DNA of 64,000 bases. Origin: Candidatus Latescibacterota bacterium (GTDB lineage Bacteria > Latescibacterota > UBA2968 > GCA-2709665). The stretch covers positions 512,001-576,000 of the forward strand of contig CBDCOX010000002.1 of NCBI GenBank assembly GCA_965219995.1. Direction: 5' to 3'. Shown here piece by piece: positions 1 to 64,000 of the stretch; within the stretch, counting starts at the first letter, position 1, and each line of letters opens with the position of its first letter. A model generated the notes under the pieces. That model was not told the DNA's origin, ran no database searches, and was given only the letters and a program-made list of their open reading frames with translations. The position numbers and the translations under genes were made by a program.

Positions 1-257
1 GTAAGCACCCGGCTGACGGCGTCCACCAGCGGGGGAAATTCCGCATAGTCGTGAAACGGCCTCATATCGATGCCGTAATTGGCAATGGGCTGGAGGCGCT
101 GAGCCTGCGGGCCCCGTTTTTCACGGGCGTAGACGTGCGCCTTCGCCGCGGCCCGACGCAGGTCGCGGATGAGCGGCGGCGGCAGGATCTGCCGGAAGAT
201 AACACAACCCCTAGAACGGTAGTCGCGGATCATCGATTCATGGAATCTGAAACCCAT
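1..257 (-). CDS. PhyH-like (phytanoyl-CoA dioxygenase family) protein, N-terminal part, runs off window
   Basis: Manual translation from ATG at 257: MGFRFHESMIRDYRSRGCVIFRQILPPPLIRDLR..., resembling the PhyH N-terminus; GGAGG RBS upstream; not in ORF track. Confidence 0.6.
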   Translation of the reverse strand, partial: MGFRFHESMIRDYRSRGCVIFRQILPPPLIRDLRRAAAKAHVYAREKRGPQAQRLQPIANYGIDMRPFHDYAEFPPLVDAVSRVL

Positions 258-268
258 TGCCGCCTCCT

Positions 269-829
269 TCACGACACCTTCCTGACACTGTCTCCCACCC
301 GAACGGTGCCCGGCTGGACCACGCTCGCATTGAGACCGCGAAGCCGGAGCCGCTTTCCCGTGAGTGAATTGACGAACTTCATCGCATCGACGCCAAAACG
401 GGAAACGAATTTGCGGCAGCCCGTATGGGGTTGCTCGGACACCCGGATGACGGCGCCGCCGATCGCCAGCCGGGTGCCTGACGGCAGGTTTTCTTCGCTC
501 AGATTCAGGTCTATATACAACTGGTCTCCGGCGAGTTGCCAGCGGTTGTCGTCTTGTGCAACCAGGGCGGCGCACCGGGCGTTCATAACGTTGAGTTGCA
601 TGTCGGGGTTCGCGGATCCGTCGGGGGTGCTGGAACTCCCGCGAGTCTTCCAGTTGTCGCCGACGAGGCCGGATGCAGGGTGAAGTTCGCCTTCGGCGAG
701 GACTTCCCGCTGGTCGGTTTCCGGCCGCCGCACGATCAACTTCAGCACGCCCGCGTCGTCCGGTGAATTCCGAACATGGCCCAGTCCCGCTTCGAGTTCT
801 TTCATTGTCAGGTGTCTTACGTCGTCCAT
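269..829 (-). CDS. MOSC domain protein
   Basis: GDQLYIDLNLS...PHTGCRKF...LRGLNASVVQPGTVRVGD, typical of MOSC with its conserved Cys. Confidence 0.85.
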   Translation of the reverse strand: MDDVRHLTMKELEAGLGHVRNSPDDAGVLKLIVRRPETDQREVLAEGELHPASGLVGDNWKTRGSSSTPDGSANPDMQLNVMNARCAALVAQDDNRWQLAGDQLYIDLNLSEENLPSGTRLAIGGAVIRVSEQPHTGCRKFVSRFGVDAMKFVNSLTGKRLRLRGLNASVVQPGTVRVGDSVRKVS

Positions 830-934
830 ATCCGCCCTCCCTCTTCAAGTTTGACAACAGTTGGAAAAATGCCGCCGCGGGTGGACTGCCCCCGGTCGGG
901 GCGTCACGCGGCATCGCTGTTCCCTGACGACCAT

Positions 935-1621
935 TCAGGTTGGGGATGCGGGCCAGTCGAACCCGTATCCGACCCCTCTTACCGTGGAAATCACGCCGTT
1001 GAAGCCGGTCAGCTTCGCCCGAAGTCGCGCGACGTGGACGTCGACGGTGCGCATACCGCCGTGATAATCGTACCCCCAGATGCGGTCTAGCAAGTCCGAA
1101 CGGGTGAAGACGCGGCCACGGTGGACGACAAGGTACTTCAATAATTCGTACTCTTTCAGCGTCAGGTCGACGAGCGCACCGCCGACCCGGACTTCATACC
1201 GGACGAGGTTGATGACCAGGTCGCCCAACCGGATCGCATCTCTTTGTTTCCCGCGCCCGAGGATCAGTCGCAGGCGGGTCTTCAGTTGTCCGGGCGAGTA
1301 GGGACGGGTGATGAAGTCGGTTATTCCCGCGGAGAAGTCGAGGTTCGTGACGCGTTCTTCGTCGGTGATCAGCAGCAATGGCGTTTTTCGGGCGCCCGGA
1401 GACCGGAGCAGGCGTTGAACACGATCAGGCAGTTCGCCAGCGAAAGTTCCGTCGTCGACGACAACGAGATCAGCGGGGTTGCCCGGCAGGCTGGGGGCGT
1501 CGGGCATGACAGCTGAATCCGGGTTCCAGGCCGGGCGAGAAACGGTATGACCGATCGATTCCAGGTCTGACTTGAGTTGTCTGCCCTGTGTCTCGCCGGC
1601 AAGCAGCAGGATGTAGGACAT
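935..1621 (-). CDS. OmpR/PhoB-family response regulator (GlnR-like, atypical receiver)
   Basis: C-terminal wHTH LTLKEYELLKYL...VFTRSDLLDRIWGYDY..RTVDVHVARLRAKL..TVRGVGY; probable start MSYILL at 1621. Confidence 0.9.
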   Translation of the reverse strand: MSYILLLAGETQGRQLKSDLESIGHTVSRPAWNPDSAVMPDAPSLPGNPADLVVVDDGTFAGELPDRVQRLLRSPGARKTPLLLITDEERVTNLDFSAGITDFITRPYSPGQLKTRLRLILGRGKQRDAIRLGDLVINLVRYEVRVGGALVDLTLKEYELLKYLVVHRGRVFTRSDLLDRIWGYDYHGGMRTVDVHVARLRAKLTGFNGVISTVRGVGYGFDWPASPT

Positions 1622-1913
1622 AGAATCGGCGCAGCGGTTTGGCTCGGTTGCGCGCTGGCGGGCACTCCGGACAAAAACCAGCGGCCCGGTCCGCTTCGCC
1701 CCGATGGATGTCGGAACTGCAGGCCGAGGACCCAAAACTACAGTCTGCGGCGCGGCTCTGTCAAGGCCTATCTAATCCTGGCAAGGCCCACTGAAACAGC
1801 GGACTTTCCGGACATGCGGCGGTGACGACCGGACTTTCTGCAGCCGTTGTTACGCAATATACACGACCAAGAGGGCCGAAACGGCTCGCGGCCCCGGCCC
1901 TCTTGCGGGTAAA

Positions 1914-2004
1914 AATATAACAAGAATCGCAATCGAAGTCAACAAAATTAAATCCTTTAAAAACATAATATTAAATTGACTTTTTCGATTCTATTTTGTA
2001 TTTT
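1914..2004. promoter_or_regulatory. Back-to-back divergent sigma70-like promoters
   Basis: Minus: TTGACT(1942-1937)-N17-TATATT(1919-1914). Plus: TTGACT(1976-1981)-N17-TATTTT(1999-2004). AT-rich spacer between them. Confidence 0.7.
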
Positions 2005-2093
2005 TCGGCCGCAGGGGAGTCGTTTCTTTTCCTGGTCTTCAACTCCGGTGGTTGCTGAAGAGTGCGTTCCGTGTCTGCGGGCAGAGGGTTTCA

Positions 2094-3092
2094 ATGGATC
2101 GGAAGCCGGCCATACGCGAGCGGAAGCAATGTTCTGTCTGCGGCGCTGAGATTCCGGAAGGCCGCAGGGAGGTCATGCCCGGCGCGTCGACGTGTGTGAA
2201 ATGCCAGGAGGAGCGGGAACTGGCGAACGGGACGGACGACGTCCGAGAGGAGACCTCCGGCACGTCGGCGCCCGCGGAACCGGGTTCGATAGAGGTCGAG
2301 GGGAACCTGGTTTTGTCGGGAAACTGGTCCGGGAATCTGATGGACCTGATCGGGCGTGAAAGGGAGCTCAGACAGTTATTGGCGTCCGGCGACGTCGAAC
2401 GGGTGCGAACGCTGATGCAGGCACTGCCCGTGGAAGAGCAGGCGGCGCTGGTGGCGATGAGCGATGCGCCGGAGGAGATGCTCTCGATGACCGGCGCCGA
2501 CCGTTCCGGCGTACCGGGGTACAGCCACAGGGTGGTGGAGCTTCTGCCCGCCGAGACCCTGGGCAATCTGGTTTCGGTAAACCCGGATGAATGGAAGTTC
2601 AACACGGAACTGATCCGGGCGATGTCACCGGGTGTTCTGCGGCGCACGATGGCGGAAACCCTGGACAGTGTGGACAATCCCGCCTTGCGCACCCGCGTGT
2701 CCTGGGAGTGGCTGAAGGCCCTTGCAACGCTCAAGGAGTTCGACCGACGGGCGGCGTTGCTGCGCGCCGTGGACCCGTCTCTTCTGGAGGATGCGCTGCT
2801 GGACCGCATGGATGATCTGAATCTGAATGAGATCGTCGGGCCGCCTGGTTTTCAGGTCTATCGTTTCCGGCTTTTTTCCGAGGAAGGGCTGGGCGGGACC
2901 CGCCCGAGCGCGTTTATCGACGATCCGGAAACCGGCATCGTTCTCGATGCGCTCTATGAAGCCGCGCCGGGCCTGCTTTCCCGTGTGATTCGGGGAGCGT
3001 GGGAACGGTCCGTAGACGAGAAGGAGGAAGACGCAAAACCGGCGCAGCAACCGGAGGAGAATCAAGCGGAGACCGGAGGAGCAGACCCGTGA
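2094..3092 (+). CDS. DksA/TraR-type C4 zinc finger fused to an uncharacterised helical domain
   Basis: CSVCGAEIPEGRREVMPGASTCVKCQ matches the CxxCGxxIPxxR...PxxxxCxxCQ pattern; ATG at 2094. Confidence 0.75.
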   Translation: MDRKPAIRERKQCSVCGAEIPEGRREVMPGASTCVKCQEERELANGTDDVREETSGTSAPAEPGSIEVEGNLVLSGNWSGNLMDLIGRERELRQLLASGDVERVRTLMQALPVEEQAALVAMSDAPEEMLSMTGADRSGVPGYSHRVVELLPAETLGNLVSVNPDEWKFNTELIRAMSPGVLRRTMAETLDSVDNPALRTRVSWEWLKALATLKEFDRRAALLRAVDPSLLEDALLDRMDDLNLNEIVGPPGFQVYRFRLFSEEGLGGTRPSAFIDDPETGIVLDALYEAAPGLLSRVIRGAWERSVDEKEEDAKPAQQPEENQAETGGADP

Positions 3093-3988
3093 ACCCGTTG
3101 GCGATTGTCGACCTCGAGGGGCTCAGGCTCGATTCGGAGGGCTTTTTAGGCCAGGCGTTTGCGCTGGGCATGAAATATGACAAGCTCCCCGAGCACGCTC
3201 CCGACGTTCTGCTGTCTTATCTGCGAACCGAAGGCGCCAGGTTTGGCCGACGGTACCGGACCGGGATCGCCGTTTCGCGTGATGTTCTGTTTCAGGGCGT
3301 GCGCCAGGCGCTGGTCAGCCTGGAACTGGGCCTGACGGTTTCGGCGGAGAACGATCTCAACCGGGCGGTGGACCTGCTTGCAAAGGCCGAATACGAGAAG
3401 ATACGCAAGCGGGGCTGGGAGGAAGCATACGCCCGGCTGGAGGAAATGGGGCGGGTCTGCCGCTCGATTTCGGGAAGACCGGAAGCGCATCTCCTGCAGG
3501 ATTACGGCTGGCAGATCGATCGCTGGTCCCGGGTCGTTCCCGAGACGTGGACGGTTTCGGGCGCGGAGGACGAAGAGGTCGCGGAAGTGGACCCGCTGCG
3601 GGATTACCCGCAGTTTCTGGCACTGCACGCCAGACTACGTTTTATTCGGCTTCTGCCATCCCGTGTCCTGCTGCCATTTGCCGAGGCGGCAGACGAGTGC
3701 GGATTCAGTGATTTCCTGCGGCACCTCGTTCTGGCGCTGGCGCTGGAACGTGATACCCTCGTCCCGGATGCATCTGCTGTTGCTGCCTTTGAATCCGAGT
3801 GTTTCGGTTCTGAAGGAATGGCGCCGTGGGCGCGGGACAAGGTGATGAGGAAGGCGAAGGATATGGCGCGCGAGGCGGCTGACGATTCAGGCTTGCGGAT
3901 GCTGCTGATTCAGGATCTGGAAGCTGAGATCTCCGGTCTCGAGGTCGCCGTTGCGCCGCTCGCGGACCTGTTCGTGACCGGCGCCTGA
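3089..3988 (+). CDS. Hypothetical protein, translationally coupled to upstream gene
   Basis: GTG at 3089 overlaps the upstream TGA; helical protein with LELGL..SAENDLNRAVDLL segment. Confidence 0.65.
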   Translation: MNPLAIVDLEGLRLDSEGFLGQAFALGMKYDKLPEHAPDVLLSYLRTEGARFGRRYRTGIAVSRDVLFQGVRQALVSLELGLTVSAENDLNRAVDLLAKAEYEKIRKRGWEEAYARLEEMGRVCRSISGRPEAHLLQDYGWQIDRWSRVVPETWTVSGAEDEEVAEVDPLRDYPQFLALHARLRFIRLLPSRVLLPFAEAADECGFSDFLRHLVLALALERDTLVPDASAVAAFESECFGSEGMAPWARDKVMRKAKDMAREAADDSGLRMLLIQDLEAEISGLEVAVAPLADLFVTGA

Positions 3989-4150
3989 ACCGGTTTACCG
4001 CTGGCCGGGATCCGATTCCGACGTCCCCAACCACTTCCCGGCGACCCGGTCAGCCCAACTCAGACGTTTCACCTGTAACCTTGCAGCGAGTGGATGTGGA
4101 ATTCTGCCGGTCGCGGATCGGTGGTATTGACATCGGGATCTGTCGTCCGC

Positions 4151-5650
4151 TCAGGATACGGATTTTCCGAAATGCCTGGCAAGGACCAGGAAATCAGGGA
4201 AATTGACGTGTCCGTCGCCATTCAGATCGAACGCAGGATCGAAGTCTGGCACGCCCTCCTGCCTTCCGAATTGCCGCGCAAACAGCAGGAAATCGTTGAA
4301 GTCCACCTGCCCGCTGCCGTCGAAATCGACGCTGACGATCTCTTCCCGCTCCCAGGTGCGCACCCTCCCCATAAACGCGAGAATGGCGTCGGAATCGACG
4401 AAGTCGCCGCATTCCAGGACCAGCACGTCCCGCCCGTCCTGCGATACGGCAATGGATCCCGTATCGGCGGGGTATTTCAGAGTGAGCAATTCACGATAGG
4501 CATCCGCGAAGTCGTCCGCGTCGTCCGCGGTATCCCAACTCGTGTAAATGAGAAGCAGCAGACTCCGTCCGTCCCGCGACTGGAATACGGCGTACCGGTC
4601 ACCGTTCCAACCCGCCGAAGCCGATACACCGCGGGCTTCCATTTCAAAAACGGTGAAGATGATCCGCCACGTCATTTCCCCGATCGTGTCCTCGTCAAGC
4701 AACGTCCAGTTGTCGAACAGACCGGCTTCCCGGAACGACGGCCACGTCAACCGGTCCGGCATTTCGCCGGTTACCCATTTTCCCGGATGCAGGATCTGCT
4801 CGGTGGACGCGGGAGGTTCCACGTAGAGTCGATTGACCTCGTTCCACCCGTAACTCTGAATATGGTGGACGAAATTCATGCCGTAACTGTAGACGAAAGC
4901 TTGCTGCAGCAGCATGAATTCAGGAAGTTGATCAATTGACTGCAGCGTCTGCGGAGAACTTCCCTGCAATCGCGCAAGCTGCTTCATTCCGTCTCGCATG
5001 GCCTCGACGTCGATTCTCAACTGTCTGCCGATCAGGCCCTGCAGGAGCCCGCGCCCCGGCATCCGCCCGTTCCGGTTATTCAGGGCCCAGATGGTCTCGA
5101 CGTAGGTGGCGTCGCCTTCGCCGACGGCCTGTCGCGCGAGCAGTTCGTCGGTATTCAGCGTATCGACCCCGGAAGGCAGGTACCGGTTGAGGTCGAAATG
5201 CTGGTCCTGCAGACCGTGGCAGAGTTCGTGGGCCAGGACGGCCTCCAGCAATTCGACGGGGAGGTTTTCCTTCAGGATATAGAACCGGTCCACGTCCGGA
5301 TCGTAGTAGGCCAGCGCGCCGGTTTGCAGGAACGTGAGTATCGACGAGCGATCGAGGATTGCATCTCCCCGGTAGAGCCCCAGTTTTCGTATGACCGGAT
5401 CGTAGTTCTCCCATTCTGCGGCGGTATATTGCCTGTCCAGCTGGCGCTCTCCAAACGCCCGAAACTCCGCCGGACTTTGAATCGCCACGTCAATCGACCA
5501 CTTGAACGCAAGCTCCCGGATCCGTGAGACCTCATCCGAAATCTCTCCGGCCCGTTGCCTGAGTTGCGCAAGGTTCTGCGCCCGGGCGGGGACTTCCAAC
5601 AGGACGACTGCAAGGATGGCGAACGGGGCCAGGTGTCGGACGAGCCTCAT
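4151..5650 (-). CDS. Secreted zinc metallopeptidase-like protein with C-terminal dockerin/EF-hand-like repeat
   Basis: Signal peptide; LAHELCHGLQDQHFDL (HExxH); C-terminal DFDGSGQVDFNDF and DLNGDGHVNFPDF. Confidence 0.75.
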   Translation of the reverse strand: MRLVRHLAPFAILAVVLLEVPARAQNLAQLRQRAGEISDEVSRIRELAFKWSIDVAIQSPAEFRAFGERQLDRQYTAAEWENYDPVIRKLGLYRGDAILDRSSILTFLQTGALAYYDPDVDRFYILKENLPVELLEAVLAHELCHGLQDQHFDLNRYLPSGVDTLNTDELLARQAVGEGDATYVETIWALNNRNGRMPGRGLLQGLIGRQLRIDVEAMRDGMKQLARLQGSSPQTLQSIDQLPEFMLLQQAFVYSYGMNFVHHIQSYGWNEVNRLYVEPPASTEQILHPGKWVTGEMPDRLTWPSFREAGLFDNWTLLDEDTIGEMTWRIIFTVFEMEARGVSASAGWNGDRYAVFQSRDGRSLLLLIYTSWDTADDADDFADAYRELLTLKYPADTGSIAVSQDGRDVLVLECGDFVDSDAILAFMGRVRTWEREEIVSVDFDGSGQVDFNDFLLFARQFGRQEGVPDFDPAFDLNGDGHVNFPDFLVLARHFGKSVS

Positions 5651-5663
5651 GCGGATCCGGCCC

Positions 5664-6074
5664 TCACGTTGGCGACTCTTTTTCAGCGGCGCGTCGGCGG
5701 GATTCCCGGCCTTTGTCGGGGGTGGGGTCTTTTACCAGGCCGTAGGATTCCCGGCCTTCGTGTCCTTCAGGAAGGTATTCGGTGACGGGCAGGCCTTCGG
5801 GGGTGACGAAAAGGAGGCAATGGCAGTACTTGTAGATCTTCATCTCGTCGCAGGCGCAGATCCATTCCCTGCTGCGTTCCAGTTCCGCTTTCTTGTCCGG
5901 GTAGAAGTTGCACGGGCACAGCGGACGACCGAGTTCGTCGACGTGTGCCGCCAGCCCGTTGACCACGGCCTCCGTGATGCCCCGGTCGGGATGACCGGTC
6001 GTGCCGGTTTTCTCGCAATATTTCTCGAAGTAGACCCACATCCGCTTCAGGCTCTTTTCCGATGGCTGGTCCAT
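5664..6074 (-). CDS. Ferredoxin-thioredoxin reductase catalytic subunit-like protein
   Basis: GRPLCPC...WICAC...YCHCLLF motifs. Confidence 0.85.
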   Translation of the reverse strand: MDQPSEKSLKRMWVYFEKYCEKTGTTGHPDRGITEAVVNGLAAHVDELGRPLCPCNFYPDKKAELERSREWICACDEMKIYKYCHCLLFVTPEGLPVTEYLPEGHEGRESYGLVKDPTPDKGRESRRRAAEKESPT

Positions 6075-6128
6075 TGGGGATCTCCAGGGTGTCGGGGGTC
6101 TGTCAGCGCCGATCGATCCGGCCGGAAC

Positions 6129-6944
6129 CTAGTGCAGACCGTTGAGGTAGTCCATTGATTTCCTGAGCTCGGATTTGGGGTCGCTCCCCCGCGGGATCCC
6201 GCATTCGAAGCCACAGTAATGACGATAGCCGATGTCTTCAAGAGCCCGGAGGGCAGGTCTGAAGTCGGTGTGCCCGTATCCCGGCAGGATTCGATTGCTG
6301 TCGGCCAGGTGCACGTTGGTGATCCGTTCGCCGCCGTTGCGAATGGCTTCCGCCATATCGGACTCTTCAATGCTCATATGAAAGAAGTCGGCCATGATGG
6401 TTACACCCGGACTGTTGACGGCGCTGCAGATCTCCAGCCCTTCCGCGAGCGTGCACGGCCACCACTGTTCGTACCGGTTGAGCGGTTCTATAATGACGCT
6501 GCACCCGCAGGATTCGGCGTGCGGGGCGACATCGCTCGCGAGAATGTCGGTGAGCAGGCCGAATTCCAGCTGTGCGGTGGTGGCATAGGGAGAGAGATCC
6601 GGAATTCGATGCCCATCCTGCAGCTTAATTGCGATCAGCGGCGGGAATATGACGCCGACGCCGCCAAGATCGCCACACAGTGTGAGCGCGTCCTTGAGGT
6701 CTTGCGTCGCCTGTCTTCGCTCCGCGAGCCTTGCATCCAGCAGCCCCATGGTTCCACGGATCGAAAAGATGTTCGGGGTTACCCCGGTTTCCGCCGACGC
6801 ACGCCGGATTTCGCCGGCGAACTCCACGGAACTGCTGCTTGTGATCTCGATGCCTTCGATGCCTGCGTCCGCGAGGTTCCGGAATTTCTCCTGGATGGAA
6901 TTTCCCGGCGCCATGTTTTCACGAATGGAGTATTTAAGCGGCAT
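6129..6944 (-). CDS. Sugar phosphate isomerase/epimerase (xylose isomerase-like TIM barrel)
   Basis: IEPLNRYE, ADFFHMSIEE, HLADSNR..PGYGHTDF, FEC; start MPLKYS at 6944. Confidence 0.85.
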   Translation of the reverse strand: MPLKYSIRENMAPGNSIQEKFRNLADAGIEGIEITSSSSVEFAGEIRRASAETGVTPNIFSIRGTMGLLDARLAERRQATQDLKDALTLCGDLGGVGVIFPPLIAIKLQDGHRIPDLSPYATTAQLEFGLLTDILASDVAPHAESCGCSVIIEPLNRYEQWWPCTLAEGLEICSAVNSPGVTIMADFFHMSIEESDMAEAIRNGGERITNVHLADSNRILPGYGHTDFRPALRALEDIGYRHYCGFECGIPRGSDPKSELRKSMDYLNGLH

Positions 6945-7131
6945 AAGGATTTCCCGGAGTGGCTGGCCATCGGCACGTGAGTCGACCTGAAAGGGCGGCG
7001 ACCGCCATGCCGTCATGGGTGTCGCGCAATATAGTTTCTGTACCGCGGCATGTCAAGGAAAGCGCCGTCCGTTTTCGCGGGTCCGTTCGAACGCCGCGGG
7101 CAACGAACGCCGCGGTGATCGCCTCTGCGCA

Positions 7132-9684
7132 TCAATCTGCGCTGGAAGGGGTCAGCCTGGCGCTCCGAATCCGGTCAATCCGGAACGTCCGCTCGCCTTT
7201 GCGGTGCCTGCAATAGCCGCAGAGTACGCCGTGATCTTCAAAGATCGGCTTGATCGAACGGGATGAGGTCCCGGCGACGCGTTCGTCGTGGTAGTCGATT
7301 TCCAGGCCGAGCCGATGGTCGATAGCGTATCCGATGAGATATTTCACGTCGGCCTCGGCGGTGGCCGGATTCGCGCCCGGGTATTGCATAAGGGTCTCGA
7401 ATCCGTCGTGCGGCTGCCCGCTTCTGAACAAGGACTCAAAGGTCTCGCAATAGTCGCTCCTGGCGTCGCGGCACTCGCTGTTCGGAATGCTTCTCAGGTT
7501 TCGGCGGAGACGTCTCATCAGATGTTCCAGGCCCGCGGGCAGCGGAACCGATTTGGCGGCGAAGGTCTTTGCCGCGGATTCGAGAAATCCCGCCAGCAGC
7601 AACAGGTCCGGACCCTCCAACACCATCCGGTGTTGTTCTTCGTTTGCCTCTTCGGCAGTAATATTCGGCATATAGCCGCACCCGTTCAGGGCATCCACGA
7701 GATGTTCGACGCGCGTAGTCGGATCGATCGCAGCCGTTGTGGGCGAGAGTCGAACGCCCAGAAGGGATGAGATTTTGCTCTGTACGAAGAGTTCGTCCAT
7801 CAGTTCGGGCCGTTCGCTGACGAGATAGCCGGATGCCGGCGCGATTTCAATTTCACCGTGTCTGCTTTCGCACTCCTTGATCAGGGCGTCAACCACTTCC
7901 GGCAATCCGGTGGCGCTGTGGTCCCGAAGAAACGCTCTGAGCGTGACGCCGTCCCAGCCCCTGCTCATGGCCGTGTGAACGGATTGGGGCGACATCCGGA
8001 ATCTCGCCAGGACGTCGACTTCCTTGAGTTCCGCTATGGAAAAGAGCCGGATGTAAAGAGCGGATGGCAGATCCGGCGGAGAGAGGATTTCAAGGTTTGG
8101 TTGCAGTACGAAATTGCCGTCGGGACGGCCCGCATTTTCTGCCGGCGCGCACTCAGATTTACGTCCGTGGAGAAGCGCGGCGCCCGGGCCGGTCAGTTTG
8201 AAGACCCCCGGATGCCCCGGTTCGAGGACCTCGCCGAACGATTCAGGATTTCCCAGGCTGATCAGCCCCATCCATGTCAGCGCCGATACCAGGATGCGCC
8301 GAAGCAGTTCGTCCGCGCCGCCGCCGATCAGGTTCCGCCCGGACGGGGGACGTCCATCGAGATGGGCGAATGTCCGGGATCGGCGCGCCAGCAGAACGTA
8401 AAAATCCGGGTACGAAATCCAGCTGTTTTCGGGACAGCCGGCAAGGCAGTCGAGAAGGTCCCGGCGAAGGGCTTTCAGCGTGTCAATCCTGTTGCGGACC
8501 CGTGCGCCCGATCGTTCGGTGGTCCACTCGTTCCAGCGATCGGACTCGCGCCAGAGCCTGAGTACGGCGTTTCGGACGTCATGCGCGCGGGAAAGCCGGT
8601 CGGCGGCGTCTTCCGCGAGCCGCCACGTGCCTGCGTCGCAACGGATGAGTCCGGCATCTTCCGCAAACAGGAGCAGGAACTCGGAGTACCCGGGCTCCGC
8701 GTGTCCCCGGTAGTACTTGCTGACGTCCCGGAGTCGGGCCCTGGATACGCCGCCGTGTTTGAGTGCGCGCGGCCTGCGCTGCTCGATGAATCCGAGAAAG
8801 GTGCAGAGATCGGGTACCAGGCAGGACGCCTGCTCCCGGGTTCGGGAGGGGTTCGGTCCGTCGCTCGTGACGACCGCGTCGACCGTGTCCTCGATCCGGT
8901 CTTCGAGGGCCTGAATTTCAGGCTTCAGGTCTGAGGCAAGTCGGAGGGGTGTATCGGTCATGAGCCGGTCCGTGTTGTGGAAAAACAGCGGCGTCTTCCA
9001 GATCATCTCGTCCAGTGCACGAAGCCCGCCCTCTCCCATGGTACTCAGGATTTCATCCTGCGTGATCGCATCCCTGGCCAGTACATGATCGAGGATGGCT
9101 CTCTTGGCTTCCGGCAGATCGATGACGTAGGCGTGCAGATGATCCGGATCCAATAACCGCTTGCGAACTGCGCGCGCTACAAAAACGCGGCGGGAGTCTT
9201 CGAACCGGCAGCCCAGCTCGCTCGCAAAGGCGCGAAGCAGACCGATGGATCGTGATTGCATCACGCGGCGGAGCCGACCCTGATTCCCGGCTCCAATCGG
9301 GATTGCCTTGAGGACCGACTCCGGAATGCCGACCAGGCAGTGGTCCGTCCCGAGTGTTTCGACGTCTTCGAAGGCCAGACCGAGTTCGGAAACCGCGTCT
9401 TGCATGGCCTGGAAACGGTGGGTGAACCCCGCGCCCAACTCGTCGATGGCATCTTCCTTGAGCAGTTCGCCACCCTCTGCGGCGAGATTGACAACGTACT
9501 CCCTGTGCCCGGGCTGGAGCGCATCGAGTCGTTCGCGGACATGCGTCGGGTTGGAAAGATGGCGGCACAGCTGGTCTATCACCACCGACTTGTTGGCGCC
9601 GTGGTAAATCGGCAGGTCGGTCGATGCAGCGATGCGGTGGAGCCTGTCAGTGGGCTGGTGGCTGAGAACGGCTCGCAATTTCAT
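7132..9684 (-). CDS. Helicase-associated (XPB/Ssl2 N-terminal-like, Helicase_C_3) domain protein with C-terminal WYL domain
   Basis: VLQPNLEIL...FRMSPQSVHTAMSRG...FLRDHSATGLP (Helicase_C_3-like); C-terminal IDY...RSIKP...GYCRHRKGERTFRIDRI (WYL). Confidence 0.8.
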   Translation of the reverse strand: MKLRAVLSHQPTDRLHRIAASTDLPIYHGANKSVVIDQLCRHLSNPTHVRERLDALQPGHREYVVNLAAEGGELLKEDAIDELGAGFTHRFQAMQDAVSELGLAFEDVETLGTDHCLVGIPESVLKAIPIGAGNQGRLRRVMQSRSIGLLRAFASELGCRFEDSRRVFVARAVRKRLLDPDHLHAYVIDLPEAKRAILDHVLARDAITQDEILSTMGEGGLRALDEMIWKTPLFFHNTDRLMTDTPLRLASDLKPEIQALEDRIEDTVDAVVTSDGPNPSRTREQASCLVPDLCTFLGFIEQRRPRALKHGGVSRARLRDVSKYYRGHAEPGYSEFLLLFAEDAGLIRCDAGTWRLAEDAADRLSRAHDVRNAVLRLWRESDRWNEWTTERSGARVRNRIDTLKALRRDLLDCLAGCPENSWISYPDFYVLLARRSRTFAHLDGRPPSGRNLIGGGADELLRRILVSALTWMGLISLGNPESFGEVLEPGHPGVFKLTGPGAALLHGRKSECAPAENAGRPDGNFVLQPNLEILSPPDLPSALYIRLFSIAELKEVDVLARFRMSPQSVHTAMSRGWDGVTLRAFLRDHSATGLPEVVDALIKECESRHGEIEIAPASGYLVSERPELMDELFVQSKISSLLGVRLSPTTAAIDPTTRVEHLVDALNGCGYMPNITAEEANEEQHRMVLEGPDLLLLAGFLESAAKTFAAKSVPLPAGLEHLMRRLRRNLRSIPNSECRDARSDYCETFESLFRSGQPHDGFETLMQYPGANPATAEADVKYLIGYAIDHRLGLEIDYHDERVAGTSSRSIKPIFEDHGVLCGYCRHRKGERTFRIDRIRSARLTPSSAD

Positions 9685-9736
9685 AAGGCACCGTAGGACG
9701 TTTCGTTGTCGAATCCGGAATTGTGCGCAACAAATG

Positions 9737-9762
9737 AAAAAAACCGACTTTCACACGCCGGT
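9737..9762 (-). terminator. Intrinsic terminator-like hairpin upstream of the WYL gene
   Basis: Minus strand ACCGGC-gtgtgaaa-GTCGGT followed by a T run. Confidence 0.5.
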
Positions 9763-9834
9763 CGTTCATCCCGACGTCCTGTAACGGACAGCGATGGCCC
9801 GACGGGCGACCATCTTTCCCCTACAGGACGCTAA

Positions 9835-9995
9835 GAAGCTGTTTTAAAATTCCCGGTGAGTCCCGAGCGCGAGCGAAAAAGCGACGGTCAAGACGGTCAA
9901 ATCCGCCCATATTTAGCTATACGGGTGGTTTTGACCAACGCCGAACGGCGCGTTTACAGCCGCGCGAAGACCGCTGGGGATTTTGAAACAGCTTC
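9835..9995. mobile_element. 161-bp MITE, IS5-family-like ends
   Basis: TIRs GAAGCTGTTTTAAAATTCCC / GGGGATTTTGAAACAGCTTC; TAA on both flanks (9832-9834, 9996-9998); internal palindrome. Confidence 0.8.
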
Positions 9996-10001
9996 TAAAG
10001 C

Positions 10002-10030
10002 AGTATATATTAATCAGTAAGCCTTGTCAA
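10002..10030 (-). promoter_or_regulatory. Near-consensus sigma70 promoter facing the WYL gene
   Basis: TTGACA(10030-10025)-N17-TATACT(10007-10002). Confidence 0.75.
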
Positions 10031-10152
10031 GCTGCAATGCCCGGGTCTGGCCTGAACAGAAGAGGGAGGGATTCCAGGCGATCGATTCGTATATTGTCTC
10101 GCCGTTTCTACCGTTGTTGCGCACGCAATACCGGAAATCACGTAAAGGACCG

Positions 10153-10752
10153 ATGCGACGAATTCACGCCCGGCAGGTTGCGGCGAGGACGCTATCGGCG
10201 GTATTCAGTCCCCCGCTGGCAGCGGCCGGCCTGTTGACGATGATGATCTGTCGGCTCCCTGCGCCACCGATGCAACGCGCCGGATGGCTGGCCGCCGGTT
10301 TGCTGTTTGCGACCTGTCTGCCGACGCTTTACGTGGGTCTTCTCGTCGCGCGCAGGGAGGTGGATGGATTCTATATAGGGGTGCGATCCCACCGGCAGAA
10401 GCCCCTGCTGGTGAGTTCCGCGAGCTGCCTTGCGGGGTTTGTCGTATTGTGGGCGACGGGTGCGCCCCCGCCGATACCTGGATTCCTGCTGGGCTGTTTT
10501 TTTCTCGGGCTGATTGCCGCCTGGACGAACGTGCGATGGAAGATCAGTCTGCACGCTGCGGGCGTGTGCGGCACCATGGCGATGCTGCATCTCCTGCTGG
10601 GACCTTCGTCCGTCTACTGGCTGCCGCTGCCGCTGGCGGTCTGTTGGGCGCGCGTTGTCATCGGCGCACACTCGATGAGGCAGGTTGCGGCGGGCTGCGG
10701 GGTGGGCTTTGTCGTTGTATGGGTTGTCGCCTTCATGTATATGAATGCCTGA
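10153..10752 (+). CDS. PAP2-superfamily-like membrane protein
   Basis: Multiple TM segments; WKISLHAAG and WARV..GAHS motifs. Confidence 0.7.
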   Translation: MRRIHARQVAARTLSAVFSPPLAAAGLLTMMICRLPAPPMQRAGWLAAGLLFATCLPTLYVGLLVARREVDGFYIGVRSHRQKPLLVSSASCLAGFVVLWATGAPPPIPGFLLGCFFLGLIAAWTNVRWKISLHAAGVCGTMAMLHLLLGPSSVYWLPLPLAVCWARVVIGAHSMRQVAAGCGVGFVVVWVVAFMYMNA

Positions 10753-10780
10753 ACCGGGGCGTCGCAGGATTACGCAAGAG

Positions 10781-12012
10781 CTATTCAGCATATACTTCCG
10801 TGTCCTGCCAGAACGTGATCCAGGCAAACCAGAACGCACCGTGCCCGGGTATCTGCTCCAGCACGCTGTCTTCCAGGGGCCCCGCGATGGCCCTGCCCTT
10901 CAGGTCCCACGTGGACCCGGTCTCCCGGTCCCGCAACATGAAGGGGTAGGTCCGCGATGTAGACGGGACCCTGTCGAAGTTCAGGGTCTGCCGTGCGTAG
11001 TCCCGTCTGTAGGCGACGGCCATCCGCTCTGCGCCATACCATACCACCACGATGTTTTCTTCCGCCAGCGTGTCGTTGATCACCGCCATTTCGCCGAGGG
11101 CCGATGCGGGATATGCTTTCGCCTTCTCGATAAACCGAACCCCGAACGTGTGCTCCTTCGGCGAATAGAGCCTTGCGAGCGGATTGTCTTCAAGACGCGA
11201 AACACCCGGAACCGCGGCGCGGACTCGAGATCGCGATATAGTCCATAGGGATATATATTATAATCACTTGCGTCAAACGCGCCCGGTGTGTTTATACTGA
11301 TGACGAATGTGTCGGGATAGAGCTGTTTCCAGTATCGCCATGTGGTTTCGACGAATGGTGGCGTATTCAGGACCCATCCGGCCCTGACGCCCGAGATGCC
11401 GGTGTGGGTCATTTGGGGATAGCGAATCTGGTCGTCGTTCAGATCGTACATGATCAGGTTGTTGTTGAAGAGTTCTCCGGACGCGCCGAATTTGAGCCGG
11501 TTGATCGCACCTCCGCTCCACGCCGCGAATACGATGCCGCTACCGGTGAGCGGCGAGAATGTGACCGCGATGGGCTGGCCCCCGATGCGGTCGTTGACGA
11601 TCTGGTGGTACCACGCCATCTTGTGTGGGTAGGCTTTGGAAATGCCGTTCAGGCGCACGCCGATGACCAGGTCTTCGTCCGACAGATACCGGGCCTCGGC
11701 CGATGCGGCGGGAACGAACCGTGGATCGATCAGTGCCCGCGTTGCGTCCTTGCGGGTAACCTGCTCGATTCTGTCGTGGGGAAACGTCAGCGGGTTGAGA
11801 AAATTTCGCCCTGTGGAGTCGACGAGCCTGGCGCCCGTCGAGTCCGCACTGCCGCCGGCATCGTCCTGCAGGACGGTCTTGAACGTCCGGCCGCCGGAGC
11901 TTTCGGATTCGTCGGTTGAATCGACGGGTGTCTCTCCGCCGCACCTGAAGACGCCAATGAGAAGCAGGGCGAGGCAGAGGACGAATGGAAATCGTGAAAT
12001 AGAAGCCGTCAT
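10781..12012 (-). pseudogene. DUF3179-family lipoprotein split by a 1-bp deletion near 11200
   Basis: Frame changes after ...FRVF to RLEDNPLARLYSPKEHTFGVRF..., colinear with the intact paralog at 14793-15962; ends AFWFAWITFWQDT. Confidence 0.8.
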
Positions 12013-12168
12013 GTCGACCTGCCATCGTCGCGGGTTTCGGCGCCTGCCGTTTCCAGCGACATGGACCCGGGTATGAAATCGCCGGGCGCAGCAGGCCCAT
12101 TCACGGCCTCAACTTGCCCGCCAATGCAACGGCCGGACGGAATCCGGGGGTATTCGTTCTGCCGGTCC

Positions 12169-12792
12169 CTACCTGAAAAACATCGATACGCCGACCGTCG
12201 CAACGTGACGGTTAAAGCGCTCGTCCCCGGTGAATAAAGCCACGTACGAGTATCGGGTGGTGAGTGCCGTCCGGTTGGAGAGCGCGCGCCTGAACCCGAC
12301 GCCACCGCCGACTTCGCTCACGCCGGACCACCCCCAGTAGTCTCTGGCGGCGAATGCCTCCAGGAACGGCCGGGTGCGTCTGTCCACTCTCAGCGGAATG
12401 TTCAGCCGATAGAAGCCTGACAGCGAGGAGCCGAATCCGTCCTCCGCGGACGCAGGATATCCGGCTCTGGTCTGCACGGGCGGCTGCGGCACTTCCATGA
12501 TATCCGTTCGATCTCCCCAGCGATCGTATGCCCGGTTTCCGACGACGAAGGCGCCGCCGACCTGGTGCAGCCGGCTCAACGCAACCCCGATCGACACGCC
12601 GCCCTGGTAGACCACCGAACCGTCGGAAAGACCGACCGACAGAATGGGTATGACCTCCAGGCGGCCCGCACGAACGGGATTCAGGGTCACGCCCGCTTCA
12701 CTTTCGGGTTCCTCTCCCGGAAAAATGTCGGCGTGCGCGGAGTGCGTCCAGGCCAACAGGCCGGCTGTCAGAAACACAACTGAGATTCTCAT
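12169..12792 (-). CDS. Putative outer-membrane beta-barrel protein
   Basis: Signal peptide (AHA), amphipathic strands, C-terminal VGVSMFFR. Confidence 0.55.
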   Translation of the reverse strand: MRISVVFLTAGLLAWTHSAHADIFPGEEPESEAGVTLNPVRAGRLEVIPILSVGLSDGSVVYQGGVSIGVALSRLHQVGGAFVVGNRAYDRWGDRTDIMEVPQPPVQTRAGYPASAEDGFGSSLSGFYRLNIPLRVDRRTRPFLEAFAARDYWGWSGVSEVGGGVGFRRALSNRTALTTRYSYVALFTGDERFNRHVATVGVSMFFR

Positions 12793-12831
12793 GGTGCGAC
12801 TCCTTTCGTCAAAGAGTACTCGAACAGCTTG

Positions 12832-13596
12832 TCAGATACAACCCGGTATGGAGGCGCCCCTGACCAGCATGGCGTCGTTCTGTCCGACCGGGCCTGTAAA
12901 GCGGCATCTTGCGCTGACGTAGTGCGTGGCATATCCCCGCCGGCGCAGGTTGGTCCGATTCGGCCTGCTGCAGTGAAGAATCAGGCCATGATGAAAACTG
13001 CAACTCCCCGCTTTCAACTCGATGGCCCGTTCTTCCGGAAGTCTGCCGTCCAGCGACATCTGTTCATAGCCCGCCCATTCCTCCTTCGGGATGATCCCGA
13101 ACCGGTGGGTGCCCGGCAGCATCCACAGGCAACCGTTTTCCACCGTCGCGTCGTTCAGGGCGGCCCAGCAGGTAACCATATCGGGCGGGTCGATGTGAAA
13201 TCCGAGCGGCATATCCTGGTGGTAGGGTTGCCGGGAGCCGATTCTTGGGGGCTTCATGAACCACTGGTCCTGATAGAGCTTCAGGTCCGGACCGAGCAGG
13301 GACTCGATCACGTCCAGTACCTTCGGGTTGCGCGCATGGGCTTCGAATACGCCGTCGCAGAAAGCGAGATGGCTCATCTTTCGCAGAGAGTCCGCAACCG
13401 TGCCCGCCGCCGCCCTTCCTGCGTTCACCTCGGGCTCCAGCTGCAGGCGCTCGCTGGAGACATGCGGCGCACTGCCGCTCGCCACCCATTCGGCCCGTGC
13501 AAGGAGCGCAGAGACTTCGTCGGCGTCAAGCAGGTCCTCGACCACCAGCACTCCTTCTTCCCGGAACCTGTTCACCTGGGTTTCCGACAGTTTCAT
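12832..13596 (-). CDS. Phytanoyl-CoA dioxygenase family protein
   Basis: FMKPP..GS.QPYHQD, ATVENGCLWMLPGTH, FHHGLILHCS.PN...RR. Confidence 0.9.
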   Translation of the reverse strand: MKLSETQVNRFREEGVLVVEDLLDADEVSALLARAEWVASGSAPHVSSERLQLEPEVNAGRAAAGTVADSLRKMSHLAFCDGVFEAHARNPKVLDVIESLLGPDLKLYQDQWFMKPPRIGSRQPYHQDMPLGFHIDPPDMVTCWAALNDATVENGCLWMLPGTHRFGIIPKEEWAGYEQMSLDGRLPEERAIELKAGSCSFHHGLILHCSRPNRTNLRRRGYATHYVSARCRFTGPVGQNDAMLVRGASIPGCI

Positions 13597-13725
13597 CTCA
13601 ACCCCTTCTTTCACCGGGACCCGGGTGCGATACACCGGCAGCAGGCTCCCGCGCGTTGCCGTGCGTTGTCGAAAGTGCGCCGGAACCGTTTTCAGGTTGC
13701 CCGCGACGCACCGGATCGAAAACGT

Positions 13726-14685
13726 TCATTTCGCCAAGGGACTGTTGTTCCGGCGGAATGGATTTCCCTTATAAGAAAGACCGACGACCGCCATCCATCC
13801 AGCCGGATAGTTCCGGCCGGCGACGGAGATGTTTATGGCCGTTTCCATGGTAAACCCGCGAAAAGGCCCTAAGTTGATTACCGGAGAGACATAAGTGATC
13901 CTCTTGACGTCGGAGCGGATCGGGGTACCAAAGACGGTAGCAGCCTTGCCCCGGATGCCGTGGACCTTGATTCCGAACAGCGCGAGCCGGCGCACCTCGA
14001 AGCCGCCTTCTGCGATGAAGAACCACTCGTCGCCGGGGTCGCGGTCGATTTCACCGTTCCTGCGTCGCAGCCGATAACCGACGTCCGAACTGACGTATGC
14101 CGGTACCGGCCAGAAGGACCGGCCCAATTGAACGGCAGCGTCGAAATCCCACTGTCCTTCTCCGACGGGAATCAGCCCGTCTTCATTCACGAATTCGCCG
14201 GTCGGCGCCTTGAACCCCGCCTTGAACGTACCCACGGTGCGCCGGTTCAACAGCCTGACTTTCAGGAATCCTCGGATATCTCCGAAACCGGTTGCTCTCC
14301 GAGGTTCGCCGAAGCCGGTAAGGAGGGCGGCGTCCTGGTACTCCTGTCGGAAAAAGGGTACCTGAATTCCGACATCGACTCTGTCCGTTGCGCCGTAGAA
14401 GAGGTCGAAAAACAGGGCGCGGGAACGATACCTGCCGTCAAATCGATACCTGGCGCGGTTTCCTTCGTTGTACACCCTTCCGAGATCCGGCCCTCTTCCC
14501 GATCCGGCGGCGCCGACGTATTCTTCGTGGGTGGTCCAACCCAGGTAGGCGACCTTGCACCACACGTGATCCCCGGGCAGCGTCCAGGCCCCCGCGATCA
14601 CATTGCCGGGAATCTGGCAGGCGAAGAGTGCGAGAAAGGCGGCCGCGAGCGGCCTGCGGCGCACGGGGATCATGGTCCGGTCCAC
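13726..14685 (-). CDS. Outer-membrane transporter-like protein (MetA-pathway type barrel)
   Basis: AWTL, GFGDIR, FKAPTG, GEGQWD, DPGDEW motifs. Confidence 0.6.
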   Translation of the reverse strand: MDRTMIPVRRRPLAAAFLALFACQIPGNVIAGAWTLPGDHVWCKVAYLGWTTHEEYVGAAGSGRGPDLGRVYNEGNRARYRFDGRYRSRALFFDLFYGATDRVDVGIQVPFFRQEYQDAALLTGFGEPRRATGFGDIRGFLKVRLLNRRTVGTFKAGFKAPTGEFVNEDGLIPVGEGQWDFDAAVQLGRSFWPVPAYVSSDVGYRLRRRNGEIDRDPGDEWFFIAEGGFEVRRLALFGIKVHGIRGKAATVFGTPIRSDVKRITYVSPVINLGPFRGFTMETAINISVAGRNYPAGWMAVVGLSYKGNPFRRNNSPLAK

Positions 14686-14792
14686 AGGCGGGGCCCCGGA
14701 AGCGTATATATCCTCATCGATGCGGGATTTGCGGAAATGGCCAATTGTCCATCCGTGCCGACCCGGCGTGCCGGGCGTTCTGTGTGCGATGG

Positions 14793-15962
14793 TCAGGGCG
14801 AGTAGACCCCGGTGTCCTGCCAGAAGGTCGCCCAGGCGAACCAGAATGCGTTGTGTGCGGGAATCTGATAGAGCTGGCTGCCTCTGAGCTCACCCGCCAA
14901 TGCCCGTCCCAGAAGGTTCCAGGTCGTGCCGGTCTCCCGGTCTTTCAGCATAAAGGTGAACCGACGGTCTGAAGAAGGTACGCTCTCGAACGTCAGTGTC
15001 CGATTGCCCACGTCCCGTCGGAAGGGCAGGGCCATCCGGGCCGCGGCGTCATAGACCACGAGGACGTTTTCGTCCGAGATTCGATCGTTGATAACGGCCC
15101 GATCGTCGCCCATTCGGGAAAAGGGATAGGCCTTGGCGACGTCCCCGAATCGAACGCCCAGTACGATTTCCTTCGGCGGGAAATCGAAGATGATGGGATT
15201 GTCGTCCGGCTCCGGAAACAGGGGGAACAGCGGCGCCGACTCCGGGTTGCGGTAGCCGGTGTACGGATACGTTGTATACCGCTCCGTGCGAAACGTCCCC
15301 CTTGACGTGGAGCTGACGACCAGTGTGCCCGGGTACAGGCGTTTCCAGTTGCTCCACGTGGTTTCCACCACCGGCATCAACGTGAGTTCTTTTTCGGTAC
15401 CGAATCCTTTAATGCCGATGTGCGTCATCTGGGGGTACAGGGTGTCGTCATGGCGGCGGTCGTACATGACCAGGTTGTTATTGAACAGCAGGCCGGATAC
15501 GCCGAATTCCAGACGCTCGTCGTCCTCTCCCCGGCCGTCGAACACCATACCGGTCCCCGTGAGCGGGCACAACGTGACGACCACGTGCCGGTCGCCGGTA
15601 ACGTCGTTGACGATTTCATGGTGCCATCCGATATTGTGCGGGTAGGCCTTGGCGACGCCGTTGACGTAGAGGCCAAGTACGAGATCCTCGTCTTGCACGT
15701 ACGAGGCATCGGCGGACCGCTCCCGGACAAAATCCGGATCCGTAAGCGCGGGAATGCCGTCTTTGGCCACGCCTCCGCTGATCACGTGATTCATGGGAAA
15801 ACGCGAGACGTCCAGGAAGTTCTTCGACGGCAGCGCCGCGGTCCTGTCGTCGTTGCCTCCCCTTCCCGGCGGAGACTCCGGAGCGGAGGGATTCCTTTCG
15901 CCGCAAGCCGAGAATGCGCCGGCGATCAGGAACGGAACCGCGAGATGGCGGAGACGGATCAT
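14793..15962 (-). CDS. DUF3179-family lipoprotein
   Basis: Lipobox AFSAC; GGVAKDGIPAL, KAYP..I.WHHEIVND, CPLTG, FGVSGLLFNNNLVMYDR, FWFAW. Confidence 0.9.
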   Translation of the reverse strand: MIRLRHLAVPFLIAGAFSACGERNPSAPESPPGRGGNDDRTAALPSKNFLDVSRFPMNHVISGGVAKDGIPALTDPDFVRERSADASYVQDEDLVLGLYVNGVAKAYPHNIGWHHEIVNDVTGDRHVVVTLCPLTGTGMVFDGRGEDDERLEFGVSGLLFNNNLVMYDRRHDDTLYPQMTHIGIKGFGTEKELTLMPVVETTWSNWKRLYPGTLVVSSTSRGTFRTERYTTYPYTGYRNPESAPLFPLFPEPDDNPIIFDFPPKEIVLGVRFGDVAKAYPFSRMGDDRAVINDRISDENVLVVYDAAARMALPFRRDVGNRTLTFESVPSSDRRFTFMLKDRETGTTWNLLGRALAGELRGSQLYQIPAHNAFWFAWATFWQDTGVYSP

Positions 15963-16223
15963 ATCGTGCCTTTCTGCAATGAAATTTACGCAGATTGCAC
16001 AGGAAAAAAAAGTACATTAAACGGCAGGATCCCGTTTTTTCGCGGCCGATGCCGGAGTTGAACATCCGCCGCGGGTCGGGCCGCCGCGTGCAGGCGGGCA
16101 GATTCCGACCTCGCCGACGGCCGTGAAACTGCGCATAGTTCTTGCTTTTGCATCGATCGATGTCTAAATTATCTATACATTTGGTCACTGTTTGTCGACG
16201 GATAAACGTTCAAGAGGACGACG

Positions 16224-18239
16224 ATGACGAGATTCCGGGTCCAGGCGCCGTTTGAACCGGCGGGCGACCAGCCGGAGGCCATCGACGAATTGGGCGAGGG
16301 TGTCCGGAGAGGCGACCGTTTTCAGACGCTCATGGGGGCGACCGGCACCGGCAAGACATTTACGATATCGAAGGTCATCGAGGCGGTTCAGATGCCGACC
16401 CTGGTGATCTCGCACAACAAGACGCTGGCAGCTCAGCTATACGGCGAATTCAAGACGTTCTTTCCCGAAAACGCCGTGGAATATTTCATTTCCTATTACG
16501 ACTATTATCAGCCGGAGGCCTATAAGCCGGTCACCGATACGTTTATCGAAAAGGAAGCGGATATCAACGATGAGATCAACCGGCTTCGCCTGCGTGCGAC
16601 AAGCGCGCTGATGGAACGACAGGACGTGATTATCGTTGCCAGCGTATCCTGCATTTACGGCATCGGCAACCCGGAGGAATACGAGGGTATGCACGTCATG
16701 ATCGACCGGGGGGACAGGCTGGACCGGGACGAGCTGCTTCGCCGGCTGGTGGATATTCACTATACGCGCAACGACGTGGACTTCGGCCCGGGTACCTTCA
16801 GGGTGCGGGGGGACGTGGTGGAGATCTATCGGCCCGATCGGGACGATCCGGTGCGCGTGGAGTTCTTCGGAGACGAAGTGGACGCGATCAGTCTGGTACA
16901 GCCGGTGACCGGCGAGGTGCTGGATGCGCGAGAACGGGCGGCGATTTACCCGGCGCGGCACTTCGTGACCAGCGGCGAGCGGATCGAACGGGCGATCGTG
17001 CAGATCGAGGTTGACATGGCCGCGCAGCTGGAAGCATTCAAGAACCAGGGAAAACTGCTGGAAGCCCAGCGGCTGGAGACGCGCACGCGGTACGATATCG
17101 AGATGATGAGAGAGATCGGATACTGCGCCGGAATCGAGAATTACTCGAGATATATCGACGGGCGGGAACCCGGTCAGCCGCCTCACGTGCTGCTTGATTA
17201 TTTTCCGGAGGAATTCCTGATTGTGATTGACGAGTCGCACGTGACGCTGCCGCAGGTCCGGGGGATGTGGAACGCCGATCGATCGCGAAAGACGACGCTG
17301 GTCGAACACGGATTCAGGCTGCCCGCCGCGCTGGACAACCGCCCGCTCTATTTCGATGAATTCGAAGGCAAGATGCAGACGGCGATCTTTATGTCCGCCA
17401 CGCCCGCGGACTACGAACTGGATAAGTCGGAGGGCATCGTCGTCGAGCAGATTATTAGGCCTACCGGCGTTCTGGACCCGGAGATGCTGGTGCGTCCGGT
17501 CCGCGGGCAGGTGGACGATCTGATCGACGAGGTCCGCGAGCGGGTCGGCCGGAAGGAACGGGTGCTCGTAACCGCGCTGACCAAGAGAATGTCGGAGGAC
17601 CTGGCCGAATACATGCGCGACCTGGGGATTCGCGCCCGCTATATGCATTCGGAAATCGACTCACTGGAGCGCGTTGAGATCGTGAGGGGATTGCGGCTGG
17701 GTGAATTCGACGTACTTGTGGGGGTGAACCTGCTGCGGGAGGGACTGGATCTGCCGGAGGTGTCCCTGGTCGCGATTCTGGATGCGGATAAAGAAGGCTT
17801 CCTGCGCTCGACGCGTTCCCTGATCCAGACGGCGGGCCGGGCGGCCAGAAACCTGGCCGGCAAGGTCGTCTTATACGCGGACGAGATCACGGATTCCATG
17901 AGGCGGGCCATCGAGGAGACCAACCGCAGGCGTCAGGTGCAGCAGGCGTACAACGAGCGGCACGGTGTCACGCCGCAGACGGTCTACAAGAGCAGGGACG
18001 AGATTCTGCAGGCCACGGCGGTCGCCGACGCCAGGCAGGAAGAGGTGCCGCTTGCGGCGGAAGAGACGTCCGGGTACGAGGTCGGCGCCAATCTGGTCGA
18101 CGTCATCTCCGATCTCGAAGAAAAGATGGCCAGGGCCGCCGCGGAACTGGCGTTCGAACGGGCGGCCGAATACCGGGACGAGATTTCCAGGCTGAGAGCC
18201 GGCTTGAAAGGGGTCTCGGACGGCGCCGCACAGGCTTGA
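16224..18239 (+). CDS. uvrB: Excinuclease ABC subunit B
   Basis: [34 protein letters not shown]-terminal UVR domain. Confidence 0.98.
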
Positions 18240-18243
18240 TGAG

Positions 18244-19107
18244 ATGGCGAATCCTACGGAATGGGACGGCATCGACCGTGTCGTGGACGCGGCGATCCGG
18301 GAAGACGTCGGCAGCGGCGACATTTCGACCGCATGGACGGTGCGCGAGGCGGTTCAGGCGCGGGCATTGCTGATTGCGAGGTCGGCGGGCGTGGTCGCGG
18401 GCCTGGCTGTGGCGGAGCGGGTATTTCAGCGGGTCGATTCACGAATCCGGTTCGCGCCGCGGACCGAGGACGGCGCGCGCGTTGAATGCGAGGATATCCT
18501 GGCGGACGTGACGGGCCCCGCCCGGGGCATTCTCACGGGCGAACGGACGGCGCTGAATTTTCTGCAGCGGATGTGCGGAATCGCAACGGCGACGGCAGCC
18601 TACGTGTCCGCCGTCAGCGGGACCGGCGTGCGGATTCTGGATACCCGGAAAACGGCCCCCGGACTTCGGATGCTGGACAAGTATGCTGTGGTCGCGGGGG
18701 GTGGGTCGAACCACAGGCTGGGACTCCACGATATGGTGCTTCTCAAGGAAAACCATATTGAAGCGGCGGACGGCATCGGGCCGGCGGTGGCCGCGGTGAA
18801 GGCGGCGATGGCCCGGTCCGGAAGGACGGTGATGATCGAAGTAGAGGTGAAAACGCTTCGCGAACTGGACGATGCGCTGGTTTCGGGCGTGGACCGGGTG
18901 TTGCTGGACAATATGGATCTGAACACCACGCGCCTCGCCGTGGCGGCTGCGAAGGCCTTCGGACCGGAGAGCCCCCTTCTCGAGTCATCCGGCAACGTCA
19001 CGCTCGAAACCGTTCGGGCCCTGGCTGAGACCGGCGTCGACCTGATCTCGGTGGGCGCGTTGACGCATTCGACGCCTTCAATGGATATGAGTCTGCTGTT
19101 CCAATGA
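18244..19107 (+). CDS. nadC: Nicotinate-nucleotide pyrophosphorylase (carboxylating)
   Basis: ERTALNFLQ, DTRKT, NHRLGLHD, LKENH, LLDNM, SVGALTHS. Confidence 0.97.
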   Translation: MANPTEWDGIDRVVDAAIREDVGSGDISTAWTVREAVQARALLIARSAGVVAGLAVAERVFQRVDSRIRFAPRTEDGARVECEDILADVTGPARGILTGERTALNFLQRMCGIATATAAYVSAVSGTGVRILDTRKTAPGLRMLDKYAVVAGGGSNHRLGLHDMVLLKENHIEAADGIGPAVAAVKAAMARSGRTVMIEVEVKTLRELDDALVSGVDRVLLDNMDLNTTRLAVAAAKAFGPESPLLESSGNVTLETVRALAETGVDLISVGALTHSTPSMDMSLLFQ

Positions 19108-20138
19108 GCGGAAAACGTCCTGATTCTTCCACGGGACCATCCCCGTGGAAGGGGGGTGTCACGACGCCGGTTTCGTATCGCGTACTCGAAGCGCTTGGCG
19201 GACAGCGGTCCCGGCGCGCACCGGTCGAGAGTCTGGCCGAAAGGCTGTCTTGCAGGCCTGACGATATCCGCGTAGCGATAGGCGCGATCCGGCGCCTCGG
19301 GTATTCGGTTTCGGATCGACCGGGCGCAGGGTTGCGCCTGGACACCCGCGCGGACGTCATCGTCCGGTCCGACCTTCTCCGACGGCTGAGGACCCGTGCG
19401 CTGGGTCGTTCTACGGTATGCTTCCTGGAGTTGGAATCCACGAATGCGCTCGCCATGGGGGCGGCGCTCGCCGGCGCACGGCACGGGACGGCGGTTGTTG
19501 CGGAACATCAGACCGCCGGGCGCGGGCGACTCGGCAGAGCGTGGTTTTCGCCGCCCGGGGTGGGACTCTGGTTCTCACTCATACTCCGGTACGAACTGGA
19601 AATTTCACGCGCCTGGATGCTTACGCTCGGCGCCGCCGCCGCCGTCGCCGACGCCGTCGAGGCTTCCACCGGCGCATGCCCCGAGGTCCGCTGGCCGAAC
19701 GACCTTTACCTGAACGGCCGCAAGCTGGCGGGCATCCTTACGGAGGCGAGGGTCGGCGATGGAGGACTGCGCTTCGCCGTTCTCGGGGTGGGCATCAATG
19801 TCAACCACGAAGCGGCGGATTTTCCCGCCGGTCTGCAGGACACCGCGACGTCACTTCGGTGCGGCACGGGCCGGGAACACGGTCGGACGAGACTCCTGGC
19901 GGAAATCTTCCTCGCGCTGGAGCAGACATTTAGCGGCCTCGACGCGGAGAGGATCAGGGCCTCGTGGAAATGCAGAGCCCGGATGCTGGGCGGGCCGGTT
20001 CGCGTGAAGACGGCCGCGGGGCCGGTCAGGGGCGTGGCGGAGGACGTGGACACCGACGGCGCCCTCCTGGTACGGGACGTCGATGGCCGGACCACGAGGG
20101 TTACGATGGGCGACGTGGGTGGCGAAGCAACGCGTTAG
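19104..20138 (+). CDS. birA: Biotin-[acetyl-CoA carboxylase] ligase with N-terminal HTH
   Basis: STN, AEHQTAGRGRLGRAW, RWPND, KLAGIL, GINVN. Confidence 0.93.
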   Translation: MSGKRPDSSTGPSPWKGGVTTPVSYRVLEALGGQRSRRAPVESLAERLSCRPDDIRVAIGAIRRLGYSVSDRPGAGLRLDTRADVIVRSDLLRRLRTRALGRSTVCFLELESTNALAMGAALAGARHGTAVVAEHQTAGRGRLGRAWFSPPGVGLWFSLILRYELEISRAWMLTLGAAAAVADAVEASTGACPEVRWPNDLYLNGRKLAGILTEARVGDGGLRFAVLGVGINVNHEAADFPAGLQDTATSLRCGTGREHGRTRLLAEIFLALEQTFSGLDAERIRASWKCRARMLGGPVRVKTAAGPVRGVAEDVDTDGALLVRDVDGRTTRVTMGDVGGEATR

Positions 20139-20211
20139 CCAGGCACCGCAGGTGAATTTCCGCCTGTAAGCGCATGGTTTCCCGGCCGGATGCCCAAAAC
20201 CGGGGTGTCGA

Positions 20212-20982
20212 GTGTTTCTCGCGATAGACATCGGGAATTCCAGCATCGGCTGCGCCGTTTTCGACGGCAGCGGCATACGGACTCGCTGGTCCATGAATAC
20301 GGAACCCGGGCTGTGCAGCGCGGACTACGCGTTACGGCTCGACGCCGAATTCGAACGGGCGGATATCGAAATCCGTGCGCTGGACGGGGCTATCGCGTCG
20401 TCGGTGGTCAGGGGTATGACCGACGCGATGGGCACGGCCGTCCGGTCGTTGACGGGGTTTGATCTGATCGAGGCCGACTCCGGAACCGATTTCGGCATCG
20501 ATATCGCGGTGCCCCGGCCCGAGGCCGTGGGCGTCGACCGGCTCCTGGCGGCCGGGGCGGCGTTCCGGCTGGTCGGCAATTCCGTCATTGTTGTTGACGC
20601 CGGGACAGCCCTTACAGTCGACCTGGTTTCCACGGCAGGGTGTTTTGTGGGCGGTTCAATCTCGCCGGGTCTGAAGGCGATGTCGAGAGCGCTCTCGTCG
20701 GGGACCAGTCTGCTGCCGGAGGTTACGCTTGAAGCACCGCCATCGGCGTTGGGTCGGGATACACGGGAATGCATACGGGCGGGGGTGGTATTCGGGGCGG
20801 CCGGAGCCGTGGACCGGCTGGTCGAAGAGCTGGTTGCCGGTGCGGACGCGGCGCCGCGCGTCCTCCTCACGGGCGGAGACGCGCCGTTCCTTTCTCCATT
20901 TCTGAAATCGCCGCACGTTCCCGAGCCGGACCTCGTGCTGCACGGGTTGGCATACGCGTTCAGGAAACGGAATCAGTTGTGA
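20212..20982 (+). CDS. coaX: Type III pantothenate kinase
   Basis: AIDIGNS, GVDR, VDAGTA, TGGDA, LVLHGL. Confidence 0.95.
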   Translation: MFLAIDIGNSSIGCAVFDGSGIRTRWSMNTEPGLCSADYALRLDAEFERADIEIRALDGAIASSVVRGMTDAMGTAVRSLTGFDLIEADSGTDFGIDIAVPRPEAVGVDRLLAAGAAFRLVGNSVIVVDAGTALTVDLVSTAGCFVGGSISPGLKAMSRALSSGTSLLPEVTLEAPPSALGRDTRECIRAGVVFGAAGAVDRLVEELVAGADAAPRVLLTGGDAPFLSPFLKSPHVPEPDLVLHGLAYAFRKRNQL

Positions 20983-21071
20983 AAGGAATGAAGAAATCCC
21001 GCGAACGGCGACGCCGGCAGCGGGATTCTTGCGTACCCATGCATCGGCACGGACCGTTTTCACCGTCCCGT

Positions 21072-21911
21072 CTATGAATTCACGGTCCCGTTGGATTCCG
21101 GGCCGGCCGATTCGACCAGGGATTTCAGGGTTCTCAGGTTGCGTTCCGCGGTCGATACCGCGTCTTCCAACGGCGGCGTCTCAAAGACGAGCGGGCCGCT
21201 GTATTCCACCTCGGCCAGCGCCTTCAGGCACGCCTTCAGGTCGATTTCGCCTTCCCCGACGTAACAGGGCGTCCGGTCCTTTCGCGGGTCTTTGATGTGG
21301 ACCTGTACGATCCGGTCGCCCAGGCAGTGGATATCGGCGACCGAGTCGCTGCCGAGCATCTGCGCGTTGCCGACGTCGAAGTAAGCCCCTACGTACGGAT
21401 TGTCCACCGCTTCGATCAGTTCCCGCATCTGTTCACCGGTAACGACGTGACTGCGCCCCACGTTTTCCAGGCCGATGGAAATACCCATGTCGGCCGCCTG
21501 CGCGGCAACGGCGCGGCTTTCGTACGCCCAACGATGGGCGGCCTCGTCGGCAGGCAACGCCAGCGGGTTGGTGACGGGGATGAGAATGGTGCCGATGCCC
21601 AGTGCCTTGCAGGCATGTATGGCGTGAAACGCAATCTGTTTGGCCATAAAGCGGTTCGCGACGTCCGGGTCTGCGAAGGAATATTGCCAGAACGTGTGCA
21701 GGCAGAGTGAGAAGATGGGTATGCCCGCGGATTCGGCGCGCTGCCCCAGGGCTTCGATCCCTCCCTCGATCCAGAGGTCTGAGGCGCGATAGGTGTTGCC
21801 CCGGATGCCCAGTTCGACGCCGTCGTAGCCGAGCGCTTTCGCTTTCGGGAACACATCCACCCAGTCCGAACGAAGAACGTCTTCCAGAATACCGAATTTG
21901 AACCGGTTCAT
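21072..21911 (-). CDS. Sugar phosphate isomerase/epimerase
   Basis: GLENV, YFDVGN, VHIKD, GEGEID, VFE; start MNRFKFG at 21911. Confidence 0.85.
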   Translation of the reverse strand: MNRFKFGILEDVLRSDWVDVFPKAKALGYDGVELGIRGNTYRASDLWIEGGIEALGQRAESAGIPIFSLCLHTFWQYSFADPDVANRFMAKQIAFHAIHACKALGIGTILIPVTNPLALPADEAAHRWAYESRAVAAQAADMGISIGLENVGRSHVVTGEQMRELIEAVDNPYVGAYFDVGNAQMLGSDSVADIHCLGDRIVQVHIKDPRKDRTPCYVGEGEIDLKACLKALAEVEYSGPLVFETPPLEDAVSTAERNLRTLKSLVESAGPESNGTVNS

Positions 21912-22261
21912 TGCTTTCCTTTCCTGAATCGATAGTACCGTTCCGTATGAAATCCGGATTGTCGCATACTGCCGGGAGCGGGGCCGATCTGTGCGCGGGG
22001 TATGGATTCCCGGTGTCCGAATTTCCAATACGCGTATAGGCAATCGGACCGGTATCGAAGCCGGGTTTGCCCGGTATTCCGCTAAAGTACAAAAGGTCCG
22101 AGGTCCTGTCAACAGGATCGTGAATTCACATGAACGTGGTTTCCCGTCGCGTCGCCCGGTCGGGCGAACGGCATCGGTACACCGTCATTCGGTTTGACAT
22201 CGGGTGGTGGCCGGGGTATTTTAAAACAGCTTCTCGGTTCGATTTCGGAGGAGGCCCGACA

Positions 22262-23038
22262 ATGAAGACTGCACTGTGTACCATTGCCTTTAAAGACCGG
22301 CCGTTCGAGGACGTTCTGGACCTCGCGGTCCGGGCCGGTTTCGACGGCGTCGAACCGTGGGGAAAGCCGGATCACATGCCCGGCAGCTATCGCGCGTCGG
22401 CCAACCTGCGTATCGCCGCGGCGATTCGGGCGAGAGGGCTGGAGGTATCGCAGTACGGGTCCTACATCAATCCGGTCGCCGGCGATTTTGCGCGTGAGGT
22501 GTCGGAAGGGTTGGACACCGCATCGGATCTGGGGACGGAGACGATCCGCGTGTGGCCCGGGTCCTGCGGCTCGGCGGAAGCGACGGATGAGGACTGGCGG
22601 ACCGCGATCAGGGGATTCCGCCATTTTGCGGACCGGGCGGCGGACCGGGGGATGCGTCTGGCCGTGGAGATGCATCTGGGGTACCTGTCCGATACCGCAT
22701 GGGGCAGCCTGCGCCTGGTCGAAGGCGTGGACCGGCCCAATTTTCTGCTGAATTTCCAGCCGATGGTTACGGACGGCGCCGACCGGGTGATCTCGGTGGC
22801 ACGGCAGGTCGCGTCTCGCGTGGCCACGGTCCACGCGCAGAACTATACCGCTCCCGGGCGGAACGAACGCAGCCTGATTTCGGCAGGTTACGTGGACTAT
22901 CCCGCGGTCGTCGGGGAACTCTCGGCGGCGGGTTTCAACGGATTTCTGGAGGTCGAGTTCGTCAGGGATGACGACCCCGAGGCCGCGCTGATGTCGGATG
23001 CCGCGTTTCTGCGCGGGTTGTGTGAGAGTACGGATTGA
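22262..23038 (+). CDS. Sugar phosphate isomerase/epimerase
   Basis: AGFDGVE, AVEMH, EVEF; GGAGG RBS; upstream TTGACA-N17-TATTTT. Confidence 0.8.
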   Translation: MKTALCTIAFKDRPFEDVLDLAVRAGFDGVEPWGKPDHMPGSYRASANLRIAAAIRARGLEVSQYGSYINPVAGDFAREVSEGLDTASDLGTETIRVWPGSCGSAEATDEDWRTAIRGFRHFADRAADRGMRLAVEMHLGYLSDTAWGSLRLVEGVDRPNFLLNFQPMVTDGADRVISVARQVASRVATVHAQNYTAPGRNERSLISAGYVDYPAVVGELSAAGFNGFLEVEFVRDDDPEAALMSDAAFLRGLCESTD

Positions 23039-23068
23039 CCATGAACCAGTGAGACAGGAGGTCGGGCA

Positions 23069-23824
23069 ATGGAATTCCTGCTTGCGTGTCTTCTTTTCGT
23101 TGCGGTGTTGACCGCGGTGAGACCGGCGTACGCCGACGGTCGGCCGAACTATACCATCTACCGGGCCGGGACCCCGATTGCGGTCGACGGTCGGCTGGAC
23201 GAGCCGGCGTGGGTGGCTGCGCCGGACGTGGGCGCATTCGTGTTCCCGTGGTACAGCGACGGCAGGCAGGAACAGACGGTGGCAAAGATGCTCTGGGACG
23301 AGACTCATCTCTACGTTGCATATATCTGCGAAGACGCCCACATCTGGGCGGACCACACCGAGCGCAACAGCGACGTGTACGACGACGACTGCGTGGAGGT
23401 GTTTACGGCGCCGGATCCGGACCTGCCGCACGTCTATTTCAATATCGAGATGAATGTGCTGAGCATCTTTCTGGACCGGTTCAATCCCAGGGGTGCGGGC
23501 GAAGTCGTCGATACGGGATGGCGGGTGCAGGGACTTCAGGTTTCGACGTTTATCTCGGGCACGTTGAACGACGACACGGATACCGATTCGTACTGGGTCC
23601 TCGAGGCGGCCATTCCGTTCCAGAATTTCGCCGGCGTCGCGAAGAACACGCCCCCCGCGCCGGGCGACGTCTGGCACCTGAACCTGAACCGGCTGGGCGG
23701 CAGAACCAACGCGCAGTTCAGCCAGTGGTCCGCCAGCCGGACGCCCGAGCCGCAGTTTCACGCGCCGGATGATTTCGGCCGGGTCACGTTTTCCGATGCG
23801 GCGAGTCCGTTCTGGAAGCGATAG
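23069..23824 (+). CDS. Secreted CBM9-like carbohydrate-binding protein
   Basis: Signal peptide; VDGRLDEPAW, WDETHLY, DDCVEVF, EAAIPF, FHAPDDFG. Confidence 0.8.
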   Translation: MEFLLACLLFVAVLTAVRPAYADGRPNYTIYRAGTPIAVDGRLDEPAWVAAPDVGAFVFPWYSDGRQEQTVAKMLWDETHLYVAYICEDAHIWADHTERNSDVYDDDCVEVFTAPDPDLPHVYFNIEMNVLSIFLDRFNPRGAGEVVDTGWRVQGLQVSTFISGTLNDDTDTDSYWVLEAAIPFQNFAGVAKNTPPAPGDVWHLNLNRLGGRTNAQFSQWSASRTPEPQFHAPDDFGRVTFSDAASPFWKR

Positions 23825-23891
23825 CGAAATGAATGGGGCGGTCAGGCTGCCGGCAGGAAACCGAATCCGGAGTTAAAGAGGAGAACGCTCG

Positions 23892-24935
23892 ATGGCTGAC
23901 GGGAGCGATGCGGTCCGATTTCATCGGGACGCACTGGTGATCGACTCACACAACGACGCGATTGTCAATCACATTCGCCGGGGGAATCTGGGATTTTCGG
24001 GCAATCCGCCAACGGACGGGGACCGCCGGAACGGAACCGTCGCCTATTTCAGAGGCCGTCTGGATCGGGAGGCCATGGAAGCACCGGTTCAGATCGATTT
24101 CGTCAAGATGCGCGAGGGGGGGCTGGACGCTGCCTTTTTCGCGGTCGACGTCACCCTGGCCGTCAAGAACCATCTGACCTACGCGCTCGACGCCGTTGGG
24201 TTCTTCGACTCTGAACTGGAAGCACACGGAGGCGACGTGGTCCTGGCGAAATCCGCCGGAGACATTGTGCGCGCAAAACAGGAAGGCAAACTGGCGGTCG
24301 TGCTGGCGATCGAGAACAGCGACGGGGTGGAGGGAAGCGTGAACGTGCTGCGGATGCTGCACCGGATCGGCGTCCGTTCGATCGGCCTGACGCACGACGT
24401 CAGCAGTCTGGCCGCGGACGGAAATGCCGAGGCGCGCAGCCGGGGCGGACTCACGCGTTTCGGCGTGCGGCTAGTCGAGGAGATGAACAACCTGGGGATG
24501 CTGGTGGACGTCTCCCACGTCAGCGAAACAGGATTCTGGGACGTGATGGAGGTATCGCAAAAACCGGTGATCGCTTCGCACAGCAACTGCAAGGCGCTGT
24601 GCGACCATCCAAGAAACCTGAGCAACGAACAGATCAGGGCGCTGGCGAAGAATGGCGGGTCCATCGGCGTAACGTTCGTGCCCCGTTTTGTCGATAAGTC
24701 GACGCCTACGTTCGCCCGTCTTCTCGACCACGTCGATCACATCGTGCAGGTTGTAGGCGCGGACCACGCGGGCATCGGATCGGACTTCGACGGCGGGGGA
24801 ACGCTGCTTGACGACGCGACCTCGTTTCCGAGGATTTCCGACGGATTGCTGGCCAGGGGTTATACAGAAGGCGATGTCCGCAAGGTTCTCGGCGAGAACC
24901 ACCTCAGGGTCTTTTCGGAGGTGACCGGGAATTGA
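23892..24935 (+). CDS. Membrane (renal) dipeptidase, M19 family
   Basis: DSHND, DVSH, ASHSN, HPRN, GIGSDFDG. Confidence 0.92.
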   Translation: MADGSDAVRFHRDALVIDSHNDAIVNHIRRGNLGFSGNPPTDGDRRNGTVAYFRGRLDREAMEAPVQIDFVKMREGGLDAAFFAVDVTLAVKNHLTYALDAVGFFDSELEAHGGDVVLAKSAGDIVRAKQEGKLAVVLAIENSDGVEGSVNVLRMLHRIGVRSIGLTHDVSSLAADGNAEARSRGGLTRFGVRLVEEMNNLGMLVDVSHVSETGFWDVMEVSQKPVIASHSNCKALCDHPRNLSNEQIRALAKNGGSIGVTFVPRFVDKSTPTFARLLDHVDHIVQVVGADHAGIGSDFDGGGTLLDDATSFPRISDGLLARGYTEGDVRKVLGENHLRVFSEVTGN

Positions 24936-25056
24936 AACCGGACCGCGAATTTCAATTGGCCGGTTCGCGCGGCTATCCCGTGCGGAGACGAGTCACTCAT
25001 GACTAGCTTTCCTATATGGACGAGATGGTGTCAACGTTTCGGAAAATACAGCTCTT

Positions 25057-25560
25057 TTATTTGGTCAACGACGAAAACGGAATAATGGATACCTCGGAAA
25101 CGGTTTTTCGCGATGGGTTGTAAACGCACCCGTAAGCCATTTTCTGCCACGCGCCGTATTGATTCTGCACTTCCAAAGCTGTGCCGCCAATTTCAATATT
25201 TCCGGCGCGGCGATTGACAAGCGGAAATTTCGATTCAGTCCAGCCAACTGTCCATTTGAATCTGTAAGTCAACTTTTTTTCGATTGCGGTCTGACAATAC
25301 GCGGCTGCAGTGGCATTGATTTCGCTTCGCGAGGGCGGAGAATTCGAATCCTGGTATATCCATATTCCAATTGTGACAACAATGCCCGCAAATGCGGCCA
25401 GGAATATTAATGCTTTTATCCCTTCCCGTCGTTCTTTTTCCCGCTCCCTTTCCGCTTGCTCCCGGACACGCCTTTCCACTCCGTCCGCCCACCGGTCTAA
25501 TCTCTCTTGCCGACGCCGCTTCCGGTCGTCATCTTCGCTTGTATTATGCGATTTAGCCAT
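25057..25560 (-). CDS. Hypothetical single-pass membrane protein, AT-richer than its neighbours
   Basis: Charged N-terminus, one TM helix, C-terminal CQ...QNQYGA...YGC domain. Confidence 0.65.
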   Translation of the reverse strand: MAKSHNTSEDDDRKRRRQERLDRWADGVERRVREQAEREREKERREGIKALIFLAAFAGIVVTIGIWIYQDSNSPPSRSEINATAAAYCQTAIEKKLTYRFKWTVGWTESKFPLVNRRAGNIEIGGTALEVQNQYGAWQKMAYGCVYNPSRKTVSEVSIIPFSSLTK

Positions 25561-25571
25561 TCGATTCTTCC

Positions 25572-25816
25572 CTAGATAGCCCCATAGCGGCCTTGTCGCT
25601 CAAGATGCGACTTGCGTTTGTGACATTGCCGACGACGCGCTTGCAGATTCACGAGTTCATGGGATCCCGCGAGGTGCTCGGGCCGGACTGGTCGATCTCA
25701 AGCCGCGTTGTCCGGTGGCAACAGGTGCGGCATTACCAGCCGTCGCGTCACAGGATTTGGTACCGAAGTGCACTCCATACGTGGGATTGGATCCGATTTT
25801 CACGGAATAATGCCAT
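25572..25816 (-). pseudogene. Degenerate small phage-type HNH endonuclease
   Basis: Manual translation: MALF...WSALRYQIL*RDGW*CRTC...RLEID, then a shifted frame NLQARRRQCHKRKS; two stops and a frameshift. Confidence 0.7.
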
Positions 25817-25856
25817 TTTTCAGCACTGTGAGCGGCGTCATTTCTTCGATTGGGGA

Positions 25857-26726
25857 CTATTCGATGGACGGCACCGCGATTTTCTCTTTCTCCCCGATGG
25901 ATCTCTCAAGCGCTTCCAGGACGGCAACCGGCATGAGCATCGACTCGCGCGTTTCGTCGGTAACCCCGGTCTTGAACATGTCGCAGAAGGCCTCTGCGCC
26001 GCCGAGGTATGGGTTTTCGTCGTACCCGATCGCACGGTCGACCCGCCCCTTTTCGCAGATGACCGACACATGGAAGGCGCTGTGTCCTTCGGTGAAGAGA
26101 TTGAGCGTGGAGACGGCGCCGCTGGACGAATACAAAGTGCCGGTATGGTTCTTGTCGCCCAGGTTGACCTGCACATGGGTGACGTCGTTGTCGAGCAGGC
26201 GCACGGCCATATCCACCTGGTGGATGCCGTAGAAGAAGACACCGCCCCACTCGGATTCGATGTCGCACGGGCCGGTCGTGATCACGGAGACAACCCGACC
26301 CAGCCCGGCGATTTCCTGCTTGAGCTGACTGAAGGACGCCTGTCTGGGCAGCACCGAAAAGGAGCAGACGGGGACCCCGAGCTCCGCCGCACGATCGAGG
26401 AATCGCCTGCCCTCCGAGACGCGGTAGCAGAACGGTTTGTCGACAAAGACGGGAATTCCGGCCTCGATGAGCGGCCAGACCGCGGGCAGGTGGTATTTCG
26501 CGTCGCGGTGGTCCACGCACGCGGCGTCCACGTGACCGATCATATCTTCGGGGTTCTCGACGACATTCGGAATCTGTCCCCGATCCTGGGCGTCTTTGGC
26601 GTACCGGGCGGCTTCACCCCAGACGTGGGTGACGCGGCAGCCCGGTACTTTTTTGTCGATGTTCAGCGTTTTCGAGATGGCGACGGTGTGGCTGTTCTCC
26701 GCGCCGACGATTCCGATGTTAAGCAT
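25857..26726 (-). CDS. Gfo/Idh/MocA-family oxidoreductase
   Basis: MLNIGIVG, VFVDKP, FYGIH; start at 26726. Confidence 0.85.
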   Translation of the reverse strand: MLNIGIVGAENSHTVAISKTLNIDKKVPGCRVTHVWGEAARYAKDAQDRGQIPNVVENPEDMIGHVDAACVDHRDAKYHLPAVWPLIEAGIPVFVDKPFCYRVSEGRRFLDRAAELGVPVCSFSVLPRQASFSQLKQEIAGLGRVVSVITTGPCDIESEWGGVFFYGIHQVDMAVRLLDNDVTHVQVNLGDKNHTGTLYSSSGAVSTLNLFTEGHSAFHVSVICEKGRVDRAIGYDENPYLGGAEAFCDMFKTGVTDETRESMLMPVAVLEALERSIGEKEKIAVPSIE

Positions 26727-26820
26727 TCGGTTCCTCCCTGGTTGGGTTTCCCTCGTGGATTTGGCTTGATGCAGTGCTACGAATATAAACCTGGCATGGA
26801 TGGACAGAACCGCATGTCGC

Positions 26821-28020
26821 TCAGGGCCTGGCGGGCGAGCCGTCGGGCAGGCGGGCCTGCGTCCAGTCGATGATCTCGTCTCGGCAGGGGTAGCCGACGG
26901 CGAGTTCTTCGTCGACGTCAATTCCGAGGCCCGGCCGGTCGCTGGGGTACATGTAGCCGCCTCTGACTTCCGGGGTTCCGGGGAAGATTTCGTACACGCG
27001 TTCGTCAAATCGGCACCACTCCTGGATGCCGAAGTTGGGCGCCCACAGATCCAGGTGCAGATTCGCGGCGTGGCCGACCGGCGAAACGTCGCCCGGACCG
27101 TGCCACGCGGTGCGTATGCCGTACATGTCCGCAAGAATTGCGACGTTTCGGGCGGGCGTCAGGCCGCCCATCTGGCTGATGTGCATCCGGACGAAGTCGA
27201 TCAGCCGGTCCTGCACGAGCGGAGTCCACTCCCGCGGGTGGTTGAAAAGCTCCCCCATGGCGATGGGCGTGGCGCATTGCCGGCGGATGTTGCGGAACCA
27301 CTCGAGGTCTTCCGGCGCCAGCGGGTCCTCCAGGAAGAACAGCTTGAAGGGTTCCGCGTCTTTCGCAAATTGAACCGCGTCGATCGGGACGAGGCGCTCG
27401 TGAACGTCGTGGAGGAGTTCGAGGTGCGCGGCGGTGTTCGCACGGACGTGTCCGATCATGTCGAGGACTCCGCGAGCGTATTCCCTGGGGTCATAATACG
27501 CGCCGTCCTGCGCGCCTTCCGGACCGCGGAGGCGGGACGTCCTGCCGCCGTAACCTCCCATCTGAACGCGGATGTGCTGGTAGCCCTGTTCCTGGAATTT
27601 CAGGACGTTGGTCAGGACTTCCTCCTTTTCGAAACCGTCGGCGTGCGCGTAACAGGCCGCGGCTTCGCGGCATTTGCCGCCCAGGAGTTGGTACACGGGC
27701 ATGCCGGCGCGTTTGCCCTTGATGTCCCACAGGGCGATGTCGACGCCCGAAATCGCGTTGTTGAGTACGGGTCCGTTTCGCCAGTACCCGTTGACCATAT
27801 TCATCTGCCAGATGTCTTCGATACGGTCCACGTCCCGGCCGATGAGGAAGGGTTTCAGGTGTTTCTCGAGGGCGGTGTGGACGGCATGGAAACGCTGGGT
27901 GAACGTGGCGCATCCGAGGCCGTACAGGCCCGGCTCGGACGTCAGGACTTTGACCACGATCAGGCGCGATCCCGCCGGCTGGGTGAGGATGGTTCTGATG
28001 TCGCGGATGGTTACGGGCAC
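26821..28020 (-). CDS. Mandelate racemase/enolase superfamily acid-sugar dehydratase (RspA/ManD group)
   Basis: YWRNGPV, HDVHERL, FFLED, MGELF, WHGPGDVSPVG. Confidence 0.9.
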   Translation of the reverse strand: MPVTIRDIRTILTQPAGSRLIVVKVLTSEPGLYGLGCATFTQRFHAVHTALEKHLKPFLIGRDVDRIEDIWQMNMVNGYWRNGPVLNNAISGVDIALWDIKGKRAGMPVYQLLGGKCREAAACYAHADGFEKEEVLTNVLKFQEQGYQHIRVQMGGYGGRTSRLRGPEGAQDGAYYDPREYARGVLDMIGHVRANTAAHLELLHDVHERLVPIDAVQFAKDAEPFKLFFLEDPLAPEDLEWFRNIRRQCATPIAMGELFNHPREWTPLVQDRLIDFVRMHISQMGGLTPARNVAILADMYGIRTAWHGPGDVSPVGHAANLHLDLWAPNFGIQEWCRFDERVYEIFPGTPEVRGGYMYPSDRPGLGIDVDEELAVGYPCRDEIIDWTQARLPDGSPARP

Positions 28021-28093
28021 GTCCGCCTCCCGTTCGACGGCTGGCGATTGGACCGTTGACGCGGTTCCCGGCTTCTTTAATAAGTTCTGCGAG

Positions 28094-28117
28094 TTGAAAT
28101 GTCCACGGATATTTCAA
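28094..28117. promoter_or_regulatory. Palindromic putative operator overlapping the dehydratase promoter
   Basis: TTGAAATGTCC-AC-GGATATTTCAA; overlaps minus-strand TGGACA-N17-TATTAA. Confidence 0.5.
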
Positions 28118-28166
28118 GGGCCGGTCAGGGGATGGCGCTGTACTGGACCCACCAGCGAACGGACGT

Positions 28167-29471
28167 CTACAACCGTCCCTCTTTCTGCAGAATGTCTCCC
28201 GCGATGGCGTAGGTCGTGCCGTGCATACCGATCACCACGAGGCCCAGGCCCTCGGCCAGGTAACCGCCGGGGTACAAATTGGGAATCGTCGTGGACTCGT
28301 AGTTGTGGGGATGTGTGGGCAGTTGGTGGACCTGGAAGCGGTAATTGTCGAATTTGTCCACCGGACGAAGCGGTGGAAATCCCTCGAAAAGCGAATAATC
28401 CGCGATGCCGCCGATTTCCAGGATGGCGTGATCAATTTCAAGTGTTTTTCCGGAGCCATTGCGATCAAGCGTGGCAATGCCGCTGGAATCCGCCTGCTCG
28501 AAACCGAGAACCCGGGCCTCGTAATGAGTCTTCAGCCGGGGGGACCGGCTTTCCATGATTTCGGCGATCCGGGCGTAATAGGGAAGCCCGTGGCGGCTGT
28601 CCGATATGAGTCGCCAGTGACGTTCGAAGGGCTGTCGCATCACGTAGTGGACGTGCCTGCCGGCGTCGTGCAGTTCGCTCGCCGCCCAATCCGCGGAGCG
28701 ACCGCCTCCCACGACAAGAACGCGGTCCCCCGGATAGCGTTCGGGTTGATCGTAGCCGGAAGTCACGAACGGGAGGTGTTCGCCCGGTACGCCGAGTTCG
28801 CGCAGAATGCAGCGTTGCCCAACCGCGTAGACCAGGTATTTGCAGGTGTAGCGACGTGTGATCTCCGAACCGACGGCGCTGGATGTAATCAGAAAACCGG
28901 CGTCGTGGGGCTGAATGCGGGTTACGCATTCGTTTGTGCGAATGCGGTCGGCGACTTCGAAACGGCCGGGCACAGCGTGATAGTAGTCCAGGAGGTGACG
29001 TTTGGCGATCAGAGCGTTGACGTCGAGATCGACATTTCGTTCGCGACAGTGCCGGTCGAGAGGATAGAAGGCGAATTCCATCCACTGCCCCGGCGACAGC
29101 GTGAGCATGTTTTCAGGCACGTTGTTCCACACGCCGCCGACCTCTTCCCGGGTGATGAGCAGGACGTCGACGGGTTCGCTCCGGCGGAACTGCAGGGCGA
29201 TCTCCTGTTCGCCGCGGTACTTCAATCCGGGATGGTGGAGCAGGCGGAACAGGTCCACGGGCCGGATGCCCGCGTTCACCACGCCTCTGAAGTCCAGGCC
29301 GAGCAGAGTGCCGCTTTCGCCGCGAAGGGTGCGATCGATCTGCTCGTATCGATTGCGGAAAAGGTCTCCGCCGAGATAGAAGGGATGCCATCCGCCGAGC
29401 ACGACGGCCAGCGGCAGCCCGGCAGGGCCTCCGCCCACGATGATAACGGTATGGTGTTCGGGTGTGACCAT
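28167..29471 (-). CDS. FAD/NAD(P)-dependent oxidoreductase, OSGIN-like
   Basis: IVGGGPAG (FAD), VVGGGRSAAD (NAD(P)), GGVW....NMLTLSPGQWM. Confidence 0.75.
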   Translation of the reverse strand: MVTPEHHTVIIVGGGPAGLPLAVVLGGWHPFYLGGDLFRNRYEQIDRTLRGESGTLLGLDFRGVVNAGIRPVDLFRLLHHPGLKYRGEQEIALQFRRSEPVDVLLITREEVGGVWNNVPENMLTLSPGQWMEFAFYPLDRHCRERNVDLDVNALIAKRHLLDYYHAVPGRFEVADRIRTNECVTRIQPHDAGFLITSSAVGSEITRRYTCKYLVYAVGQRCILRELGVPGEHLPFVTSGYDQPERYPGDRVLVVGGGRSADWAASELHDAGRHVHYVMRQPFERHWRLISDSRHGLPYYARIAEIMESRSPRLKTHYEARVLGFEQADSSGIATLDRNGSGKTLEIDHAILEIGGIADYSLFEGFPPLRPVDKFDNYRFQVHQLPTHPHNYESTTIPNLYPGGYLAEGLGLVVIGMHGTTYAIAGDILQKEGRL

Positions 29472-29727
29472 GGGGTTTCCGGGTCTGCGGTCAGTCGGCG
29501 CGTCGCCGCGGGACGTCGTCCATGGGACGCACGGGATGGGTTACGGGGCTCAATCCCGCGCCGTAAGGCAGTGGATTCGATACGTTTAGGGCACGGCCCT
29601 TTACGTGCGGGGTAGACCTTGACTTCAGCCGTTGAATGCCGTATGATGGTGCTCCTGAGAGAGCGGCTGAAAAGTAGATCCGATGCCGGGGGGAGTCAAG
29701 CCGAATATTGGAGAAGGGGAGAAGCCG

Positions 29728-31095
29728 ATGGCGGACGAACGTCAACCGGACGTTGAAGAGATTCGGGCGCAGGACCGCGCGCACGTGTGGCATCCGATGG
29801 TACAGCACCGGACGCTGGAGCACCGGGATCTGATGGTGATCCACAGGGGAGAGGGAACCACCGTCGTGGACGCGGAGGGCCGGGAGTTCCTGGACGCGTA
29901 CTCGGGACTCTGGAACGTCAATGTCGGATACGGCCGCCGGGAGATCGCGGAAGCCGTGTACGAACAGATGCTGCAGCTTTCGTATTATCCCCATCTGCAC
30001 GTCAATGTGCCCGCGACGAATCTTGCATCCAGGCTGGCTGAGCTTCTGCCCGGAGATCTGAACCATCTTTTCTTCTCAAACAGCGGCTCCGAAGCGAACG
30101 AGACCGCGCTGAAGATCGCCAGGCAGTATGGCCGGCAGAAACACCCGGGTGAGAACCGGTTCAAGGTGATTGCGAGATACCAGGGTTACCACGGCTTCAC
30201 CTTTGGCGCGATGTCCGCGACGGGCCAGGTTGCCAGGCGGACCGGGTTCGAACCCCTGATGCCGGGCTTTCTGCATGTTAATCCTCCCTATTCCTTTCGT
30301 TGCGGGAAGAAACTGACCTATGCCGACGGCGGTGTGGCGTGCGCGAACGAGGTCGAAGAGGTCATTGTCCGCGAGGACCCGACAACGGTTGCGGCGGTTA
30401 TCGCCGAGCCGATCATCGGCGGCGGCGGTGTGATCGTCCCGCCGGAGAGATACCTGCCTCGCCTTCGTGAAATCTGCGACCGATACGGCGTGCTGCTGAT
30501 CCTCGACGAAGTGATTACGGGATTCGGCCGGACCGGCAAACTGTTCGCGTCGGAGCACTGGGGTGTGGTCCCGGACATGATGACCATGGCGAAAGGCGTG
30601 TCCAGCGGATATCTGCCCCTCGGGGCGTGCGCGGTGACGCCGGAGGTGTTTGAAACCTTCATGGGCGAACCGGGCGAGCATCGGGAATTCTCCTCGGTGT
30701 CAACCTATGGCGGGCATCCGGTCTGCTGCGCGGCGGCTCTGGCGAATCTGGACATACTGACGGCCGAACGACTCTGGGAGAATTCGGCGGAAGTTGGCGC
30801 AACCCTTCTGGCTGCGCTGGAACGACTGGATTCTCCGTACATCGGCGAAGTGCGGGGCAAGGGGTTGATGATCGCCGTGGAACTGGCGGCGCACAATGGC
30901 GAATCTTTGGACCCGGACCGTGTCGCGGCGGTGCAGGCCGGCATTCTTGAACAGGGCGTGATCGTGGGACGCATGAGCCACGTGATGCACGGCCCGGAGA
31001 GTATTTTCTTCCTGGCGCCGCCCCTGATCCTTACCCGGAGCGAAGCGGACCGGATTGTGTCGGCGTTCGAGACAGGTCTCAAACGCATTTCGTGA
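29728..31095 (+). CDS. Class III PLP aminotransferase
   Basis: NSGSEANE, YHG, ILDEVITGFGRTG, MAKG; upstream TTGACT-N17-TATGAT at 29619-29647. Confidence 0.93.
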   Translation: MADERQPDVEEIRAQDRAHVWHPMVQHRTLEHRDLMVIHRGEGTTVVDAEGREFLDAYSGLWNVNVGYGRREIAEAVYEQMLQLSYYPHLHVNVPATNLASRLAELLPGDLNHLFFSNSGSEANETALKIARQYGRQKHPGENRFKVIARYQGYHGFTFGAMSATGQVARRTGFEPLMPGFLHVNPPYSFRCGKKLTYADGGVACANEVEEVIVREDPTTVAAVIAEPIIGGGGVIVPPERYLPRLREICDRYGVLLILDEVITGFGRTGKLFASEHWGVVPDMMTMAKGVSSGYLPLGACAVTPEVFETFMGEPGEHREFSSVSTYGGHPVCCAAALANLDILTAERLWENSAEVGATLLAALERLDSPYIGEVRGKGLMIAVELAAHNGESLDPDRVAAVQAGILEQGVIVGRMSHVMHGPESIFFLAPPLILTRSEADRIVSAFETGLKRIS

Positions 31096-32720
31096 AAGAG
31101 GACGTTTCGACGAACGACCGCGGACCATCCGATACGTCCAGCGGGAGGGCAGTGCTTCCTGTGAAGGCCTGTTTTCGACACTATGTCGCCCTTCGGAAGG
31201 AGATGGATGCCTGGCTCGCGCAGAGCCGTCGGATGGATCCGCCCGGGCGAAACCGCGGCGGCGAGGACGAGGCCAACTATGCGCTCGCCTGGTTCCCTCA
31301 CTATCTCGCGACGGGCGGTCCGGCAGTGAAGGAACATTTCGAGACCCTCCTGGAACAGCTTGCGGGCTGGGTCCGGCGGGAGTGTCTGCACGGATATGAG
31401 CCGGAGGCCGAGGCGCACCACGGCACCGAACCGTTTCTGCTTTTTCTCCCGCGCTATCTGGGTCTGTTTCCCGGGGACACGGTGGCGGCGGGTCTGCTTT
31501 CCGACGCGGCTGAACACATCGGGAACTGGGTGGAGGGGGTGCCGGCCTGGTTCGACTGGGACCGGAACCGGTTCTACGGGTACCACATCGGAACACGGAC
31601 CGTGGGGCGGGACCCGGAGCATGCGGTGGAACTGGCGGAGCACTTCCGGTTCATTCACATCGCCCTGGCCGCGTATCGTGTATCGAAACAGGATCGTTAT
31701 CTGGATTGGGCGTTGCGGTACGGCCGGCGTCGGGCCGAGATGATCGCGGCTGCGCCCGAAGGCCCGCTGCCATTGATGTGGGGTCCGGACGGCCAACCGC
31801 TTGGCGTCGACGGGCAAACCGGATCGCGGCGTCGGATGAGCGGCGCGAGCCACCATACATCGGGCGATCCGGCCAGGGGCGTGGAGGTGCTGCTCGCCTC
31901 CGGCGCGGTCAACGCGCTGGGAGATCTGTTTCGGCAGTCCGGTGAGCGGGTCTTTCGCGAAGCGGCCTTTCGGGTCGTCGAGCCGCTCGTCGACATGCTT
32001 CACGACCCCTATTGCGACCCCGGCGCCGCCGCGGTCTCCTTCTATCGCCGCGCTTTTGACGACGATGCCCTGGATCGCCGGATCCGGAGGGTGATCGGGC
32101 GGTTTCCGGACGAGGAACACGGCGAACTCGTGCTGATGGTGCCGGAGATTTCGAGGATGGTCCTTCCCGGCGTCGGGAAGCGGGCGGATATGCTGCACTG
32201 GGGCGTGCAGGCAGGCGGCATGGAACGGATCGTTCCAACGCGCGAGCCCTGCACGGCCGCGTTGACGCTGGCTTTCCAGATAACGGGCGACCTTTCGTAC
32301 GCATCGCGGGCGTTGAAGCAGGCGGCGCGGAAGTTGAGGGTGGCGCGGCGGGTGTTGCGGGGCGGACGGGAGCACGCGGACATGGGCGGAGCAGTGTGCT
32401 CCGTGGCCGCCGGCCATGGGCGGAACTGGGGTACCGGAGCGGTTACCGGATGCTACGGTCCCCTTTTGCTGGGAGCCTCGGAACGCCTGGGCGCGTTGAT
32501 GCCCGCGGTGGAGTTCCGCCGTTCCGACGGGGAACCCGGATTGCCGATGCAGGTGGTTTCCCTGGTCGTTCCGGCAGGCCCGTCGAAGGGAAGCGTCCGG
32601 ATCTACAACGGCGGCGACGAGGATACGGCAATGTCGTGGCGGGAGACCGGAGCGGCGTGGCAGGACGTCTCAATCCCGCCCGGCGGTGAAACGAGGGCGG
32701 TCCTGGAGGAGTTTGCCTGA
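31092..32720 (+). CDS. Hypothetical protein, possible alpha/alpha toroid enzyme
   Basis: Coupled to both neighbours; His/Glu-rich motifs (EAHHGTE, AEHFRF, EHADMG). Confidence 0.6.
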   Translation: MKEDVSTNDRGPSDTSSGRAVLPVKACFRHYVALRKEMDAWLAQSRRMDPPGRNRGGEDEANYALAWFPHYLATGGPAVKEHFETLLEQLAGWVRRECLHGYEPEAEAHHGTEPFLLFLPRYLGLFPGDTVAAGLLSDAAEHIGNWVEGVPAWFDWDRNRFYGYHIGTRTVGRDPEHAVELAEHFRFIHIALAAYRVSKQDRYLDWALRYGRRRAEMIAAAPEGPLPLMWGPDGQPLGVDGQTGSRRRMSGASHHTSGDPARGVEVLLASGAVNALGDLFRQSGERVFREAAFRVVEPLVDMLHDPYCDPGAAAVSFYRRAFDDDALDRRIRRVIGRFPDEEHGELVLMVPEISRMVLPGVGKRADMLHWGVQAGGMERIVPTREPCTAALTLAFQITGDLSYASRALKQAARKLRVARRVLRGGREHADMGGAVCSVAAGHGRNWGTGAVTGCYGPLLLGASERLGALMPAVEFRRSDGEPGLPMQVVSLVVPAGPSKGSVRIYNGGDEDTAMSWRETGAAWQDVSIPPGGETRAVLEEFA

Positions 32721-33700
32721 TGAGATACCGCTTGTTGGGACAGACCGGACTGATGGTTTCGGAGATCGGACTCGGCGCGTTTCCGATTTCGGGCATGCAG
32801 GCCCGGGCCGACGGCACCGCGTTCGGGTGGACGGGCACGAACGATGACGAGTCCGTGGCGCTGATCCATCGCTGCGAGGAACTCGGCATCAACCTGATCG
32901 ATTCCGCGGAGAGCTATGGCGAAGGTCACAGTGAGATACTCACCGGAAAAGCACTTCGAGGGCGGAGACACAAATGGGTCGTGGCCACTAAAGTCGGGCC
33001 GAACGCGGGTATCGATCCTGAAGCGCGGGATGAGTCAGCGGTCCGGCGTCGGCTTACAGAGGCGTGCGAGCTCAGCCTCAAGCGGTTGGGAATGGACCAC
33101 GTCGACGTCTATCAGCTGCATGCCGTACCGTACGAGTGGGCGATGCCGTCGGTCATGGACGCGCTGGCGAAGCTCCGGCAGGCCGGCAAGGTGCGGTGGT
33201 ACGGCATTTCGACCAATGATCGGAAGGCGGTCGAAAGGCTCCGGACGCTGGGGCCCGTACACATGCTGCAGGTGGGCTATAATCTCCTGGAACGAACGGC
33301 CGACAGCCTGCTGCGATGGGCGAAGGACGAGAACATCGGCACGTTGATTCGCGTGCCGCTGGCAAAGGGGCAACTGACAGGAAGGTATTTCGGCCCCGAA
33401 GCGCGATCGATCCCGGAAAACGACGTGCGGTACGAACGATTCAACAAACCCGAAACGGTTGACGGCCTGAAACGTCTTCCGCAGTTGCTGTTCCTGCGGA
33501 ACCGGTCGCGAACCATGGCCCAGGCGGCGCTGCGTTTCGTACTGGACCACCCGGGCGTGTCGTGCGTGATCGCCGGGGCCAGGAACCGCCGGCAGGTGGA
33601 GGAGAACGCCCGTACCGTGGAAATGCCGCCCCTGACCGATGCGGAGCTCGAACGGGCGATCCCGGTCGCGGATACCATCGGCACGCCGGGGTGGATTTAG
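32720..33700 (+). CDS. Aldo/keto reductase
   Basis: IDSAESYG, VATK, DVYQLH, PLAKG, ALRFVL. Confidence 0.92.
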   Translation: MRYRLLGQTGLMVSEIGLGAFPISGMQARADGTAFGWTGTNDDESVALIHRCEELGINLIDSAESYGEGHSEILTGKALRGRRHKWVVATKVGPNAGIDPEARDESAVRRRLTEACELSLKRLGMDHVDVYQLHAVPYEWAMPSVMDALAKLRQAGKVRWYGISTNDRKAVERLRTLGPVHMLQVGYNLLERTADSLLRWAKDENIGTLIRVPLAKGQLTGRYFGPEARSIPENDVRYERFNKPETVDGLKRLPQLLFLRNRSRTMAQAALRFVLDHPGVSCVIAGARNRRQVEENARTVEMPPLTDAELERAIPVADTIGTPGWI

Positions 33701-33713
33701 TCCGAGGTTGCTT

Positions 33714-34976
33714 ATGTCGTCTGCGGTTCGAATTGGCATTGTGGGTTGCGGACGGATTCTGAACGCGCATCTGCGCGGGTTCCGAATCCTTCAGGAGAAG
33801 GGATTGGGGGATCTCTTCAGGGTAACGGCGCTTTGCGCGAGACGGACCGAGGATGCCCTCCGGTTTCGAACGCGGGGCGAAGGGCCGGGACCCAGACCGG
33901 CGCCAGTGGAGGCGCCGGGCGACCCCTTGAATGCCCCCCACTCCTACATCAGCGATCTGCATCCTGGCCTGGAAACGGCGATTTACACCGACTATCGCGA
34001 GATGCTGGAAAGCGGTCCGGTCGACGCGGTGTGCGTCCTGACGGGGCACGATACGCATCACACGATCGCCATCGACGCCATGTGTGCCGGCAGACACGTG
34101 ACGGTGGAAAAGCCGATGGCGATTTCGGTAAGGGCCGCGCAGAGGATGTGCGAGGTGGCATCGGAAACGGACACGGTGCTAAGTGTCGCGGAGAACGTGA
34201 ATTTCACCCCGGCTGTACGGGCGAACCGCTGGGCCGTAAGACGGGGCCTGATCGGCGACGTGCAGATGGTCTACCGCGGCGCGATCGGGTTCCGTTCTCA
34301 CCGCCCGGACCTGGTGGCCGCGCGAACCCGCTGGAGGCAATCGCAACTGGGCGCGGGCGGCGGCGTGTCCATCGATCTGGGGGTGCATCTTTTCAACGGC
34401 GTTCGGACGACTTGCGGACCGGTGCAGTCGGTGCAGGCCCTGTGGCGGATTCTGGAGCCCGTAAGGGTGCTGATGTCGGACGACGACCGCAACGTCGCGG
34501 ATGAAGTCGAAAACCAGGTGGACGACGTGTTTTTTTCCAATTTCAGGCTCGCGAACGGCGCCATCGGGCATATGGCGGTGGCCAGAAGCGCCAGGGGAAC
34601 GCAGATCGGGGTGCCGGGAGGAACGAATGTATTCGGGAGCGAGGGGGCGTTGTCCGACGGAAAGGTGTTCAGCGGGGATGGGGAAGCGGAAGACGTTCTG
34701 GAGCGATTTGGGCGGGAGGCCCCGGAACGGGACCGGGAAGAAACGATGCCCGTGGGGATCACGGATGCGTTCGCGCTGGAGAACCTGGACTGGCTGCGTG
34801 CGATACGCGACGGATCGCCGGCGCGGATGTCCGGGGAGGAGGGGACGATCGACCTGGCACTGAGCTACGCCATCCTGGAGTCGGGGATGCTGGGCCGAGA
34901 AGTGACGCTGGACGAGATGTTGACCGGAGAGGTGGACGGCTACCAGAAGCCGATCAACGCACGCTACGGGTTGTAA
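33714..34976 (+). CDS. Gfo/Idh/MocA-family oxidoreductase
   Basis: IGIVGCG, VEKPMA, AEN, DLGVH. Confidence 0.88.
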   Translation: MSSAVRIGIVGCGRILNAHLRGFRILQEKGLGDLFRVTALCARRTEDALRFRTRGEGPGPRPAPVEAPGDPLNAPHSYISDLHPGLETAIYTDYREMLESGPVDAVCVLTGHDTHHTIAIDAMCAGRHVTVEKPMAISVRAAQRMCEVASETDTVLSVAENVNFTPAVRANRWAVRRGLIGDVQMVYRGAIGFRSHRPDLVAARTRWRQSQLGAGGGVSIDLGVHLFNGVRTTCGPVQSVQALWRILEPVRVLMSDDDRNVADEVENQVDDVFFSNFRLANGAIGHMAVARSARGTQIGVPGGTNVFGSEGALSDGKVFSGDGEAEDVLERFGREAPERDREETMPVGITDAFALENLDWLRAIRDGSPARMSGEEGTIDLALSYAILESGMLGREVTLDEMLTGEVDGYQKPINARYGL

Positions 34977-35048
34977 CGTCCAGGCGGGAATTCCGCTCCT
35001 GCCGCAGCCCACCTGCCAGGGAGCGGGTGGGTTTCCTGTTGGGATGGA

Positions 35049-35627
35049 TCAGCGTTTTTCGATGACGATGTTGCGGAACCAGATCCGGCTGTTGTGGTCC
35101 TGAAGGCCGATGTACCCGGCTTCGGTCATTTCGCAATACGCGCGGTTGAACTTGTTGGGCGTGCCGTCCGGGTTCCGGCCCGGAGTGGTCCAACCGCTCA
35201 GGTCCATTTCGGTGACTTGCTCGCCGTTCAGGGCAACCCGGATGTCGTTGTCCACGGCGTATATTTCCATTTGGTTCCATTCGCCCGCGGGTTTGCAGGC
35301 GTTGTGCGTGGGGGCCTGTACATCGTACACCGCGCCGCAGCATTTTGTGGTGGCGGGTTCCCGTCCGTGTGTATCCAGGATCTGGATTTCAATGCCGGTC
35401 TGCACGGGGTCGTCCAGATCCGTCCATCGGAAGAACACGCCGCTGTTGGCCCCGGGCGGGTGTCTGAACTCCAGCGATAGCTCGAAATCCCTGAACAGGT
35501 CGTTGGTGTAATAGAGGTATTGTCCTTTATCGGCGGTGCAGTAAATGCACCCTTGATCTACGGTCCAACCGTCGGGATTGCCGGTGGCTGCCCAGCCGTT
35601 GAGGGTTGTTCCGTCGAATCGTTGCAT
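35049..35627 (-). CDS. DUF1080 (3-keto-disaccharide hydrolase-like) protein
   Basis: FDGTTLNGW, NSGVF, EIQILD, GEWN, GYIGLQDH, FRNI. Confidence 0.9.
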   Translation of the reverse strand: MQRFDGTTLNGWAATGNPDGWTVDQGCIYCTADKGQYLYYTNDLFRDFELSLEFRHPPGANSGVFFRWTDLDDPVQTGIEIQILDTHGREPATTKCCGAVYDVQAPTHNACKPAGEWNQMEIYAVDNDIRVALNGEQVTEMDLSGWTTPGRNPDGTPNKFNRAYCEMTEAGYIGLQDHNSRIWFRNIVIEKR

Positions 35628-35784
35628 GGATCGTCCTTTCTGAGAAACGGAAGCGGAGATTTTGCACCGGAGCGAGCGAGGTTCCGGCAGCATTGCCCGC
35701 GGGATCAAGGAACCATTACGTGGCAATATCTGTCAAATCGGGTGAAAAATAAAGTGAAAGTCACACGCTTCGGGAGGGAATCTC

Positions 35785-37086
35785 ATGGTCTGGCAATTCA
35801 CGCGCGTGATATGTTTCCTGGTGCTCTTTCCGCTCGGTGTTTACGCCGATAACTGGCCGGAGTGGCGCGGGCCGCGGCAGAATGGGGTGAGTTCCGCCCG
35901 GAATCTCCCCACGTCATGGAGCCTTGAAGAGAATATCGTCTGGAAGGTCGAATTGCCTTCGTGGAGCGGCAGCACACCCGTGATATGGGAAGACCGCATC
36001 TTCCTGACGTCTCCGTCTCCCGCCCAAAAGCCGGAGGAACGGGAACCGGGCGGGCCCGAGATATACATCCTGTGTCTTTCGAGGAAAGACGGCAGTGTGC
36101 AATGGCGGCACAAACTGGGCGACGGCAATGTATTGTGGCGCAAACACAACAGCACGTCCCCCTCGCCGGTTACCGATGGCGCGCACGTGTGGGTCGTCAC
36201 CGGCAACGGGGTCGTGACGTGCCTCAATATGAGCGGAAAGCCCATCTGGACGCGCGATATTCAAAAGGACTACGGAGATTTCGGTCTGAATTTCGGGTAT
36301 GCGTCGTCGCCGATCCTGGTTGACGGCAAGCTCGTCCTGCAGGTGCTCCACGGATCGTATACGGACGATTCCTCGTATATCGTCGCGATGGACGCCGCGA
36401 ACGGACGGGAAGTCTGGCGCGAAGTGCGCGCGACCGATGCGGTGCGGGAGTCTCCCGATTCGTACACGACCCCCGCGCTGCTGGAGCACGACGGCAGGAC
36501 GCAGATTGTCATTACGGGCGGGGATTGCGTGACGGGGCACGATCCGTCGACGGGACGTGAAGTCTGGCGGGCATACGGGTTGAATCCGGAGCGCAGGGGC
36601 AACTATCGCATCGTGGCGTCGCCCGTGGTCGTCGGCAACATGATATATGCGCCGACCCGGCGGCGTCCCCTGCTGGCCCTGGCGGCCGGCGGGACCGGAG
36701 ACGTCTCCCGGAACGTGAGGTGGAGGTGGGAGGGCGCCGGCGCACCCGATGTGCCCACGCCGGTCTGTGACGGAAAGTACTTTTACATGGTGGACGATCG
36801 CGGTCTGGCGACCTGCCTCGACGCGAAGACCGGCGCCGTCGTATGGGGTCCTGAACGGACGGCACAGGGTGTCGTGAGCGCGTCGCCTCATCTCGCAGAC
36901 GGCAAGCTGTTTCTCCTGAATGAATACGCCGTGACGACCGTGCTGGCCGCCGGCCCCGAGTTCAAGGTCCTGGCGACCAATGAACTGGACGATACGTACA
37001 CGCTTTCATCGCCGGTGTCCGCCGGATCCCGGCTCTTTGTACGGACGGCGACGCATTTGTATTGTATCGGGCATAAAACCGAGTAA
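35785..37086 (+). CDS. Secreted PQQ-binding-like beta-propeller protein
   Basis: Signal peptide; NWPEWRGP; repeated G..W and SP motifs. Confidence 0.88.
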   Translation: MVWQFTRVICFLVLFPLGVYADNWPEWRGPRQNGVSSARNLPTSWSLEENIVWKVELPSWSGSTPVIWEDRIFLTSPSPAQKPEEREPGGPEIYILCLSRKDGSVQWRHKLGDGNVLWRKHNSTSPSPVTDGAHVWVVTGNGVVTCLNMSGKPIWTRDIQKDYGDFGLNFGYASSPILVDGKLVLQVLHGSYTDDSSYIVAMDAANGREVWREVRATDAVRESPDSYTTPALLEHDGRTQIVITGGDCVTGHDPSTGREVWRAYGLNPERRGNYRIVASPVVVGNMIYAPTRRRPLLALAAGGTGDVSRNVRWRWEGAGAPDVPTPVCDGKYFYMVDDRGLATCLDAKTGAVVWGPERTAQGVVSASPHLADGKLFLLNEYAVTTVLAAGPEFKVLATNELDDTYTLSSPVSAGSRLFVRTATHLYCIGHKTE

Positions 37087-37268
37087 GGACGGGTCATTGT
37101 TGCGAATCCGGATAGGCGTTGACACGGTGATGCAGAATGATATATTGATGCCGTTTGCGACGTGCCGTCCCGGTAACGGGTTGCCTGCATCGTCGGTAGA
37201 TCGGCGGGGTATGTTCGGGACAGGGCGTCGATGCGGATTCGAATACGGAATTGTACAAGGGGGAATCA

Positions 37269-38432
37269 ATGAAACTGAATATCGGCCTTCTGGGGTATTC
37301 GTTCATGGGCAAGGCGCACAGCAACGCGTTCCGGAAGGTCCCGATGTTTTTCCCGGATACGGGCGTCGAGCCGGTGATGAAGGTGATTTGCGGTTCCAAC
37401 CGGGAGAACGTAGCTGAAGCGGCGCGCACGTTCGGCTGGGAGGAGTACCATACGAACTGGGAGGACGTGGTCGCCCGCGACGACATCGACGTGATCGATA
37501 TCTGTACGCCCGGAAACCTGCATATGCCGATGGCGATCGCCGCCCTGGAGGCCGGGAAGCACGTGATCTGCGAGAAGCCGCTTGCGAATAACCTGGACGA
37601 GGCCACGGCCATGCTGCGGGCCGCCGGGAACTCCCGCGGGAAGACCATGGTCGCGTACAACTACCGGCGCGTGCCGGCCGTGGCCCTCGCGAGACGGTTG
37701 ATCGAGGAGGGGAGAATCGGACAGATCTACCACTGGCGGGCGGTGTACCTGCAGGACTGGATCATCGATCCCGACTTCCCGATGGTGTGGCGATTCGAGA
37801 AGGACAAGGCGGGTTCAGGGCCGCACGGAGACCTCAATGCGCATATCGTCGATCTGGCGCTGCATCTGGTGGGAGATATCGATTCGGTCGTCGGGGCCGA
37901 CACCACGTTTATCAGGAAACGCCCGCTGGCGGAGTCCATCGATGCCTCGCTGGGCGCCACGGGAAGCACGTCCGAACGCATGGGAACCGTAACCGTGGAC
38001 GATGCAACCCTGTTCCTGGCGCGATTCCGGAACGGTGCGCTGGGTTCGTTCGAAGCCACCCGGTTTGCAGCCGGCAGGCGCAACCACAACCGGTTTGAAA
38101 TCAACGGAAGCAAGGGCAGCCTGGCGTTCAACCTGGAAAAGATGAACGAGCTGCAGTTCTATTCCCGGGAGGACGAGGGGCATATTCAGGGATTCCGTGA
38201 AATCATCGTGAACGAAGGCGAGCATCCGTACCTATCGGCCTGGTGGCCGCCGGGCCATATCATCGGGTGGGAACATACGTTTGTACATGAGGTCAAGGAC
38301 TTCTTCGAAGCGATCGCAAACGACCGGGAGGCGTCGCCGAATTTCAGGGAAGGCGCAAGGGTCCAGGCCGTACTGGAAGCGGCGAGCGATTCGGCGCGGT
38401 CTGACCGGTGGCGGGGCGTCCCGGACGTGTAA
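37269..38432 (+). CDS. Gfo/Idh/MocA oxidoreductase (levoglucosan dehydrogenase-like)
   Basis: [33 protein letters not shown]. Confidence 0.9.
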
Positions 38433-38500
38433 CCTGTTCCGTCCGCCTGAACGGTTTACATCGCAGGCGGGGCCGGGAGCATCTGGAAGGAGTTTCGGTT

Positions 38501-39499
38501 ATGGCAAGACCCTGTACTTTGTTTACCGGTCAGTGGGCGGATCTCCCCCTGGAGGTGATGGCGGAGAAAGCGGCCGAATTCGGATACGACGGTCTGGAGC
38601 TTGCCTGCTGGGGAGACCATCTCGATGTTCGCGAGGCGGCCTCCAGCGACGGATATTGCCGAGGCCGGCACGAGATCCTGGAAAAGCACGGGCTGAAGTT
38701 CTGGGCGATCAGCAATCATCTCAGCGGGCAGGCGGTCTGCGACAATATCGACGAACGTCACCAGGCGATTCTGCCGCCGCACGTGTGGGGGAACGGGAAT
38801 CCGGACGACGTGAAACGCCGCGCGGCCGAGGACATGATGACATCGGCCGAGGCAGCGAGGGCGCTGGGCGTGCGCGTGGTCAACGGGTTCACCGGGTCGT
38901 CCATCTGGCATTTGCTTTATTCGTTCCCTCCGGAATCTCCCGATGCGATCGATGCGGGATTCAGGGATTTCGCGGATCGATGGAATCCCATTCTCGACGC
39001 ATTCGAAAAGAACGACGTGCGGTTCGCCCTTGAGGTGCATCCAACGGAAATCGCGTTCGATGTCTCGTCCGCCGCGCGGGCGGTGCAGGCGCTGGGGGGA
39101 AGAAGCGAGTTCGGATTCAACTACGATCCCAGCCATCTGGTCTATCAGAACGTGGATTACGTGGCGTTCATTCGGGAATTCAGTGATCGCATCTACCACG
39201 TACATATGAAAGACGCGTATCTGTCGCCGCTGCCCACGCGAGCGGGAGTCTTCGGCGGACACACCGAGTTCGGCGACCCCGATCGCTCCTGGGATTTCCG
39301 ATCCCTGGGCCGCGGCAGCGTGGACTTTGAGGAAGTCATTCGCGCGTTGAACGACATTGGCTACGGCGGCCCCCTGTCCGTGGAGTGGGAAGATTCCGGA
39401 ATGGACCGGGAACACGGGGCCGCGGAGGCTTGCGCCTTTGTAAACAGCGTGGATTTCGAACCGTCGGCCGTGGCATTCGACGCGGCTTTTGCCGAATAG
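38501..39499 (+). CDS. Sugar phosphate isomerase/epimerase TIM barrel
   Basis: [33 protein letters not shown]. Confidence 0.9.
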
Positions 39500-39637
39500 G
39501 TACCGGACGTTTCCCACACGGTTACCGTGCCGGAAGCGGATCGCCGGACGGCGGCGGGTTTCCGGCACGTGACGCTGGCGGTCAGCAGGGCGTTGCCATA
39601 CGGCCCGCCGGCCGCTTTTTGGTACGGAGATTTTTGT

Positions 39638-41200
39638 ATGCGTATGCTTGTCGTTCTTCTGTTTCTGTTATCGACCGTGATCGCCTGCGTTGAAGAACGC
39701 CCCCGGACCCTCGTATTCGGAAGGGGCGGTGATACCGTGGGTCTGGATCCCGCGCTCGAGACCGACGGCGAATCATTCAAGGTATGCGACAACATATACG
39801 ATAACCTCGTCACCTTCCGGCCGGGGAATACCGAACTTGCGCCGGGTCTCGCGGAAGCGTGGACGGTTTCGGAAGACCTCAAGACGTGGACGTTTCGACT
39901 CAGGAAGAACGTGCGGTTCCACGACGGTACCCCGTTCAACGCTGACGCGGTGGTTTTTTCGCTCGCCCGACAGTACAGACCCGACCATCCGTTTCATCGT
40001 GTGGAAGGCGCATATCAGTATTGGAACAGCATGTCGATGAGCGACATTGTCAGTGACGTAAAGAGGGTGGACGACCACACGGTCGCCATTGAGCTGACCC
40101 GTCCGAATGCGCCGTTTCTGTCGAATCTCGCGATGAATTTCTGTGGCATCGTAAGTCCCTCCGCTGTACGGAAACACGGCGTAGACTTTCCCCGGCACCC
40201 CGTGGGTACGGGTCCGTTCCGGTTCGTTCAATGGATAAAGGACGACCGCGTGGTGCTGGAGCGATTTCCCGACTACTGGGGCGACGCGCCGCAGATCGAC
40301 CGGTTGATTTTCAGAAGCATTCCGGAGAATTCCGTGCGACTGATTGCCCTCATCCAGGGTTCGATCGACGGAATGGATCACCTCGTGCCCGATTTTATCC
40401 CGAATATCGAAGGACATCCGGAGCTTCGGCTTCTGACCCAGCCGGGAATGAACGTGGGGTACCTGGCAATGAACATGGACCGAGCGCCGTTCCATCTCAT
40501 CAAGGTGCGGCGTGCGGTGAATCACGCCATCAACAAGCAGGCGCTGGTGGATAATCTGTACCAGGGTCTGGCGCTTCCCGCGGTGAATCCGATTCCGCCG
40601 TCGATGTGGAGCTATCACGAAGGCATCGACGGCTACGCATACGATCCCGAACGGGCGCGGGAACTGCTGGAAGAAGCCGGCTACGCGGACGGATTCAAGA
40701 CGACGCTGTGGGCCATGCCCGTGCCGCGCCCTTATATGCCGCAGCCCAGGAAAATAGCCCAGGCCATCCAGGCCGACCTGCAGGCGGTGGGTATAGAAGC
40801 GGAAATCGTGAGTTACGAATGGGGAACCTATCTGGACAAGGTTTCGCGAGGTCAGCATGATATGGCGCTTCTGGGCTGGACGGGAGACAACGGCGACCCG
40901 GACAACTTTCTGTACGTCCTTCTGGACAAGAGCGCCACGCGGCATCCCGCCAATAACATCGCTTTCTACCGCAGCGACGAACTGCACGACGTGCTGGTGC
41001 AGGCGCAAAGGGAAGTCGACGTCGACGTCAGGACCGGGCTTTACCGGAAGGCGCAGGAGATCGTATTCCACGATGCGCCCTGGGCGCCCCTCGTGCACGC
41101 GGCCCAGACCGCCGCATTCAAGAAGACGGTGACCGGATTCACCCTGCATCCCACCGGAAGCAAGTGGTTCCAGCACGTTCGTATCGAGCAGGCGGACTGA
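39638..41200 (+). CDS. dppA: Peptide/nickel ABC transporter substrate-binding protein
   Basis: FHDGTPFNADAV, PVGTGPF, RPYMP, GWTGDNGDPDNF. Confidence 0.9.
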   Translation: MRMLVVLLFLLSTVIACVEERPRTLVFGRGGDTVGLDPALETDGESFKVCDNIYDNLVTFRPGNTELAPGLAEAWTVSEDLKTWTFRLRKNVRFHDGTPFNADAVVFSLARQYRPDHPFHRVEGAYQYWNSMSMSDIVSDVKRVDDHTVAIELTRPNAPFLSNLAMNFCGIVSPSAVRKHGVDFPRHPVGTGPFRFVQWIKDDRVVLERFPDYWGDAPQIDRLIFRSIPENSVRLIALIQGSIDGMDHLVPDFIPNIEGHPELRLLTQPGMNVGYLAMNMDRAPFHLIKVRRAVNHAINKQALVDNLYQGLALPAVNPIPPSMWSYHEGIDGYAYDPERARELLEEAGYADGFKTTLWAMPVPRPYMPQPRKIAQAIQADLQAVGIEAEIVSYEWGTYLDKVSRGQHDMALLGWTGDNGDPDNFLYVLLDKSATRHPANNIAFYRSDELHDVLVQAQREVDVDVRTGLYRKAQEIVFHDAPWAPLVHAAQTAAFKKTVTGFTLHPTGSKWFQHVRIEQAD

Positions 41201-41261
41201 AGGCGACGCCGGAAGCCGCGGAATTCGGCACGATCCTGAACACCTCGAGGCGACGCGCGCC

Positions 41262-42275
41262 ATGGGCGTCTACATCCTGAAACGGCTGCTTCTGCTGGTC
41301 CCCATGCTGCTGGGCATTGTGGCCCTGGTGTTTCTGATGATCCATTTCGTTCCAGGGGATCCGGCGCAGGTGATGCTGGGAGAACGCGCGAGCGCCGAAC
41401 AGGTGGCGGAACTGCGAAAGCAGTTGGGGCTTGACAGGGACCTGCATGTCCAGCTGGGTCTGTACCTGGCGGGATTGCTGCAGGGCGACCTGGGCCGTTC
41501 CTTCAAGTCCCATGCGAAAGTTTCCTCCGAGTTGCTGGCCAGGTTTCCCGCGACGCTCGAACTCACGTTGACGAGCATGCTGCTTGCCTGCGGCTTCGGG
41601 ATACTCGCCGGCGTGGTCTCGGCGTCACGAAAGGGGTCCGTCATGGATTATCTCAGCATGACGGCTTCCCTGGCGGGCCTCTCAATGCCGATTTTCTGGC
41701 TTGGACTGATGGTCATTCTGTTGATGTCGGTCTTTCTGGGGCTGTTTCCGGTTTCCGGACGGCTCAGTACCCACCTGTTCATTCCGGAGGTGACCGGGCT
41801 CTACATGATTGACAGCCTGCTGGCGTGGGACTGGCCGGCTTTCGGCGACGCGGCGTGGCATCTCGTGTTGCCCGGGCTTACGCTGGGCACCGTGCCAATG
41901 GCCGTCATTGCGCGGATGACGCGGTCCAGCCTTCTCGACGTGCTCAAAGAAGACTATGTGCGCACGGCGTGGGCGAAGGGACTCCCGGAACGAATCGTCA
42001 TTTTCCGGCACGCGCTCAAGAACGCGTTCATTCCTGTGCTGACCGTCATCAGCCTGCAGTTCGGATTCCTGCTCGGTGGAGCGGTCATCACGGAGACGAT
42101 TTTCGCCTGGCCGGGCGTGGGGCGCTGGCTGCTGCTCGCGGTATATTCGAGGGACTTCAGGGCCGTGCAGGGCGGGGTTCTGCTGGTTGCGCTGACCTTT
42201 GCCCTGATCAATCTCGTTGCGGACGTGATGTACGCGTGGCTGGACCCGCGGATCCGACAGCGGAGAGGAACATGA
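41262..42275 (+). CDS. dppB: Peptide ABC transporter permease
   Basis: PGDPA, FPATLEL, EDYVRTAWAKG, LDPRIR. Confidence 0.92.
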   Translation: MGVYILKRLLLLVPMLLGIVALVFLMIHFVPGDPAQVMLGERASAEQVAELRKQLGLDRDLHVQLGLYLAGLLQGDLGRSFKSHAKVSSELLARFPATLELTLTSMLLACGFGILAGVVSASRKGSVMDYLSMTASLAGLSMPIFWLGLMVILLMSVFLGLFPVSGRLSTHLFIPEVTGLYMIDSLLAWDWPAFGDAAWHLVLPGLTLGTVPMAVIARMTRSSLLDVLKEDYVRTAWAKGLPERIVIFRHALKNAFIPVLTVISLQFGFLLGGAVITETIFAWPGVGRWLLLAVYSRDFRAVQGGVLLVALTFALINLVADVMYAWLDPRIRQRRGT

Positions 42276-43174
42276 ACCGGCCATTCCATCCTGGCGCGGG
42301 ACAGGCAGTGGAAGCCGGCGTTCTCCACGTTTCTTCGGTTTCCGGCTGGCGCGGGCTGTTCTGGAAGCGGCTCCTGAAGAACCGACTCGCGGCCGCCGGC
42401 GGCGGGGTCCTGTTGGTATTCCTGCTGCTGGCCGTCGCCGCGCCGCTGGTGGCGCCGCAAGATCCCCTTGCCCAGAACCTGTACGATCGCCTCCAACCCC
42501 CGTCGCTGGCCAATCCGTTCGGCACGGATGATTTCGGCAGGGACGTGTTGAGCCGTGTTATCCACGGTGCGCGGATATCGCTTCGGGTGGGGGTTACTGC
42601 AGTTCTGATCGCACTGGTCGTGGGCGTCCCGATCGGGCTGGCCTCGGGATACTGGGGCGGCGCCCTGGATCAGGCGCTGATGCGGGCAATGGACCTGATG
42701 CTCGCGTTTCCCAGCATCCTTCTGGCCATAGCCATTGTTGCGATCCTTGGACCGGGGCTGGAAAACGCGATGCTGGCCGTCGGAATCGTGGCGGTGCCGC
42801 AGTACGCGCGGCTGGTGCGGGCGTCGGCGCTGGCCGTGCGCGGACAGGATTACGTTCAGGCCGTGAGAGCGCTTGGCGGCGGTGATTTTCGAATCCTGTT
42901 TTCCTCGGTTCTACCGAACTGCCTTACGCCCCTGATCGTTCAGTCCACGCTGGGTCTGGCGACGGCCATTCTCGATGCGGCGGGCCTGAGCTTTCTGGGA
43001 TTGGGCGCGCAGCCGCCGTTGCCGGAGTGGGGTGCGATGTTGACCGGCGGACGGGAACTGGTACTGCGTGCGCCGTGGGTCCTGACGTTTCCCGGCCTCG
43101 CCATTTTCCTGACCGTACTGGCCTTTAACCTGGTCGGAGACGGATTGCGGGATGCACTGGATCCACGGACCTGA
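42272..43174 (+). CDS. dppC: Peptide ABC transporter permease
   Basis: FGTDDFGRD, LSFLGLG, GDGLRDALDP; ATG at 42272 overlaps the upstream stop. Confidence 0.92.
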   Translation: MNRPFHPGAGQAVEAGVLHVSSVSGWRGLFWKRLLKNRLAAAGGGVLLVFLLLAVAAPLVAPQDPLAQNLYDRLQPPSLANPFGTDDFGRDVLSRVIHGARISLRVGVTAVLIALVVGVPIGLASGYWGGALDQALMRAMDLMLAFPSILLAIAIVAILGPGLENAMLAVGIVAVPQYARLVRASALAVRGQDYVQAVRALGGGDFRILFSSVLPNCLTPLIVQSTLGLATAILDAAGLSFLGLGAQPPLPEWGAMLTGGRELVLRAPWVLTFPGLAIFLTVLAFNLVGDGLRDALDPRT

Positions 43175-43192
43175 CCCGGCTGGAGAAAGCCT

Positions 43193-43221
43193 TTGACTTC
43201 CACGTTTCCGTGGCCTATATT
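43193..43221 (+). promoter_or_regulatory. sigma70 promoter of the putative ncRNA
   Basis: TTGACT(43193-43198)-N17-TATATT(43216-43221). Confidence 0.7.
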
Positions 43222-43227
43222 TTCGCT

Positions 43228-43485
43228 TACACGGAAAGGAGGTGGTCAAATGAGCGATATGACCAGTGGAGGTGGCTGTAGTTAGGTGCGCTGCCGGGTG
43301 CGGGAGAACATCTCGTCTGGTAACGCGCCTGGCGAATCTAAGCAGTCATCGAAAGACAGGCGATCCGTCATACCGACGGGCCCCGGCGATACGTGTGGGG
43401 GCGCCGTGAGATGGAAGCCGTCTCGAGCAATGCGCCGTGGTGAGATGTGGCCGGAACGCCGGCTCCCGATCGCGGCGCATTTTTT
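43228..43485 (+). ncRNA. Putative unassigned structured RNA with an extended SD and an 11-codon ORF (43250-43285)
   Basis: Own promoter; GAAAGGAGGTGGTC at 43234-43247; nested helices 43286-43480 closed by a T run; separate rplM promoter follows. Confidence 0.6.
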
Positions 43486-43504
43486 GATGAATAAGTGTTT
43501 GTGC

Positions 43505-43533
43505 TTGACAGAAATTAACGTGTTTTATATCTT
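43505..43533 (+). promoter_or_regulatory. rplM-rpsI promoter
   Basis: TTGACA-N17-TATCTT. Confidence 0.7.
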
Positions 43534-43615
43534 TTGAGGCTTGACATTGTGTGCAAATGCCGTTGAGAGGAGGTGAATTCGAAATTGGCGTGCACGTGGA
43601 CGCCATTCGGATTTT

Positions 43616-44050
43616 ATGAATACGCCGAGCGCAAAAAAGTCAGACGTCGAACGCAGATGGTTTCTCGCTGATGCCGAAGGCAAGGTGCTGGGTCGCTTCG
43701 CGAGCGAGGTGGCACGGATTCTGATGGGCAAACACAAACCGTTTTATACGCCGCACGTGGATACCGGCGATCATGTGATCGTGGTAAACACCGGCAAGCT
43801 CGTTGTCAAAGGCGCCAACAAACCCGATCAAAAGGTCTATACGAGCTTCAGTGGTTATCCGGGCGGCCTGAAAACAAAGACACTCAAGCGGGCGCTCGAG
43901 ACCCAGCCTGTGTTCGTGCTGGAGCATGCCATCCGGGGGATGTTGCCTCGTACAAAGCTGGGGCGCAGGATGATCAAAAAAGTCCGGATCTACGCGGGGC
44001 CCGATCATCCGCATCAGAGTCAGGTGCCCGAAGCGATCGACCTGATTTGA
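43616..44050 (+). CDS. rplM: 50S ribosomal protein L13
   Basis: LGR.AS..A..L.GKHKP.YTPHVDTGD, GYPGGLK, GMLP, HPH. Confidence 0.98.
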   Translation: MNTPSAKKSDVERRWFLADAEGKVLGRFASEVARILMGKHKPFYTPHVDTGDHVIVVNTGKLVVKGANKPDQKVYTSFSGYPGGLKTKTLKRALETQPVFVLEHAIRGMLPRTKLGRRMIKKVRIYAGPDHPHQSQVPEAIDLI

Positions 44051-44105
44051 TTTTCGCCGAATCGAAGCATCCTTCGAAATTCGTTGACCGAGAGGAGGTC
44101 GGGTC

Positions 44106-44498
44106 TTGGCAGAATTCCTTGCTTCTGCCAGAGGCCGGCGCAAGTCGGCCACGGCAAACGTGAAACTGTTTTCCGGGTCCGGAGAGATTACGATCAATGG
44201 CGCGCCGATTCTGGATTATCTGAAGCGGGAGACGCTGGTGATGATCGTGGAACAGCCGCTGGCGATTACGGAGACCGTCGGGCAGTACAATATCGCCGCC
44301 AGCACCAAGGGCGGCGGTCTCAGCGGCCAGGCCGGCGCCGTAAGGCTGGGCATCGCTCGAAGCCTGCTCGCCCTGAACGAAGACCTCAAGGGGCCGCTGC
44401 GGGAGGCGGGGCTGCTGACCCGCGACGCGCGAGAAGTGGAGCGGAAGAAGCCGGGCCGCCCCGGAGCGCGCAAGCGGTTCCAGTTTTCGAAACGCTAG
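44106..44498 (+). CDS. rpsI: 30S ribosomal protein S9
   Basis: GRRK, GGGLSGQAGA, LTRD.R..ERKK, QFSKR. Confidence 0.98.
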   Translation: MAEFLASARGRRKSATANVKLFSGSGEITINGAPILDYLKRETLVMIVEQPLAITETVGQYNIAASTKGGGLSGQAGAVRLGIARSLLALNEDLKGPLREAGLLTRDAREVERKKPGRPGARKRFQFSKR

Positions 44499-44549
44499 CC
44501 AACCATTTTATGAATGGCGTGTTGCGCAGATCCGGCAGCGCGCCTATTT

Positions 44550-44643
44550 CACATGTGTCCCGACTTCAGGCCGGGTGTCGGTTTCCGACGGGCCTGCGGA
44601 ATGACGGCCACAGAGGTTCAACCCGGAGTCGCCGGAGGATTGT
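44550..44643 (+). promoter_or_regulatory. Putative S2 (rpsB) autoregulatory leader
   Basis: CACA...GGGTG-hairpin...GAGG..AACC arrangement immediately upstream of rpsB. Confidence 0.5.
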
Positions 44644-45408
44644 ATGGCTGTCGTTGAAATGAAAGCGTTGCTCGAGGCCGGAGTCCACTTCGGGCATCAG
44701 ACTCGCCGTTGGAACCCGAAGATGAGAAAGTTCATCTTTATGGAACGCAACGGCATCTACATTGTCGATCTGCAGAAGACAATGAATCAGATCGAGGAAG
44801 CCTGCCAGATGATCAGTCAGGCCGTGGAACGGGGTGAATCCGTCCTCTTCGTGGGCACGAAGAAACAGGCGAAGGACGTCATTCTTCGGGAAGCGAAGCG
44901 TTGTGAGATGTTTCACGTCACCGAGCGCTGGCTTGGCGGGATGTTGACGAATTACCAGACCATCCGTCAGAGTATTCGGCGCCTCGAAACGCTCGACAAG
45001 ATGGGCGCCGACGGAACCTACGAGAAGTTGACCAAGAAAGAGGTGCTGCGGCTGGAACGTGAGCGGGAGAAACTGGAGAGATCCCTGAGCGGTATCCGGG
45101 ATATGGGTCGTCTGCCCGGATTGGTGTTCGTGATAGATATCAAGAAGGAGAGGATCGCCGTTCACGAAGCGAGGCGTCTCAATATTCCTGTGGTGGCCAT
45201 CGTCGACACCAACTGCAATCCGGACGACGTCGACTATCCGATTCCCGGAAACGACGACGCCATCCGATCTATCGGACTCATCACCCGGCTCGTGTCGGAT
45301 GCGGTGCTCGAGGGTCAGAAGATTCGACGGGAGGGCCCCGACAGGGTGGACGACGAACCCCAGTTGCTCGGACCGGAAATTACAGAAATTACCGAAGCCA
45401 GCGAATAA
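44644..45408 (+). CDS. rpsB: 30S ribosomal protein S2
   Basis: [37 protein letters not shown]. Confidence 0.98.
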
Positions 45409-45453
45409 CAGACGAGTCGGAAGGGAAAGGCGTAACGCCAGCGGGGAGAAACC

Positions 45454-46053
45454 ATGGCGATTTCAGCAAAGATGGTTCAGGAACTGCGCGCCAAGACCAA
45501 CGTGGGCATGATGGACTGCAAGAAGGCGCTCGTCGAGAGTGACGGGGACATGGAAGAAGCCATCGAGCTCCTGCGCACCCGCGGGGTTGCCAAGGCGGAA
45601 GACCGTTCTCACAGGGCGGCGAAGGAAGGGCTGATTGCGTCGTATATACACACCGGCAGCAAGCTGGGCGTAATGCTGGAGGTCAACAGCGAGACCGACT
45701 TCGTCGCCCGAACCGATCAGTTCCAGACCTTTGTCCGCGACCTGGCGATGCACATCGCCGCCAGCGCGCCGGCCGCCGTGAGCCGCGACGAGCTGGACGA
45801 AGCGAGCATCGAGCGCGAACGCAGAATCTTCAGACAGCAGGCGCTCGACGAGGGCAAACCCGAGCGGGTAATCGACCGGATCGTAGAGGGTCGGCTCGAA
45901 AAGTACTTCCAGGATGTCTGCCTGATGGAACAGCCCTTCGTGAAGGATCCGGACAAGACGGTCAAAGACCTGCTGATGGACCTGATCGCCCAGTGCGGCG
46001 AGAATGTCACCGTCAGACGGTTCGTGCGTTTTGTTCTCGGCGAGGAGAGTTGA
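45454..46053 (+). CDS. tsf: Elongation factor Ts (short form)
   Basis: GMMDCKKAL, EVNSETDFVA, ENVTVRRFVR. Confidence 0.97.
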   Translation: MAISAKMVQELRAKTNVGMMDCKKALVESDGDMEEAIELLRTRGVAKAEDRSHRAAKEGLIASYIHTGSKLGVMLEVNSETDFVARTDQFQTFVRDLAMHIAASAPAAVSRDELDEASIERERRIFRQQALDEGKPERVIDRIVEGRLEKYFQDVCLMEQPFVKDPDKTVKDLLMDLIAQCGENVTVRRFVRFVLGEES

Positions 46054-46122
46054 AGGCGCCCGGCGTTGGTCAGTGAGAAAGTAGACGCAGTTTGTTCGCT
46101 TTCTTGGCGGGGGATGCAGGAT

Positions 46123-46680
46123 ATGGTTGATGAGATTCTTTCAGAGACCAGGCAGTCGATGGTAAAAGCCGTGGAAGCGTTTCAGCACGAAATCTCCACG
46201 GTTCGCACGGGGCGCGCAAACACGTCATTGCTGGACAATATCCGCGCCGAATATTACGGCACCCAGGTGCCGCTCAACCAGGTGGCCACCATTGGCATTC
46301 CGGAGCCGCGGCTCATCGTTCTTCAGCCGTGGGACAAGAGCGCAATTCCGGCGATTGAAAAGGCCATACAGACGTCGAATCTGGGCCTGACGCCGTCCAA
46401 TGACGGGACCGTCATTCGTCTGCCGATCCCGCACCTGACGGAAGAGCGCCGCACGGAACTCGTGCGAGTGGTGCGCCAGATGGCGGAAGAGTGCAAGGTC
46501 TCCGTGCGCAATGCCAGGCGGGACGCCAACGAGATGTTCAAAGACGGTCAGAAAGAGGGCGAGATCCCTGAAGACGATTCGCGGAAGGGGCAGGACCAGG
46601 TGCAGAAGCTGACCGACGATTTCGTGGCGGAGATCGACACGCTGCTGGCGCGGAAGGAAGAAGAAATCATGGAGGTCTGA
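46123..46680 (+). CDS. frr: Ribosome recycling factor
   Basis: RTGRA, LTEERR, VRNARRD, KEEEIM. Confidence 0.97.
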   Translation: MVDEILSETRQSMVKAVEAFQHEISTVRTGRANTSLLDNIRAEYYGTQVPLNQVATIGIPEPRLIVLQPWDKSAIPAIEKAIQTSNLGLTPSNDGTVIRLPIPHLTEERRTELVRVVRQMAEECKVSVRNARRDANEMFKDGQKEGEIPEDDSRKGQDQVQKLTDDFVAEIDTLLARKEEEIMEV

Positions 46681-46780
46681 ATCCCCTTGAATGTTCCCCG
46701 CCAATCGCTGCTTTCATGTCGTCCGAAGGCGGCGGTTCTTTTTTGCCGTGTCGATCGCCGCTTGTCGGGTATGCTCTGAT

Positions 46781-47515
46781 ATGCTCTTGCTGACGGTTGT
46801 CGCGATCGTGTTTGTGGCGGCGCTGGTCCATTCGACACTCGGGTTCGGAACTGCTCTCGTGGCGATGCCGATGCTCGTGGCGTTGCTCGACGTGAACGTG
46901 GCGACGCCTCTCGTCGGCCTGACGATGCTGACCACGATCGCCCTGCTTCTGGTTGGAACCTGGCGGGACCTGGACGTCAGGGCCGCATTGCATCTGCTCG
47001 TCGCGTCGATTCCGGGAATTCCACTGGGTCTGCTAATCCTTCGGTACGCCCCCCAGGATGCCTTCAGGGCGGGGCTTGGATTTCTGCTCATCGCGATCGG
47101 TCTGTATAACTTGCGGACGTCGGTACTGCCCAGGCTGGAGCACATCCGGTGGGCGCACCTGTTCGGCTTCGTGTCCGGTTTTCTTGGCAGCGCATACAAC
47201 GTGAACGCGGCGCCGGTGGCGGTTTACGGGATCCTGAAGCGTTGGCCGCCAGAAGGCTTCAGGGCGACGCTGCAGGGGTACTTCTTTCCCTCGACCCTGC
47301 TCATTGTCTGCAGCCATGCGTTGGCCGGGCTGTGGACCGGGGACGTTTTCGGATTCTATCTGCCGGCCGTGCCTGCCATCATTGTCGCCGTTTTTCTGGG
47401 TAGGATCATCGGCGCGCGCATCGCTCCCGCCCGATTTCAACGAGTACTCTACGTGGCGCTGTTGGCGTTCGGTTTGATGCTCCTGGTGTCCCCCGTAATG
47501 GCGGCCGTGTATTGA
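46781..47515 (+). CDS. Sulfite exporter TauE/SafE family protein
   Basis: GFGTALVAMP, FRATLQGYF, multiple TM segments. Confidence 0.85.
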   Translation: MLLLTVVAIVFVAALVHSTLGFGTALVAMPMLVALLDVNVATPLVGLTMLTTIALLLVGTWRDLDVRAALHLLVASIPGIPLGLLILRYAPQDAFRAGLGFLLIAIGLYNLRTSVLPRLEHIRWAHLFGFVSGFLGSAYNVNAAPVAVYGILKRWPPEGFRATLQGYFFPSTLLIVCSHALAGLWTGDVFGFYLPAVPAIIVAVFLGRIIGARIAPARFQRVLYVALLAFGLMLLVSPVMAAVY

Positions 47516-47606
47516 CGCATTGCGAAATTGGATTCGCAGGGACCTGTCTTTCGCGCGTATCGCGATTTTGGCGTATTTCGTAGTGAATCTTCGAAAGGAG
47601 AAAGGC

Positions 47607-47969
47607 GTGAACGCGACACAACCTATGGTCGTGCACTACGTCAAGGATATGGCCAGAGCGTTGCCTTTTTACCGCGACGTCATCGGACTCCAGGTGGAGT
47701 TCGAATCGTCCGGATGGACGACGTTTCGTTGCGGCGGATGCATCGTGGCGCTCCACATCCTGTCTGCCGGGATGTCCGAGGGCGCCGTCGTCCACGCGGG
47801 GCTGAATCTTCACGTGGACGATCTCGACGCCGCGGTGAAGGAAGTCTCGGCCGGCGGCGGCGAGGTCAGAAACATCCGGGAAGCCGGCGGCGGCATACCG
47901 GTGCGTATCGCCGTCATCAGCGATACGGAAGGCAACGTCTTCGAACTGCGCCAGTACGTCGGCGAGTGA
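47607..47969 (+). CDS. VOC/glyoxalase family protein
   Basis: VKDMARA..FYRDVIG, VDDLDA, DTEGNVFEL. Confidence 0.88.
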   Translation: MNATQPMVVHYVKDMARALPFYRDVIGLQVEFESSGWTTFRCGGCIVALHILSAGMSEGAVVHAGLNLHVDDLDAAVKEVSAGGGEVRNIREAGGGIPVRIAVISDTEGNVFELRQYVGE

Positions 47970-48127
47970 TATCGGATGTCGGCAGGATGAATACATCGGG
48001 ACGCCCTTGATCGCGGAGGGTCTGCGACGTGGTTCCCGATCTTGAATTCGCGTGGCACCCTGAACGGAAGGTTCGATGCGTCCGCCGGTGCCAATTTCCT
48101 GTTCAACCACCAGAAGGAGGTCTTTTC

Positions 48128-48658
48128 GTGAAGAACTGCGTACTCGCCGTCGTCCTGTCTGCTGTTGTTCTGTTCGCCTGGGGCTTTTTGTCGTGGGCGA
48201 TATTGCCGTGGCACAATGCGGTTGCAAACAAATTCGCAGACGAATCGGCTGTTTCAGCGGTCCTCAAGGAAAACGCGCCGGCCGCGGGAATGTACTATCT
48301 CCCGTTTGCCGAGGAAGACCTCAAACCTGGGGCGCTGTTCGCACTTGCGAACGTCCTGCCCGATGGCGTCGACGGGACCATGGCCGGAATGATGGGGCTT
48401 GGCCTGCTCGGTCAGGCGGTGTCCGCCGCGCTCGTTATTCTTCTGCTGTGCAGAACCTCGATTCCGGACTACTGGGGGCGGGTCCGTTTCGTCGCGCTTG
48501 CGGGCGTGGCGATCGGTTTTGTCAGCCACTTTCCGTACTGGAACTGGTTCGGCTTCTCGACTTCCTATACGCTCGTTATCATTGTGGACTCCCTGATCGC
48601 CTGGTTCCTCGCCGGGCTCGTCCTGGCGAAATTCGTAGAGGGAAAATCGGGGTCGTAA
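48128..48658 (+). CDS. Hypothetical membrane protein
   Basis: About 4 TM segments, YWNWFGF motif, AAGGAGG RBS. Confidence 0.7.
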   Translation: MKNCVLAVVLSAVVLFAWGFLSWAILPWHNAVANKFADESAVSAVLKENAPAAGMYYLPFAEEDLKPGALFALANVLPDGVDGTMAGMMGLGLLGQAVSAALVILLLCRTSIPDYWGRVRFVALAGVAIGFVSHFPYWNWFGFSTSYTLVIIVDSLIAWFLAGLVLAKFVEGKSGS

Positions 48659-48964
48659 TCGGGCGGCCGGGCCGTTCCGTACCACGGCCCATGATGTACG
48701 GATTTTCGGTAGACGACCGCGAGGTGATTCAACCCGCGGTCGTTCTTATATGGGTTTCAATGGACGCTCAATCCGTCGGTATAAGGCGATGTCCCGTCCG
48801 TATGGCATGTGGATGATCAGATGTGCGCACGCGTTCAGCGCCTTGATTTATCGTGGAGGAGGTCTTATTTTCCGGTACGCAAAGATTTCTCTGTGTTAAG
48901 GTGAGTTCCCTTCGCGTGGGTGAGTTGTATCGAGTAAGAGAATTGCTTCAGACTGAGGTTTCGA

Positions 48965-49882
48965 ATGGCGTCGCAACAATCGGGGTTGTCTTCACAGGTG
49001 GACCGGACGAGCCGAACGGCCAATCTGGCGGCGTGCGTACGTGCGTACCACGCTCGTTGGCACGAGTCGCCGATTTTCGATGACGTCTACGCATACGATT
49101 TGATATCGGATTTCTGGCGTGCGATTGCCAGGTATAGATTGCTCAGCCAAATTGTCGTCCACACCGTGTTCCGGTCGTTTCGCCCCATACACACCGAGAT
49201 TATCCTGCGTGCGAGGTACGCCGAAGACCGTCTGATGGACGCCCTGGCAGCGGGCGTCGAGCAGTATGTTATTCTCGGGGCGGGCCTGGATTCCTTCTCC
49301 ATGCGTCAGGAGGGGATCTCGGAGACATTGCGGATCTTCGAGCTGGACCATCCTGCGACGCAGGAAATGAAGCGCGAAAAGGTCCTGGGCGTCATTGGCG
49401 GGATCCCGGCGAATCTGGTATTCGTACCCATCGATTTTGAAACCGATCACCTCGACGATGCGCTTGTCCGGGCGGATTTCGACCCTCAGACGCCCTCCTT
49501 CTTCTCGTGGCTGGGGACGACCTATTATCTCACCAAAGACGCGATACGCGAAACACTTGCCCGCATTGCGGGCGTGGCGGCCCCGGGAAGCCGCATGGTT
49601 CTCGACTACAAGATTGAAAGGGATCTCGTTCCGGTGGAGAGCCTGCCGTTCGCGGACAGGCTGGACCGCTTTGTGGCTCGCCGCGGTGAACCGATGCTCT
49701 CCACGTTTACGCCCGAAGAGCTGCGGGGCGTGATGTCAGGGTTCGGCTTTTCGGAAGTGGAAGACATCCCGGCAGGCGATCAGAAACGCCGATACCTGAA
49801 CGAGAGATCCGGCCTGGTGGATCCGGCGCCGAATTTTTCCTTCGCGCTGTATCGTATGGGCCGCAGGGGAGAAGAGACGTGA
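48965..49882 (+). CDS. SAM-dependent methyltransferase (leucine carboxyl methyltransferase-like)
   Basis: RARYAED, QYVILGAGLDS, FELDHPATQ, WLG..YYL. Confidence 0.9.
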   Translation: MASQQSGLSSQVDRTSRTANLAACVRAYHARWHESPIFDDVYAYDLISDFWRAIARYRLLSQIVVHTVFRSFRPIHTEIILRARYAEDRLMDALAAGVEQYVILGAGLDSFSMRQEGISETLRIFELDHPATQEMKREKVLGVIGGIPANLVFVPIDFETDHLDDALVRADFDPQTPSFFSWLGTTYYLTKDAIRETLARIAGVAAPGSRMVLDYKIERDLVPVESLPFADRLDRFVARRGEPMLSTFTPEELRGVMSGFGFSEVEDIPAGDQKRRYLNERSGLVDPAPNFSFALYRMGRRGEET

Positions 49883-49935
49883 AGATAACCCGGTGTCCGG
49901 AACGTCCGAACGCCGGAAGCTGAAGGGTTGTAGCG

Positions 49936-50394
49936 ATGTCAGATGAAGGAAAAAAGCCGCGAACGATCTCTCTCCGTCAAGGCCTCCTGTTGATCTTCGT
50001 CCTTGGGTGCGTGGGACTAGGCGCCGAATTGCTGCTGCTGGGCCATTTCCAGGAGTGGAGGCAGCAGGTGCCCCTCGCGCTGCTTGCTTTGGGCCTCGTC
50101 CTGGTGGCGATGCTTGTTCGCTTTAAGGGGCGGGTCGTCCTCCGGCTCTTTCGGCTCGCGATGCTGGCGTTCGTACTGGGGGGAATCGCGGGATTCTGGT
50201 TTCATATCAACGGGAACATGGAATTCGAGCTGGAGATGAATTCGAGGTTGACCGGCTGGGCGCTTGTGTCCAGGACCGCCGGCGGCGCCCTTCCGGTCCT
50301 GGCGCCCGGCGCGCTCGTCCAGCTCGGTTTGATCGGCTTACTTTACACGTACCGGCATCCCGGTCTGGGCTCGGGACGACCTGAATCGGATTAG
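49936..50394 (+). CDS. Hypothetical membrane protein
   Basis: About 4 TM segments; ELLLLGH, H..GN.EFELE, PVLAPG. Confidence 0.7.
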   Translation: MSDEGKKPRTISLRQGLLLIFVLGCVGLGAELLLLGHFQEWRQQVPLALLALGLVLVAMLVRFKGRVVLRLFRLAMLAFVLGGIAGFWFHINGNMEFELEMNSRLTGWALVSRTAGGALPVLAPGALVQLGLIGLLYTYRHPGLGSGRPESD

Positions 50395-50467
50395 CGTATT
50401 CAGGGAGCATATGTTACGTCTCGATCTCCTTCAGAACTGCGGTAATCCGTTTTCCGGACCGAAGACT

Positions 50468-50773
50468 GAATGAAAGCAAAGAGCGGCGCGTCTCCGGGCA
50501 GATGCGCCGCTCTCATTCTCGTACAGCTGGCGGTTGTCGAGATTTGGAAATCCCTGAGGAATTCCTAATAGACCATACGGTCGTCCATATTGTGCCATTC
50601 CCGAAAGACCGGCAGCGCTGCGTCCCGCATGAACTGATGGGACGGGATTCGCCGCTCGATCCTCGGCAATTGTATCTCCCGGTAAAAGAATCCGTCGTCG
50701 AAACCGATTTCCGCCGCGTCTTTGGCGGTATTGGCGTAGTAAATCTTCTCGATCCTTGCCCAGTAGATGGCGG
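50468..50773. repeat. 306-bp direct repeat copy 1 (orphan 3' part of the deaminase plus terminator)
   Basis: Matches 53461-53766 with one mismatch seen (gatttgg/gaattgg). Confidence 0.95.
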
Positions 50774-50914
50774 GTGGGTTAGTGCCTGCAATGAGTGAGC
50801 ATTAAGCCCTCCTTCAGATTGTGACAAGCTTACCTCTTTGAAGATGAGTCTCTTGTTGCGTGACGAAAAATCGAAATAAAGCTCATGACGCCGTTACTGT
50901 TGACGATCGTCGTG

Positions 50915-50943
50915 TTGACAACGGCACCTCAAGGCCGTATGTT
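50915..50943 (+). promoter_or_regulatory. Promoter of the island operon
   Basis: TTGACA-N17-TATGTT. Confidence 0.6.
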
Positions 50944-50999
50944 CGTCGCGACGTATGAGAACCGGCATTGCGCGACCGGAACGATTACAAGGAATTGCG

Positions 51000-51692
51000 A
51001 TGAATTGCATTCACGGGAACGCCAAACCCGATAACAATACGAAGTTGCGTCTATTTGCCAGTTCTGCCGGATTCTGCCAGCGTCCGCAGTGTAACACACC
51101 TCTATTTATTGACCTTGAAGAAAAGTTCATTCATTTTGCGGAGATTGCACACATAATATCGGCATCTCCAATGGGTCCTCGTGGAGCCGGCGAGAGTGGC
51201 GCGGCTCTGGCTACATTTGAGAATCTGATCCTTTTGTGTCCAAACTGCCACGTAATCGTCGATAAGGCGCACGAAGAGTACCCACAGTCTATGTTGACTG
51301 CTTGGAAGGCTGACCATGTAAGCCGCATTTCAGGCATTTTCGGAGCAATCAAATATCCAGACAGAAGAACGGCGCGTGTAGCCATTGAACCTTTTCTTGA
51401 TGAGAACCGTGCCATTTTTCGCCAATACGGCCCAGAAAACGACTATAGCCAAAACCCCGAGAGCGAATATGCAGATATTTGGAAGCGCAAAGTCTTGAAA
51501 AAAATCCTCCCAAACAATCGAAAGCTATTGCTCACAATTGATGCTAATCGTCATCACTTACGTAACAACGAACGATCGGTGGTTGAGTCATTTCGACAGC
51601 ATGTAGATGACTTGGAATCAAGGCATTTGGCAAGACCGAAATCAATTCAAGGTAGTCGTTTTCCTGAAGAAATGAACGAACTGTTTATCTGA
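51000..51692 (+). CDS. HNH endonuclease with C-terminal helical domain
   Basis: SAGFCQRPQC...AEIAHI..ASPMGPRG...ENLILLCPNCH..VD. Confidence 0.85.
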   Translation: MNCIHGNAKPDNNTKLRLFASSAGFCQRPQCNTPLFIDLEEKFIHFAEIAHIISASPMGPRGAGESGAALATFENLILLCPNCHVIVDKAHEEYPQSMLTAWKADHVSRISGIFGAIKYPDRRTARVAIEPFLDENRAIFRQYGPENDYSQNPESEYADIWKRKVLKKILPNNRKLLLTIDANRHHLRNNERSVVESFRQHVDDLESRHLARPKSIQGSRFPEEMNELFI

Positions 51693-51700
51693 GATTGACA

Positions 51701-52360
51701 ATGCCTGCGAACAGCGAAAGTTGGACCGGGAGATGGCTCGAAAGAAAGACCTTCGAGCATACGAATGTTACGAAGGTCGAATTGCTTCAGCCACAGATAC
51801 TAAAGGTCTTTAGAAAAGAACATGAGACCGTACTGATCGGATGTGTCGCCGTGGATCGTGTCATCCCTTCCCAAATTGAGTCGCTACTTGAACAACCGTT
51901 TACTCTTTCGTTCATCGTCAACATACCGGCCGAGTCATTCTGGACAGGGCCAGCGATTGAATTAGCCGAGTCAAGGTCGTTGGGCTTCGGCGGAATGGAT
52001 GACCTATTCAGGGCCCTCAATGGTCCTGACGTAGGTTCCTATAGACGCAAGGAGTTCGATTATTTCGAGCGAGTGGTGAAAGAACACGATAACATCCTCG
52101 AAATTGACCGTGTTCACGATAGGAAATACTCCCTGACGAGGTACGAACATGGTCAGGTACAAGTGTTATTGTTGAACGAATACGCCCTTTGTGCAGAAAA
52201 AGTAAGGATATCGCGAGAGAGATATGGGTCGTTCAGGGTAATTCTAATCACGAACCCCAATGGAGAAGCAACGTCGCAGGCAAAGCGAGCTGCGCGTAAC
52301 TTGGGGGTTCGTATTCTGAAGATGCGCGGATTCTTGGGCTTTCTAAAGGACGGAACCTGA
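51701..52360 (+). CDS. Hypothetical protein with two tandem restriction-endonuclease-fold-like repeats
   Basis: Internal duplication (ER...EH.N....R.EH..V....T..A...A...M...L) with Mrr-like C-terminal pattern. Confidence 0.6.
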   Translation: MPANSESWTGRWLERKTFEHTNVTKVELLQPQILKVFRKEHETVLIGCVAVDRVIPSQIESLLEQPFTLSFIVNIPAESFWTGPAIELAESRSLGFGGMDDLFRALNGPDVGSYRRKEFDYFERVVKEHDNILEIDRVHDRKYSLTRYEHGQVQVLLLNEYALCAEKVRISRERYGSFRVILITNPNGEATSQAKRAARNLGVRILKMRGFLGFLKDGT

Positions 52361-52575
52361 GACCAAGAGCGAACATTTGCAAAATCGGTCGTGATTCTCC
52401 CACATTTCAATGAATTGCGATACCTAAATCTTAGTAGGCTATCACGGATCTTGTATACAATGAGTCGTCCGTAAGCTATTGAATAGTCCAGACTTGTGGC
52501 CGTCTCAAGATTCAGGATGAATTGCTAGCATTCGAGACGTTAAATCCTGGAATTCTGGAATAGGAAGGGTTGACT

Positions 52576-52887
52576 ATGAACTTAAAAAAAATAGTCGACT
52601 GCATTCTATTCAATGCCAAGCACATTTCACGAAGTGGATCAACTGCGACTTGGTATCTTTTCGGCTCAATAATAGGTTCAACGTACGCCGCGAAAGATGT
52701 CGATTTGCTGGTGGTGTGTGAAAATCACGATACTGCGACGATCGTTAGGGAAATAATGCGAAGGCCGTGTCTGTGTATTCCACTTCATATTGTACTCCTA
52801 ACCACTGAAGAAGAAACAGAACTAGGTTTCATTGAATCCGAAGATTGCGTAGAGATTTATCCAGATAGTGAATTGTCAAACAAATAA
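52576..52887 (+). CDS. Minimal nucleotidyltransferase domain protein
   Basis: YLFGS...KDVDLLVV; AGGAAGG RBS. Confidence 0.75.
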   Translation: MNLKKIVDCILFNAKHISRSGSTATWYLFGSIIGSTYAAKDVDLLVVCENHDTATIVREIMRRPCLCIPLHIVLLTTEEETELGFIESEDCVEIYPDSELSNK

Positions 52888-53355
52888 AGGGAGTGAATTC
52901 TTGTTCAATTGGATCTGCGATTGTAAGTGAGATTTGGATTGGCGAACAGCGCATACGGAATCGGAAGGTTTATGAAGAGGTGTACCGAACGACGAAATCT
53001 GTCTTAAAATGGGTACTATCTGTTGAAATGATGTAGGGACTCGTGCTAGATTTGCCGTTTGTCGTGGCCTGTGTCTCATGGCAGCATTGCGGGCAGACCA
53101 CACCTTCTTGCGTCCGTACCGTCTGGGGCTGTGTCTGCTCTGCCACGACCGTCTTCCACAGACCTATCATGCCAAAGGGCTCCCAATTCGATACTTCGCC
53201 TTGGAGCCCTCGATGTCTTATTGCCATCATGTATTGCGAGACTACGATATCGTAATGAGAGTATGACATTCCTATTTCCCTGGGCGGTTCAGTAGTTCGG
53301 GCACTTCGCATATGCAGTTTAGACACGCCCTTACGCGAAATACACAGACCATAAC

Positions 53356-53452
53356 CCACTGCCACTCTTGCGCAATGTTAAAGTGATCCCGGTCGACCAC
53401 GGCGCGGATCGCCCGGATACGCGAGGAATTTGAACGCGCCGAAGTCCGACCG
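53356..53452 (+). pseudogene. Internally deleted relic of a diverged amrB/MEMO1 5' end
   Basis: PLPLLRNVKVIPVDH vs PLPRIRNVEVIPIDQ (54485-54529); ARIARIREEFERAEVRP vs ARIGRIREGFEQAEVRP (54764-54814). Confidence 0.8.
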
Positions 53453-53460
53453 CAGATCCA

Positions 53461-53766
53461 GAATGAAAGCAAAGAGCGGCGCGTCTCCGGGCAGATGCGC
53501 CGCTCTCATTCTCGTACAGCTGGCGGTTGTCGAGAATTGGAAATCCCTGAGGAATTCCTAATAGACCATACGGTCGTCCATATTGTGCCATTCCCGAAAG
53601 ACCGGCAGCGCTGCGTCCCGCATGAACTGATGGGACGGGATTCGCCGCTCGATCCTCGGCAATTGTATCTCCCGGTAAAAGAATCCGTCGTCGAAACCGA
53701 TTTCCGCCGCGTCTTTGGCGGTATTGGCGTAGTAAATCTTCTCGATCCTTGCCCAGTAGATGGCGG
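53461..53766. repeat. 306-bp direct repeat copy 2
   Basis: Offset 2993 bp from copy 1. Confidence 0.95.
53473..53506 (-). terminator. Deaminase terminator hairpin (duplicated at 50480-50513)
   Basis: AGAGCGGCGCGTCT-loop-AGATGCGCCGCTCT with a T-rich tail on the minus strand. Confidence 0.7.
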
Positions 53767-54058
53767 CCAAGCACATCGGGTATGGCTCGCAACTGGCGTA
53801 GATTCCGCACCCGATCAGGTGAAAGGCGCGGAGTCGGGACCCCGCTCTCCTTATCGCCATCATCTCCGCGTGGGCTGTGGGATCGTTGCGCGCGATCACC
53901 TCGTTGGATCCTTCCGCGACAATCCTGCCGTCCTTCACGATAACCGCGCCGAAAGGGCCGCCCCGCCGCGTCCGCATCCGGATTCGTGAGAGTTCGATCG
54001 CTCTTTCCATGAATTCACGTTGCATCACCATTCGCTCCTTATCATCGTCAACTGGCAT
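53558..54058 (-). CDS. guaD: Nucleoside/guanine deaminase (cytidine deaminase fold), Zn motif altered
   Basis: GGPFGAVIV, DPTAHAE, SCEPYPMC (canonical PCxxC), AIYWA, IGFDD. Confidence 0.8.
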   Translation of the reverse strand: MPVDDDKERMVMQREFMERAIELSRIRMRTRRGGPFGAVIVKDGRIVAEGSNEVIARNDPTAHAEMMAIRRAGSRLRAFHLIGCGIYASCEPYPMCLAAIYWARIEKIYYANTAKDAAEIGFDDGFFYREIQLPRIERRIPSHQFMRDAALPVFREWHNMDDRMVY

Positions 54059-54511
54059 GGACGTACCCCGCTATCTTGTGACTGCGATCGTCGGGCAAAC
54101 CCGTGTGGTCGATTTTCGCGTCCCCGACGCCGGAGAGCCGCCATGGTTCACCCTTACGAAGTCGAAATATCCCTGGCCTTGACAGCGACCCAGCAGAAAC
54201 CTATGTTCCTGGCGCCCCCTAATCGTGTCGTTTAAGCAAACCGGGCAAGTTAGCCTTAATTCCGCAAAAACAGCAACGCGGCGACGCGATAAAACCCTCC
54301 GAAACGGGGCGTTATCGACGTATAGAAGGACGTTTTTTCCCTTCACCGCCAGTGATCTGGTGTATCCTGGTAATCAGCCGTCTAATCACCTTTATTTACA
54401 GGCACATATTCGAATTAACGTCCCCGAAGACTTACGAATCAAGGTTAGTATATACAACAGACTAAGCCGCACGCAACCGATACTCCGCTGCCCCGCATCC
54501 GCAACGTCGAA

Positions 54512-55786
54512 GTGATCCCGATCGACCAGGGTGGCGAACGTATGTTCTACGTGCGCGATCCGCTGGAGATCGCCCCCCAGCCGTTGGTTCTCGGACCGGC
54601 GGGGATGTTCGTTCTGTCGCATCTGGACGGCCAACACACCATCGATCAGATTCTCGAATCCCTGCATAAAGCGCTTCCGGGTGGCGAGGTGGGGGTTGGC
54701 GAGGTCCGTCACGTGCTGGGCAAGTTGAGCGAGAGTTGCTACCTGGACGACCGAGTGTCAGCGGCGCGGATCGGCCGGATTCGCGAAGGATTCGAACAGG
54801 CCGAAGTGCGACCGGCATGGCACGCGGGAACCGCATACCCGGACGACCCCGGGGAACTCGCGGGGATGCTTGACCGGCTCTTCGCCGCGGCTTCTGCCGA
54901 AAAGGGAAAGGACGGTGTCGCGAAGGGAGACCGCGAGGCGCGGCTCGCCGCTGTCATGTGCCCGCACATCGATCTGCGGGCCGGCGGGGAAACATACCCG
55001 CCGGCGTTTACCGCACTGGCCGAGGCGGCAGGCGCCGCTCAGCCGGTTGAACTCTATGTCATTCTGGGAGTGGCCCACAGCGGCGGCACTGAACCGGGAA
55101 AGAGCTTCGCCATCGCGACCGGCAAACACTACGAAACGCCCCTCGGGCGGGCGCCGGCCGACACAAACGTAATCGGAGACTGGTCCAGCCACGCCGGTCG
55201 CGACGTCACGGAACAACAGTGGCGGCACCGAACGGAACACTCCGTCGAATTCGCACTGCTGTTTCTGCAGTATATCCAGGCCCGGGCGGAACTCCCGCCG
55301 TTTCAGGTGGTGCCGGTCCTGCTCGGAAGCGTGGATCACCACCTGAATGAAGGACGGAATCCCCTGCATTCCCCCGAGGTGGCCAACGAACTCGAGGCGC
55401 TGCGGGCGGCGGTATCTGCAAGCGGGAAGCGCGCCCTGTACGTTCTCAGCGTGGACCTCGCGCACATCGGCCCCAAATTCGGCGACCAGGCAAGGGTCGA
55501 TGATGCGGCGGCGGCCGCCTGCGAGTCGACAGACCGCGACCTGCTGGGGTACGTCCAACGATTCGATGCAGCGGGTTTCTTCCGCAAGTTGAAGGCAGAC
55601 GGAAACGCTCGAAACGTGGACGCCGTCGCCGGCCTTTTCTCCCTCCACTCGCTTCTGCCAGGCGCCGTACGCCATGGCGATCTGCTCAGCTACGGGCAGA
55701 ACCGTCAGGAGGATACCGGTTCCCTGGTCAGCTATGCCAGCATGGCCTTTTATCAGGCGCCGACGGGTTCCGCGGATTGTGCCTGA
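54512..55786 (+). CDS. amrB: AmmeMemoRadiSam system protein B (MEMO1 family); true start probably further upstream
   Basis: RPAWHAGTAYP, PHID, EHSVE, SVDLAHIGPKFGD, SLVSYAS. Confidence 0.85.
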   Translation: MIPIDQGGERMFYVRDPLEIAPQPLVLGPAGMFVLSHLDGQHTIDQILESLHKALPGGEVGVGEVRHVLGKLSESCYLDDRVSAARIGRIREGFEQAEVRPAWHAGTAYPDDPGELAGMLDRLFAAASAEKGKDGVAKGDREARLAAVMCPHIDLRAGGETYPPAFTALAEAAGAAQPVELYVILGVAHSGGTEPGKSFAIATGKHYETPLGRAPADTNVIGDWSSHAGRDVTEQQWRHRTEHSVEFALLFLQYIQARAELPPFQVVPVLLGSVDHHLNEGRNPLHSPEVANELEALRAAVSASGKRALYVLSVDLAHIGPKFGDQARVDDAAAAACESTDRDLLGYVQRFDAAGFFRKLKADGNARNVDAVAGLFSLHSLLPGAVRHGDLLSYGQNRQEDTGSLVSYASMAFYQAPTGSADCA

Positions 55787-55872
55787 GCCATCGGGCCCTC
55801 TCGCCCCTCCTTTCTTGTTTCTCGCATCGACCATTCTTGGGCGTTATATTACACCTGCTGCGTAACATTCTA

Positions 55873-56120
55873 TGGTGAATTATTCACGAAAACCCATGGT
55901 TTTGATGTATAACGGGTTGTTTTTCAATAAATCCAGCGAAGTAGTATGCGACAGCATTTCATGCATTACGAAATTGATTGGTCAGGGTGATGTTTCGTAG
56001 CCGACCGAGGTAAGTATCCATCGGCTTGGCCCGGAATCGTGAGTATTTGTCCTGCTCTTGGTCTTTATCCTGTTCATCCTGTCCATCCATGTTAGTTCAT
56101 GTTTAGTGAATTATTCAGGC
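55873..56120 (+). mobile_element. 248-bp TA-flanked MITE-like element, copy 1
   Basis: Ends TGAATTATTCAC / GTGAATTATTCA; TA on both flanks; similar to the reverse complement of 63338-63585. Confidence 0.8.
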
Positions 56121-56141
56121 TATCGTCCAGGAGGCCGAGAA

Positions 56142-56990
56142 ATGTCCCGGAAGTGGCTGCGCGTCGCCGCGGTTCAGATGCACGCCGGCGAAGACATCGA
56201 GAAAAACGCGGACGGCATTGTCGACCGGCTGGCTGCCTGCGCCCGTGAAAACGTGGACGTCGCCGCATTCCACGAAGGCGTCCTGTTCGGCTATTGCGAC
56301 CGACCCGACTTCTGGACGCAGCGCAATCAGGCCCGCATCGAGAACGCCGAAAGGAAGATCGTCCACGCCTGCCGAGAAGGGAATATTGCGGCAATCGTCG
56401 GTTCGACCCATCTGGATGGCGGAAAACGTTTCAATAGCCTGCTCGTCGTAGACCGGGACGGCACGGTTAAGGGACGCTATGGCAAGATCCACCTTGCGGA
56501 CGAGCGCTGGTTCGAGCCCTCCCAGCACCTCCCCATCTACCGGCTGTGCGGCGTTCCGTGTTGTTTTCTGATCTGTCACGATATTCGCTATCCCGAACTC
56601 GTGCGGCTGCCCGCAGCAGCCGGCGCCGAGGTCTGCTTCTTCTGCAGTTGTGAGAGCTCCGTCACTTCGGAGTATAAATTGTCCGCGTACCGGGCGATGC
56701 CCATCAGCCGCGCGACCGAGAACGGGATTTACGTCGTGATGGCCAATGCGCCGGCCGATCCGTCGGATATCGACCGCGCGGGGTCTTCGCATGGTGAATC
56801 GAAGATCATCCATCCGGACGGCAACGTGATGGCGGAAGCCGGCATGTTCACCGACGAGATCGTCATCCGCAGGCTGGATCTGCGCCTGGCATCGCGAAAT
56901 ATCGCGATACGCGCCGTCAACGATGTCACGTGCATCAGCGACTGGATGAAGGACGGCGTGAGGCTTGTTGAGGGGGGAAACGCGCGATGA
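56142..56990 (+). CDS. Carbon-nitrogen hydrolase (nitrilase superfamily)
   Basis: FHE, YGKIHL, LICHDIRYPE (E-K-C triad), SRATEN. Confidence 0.9.
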   Translation: MSRKWLRVAAVQMHAGEDIEKNADGIVDRLAACARENVDVAAFHEGVLFGYCDRPDFWTQRNQARIENAERKIVHACREGNIAAIVGSTHLDGGKRFNSLLVVDRDGTVKGRYGKIHLADERWFEPSQHLPIYRLCGVPCCFLICHDIRYPELVRLPAAAGAEVCFFCSCESSVTSEYKLSAYRAMPISRATENGIYVVMANAPADPSDIDRAGSSHGESKIIHPDGNVMAEAGMFTDEIVIRRLDLRLASRNIAIRAVNDVTCISDWMKDGVRLVEGGNAR

Positions 56991-57018
56991 GTCGATTCAA
57001 TCAGCCGGAGGCGTATGG

Positions 57019-58476
57019 ATGAGAGGAACCCGACCGAACATCCTGTGGATCTGTACGGACCAGCAGCGGTACGATACCATCGGCGCCCTGGGGAATCCCC
57101 ACGTCGACACGCCCAATATAAATCGCCTGGTCGCCGATGGGTTCGCGTTTACGCACGCGTACTGCCAGAGCCCGATCTGCACGCCCAGCCGCGCGAGTTT
57201 CCTGACCGGCCAGTACGCGAGCGCCGTCCACGTGAACGGCAATGGGAATTCACATTTTCCGGATGCGCCTCCCCTCGTCACGAAGTTGCTTGCCGACAGC
57301 GGCTACGATTGCGGCCTGATCGGCAAGTTGCATCTGTCCAGCGCGTTCGGGCGCGTGGAAGCGCGTGTTGATGACGGGTACCGGTACTGGCAATACAGCC
57401 ACGCGCCGCGGGACGACTGGGAGACCGGACACGACTACGCAGACTGGGTACGGTCGAAGGGAGAGGTGCTGGGTGAGTTGACGAAAAGCCTGGACGGTGT
57501 GCCAGCGGCATTGCACCAGACGACCTGGTGTGCGGAAAAAACCATCGACTTCATGAGCGAAGCACGTGAAGGACCCTGGTTGGCCTCCGTCAATATCTAC
57601 GACCCGCATCCGCCGTTCAACCCGCCGAAAGCGTACCGCGACCTGTTCGATCCGGAACAGGTAGGCGACCCACTGTTCAGGGAAAGCGACCTGGCGCAGC
57701 AGGAGAAGCTGGAGGCCATCGACTTTCAGTCCAAAGGGCGGCATCCGAGTGAACTGGACATCAAGAGCCCCGTGATCCCCTGGACGCAGACTCGTGGCCT
57801 GGTCGAGCCGGAGACGACCGGAAAACGGGACGCCAGGACGCTCATCGCCGCGTACTACGCGATGATCAAGCTGGTCGACGATCAACTCGGGCGGATCATC
57901 GCCGCGCTGGAAGCCACAGGCCAGCGCGAGAACACACTGGTCATCTTCACCAGCGATCACGGGGAGATGCTGGGAGACCACGGGCTGATTCAGAAGGGGT
58001 GCCGGTTCTACGAAGGGCTGGTGCGGGTGCCGCTGATTTTCTCCTGGCCGAATCATGTGAAATCGGGGCAGAGAAGCGACGCGCTCGTCGAACTGCGCGA
58101 CGTCGCCCCGCTCCTGCTGGAACTGGGGGGCTTGCCGGTGCCCGATCGGATGCAGGCGCGTTCATTGGTTCCCATGCTCAGCGGCAAAAGGTCACCCGGC
58201 GAACACCGCGAATTCGTTCGTTGCGAGTTTTACGACGCCCTGGACCAGGCCGACGGGACCTTCGCCACCATGTACCGCGACCGCCGGTACAAGCTCGTGG
58301 TCTATCACGGGCACGGCCTGGGCGAACTGTATGACCTCGAGGAGGATCCCGGCGAGTTTGACAATCTCTGGGACAACCCCGATCACGCCCACGTCAAACT
58401 CGACCTGATGCAACGCAGCTTCGACGCCTCCATGCTCGCCATGGACCGAGGCCCCGACCGCATCGGACCGATGTGA
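57019..58476 (+). CDS. Formylglycine-dependent sulfatase (S1)
   Basis: PNILWICTDQQR, CTPSRAS, GKLH, PHPP, FTSDHG. Confidence 0.95.
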   Translation: MRGTRPNILWICTDQQRYDTIGALGNPHVDTPNINRLVADGFAFTHAYCQSPICTPSRASFLTGQYASAVHVNGNGNSHFPDAPPLVTKLLADSGYDCGLIGKLHLSSAFGRVEARVDDGYRYWQYSHAPRDDWETGHDYADWVRSKGEVLGELTKSLDGVPAALHQTTWCAEKTIDFMSEAREGPWLASVNIYDPHPPFNPPKAYRDLFDPEQVGDPLFRESDLAQQEKLEAIDFQSKGRHPSELDIKSPVIPWTQTRGLVEPETTGKRDARTLIAAYYAMIKLVDDQLGRIIAALEATGQRENTLVIFTSDHGEMLGDHGLIQKGCRFYEGLVRVPLIFSWPNHVKSGQRSDALVELRDVAPLLLELGGLPVPDRMQARSLVPMLSGKRSPGEHREFVRCEFYDALDQADGTFATMYRDRRYKLVVYHGHGLGELYDLEEDPGEFDNLWDNPDHAHVKLDLMQRSFDASMLAMDRGPDRIGPM

Positions 58477-58848
58477 GGGAGGGGATGGAGAGACCGACTG
58501 GTTCGTCCGGCGAGAAGTTGCTCGTATCTGAGGGTGACCGGTAAGTTGGTCTGGAAAAACCACAACGCTCTGTGAAAGATTCTTGCATTTCAGGAGTATC
58601 AAATTGGAAAACGGCACCGTGTCGCAAGCAAGTCGTCACGATCTTTCGTGTCTTAAAATGGGGTCCTGTATCGGCTCACACCCGCAATCATCGTCTAACC
58701 GTATCGTTTCTCGAATCTGAGAAATCCAACGGGTACGCTTATTGCGGTACATGAACCATCCAACACTTACCGAGTAGGCTTGAGGTCGACTGCCACAGGC
58801 CTGCAATGTTGCTCGCTGTTCAGCAATTCCAGTGGAGGATGGTTCAAT

Positions 58849-60948
58849 ATGACTGAGAAATCAGATGCTCTCGATCTGCTCAGGCTGGCGACGGATGAAC
58901 GGGCCCTCGATTTCAGACAGGGCCAATGGGAAGCCATCGACGCTCTGGTGAACAGGAGGTCGCGACTGCTTGTTGTCGAGCGGACAGGATGGGGCAAGAG
59001 TTCGGTCTACTTCATCGCGACACGCATACTGCGCAACCGCGGGCGCGGACCGACACTGATTGTCTCTCCTCTCCTCGCCCTGATGCGAAATCAGATCGAC
59101 GCTGCGGATCGCCTGGGGATCCGCGCGCTGACGATCAATTCAGCAAACAGAGAGGACTGGCCGGAAGTTCGGCGTGCCATCCGGGTGGATGAGGTTGATG
59201 CGCTTCTGATTTCACCCGAACGGCTGTCGAACGACGAATTCGTCGTAACCGTCCTGTTGACAATTGCCGAGCGAATTGGATTAATGGTCGTGGACGAGGC
59301 GCATTGCATATCTGATTGGGGTCACGATTTCCGCCCCGACTACAGGCGTCTCGTACGAATATTGCAGAGAATTCCTGACAATGTGCCGATTCTGGGTACG
59401 ACAGCGACGGCAAACGATCGTGTTGTTGAGGATGTGCGGGCGCAGCTTGGCGATTTGGATGTACAACGCGGGCCCCTTGTGCGTCGAACACTTGCACTTC
59501 AAAAGATGCGGTTGCCTTCGCAGGTGGAGCGACTGGCATGGTTGGCGGATCACATCGATTCTTTGCCTGGAACGGGAATCATCTATACCCTGACCAGGCG
59601 CGACGCGAACCACGTTGCAGACTGGCTGCAGATTCGCGGCATTTCAGCGAAAGCGTACTACAGTGGCGTGGTGGATGCCGACTTCGGTGGCTCGAATGCC
59701 TATCGTCTGCACCTTGAAAAAAAGCTGCTTCGCAATGAGATTAAGGCACTGGTGGCCACTACGGCGCTTGGGATGGGATACGACAAGCCGGATCTGGGTT
59801 TCGTGGTCCATTACCAGGCGCCGGGCTCGATTGTCGCCTATTACCAACAGGTTGGTCGAGCGGGTCGTGCCACTGAGTCCGCGATTGGAATATTGATGTC
59901 CGGAGATGAGGACGCGGTCATTCATGAGTTTTTTCGGCGAAGTTCCTTTCCGGAGGAAGAGTGGATAATCGAGATACTTGGGGCCTTGGAAGATAGCGAT
60001 GGCCTACGCGTCCGCCAACTCGAGGAGGCAGTTAACCTGATGCGCGGTCAAATTGATCAGGCGCTCAAATTTCTGTCTGTAAACGACCCCGCACCCGTTA
60101 TCAAATCAGGTTCCAGTTGGCAACGAACCCCGGTTCATTATCAGATGGACCGTGAACAGATCCGCAGACTTACGGAAAAACGTGAGATCGAGTGGCAGGA
60201 GGTGCAGGAATACATCGAAGAAGACAGGTGCCTTATGTTATTCCTCACACGTGCACTTGATGACGTGGACCCCCAACCCTGTGGCAAGTGTGCTTCATGC
60301 CTCCGCAGACCTCTCGTCCAGGTGTCTTTTCAACGCGAGACAGCGATTGCGGCTGCCCGTTTCCTTCGTCAATCCGAGTTTGCCCTGGAATGCAACAGGC
60401 AAGTTGCACGGGATGGGTTCCCGGAGTACGGTTTTCGCGGAAATCTGTCCGGCGATCTTCGTGCCGAAACGGGACGAATCCTCTCCCGATGGGGCGACGC
60501 CGGCTGGGGACAACGGGTCGCCGATTGCAAGCACGGTGGCCACTTTAGCAACGACCTTGTGGCTGCGGTCGTGGAGATGATCAACGATCGTTGGAAGCCA
60601 TCGCCGACCCCGAAATGGGTCACGTGCGTCCCGTCCCGAAACCATCCGGACCTCGTCCCTGACTTCGCGAAGCGGTTGGCGGCGGCATTGGGATTGCCAT
60701 TCAGGCCGATCGTAGAAAAGGTAAAGGTCAACGAACCGCAAAAGCTGCAGCAGAACAGGTACCATCAGTGCAGGAACCTCGATGGCGTATTCGCGATCCA
60801 CGGCTCTGTCCAGGGAGGTCCGGTTCTTCTGGTCGACGACGTCGTCGACTCCGGATGGACGTTGACTGTCATCGCAGCGTTGCTTCGAATGGCCGGCAGC
60901 GGTCCCGTTTGGCCGCTGGCTCTATCGACGACAAGAATGGCAGCTTGA
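58849..60948 (+). CDS. RecQ-family helicase with C-terminal PRTase domain (RqlH-like)
   Basis: TGWGKS, DEAHCISDWGHDFRPDY, TATA, QVGRAGR, Zn-binding Cys cluster, LLVDDVVDSGWT. Confidence 0.9.
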   Translation: MTEKSDALDLLRLATDERALDFRQGQWEAIDALVNRRSRLLVVERTGWGKSSVYFIATRILRNRGRGPTLIVSPLLALMRNQIDAADRLGIRALTINSANREDWPEVRRAIRVDEVDALLISPERLSNDEFVVTVLLTIAERIGLMVVDEAHCISDWGHDFRPDYRRLVRILQRIPDNVPILGTTATANDRVVEDVRAQLGDLDVQRGPLVRRTLALQKMRLPSQVERLAWLADHIDSLPGTGIIYTLTRRDANHVADWLQIRGISAKAYYSGVVDADFGGSNAYRLHLEKKLLRNEIKALVATTALGMGYDKPDLGFVVHYQAPGSIVAYYQQVGRAGRATESAIGILMSGDEDAVIHEFFRRSSFPEEEWIIEILGALEDSDGLRVRQLEEAVNLMRGQIDQALKFLSVNDPAPVIKSGSSWQRTPVHYQMDREQIRRLTEKREIEWQEVQEYIEEDRCLMLFLTRALDDVDPQPCGKCASCLRRPLVQVSFQRETAIAAARFLRQSEFALECNRQVARDGFPEYGFRGNLSGDLRAETGRILSRWGDAGWGQRVADCKHGGHFSNDLVAAVVEMINDRWKPSPTPKWVTCVPSRNHPDLVPDFAKRLAAALGLPFRPIVEKVKVNEPQKLQQNRYHQCRNLDGVFAIHGSVQGGPVLLVDDVVDSGWTLTVIAALLRMAGSGPVWPLALSTTRMAA

Positions 60949-60949
60949 T

Positions 60950-61909
60950 ATGAATCTGGATTCCCATACCCAGGTGGTGATGCTTCTCACGGTTTCGTTT
61001 GGAAGATCCGAAGGGGCGACGGCGAAACCACTTTCGCCGAGAGAGTGGGCCCGCCTCGCGGCCTGGCTGAAGGATCGCAAGCTGGATGCGTCGGCCTTGT
61101 TGAAGGGTGAATTGAAGAACGAGCTCTTGGGTTGGATGGATCGTTCGATTACGCTGGCCAGACTCGAGAGCCTGATGGATCGTGGTGGGGCGTTCGGTCT
61201 GTCGCTCGAGAGATGGCAGCGTGCGGGTCTGTGGGTCGTGGCTCAATCCGATCCGGAGTATCCGGTACAATTGAAACGCCGGCTTCGGCTGGAGTCTCCA
61301 CCGGTGCTGTTCGGCTGCGGAAACAGGATGCTGCTTCCGCACGGCGGCATCGCCGTCGTCGGCTCCCGAAATGCCGGCCGAACGGACCTTACTTTCGCGG
61401 AGAGACTGGGCGCCGCCACCGCCCGGCAGGGACATACGATCATATCGGGCGGGGCCCGCGGGGTCGACCAGAGTGCAATGTTGAGCGCATTGGAGAGCGG
61501 AGGCACTGCCGTCGGCGTTCTGGCGGACAGTCTGATCCGGGCGGCGACATCTGCGAAGTACCGCAAGTTTCTTGTTTCACGTGACCTGGTGCTGGTAACC
61601 CCTTTCAATCCGGAAGCGGGTTTCAATGTCGGCAACGCGATGGGCCGAAACCGGTACATCTATTGCCTGTCCGCGGCTGGAATCGTGGTCAGCAGTACGC
61701 CGAACCGGGGGGGAACGTGGAACGGCGCGCTCGAAAACCTGAAAGCCGGCTGGGTTCCCCTCTGGGTGAAACGCACGGAAAACAGGAAATCAGGCAATGC
61801 AAGTCTTGTTGAGAGGGGCGCACGGTGGATTCCTGACAAATTAGAGTCGCTCGACGACTTAATGCGCGATTCGACGTCCGGGCCCGCTGCAGCGCCCCGG
61901 CTTTTTTAA
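60950..61909 (+). CDS. DprA/Smf-like protein (RqlI-like)
   Basis: YP..LK, PPVLFG.G, AVVGSR, ISGGARGVD, AMGRNR, GGTW.GA. Confidence 0.88.
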   Translation: MNLDSHTQVVMLLTVSFGRSEGATAKPLSPREWARLAAWLKDRKLDASALLKGELKNELLGWMDRSITLARLESLMDRGGAFGLSLERWQRAGLWVVAQSDPEYPVQLKRRLRLESPPVLFGCGNRMLLPHGGIAVVGSRNAGRTDLTFAERLGAATARQGHTIISGGARGVDQSAMLSALESGGTAVGVLADSLIRAATSAKYRKFLVSRDLVLVTPFNPEAGFNVGNAMGRNRYIYCLSAAGIVVSSTPNRGGTWNGALENLKAGWVPLWVKRTENRKSGNASLVERGARWIPDKLESLDDLMRDSTSGPAAAPRLF

Positions 61910-62066
61910 CGCAACAGCGAATCCTTCCCTCTTCTCAATGCGGCCAACCTCCAGGATTCTCAATTCGCCCCCAGCCGGAAATTGACACATCTTACCGATG
62001 CGGTCGCGTGCCGGAGTGGCAATCGAACCTCGCTTGCCTCAGGTAGCGCGAGGCAACGGTCCGCCG

Positions 62067-63326
62067 TCACTCCCCCGTGTACCCCCTTGACGCCCAGACC
62101 TTTCGGGCGAGCTTTTTGGCTTCGTCGGACGGTTCGATGTCGCCCAGGATGCTGGAGGGCGGCTGTCCGGCCCTTTTGCGGGCGGGGCCGGGTGACCAGT
62201 CGTCGTCTTCGTATTGCCTGCGCACCGATTCATCGCGGAAGTCGGGCACTTCCATCGGTGCGGAATCGTTCAGCGCCGAACGCCACGCCTGGATGCCGGC
62301 GATGCTCATGTCGATCCCCCTGTACACATCCAGATAGGGCTGCTCGCCCGTGCGGATCGCCTCGGCGAAGTGCCAGGAGGTGAAGAAGTCGCCGCCGCCG
62401 TGCCCGGTGCGGGTCGCTTTGTCGTGATGGACGGGAAAGTCGGGTTTGTAAACGGTTTCGACCGGATCGTCTTTGCGCTTCTCCCACGGCTCGTACCAGA
62501 CCCGCAGCCGCTGTCTGTCGCCGTGCCGGCAGTTTTCCATCACCCCTCTGTTGCCGTGGATGCGGACGTAGTTGCCGTGACCGCGCAGACCGCCGTGAAG
62601 GGACTTCATCACCGCGTCGTTGTCCATCCGGCAGATGATCACCGCGGCGGTGTCGGACCGCTTCATGTGCAGTGTCTGCGAGGGGTCGGCGAAATCGAAA
62701 GGGATGACGAATCCGTTCACTTTGGTGGGTCTGGTGTCGGTGATGTACATGACCGGCGCGATGGAATGCGTGCAGTAATACGTGGCCGGGGTCCAGTTGC
62801 GCCAGTGGTTTCGCCCGCAGCTTCGACCCAGTTTCACTTCGGGCGGGTCCGGGTGGACGTATTCGCCCTCGCCGTATTTGAACTCGCCCACGCGTCCTTC
62901 CTGATAGAGCCGCTTCATCTCCTGGTTGAAGACCATGTAGGGGTAGTTTTCGGCGAACATGTAGATCCTGCCGCTCTTTTCGACCGCCCTGGCCAGCGCG
63001 ACCCCTTCGCCGAGGGTGTGGCAGGCCGCAGTCTCGCTCATCACGTGCATTCCGGCGTTGAGCGCCTTGATGGCAAACGGGGCGTGCTCGTGGAAATAGT
63101 TCGCCAGCACGACCGCGTCCATGTCGCAGCCAAGGAAGTCGTCGTAGTCGACGAAGGTCCGGACGTTCAGCGTCTCACCCTCTGCAGTCAGCCGCTCTTC
63201 CCATGTGTCGCAGATTGCGATAATCTCCATCCCGGTCGCCCCGGCCGCACGCGCAAACGAGCGCCCGCGGCCGACGCCGACCACGCCGACCCGGATTTTC
63301 CGGATTTCACCTTCATTGGCCATCAT
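62067..63326 (-). CDS. Gfo/Idh/MocA-family oxidoreductase
   Basis: VGVVGVGRG, HVMSE, AENY, EGEYVH, YCTHS, GHGGGD. Confidence 0.88.
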   Translation of the reverse strand: MMANEGEIRKIRVGVVGVGRGRSFARAAGATGMEIIAICDTWEERLTAEGETLNVRTFVDYDDFLGCDMDAVVLANYFHEHAPFAIKALNAGMHVMSETAACHTLGEGVALARAVEKSGRIYMFAENYPYMVFNQEMKRLYQEGRVGEFKYGEGEYVHPDPPEVKLGRSCGRNHWRNWTPATYYCTHSIAPVMYITDTRPTKVNGFVIPFDFADPSQTLHMKRSDTAAVIICRMDNDAVMKSLHGGLRGHGNYVRIHGNRGVMENCRHGDRQRLRVWYEPWEKRKDDPVETVYKPDFPVHHDKATRTGHGGGDFFTSWHFAEAIRTGEQPYLDVYRGIDMSIAGIQAWRSALNDSAPMEVPDFRDESVRRQYEDDDWSPGPARKRAGQPPSSILGDIEPSDEAKKLARKVWASRGYTGE

Positions 63327-63337
63327 TCAATCCCTTA

Positions 63338-63585
63338 TCCTGATTAATTCACTAAACATGAACTTACATGGATGGACAGGATGGACAGGATATAAACCAA
63401 GAGCAGGACAAGAGCTCACGATTCCGGGCCAGACCGATGGATCCTTACCTCGGTGAGCTACGAAACATCACCCTGACCAATCAGCTACGTAAATCATGAA
63501 ATGCCGTTGCAAATTACTTCGCTGAATTTATTGAAAAACAACCCGTTATACTTCAAAACCATGGGTTTTCGTGAATAATTCAACC
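63338..63585 (-). mobile_element. 248-bp TA-flanked MITE-like element, copy 2 (inverted)
   Basis: Same length and ends as 55873-56120; TA at 63336-63337 and 63586-63587. Confidence 0.8.
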
Positions 63586-63813
63586 TATGATGTGCAGCGG
63601 AAATCGTGAATCGGGAATGGCATCTCCGATCCACACGAAAATCGCCCCCATTCCCTCGCGTCATTCGGAATTTACGTCCGGTCTTCATCTGGCGCAAACA
63701 CACTTTTCTTGTTACAATAGATCGTACCTCGCCGAATCAGTCTGTTGGCGTCAATGCATCGCTGCGACGTGTTATTGCGAGGATCTGTTGAAACGCCAAA
63801 GGGTTAATGTAAG

Positions 63814-64000
63814 ATGGAGACCGACACGAAGACGAGTTCCGGACTGAGCCCGGCGCAAAAGTATTTCTTCGACGTCAACGGCTACGTATTGCTTCAGGGG
63901 ATCTTCAGCCCGGAAGAATGCGGCCGTCTGATCGATCTCGCGGACAGGATGGACGTCGATGATACATGCGCGTACAAGCACGACGGCTATCCGAAGACCG
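63814..64000 (+). CDS. PhyH-family dioxygenase, N-terminal part, runs off window
   Basis: METD...LSPAQKYFFDVNGYVLLQGIFSPEEC. Confidence 0.7.
   Translation, partial: METDTKTSSGLSPAQKYFFDVNGYVLLQGIFSPEECGRLIDLADRMDVDDTCAYKHDGYPKT

Follow-up and report, generated by a model that had tools for sequence, protein, structure and literature searches.

The window analysed here is a 64,000-nt stretch of DNA from a Candidatus Latescibacterota bacterium. Between positions 43193 and 43485 it holds a segment, directly upstream of rplM-rpsI, that the original prediction described as an unassigned, stand-alone structured RNA with a 16S-tail-complementary head and a very short ORF. Is this segment an RNA gene in its own right, to which family does it belong, and why would it carry signals for a ribosome? 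The features that delimit the transcription unit and its neighbours are as follows.

43193..43221, + strand: sigma-70-type promoter (TTGACT 43193-98, 17-nt spacer, TATATT 43216-21; 10 of 12 consensus matches)
43228..43485, + strand: predicted transcript of ~255-258 nt, with the start inferred from the -10 box and the onset of conservation
43430..43485, + strand: intrinsic terminator (stem 43430-41/43469-80, inner hairpin 43451-54/43459-62, then a T run)
43505..43533, + strand: rplM-rpsI promoter, separate from that of the RNA, from the promoter scan and conserved across the order
43616-44050, + strand: rplM (Ribosomal_L13 match)
44106-44498, + strand: rpsI (Ribosomal_S9 match)

This segment encodes a genuine RNA that is both conserved and structured. 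It folded better than its shuffles on the + strand only (z of -4.38, versus -0.65 on the - strand), is single-copy and was present in 40 of 41 relatives. Together with the covariation described below, these observations indicate more than chance; the homologues and covariation that had been proposed as a check were thus both found. The promoter scan of 43000-43800 returned exactly two sigma-70-like sites, at 43193 and 43505 (mean in shuffles, 0.6), where both promoters had been predicted, and both are conserved order-wide. The two hexamers of the RNA promoter were kept in 30 of 30 loci of the order, and TTGAC-N17-type boxes also precede the Acidobacteriota homologues. The terminator was missed by a simple terminator scan; its stem shows double changes at 6 of 12 pairs, is paired in 91.2% of cells, and also appears as an MFE hairpin. 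The order-wide alignment spans TACAC to the T run. Because the promoter and terminator are conserved, the neighbours are unrelated across lineages, and the gene is single-copy, the RNA is a stand-alone gene. An 83-codon frame (43286-43537), which continues in frame after the UAG, was rejected: it has no Pfam match, and non-multiple-of-three indels in relatives break it.

The Rfam scan of the whole window gave no match at the gathering score, and the segment was rightly called unassigned at that level. A 601-nt search detected a sub-threshold match to RF02471 (Ms_IGR-5), an actinobacterial sRNA without characterised function. Model positions 1-184 aligned end to end to the window RNA, starting at 43229, with 30.5 bits (E 3.6e-05), below the curated gathering score of 45 bits. 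The other matches in the region (snoRNA, miRNA and lncRNA models; E 1.4-6.8) were dismissed as noise. When 20 loci were scanned with RF02471, 13 matched, with scores grading from 185 to 32.9 bits: 185 bits for records titled Mycobacterium, 49.6 for Blastocatellia, and 42.5-39 for Zixibacteria and the window's order, whose members score 39-41 bits, all of these intermediates sharing the head and the second SD (SD2) listed below. On the strength of the graded intermediates and the full-length model alignment, we take the RNA gene to be a divergent, remote relative of Ms_IGR-5, and the view that it has no known family was abandoned. With the covariance model built in this analysis, all 100 searched loci score 34-114 bits.

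The family extends well past Actinomycetota, where it occurs in Streptomyces and M. smegmatis, with homologues in records titled as Acidobacteriota, Planctomycetota groups and others. The only named record resembling the window's order, locus L087, is titled Candidatus Latescibacterota. The genome of the 'Heliobacteriaceae'-titled locus L045 shares its phylum sample with a Terriglobales-titled locus and lends no support to membership of Firmicutes. Controls in E. coli, B. subtilis and C. glutamicum gave no match to the family, which may account for its being overlooked.

Three elements at the 5′ end of the transcript relate it to the ribosome.

43233..43247, + strand: head GGAAAGGAGGUGGUC (SD1), complementary to the 16S 3′ tail and unpaired in the MFE fold
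43250..43285, + strand: conserved mini-ORF of 11 codons (MSDMTSGGGCS) plus UAG
43268..43275, + strand: SD2, a second GGAGGUGG within the ORF, in a GAGGTGRCTG block conserved across phyla

The predicted GAAAGGAGGTGGTC was located at 43234-47. The genome's own 16S ends ...GGATCACCTCCTTTCT, and the head therefore pairs over 14 nt, or over 15 nt with G43233 opposite U (G.U pairs included). The proposed 14-nt pairing accordingly holds. As 62 genome sites reach 12-14 pairs to the tail, the head is just somewhat longer than the strongest ordinary SDs. Sites with at least 15 contiguous pairs (G.U allowed) number three on both strands of the 5.4-Mb genome: this head, the antisense strand of the 16S gene, and one site that falls within a coding frame. 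A second exact AAGGAGGTGGTC in the genome was set aside as a coincidence, since it is embedded in a long open frame and no SD2 follows it.

Across the family, the 15-nt head is almost invariant. Among 46-47 model-found loci, the 28 substitutions at head positions 2-14 were all wobble-compatible (A to G or G to A opposite U, or C to U opposite G), a pattern to be read with the caveat that A/G exchanges are the commonest mutations anyway. Pair-breaking letters at these positions came solely from one locus with a 1-nt insertion, and the 16S tail was identical in 3 of 3 genomes where it was readable. The wobble-compatible substitutions support the view that the head is under selection for pairing with the 16S tail.

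Both the ORF at 43250-85 and the second GGAGGTGG at 43268-75 were present as predicted. Read from the sequence, 7 nt separate GGAGG from AUG, and the second GGAGG is just as far from the last sense codon. An ORF of 9-17 codons was found in 138 of 139 unique loci, starting 2-13 nt past the head and stopping 3-6 nt past GAGGTGRCTG. It occupies three frames (103, 29 and 6 loci) and starts with ATG (78), TTG (34), GTG (15) or CTG (11). Shuffling of the spacers left 35.5 ± 4.8 loci with an ORF (maximum, 49). The loci are related and not independent, so that the significance is overstated; they were also selected with a search pattern in which the head and SD2, but not the frame, are prescribed. The excess over shuffled spacers nevertheless supports selection for the ORF to stay open.

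The sequence of the peptide behaves differently. The conserved GAGGUGGCUG is read as E-V-A, G-G-C or R-W-L depending on the lineage, and the N-terminal halves vary freely. The question of whether the frame or only the nucleotide motif is conserved was thus answered: the motif is kept, and the frame varies. Within the order the peptide is conserved as x-[DE]-x-T-S-G-G-[GD]-C-[SR], and the third-codon positions are as invariant as the rest, which fits an RNA-level constraint. Since one block is read in three frames across lineages, the peptide is not the conserved entity, and the mini-ORF seems to matter for being read. Given a head with wobble-only variation and an ORF kept open, the earlier 'ribosome-binding or translation-sensing' is a fair reading, with 30S sequestration or a sensing output as hypothetical extensions.

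The secondary structure places these signals in a nested set of helices.

43230..43268, + strand: P1 (CAC 43230-32/GUG 43266-68), closing the head and P2
43244..43264, + strand: P2 (GGUC 43244-47/GACC 43261-64), with AUG 43250-52 in the loop
43271..43350, + strand: P3 (GGUGGCUGU 43271-79/GCAGUCAUC 43342-50), SD2 against an anti-SD-like strand
43281..43333, + strand: P4 (GUUAGGUGC 43281-89/GCGCCUGGC 43325-33), with the stop UAG 43283-85 in its 5′ strand
43334..43341, + strand: bulge GAAUCUAA separating P4 from P3, conserved in the alignments as GCGAAUYC (family consensus)
43301..43314, + strand: P4 apical strands, in long-range pairing (CGGGAG 43301-06/43463-68; ACAUCUC 43308-14/43442-48)
43365..43424, + strand: order-specific hairpins CCGUC/GACGG, GCCCC/GGGGC and GAGAUGG/CCGUCUC (78.9%, 70.8% and 76.9% of cells paired)

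Over 100 family members, 88.7% of cells were paired, compared with 22-40% when the partners were slid, and 12 pairs were double-changed; 0 of 500 shuffles reached the observed values, a control that overstates significance, since the alignment was fitted to the model's structure and the relatives are not independent. All four P1 pairs (4 of 4) are changed on both sides in the alignment of the family; within the window's order, P1 has 3 pairs and stays in register in 13 of 19 rows, in which it does not vary. P2 is paired in 100% of cells in 19 order sequences, in agreement with the MFE fold. P3 is paired in 97.3% of cells among the 100 family members, with a closing pair of CG, UG, UA or GC, and in 99.4% within the order. 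P4 is paired in 96.5% of cells in the order, and 5 of 5 of its outer pairs are double-changed in the family. The apical strands of P4 form an order-specific pseudoknot with the internal loop of the terminator; the CGGGAG and ACAUCUC helices are paired in 87.4% and 96.7% of cells, with 2 double-changed pairs in the first. The three order-specific hairpins contain 1, 4 and 1 double-changed pairs, respectively, and the order-specific 3′ domain amounts to ~130 nt.

All eight stem sequences of the original prediction exist as written, and as a fold they hold in part. CGGGAG/CTCCCG and ACATCTC/GAGATGT stand, and two stems are displaced by better-supported helices. The outer stem (43286-94/43472-80) shows no double changes and competes with P4 and with the terminator stem (43430-41/43469-80). 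The CGCCTG/CAGGCG hairpin is paired in 64.6% of cells, and its bases are used by the better-supported P4 and P3. The Rfam structure of Ms_IGR-5 pairs GGUGGU of the head with GCUGCC, and its second helix corresponds to P4; our alignment, fitted to our own model, favours SD2/CAGYCACC (P3, 97.3% paired). The published secondary structure may need revision.

The window RNA and Ms_IGR-5 share the blocks ACAC-GAAGGAGGUGGUC, GAGGUGGCUG, UAG, CUGGCGAAU and GCAGUCAYC, and both are single-copy, stand-alone genes, each with its own terminator. Unlike Ms_IGR-5, the window RNA has a non-actinobacterial host, adjoins rplM, carries an ORF shifted by one base relative to SD2 (the GGC frame, not EVA), and possesses the additional 3′ domain of ~130 nt, pseudoknotted with the terminator.

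What would such an RNA do? Judged from its sequence, the conserved 5′ domain appears built for ribosome loading and reading. We lean towards an independent small RNA, related to Ms_IGR-5, that engages ribosomes and is gated by translation, and that is neither an rplM leader nor a peptide gene. The transcript would begin a few bases ahead of the single-stranded head, which would form ~14-15 bp with the 16S 3′ tail (SD1), while the loop of P2 would present the start codon. The 11-codon frame would cross the 3′ strand of P1 and SD2, which in the free RNA would be locked in P3 against the anti-SD-like CAGYCAYC strand, and would terminate at the UAG in the first strand of P4. Reading of the frame would have to melt the base of P4 as well as P1, P2 and P3. 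Once the stop codon occupies the A site, SD2 would lie 7 nt from the P-site codon, the same distance as from SD1 to AUG, so the tail of a terminating ribosome could pair anew, this time with SD2. The RNA might thereby toggle between two forms, one closed and untranslated, the other open and bound by a ribosome, the latter freeing the anti-SD-like strand and the 3′ domain. Binding of 30S, translation in this organism and the transfer to SD2 are inferred, as is the cellular output. As to this output, our guess is that ribosome occupancy would set the stability of the RNA and/or expose a strand acting in trans, so that free initiation capacity would be reported or buffered. As a counterpoint to translation-gated reading, an SD duplex of 15 bp could also hinder translation instead of helping it.

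A comparable layout is found in ermC-type leader-peptide attenuators, in which a ribosome on a short ORF with its own SD opens a hairpin that locks a second SD. The short ORF and the locked second SD are common to both. In the window RNA, SD2 is part of the mini-ORF and has no downstream gene to serve, as the terminator and the separate rplM promoter follow; the peptide is not conserved, and no sensing codons or drug link are evident. With tmRNA (ssrA), the RNA shares a small, stable form and a short internal frame engaging ribosomes; it differs in having no tRNA-like domain and an ORF with its own SD and start codon. As predicted, tmRNA hallmarks were absent: ARAGORN found no tRNA or tmRNA genes in the whole window, and Rfam gave no tmRNA match.

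An unlikely alternative is a base-pairing sRNA whose 3′ region is the working part, the head and mini-ORF serving as a 5′ stabiliser in which a bound ribosome shields the RNA from 5′-end-dependent RNases. Its model would be STAB-SD of cry3A mRNA, the sequence of which is presumably close to the first nine bases of the head. In several phyla, no more than ~6 nt do separate the head from the inferred 5′ end, and the 3′ domains differ among lineages. For STAB-SD of Bacillus thuringiensis cry3A, PMC4113751 describes an SD-like element at the 5′ end, which binds the 30S subunit through the 3′ end of 16S rRNA and keeps RNase J1 out; this gives the alternative a precedent. Like STAB-SD, the head is SD-like, near the (inferred) 5′ end and complementary to the 16S 3′ end, and the window RNA is likewise predicted to recruit 30S for a purpose other than a long protein. 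STAB-SD, in contrast, directs no initiation and sits in an mRNA leader, whereas the window RNA stands alone, with a start codon 7 nt downstream, a conserved mini-ORF and a masked second SD; the placed start codon and conserved ORF argue for initiation. Furthermore, family conservation is strongest in the 5′ domain (SD2, P3 and the fixed stop) and not in the 3′ regions; a plain stabiliser would need neither a masked second SD nor a fixed stop, and the RNA has no known target.

We give a slim chance to an untranslated binder of the 30S subunit or 16S tail, acting as a sponge for free subunits or as a protector of the 16S 3′ tail in starvation, with the ORF tolerated but not used. The 14-15 nt of tail complementarity, the wobble-only variation of the head, and the fact that just two non-rRNA sites in the genome pair this well would suit this function. 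However, 138 of 139 loci have an open ORF with the same endpoint, although it spans 9-17 codons and uses any of three frames, which argues that reading is selected, and a single gene copy per genome would need very high expression to titrate ribosomes.

The position of the RNA raises a cis-acting rplM-rpsI leader or attenuator, in which translation of the mini-ORF would control terminator read-through. In family f1 and in genus g6, rplM directly follows the RNA, and the P4 loop pairs inside the terminator hairpin, where it could modulate termination. This adjacency is restricted to the window's order; two genera of that order, g8 and g9, lack it, as do 74 of 75 loci from other groups (rplM nearby in 1 of 75). 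Genes downstream in other lineages are unrelated and often on the other strand. Among 100 flanking ORFs from 26 of 72 full-length loci, we found no neighbour gene family shared across lineages; synteny is local only, for instance with a class IV aminotransferase at loci titled Mycobacterium and with DAHP synthase at those titled Planctomycetota. The L13 leader (Rfam RF00555) similarly sits upstream of rplM; the window RNA has its own terminator followed by a separate, conserved rplM promoter, its adjacency is limited to part of one order, and neither an L13 nor any other leader family was among the five matches listed (E up to 10). We therefore rejected this explanation as very improbable, in line with the prediction that the RNA is probably not just a leader. 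Hardly any weight is left for a micropeptide gene or dual-function sRNA with an active 11-residue product, the micropeptide half of which had been proposed: a strong SD, a start codon and the motif kept within the order speak for it, but one nucleotide block is read in three frames (EVA, GGC, RWL), the N-terminal halves are variable, and third-codon positions within the order are no less invariant.

Expression data and the literature bear on the ribosome-engaging RNA favoured here. Metatranscriptome contigs cover 43245-43439 with a word depth of 29-53, versus 2.8-8.6 for flanking contigs (three of four runs in one study); contig depth gauges expression poorly, and RNA libraries can contain DNA. 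No RNA-library contigs cover 43440-43545, which is not readable as a transcript end. Ms_IGR-5 is an expressed sRNA transcription unit in Streptomyces, according to two reports (PMC8079986, PMC8780764), and ribosome-protected reads on it in M. abscessus and M. smegmatis are described in PMC4974804. Full-text literature searching found no paper on the mechanism of Ms_IGR-5, a search by ncRv names gave just ncRv0810c, an unrelated element, and the family is unmentioned in PMC5521070 on peptide-coding sRNAs. A preprint (10.1101/2025.09.11.675593) concerns tethering by a 16S 3′ extension in E. coli precursor tails and does not cover the window RNA.

A bolder proposal has a small but appreciable chance of being correct. 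The RNA might represent a multi-phylum ribosome-docking RNA, which would pair with the whole single-stranded 16S tail, have ~11 codons read, and pass the tail to the normally masked SD2, which precedes the last codon by exactly one SD-spacing. The start and stop P-sites are 30 nt apart, about one ribosome footprint, and an initiating and a terminating ribosome could therefore be held side by side. Such an RNA could sense, buffer or park free 30S subunits, for example at entry into or exit from dormancy. If true, this would be, to our knowledge, a hitherto undescribed class of regulatory RNA associated with ribosomes.

Ms_IGR-5 stands in Rfam as an actinobacterial sRNA. Our results suggest that its family is much wider than Actinomycetota, that its conservation is highest at the letters that pair with the 16S tail, and that it must be read by the ribosome regardless of the peptide. 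An orphan sRNA thereby becomes a testable hypothesis: an RNA switch that would be coupled to ribosome availability.

The elements named in the original prediction, namely the promoter, the head complementary to the 16S rRNA 3′ tail (SD1), the mini-ORF, and the SD-like second motif within it (SD2), were all present where they had been placed; they are listed here together with the window genes and the terminator:

39527–46053: window genes; upstream of the RNA, a dpp/opp-type ABC transporter (SBP_bac_5 and two BPD_transp_1 permeases); downstream, rplM (L13), rpsI (S9), rpsB (S2), and tsf (EF-Ts)
43193–43198 and 43216–43221, + strand: promoter, TTGACT and TATATT with a 17-nt spacer
43234–43247, + strand: head, GAAAGGAGGTGGTC
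43250–43285, + strand: mini-ORF, MSDMTSGGGCS*
43268–43275, + strand: second motif, GGAGGTGG
43430–43441/43469–43480, + strand: terminator, a long hairpin followed by a T run

A consensus scan of 43000–43800 identified exactly two promoter-like sites, at 43193 and, for rplM, at 43505 (mean of shuffles, 0.6). Between the two boxes of the RNA's promoter (−35 and −10), a palindrome, CCACGTTTCCGTGG (43200–43213), takes up the spacer; it was flagged by the terminator scan and is kept in the closest relatives only. One half, TTTCCGTG, additionally complements CACGGAAA, which lies at the RNA 5′ end.

The RNA had been regarded as unassigned, and a scan of the whole window at the Rfam gathering score indeed gave no match. 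In E-value mode, however, 43229–43394 aligned along the full 184-position model of RF02471 (Ms_IGR-5, an ‘Actinobacteria sRNA’ by its Rfam description) with 30.5 bits (E = 3.6e-05), below the cut-off of 45 bits. A pattern scan for the head core and second motif, with one genome per prokaryotic species, returned at least 119 loci. Among the matches listed, most titles are Actinomycetota, and the others are Terriglobales, Blastocatellia, Planctomycetota, Acidimicrobiia, Syntrophobacter, Zixibacteria, Sumerlaeota, Eisenbacteria, and Latescibacterota; the naming is that of the depositors, and one title (Heliobacteriaceae, locus L045) is doubtful. The RF02471 scores of twenty pattern loci grade continuously, from Mycobacterium-titled loci (176–185 bits) through other Actinomycetota (58–126 bits), Blastocatellia-titled (49.6 bits), Zixibacteria-titled (42.5 bits), and the window's order (39–41 bits) to Syntrophobacter-titled (32.9 bits); seven of the twenty had no match at E ≤0.01. 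This continuum and the full-length alignment indicate that the window's RNA is a remote Ms_IGR-5 homologue, though below the Rfam membership score. Ms_IGR-5 was reportedly first described by Li et al. (RNA, 2013), and our literature search found no paper on the function of the family. The L045 title, ‘uncultured Heliobacteriaceae’, is probably wrong; its genome has the same phylum sample as a Terriglobales-titled genome, equal to the Acidobacteriota sample, and, in a comparison covering L045 and L109, its upstream gene (Transglut_core2 and TPR_9) was shared with a Blastocatellia-titled locus.

The RNA is a conserved, free-standing gene, untied to rplM. It occurs once in its own genome and was detected by BLAST in 40 of 41 relatives including that genome, the sole miss being a 92%-complete assembly. 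Within the order, 30 loci show next to no variation in either promoter hexamer, the head, the AUG, or ...GACCAGTGGAGGTGGCTGTAGTTAGGTGCGC, and the rplM promoter is conserved separately. In family f1, the RNA is flanked by a dpp/opp-type permease gene on one side and by rplM on the other; genus g6 (family f2) has kept rplM and lacks the permease, and genera g8 and g9 have kept the permease and lack rplM. Among the matches listed, rplM was nearby in one of the 75 pattern loci with ≥2.5 kb of sequence (L087, which resembles the window's order), and Pfam scans of 100 frames that flank 26 loci revealed unrelated neighbours on either strand. The g9 locus (L028, genome G038) has a Mutator-family transposase just downstream (∼774–2024) and a replaced RNA 3′ part; since its RNA departs from the relatives straight after the stop codon, it was probably cut short by the insertion.

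The + strand fold far surpassed that of its shuffles, none of 200 being as good (z = −4.38), and the − strand showed no excess stability over shuffles (z = −0.65). Four helices were placed on an alignment of the short form (43 of 59 members, near-identical rows being left out) to give a covariance model, to which 100 loci (20 of the order's 30 and L032–L111) were aligned, all scoring 34–114 bits. The 5′ domain in this alignment consists of:

P1: 5′ ACAC with the bases directly 5′ of the second motif
Head: 5′ side of the P1–P2 loop, unpaired
P2: GGUCC/GGAC (GGUC/GACC in the window), with a loop that contains the start codon
P3: GGUGGCUGY of the second motif with the anti-SD-like RCAGYCAYC
P4: helix with the stop codon within its 5′ strand

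Over the 100 loci, 88.7% of cells were paired, compared with 22–40% with slid partners, both sides changed in 12 of 22 pairs, P3 was paired in 97.3% of cells (closing pair CG, UG, UA, or GC), and 0 of 500 shuffles reached the observed values, figures obtained on an alignment fitted to the tested structure and from non-independent relatives. Four Acidimicrobiia-type loci (L040, L052, L095, and L117) carry GGACCACCU in the P4 region; because this is complementary to the head 3′ half (AGGUGGUCC), an alternative fold could mask SD1.

The 3′ half was analyzed in 19 full-length sequences of the window's order. All eight predicted stem-pair sequences lie at their predicted coordinates, and most of the stems withstood comparison: CGGGAG/CUCCCG (87.4% paired, double changes at two pairs), ACAUCUC/GAGAUGU (96.7% paired, mostly invariant), and the local hairpins CCGUC/GACGG, GCCCC/GGGGC, GAGAUGG/CCGUCUC, and GCCGG/CCGGC. 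The proposed outer stem (43286–43294/43472–43480) was discarded, with zero double changes and its bases taken by P4 and the terminator, as was the CGCCTG/CAGGCG hairpin, with just 64.6% of cells paired. The terminator hairpin was paired in 91.2% of cells, with double changes at 6 of 12 pairs. The CGGGAG/CUCCCG and ACAUCUC/GAGAUGU helices cross P4 and P3, resulting in a pseudoknot that joins the P4 loop to the inside of the terminator hairpin.

The 16S rRNA of the window's genome ends in ...GGATCACCTCCTTTCT, and the head can thus form 14 base pairs with this tail, or 15 when G43233 is set against U. Searching both strands of the 5.4-Mb genome (G·U allowed), we found 15 contiguous pairs at three sites only, i.e., the head, a coding-frame site, and the 16S gene's antisense strand, and 12–14 pairs at 62 sites. 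The head, predicted to be far longer than a normal SD, therefore lies at the extreme of its genome's range but is not a separate class. The only exact copy of AAGGAGGTGGTC besides the head (contig C2, 5329472–5329487, − strand) was rejected, as it lies in a long open frame without a second motif downstream. Head variation was followed in 48 loci picked by the model instead of the pattern (20 published Actinomycetota matches, the weakest of that set; 9 from the window's phylum; and 19 drawn from the searches of Acidobacteriota and Planctomycetota). The head was present in 47, and the headless match, L187, is probably false. Positions 2–14 showed 28 pairing-preserving substitutions, all A↔G opposite a tail U or C→U opposite G. 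Pair-breaking letters appeared in a single locus, which carries a 1-nt insertion, and apart from this locus the six head G positions opposite C were invariant. The 16S tail was identical in the three genomes in which it was readable. On comparative sequence grounds, the head pairs with a partner having the sequence of the 16S tail.

The mini-ORF was compared in 139 distinct loci, drawn from 148 by leaving out duplicates and truncated loci. In 138 of them, an ORF of 9–17 codons (11–12 in 110 loci) starts 2–13 nt past the head and stops 3–6 nt past GAGGTGRCTG, two of these loci being counted only via UUG, not the first AUG. The start codons are AUG (78), UUG (34), GUG (15), and CUG (11), and the stop codons UAG (119), UGA (10), and UAA (9). 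The CUG-start loci (L040, L047, L058, L095, L117, L121, L124, L143, L144, L149, and L107), mostly titled Acidimicrobiia or Acidimicrobiales, have CTG at the start position, 3–4 nt past GGTCC, and no in-frame ATG, GTG, or TTG; CUG may be their start codon. When the head–motif spacer was shuffled, the ORF survived in 35.5 ± 4.8 of the 139 loci (maximum 49; 200 trials). The ORF translates the motif to E-V-A at 103 loci, to G-G-C at 29 (those of the window's order plus one titled Eisenbacteria), and to R-W-L at 6 (four of Planctomycetota type and two scored by the first AUG, which give E-V-A when UUG is used). The suggested micropeptide is thus not selected: the same nucleotide motif recurs in three frames, and selection, as judged from these alignments, acts on the openness and fixed end of the ORF. 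In the window, GGAGG (43238–43242) is 7 nt from the AUG (43250), GGAGG (43268–43272) is 7 nt from the final sense codon AGU (43280–43282), and the start and stop P-site codons are 30 nt apart. Given the two equal spacings, a ribosome with UAG in the A site would stand at the SD-optimal distance from SD2. Hand-over to SD2 might follow, or a ribosome pair might form.

A covariance-model search (E ≤0.001, strict filters) detected the RNA in 57 of 151 genomes of the window's phylum (own genome included), comprising 47/48 in the order, 5/64 in family f3 (weak matches), and 3/5 in family f8, and in 73/151 Actinomycetota (67/145 without six unpublished genomes), 17/151 Acidobacteriota, and 6/151 Planctomycetota sample genomes; because the model favours actinobacterial forms, these counts are lower bounds and ‘not found’ is not absence. 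Many small genomes were among the Actinomycetota misses. Five of six inspected weak matches in families f3 and f4 were genuine compact variants. Compact variants in other families of the phylum (L188–L192; genomes G086, G096, G117, G101, and G081) retain the head and a 10–12-codon ORF and lack P4; their SD2 lies in a local hairpin with GAUCACC or CCCACCUC, which reproduce the 16S tail's own letters. Among 14 control genomes, RF02471 gave zero matches above the cut-off, none at all in E. coli, B. subtilis, and C. glutamicum, and weak candidates below the cut-off only in Caulobacter and Thermus.

A single metatranscriptome study contributed four runs with contigs 95–99% identical to the window. 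Three of these runs have a separate contig over 43245/43261–43427/43439 with a word depth of 29–53, versus 2.8–4.6 on permease-side contigs and 4.9–8.6 on rplM contigs; in the fourth, a single contig covers 43000–43439. The depths are a weak hint that the RNA is abundant. Contig record 11 of one run, X4 (depth 73), matches the mini-ORF end at window 43259–43291 and runs on into f2-type P4 sequence, indicating a related organism's homologue in the same metatranscriptome. In published work, Ms_IGR-5 has been validated by RNA-seq as an sRNA in S. lividans (PMC8079986), S. avermitilis has it as an sRNA transcription unit (PMC8780764), and in both M. abscessus and M. smegmatis it carries reads protected by ribosomes (PMC4974804).

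The conserved part is predicted to bind the ribosome via an unusually complete SD. The ribosome would read about eleven codons and stop at a fixed place, and this reading would open the helix in which the anti-SD-like strand masks the second SD. Together, these features favour, on balance, a translation-gated RNA switch. Its output may be ribosome-dependent stability, by analogy with STAB-SD (PMC4113751), unmasking of the CACC strand or of the 3′ domain, or buffering of free 30S subunits.
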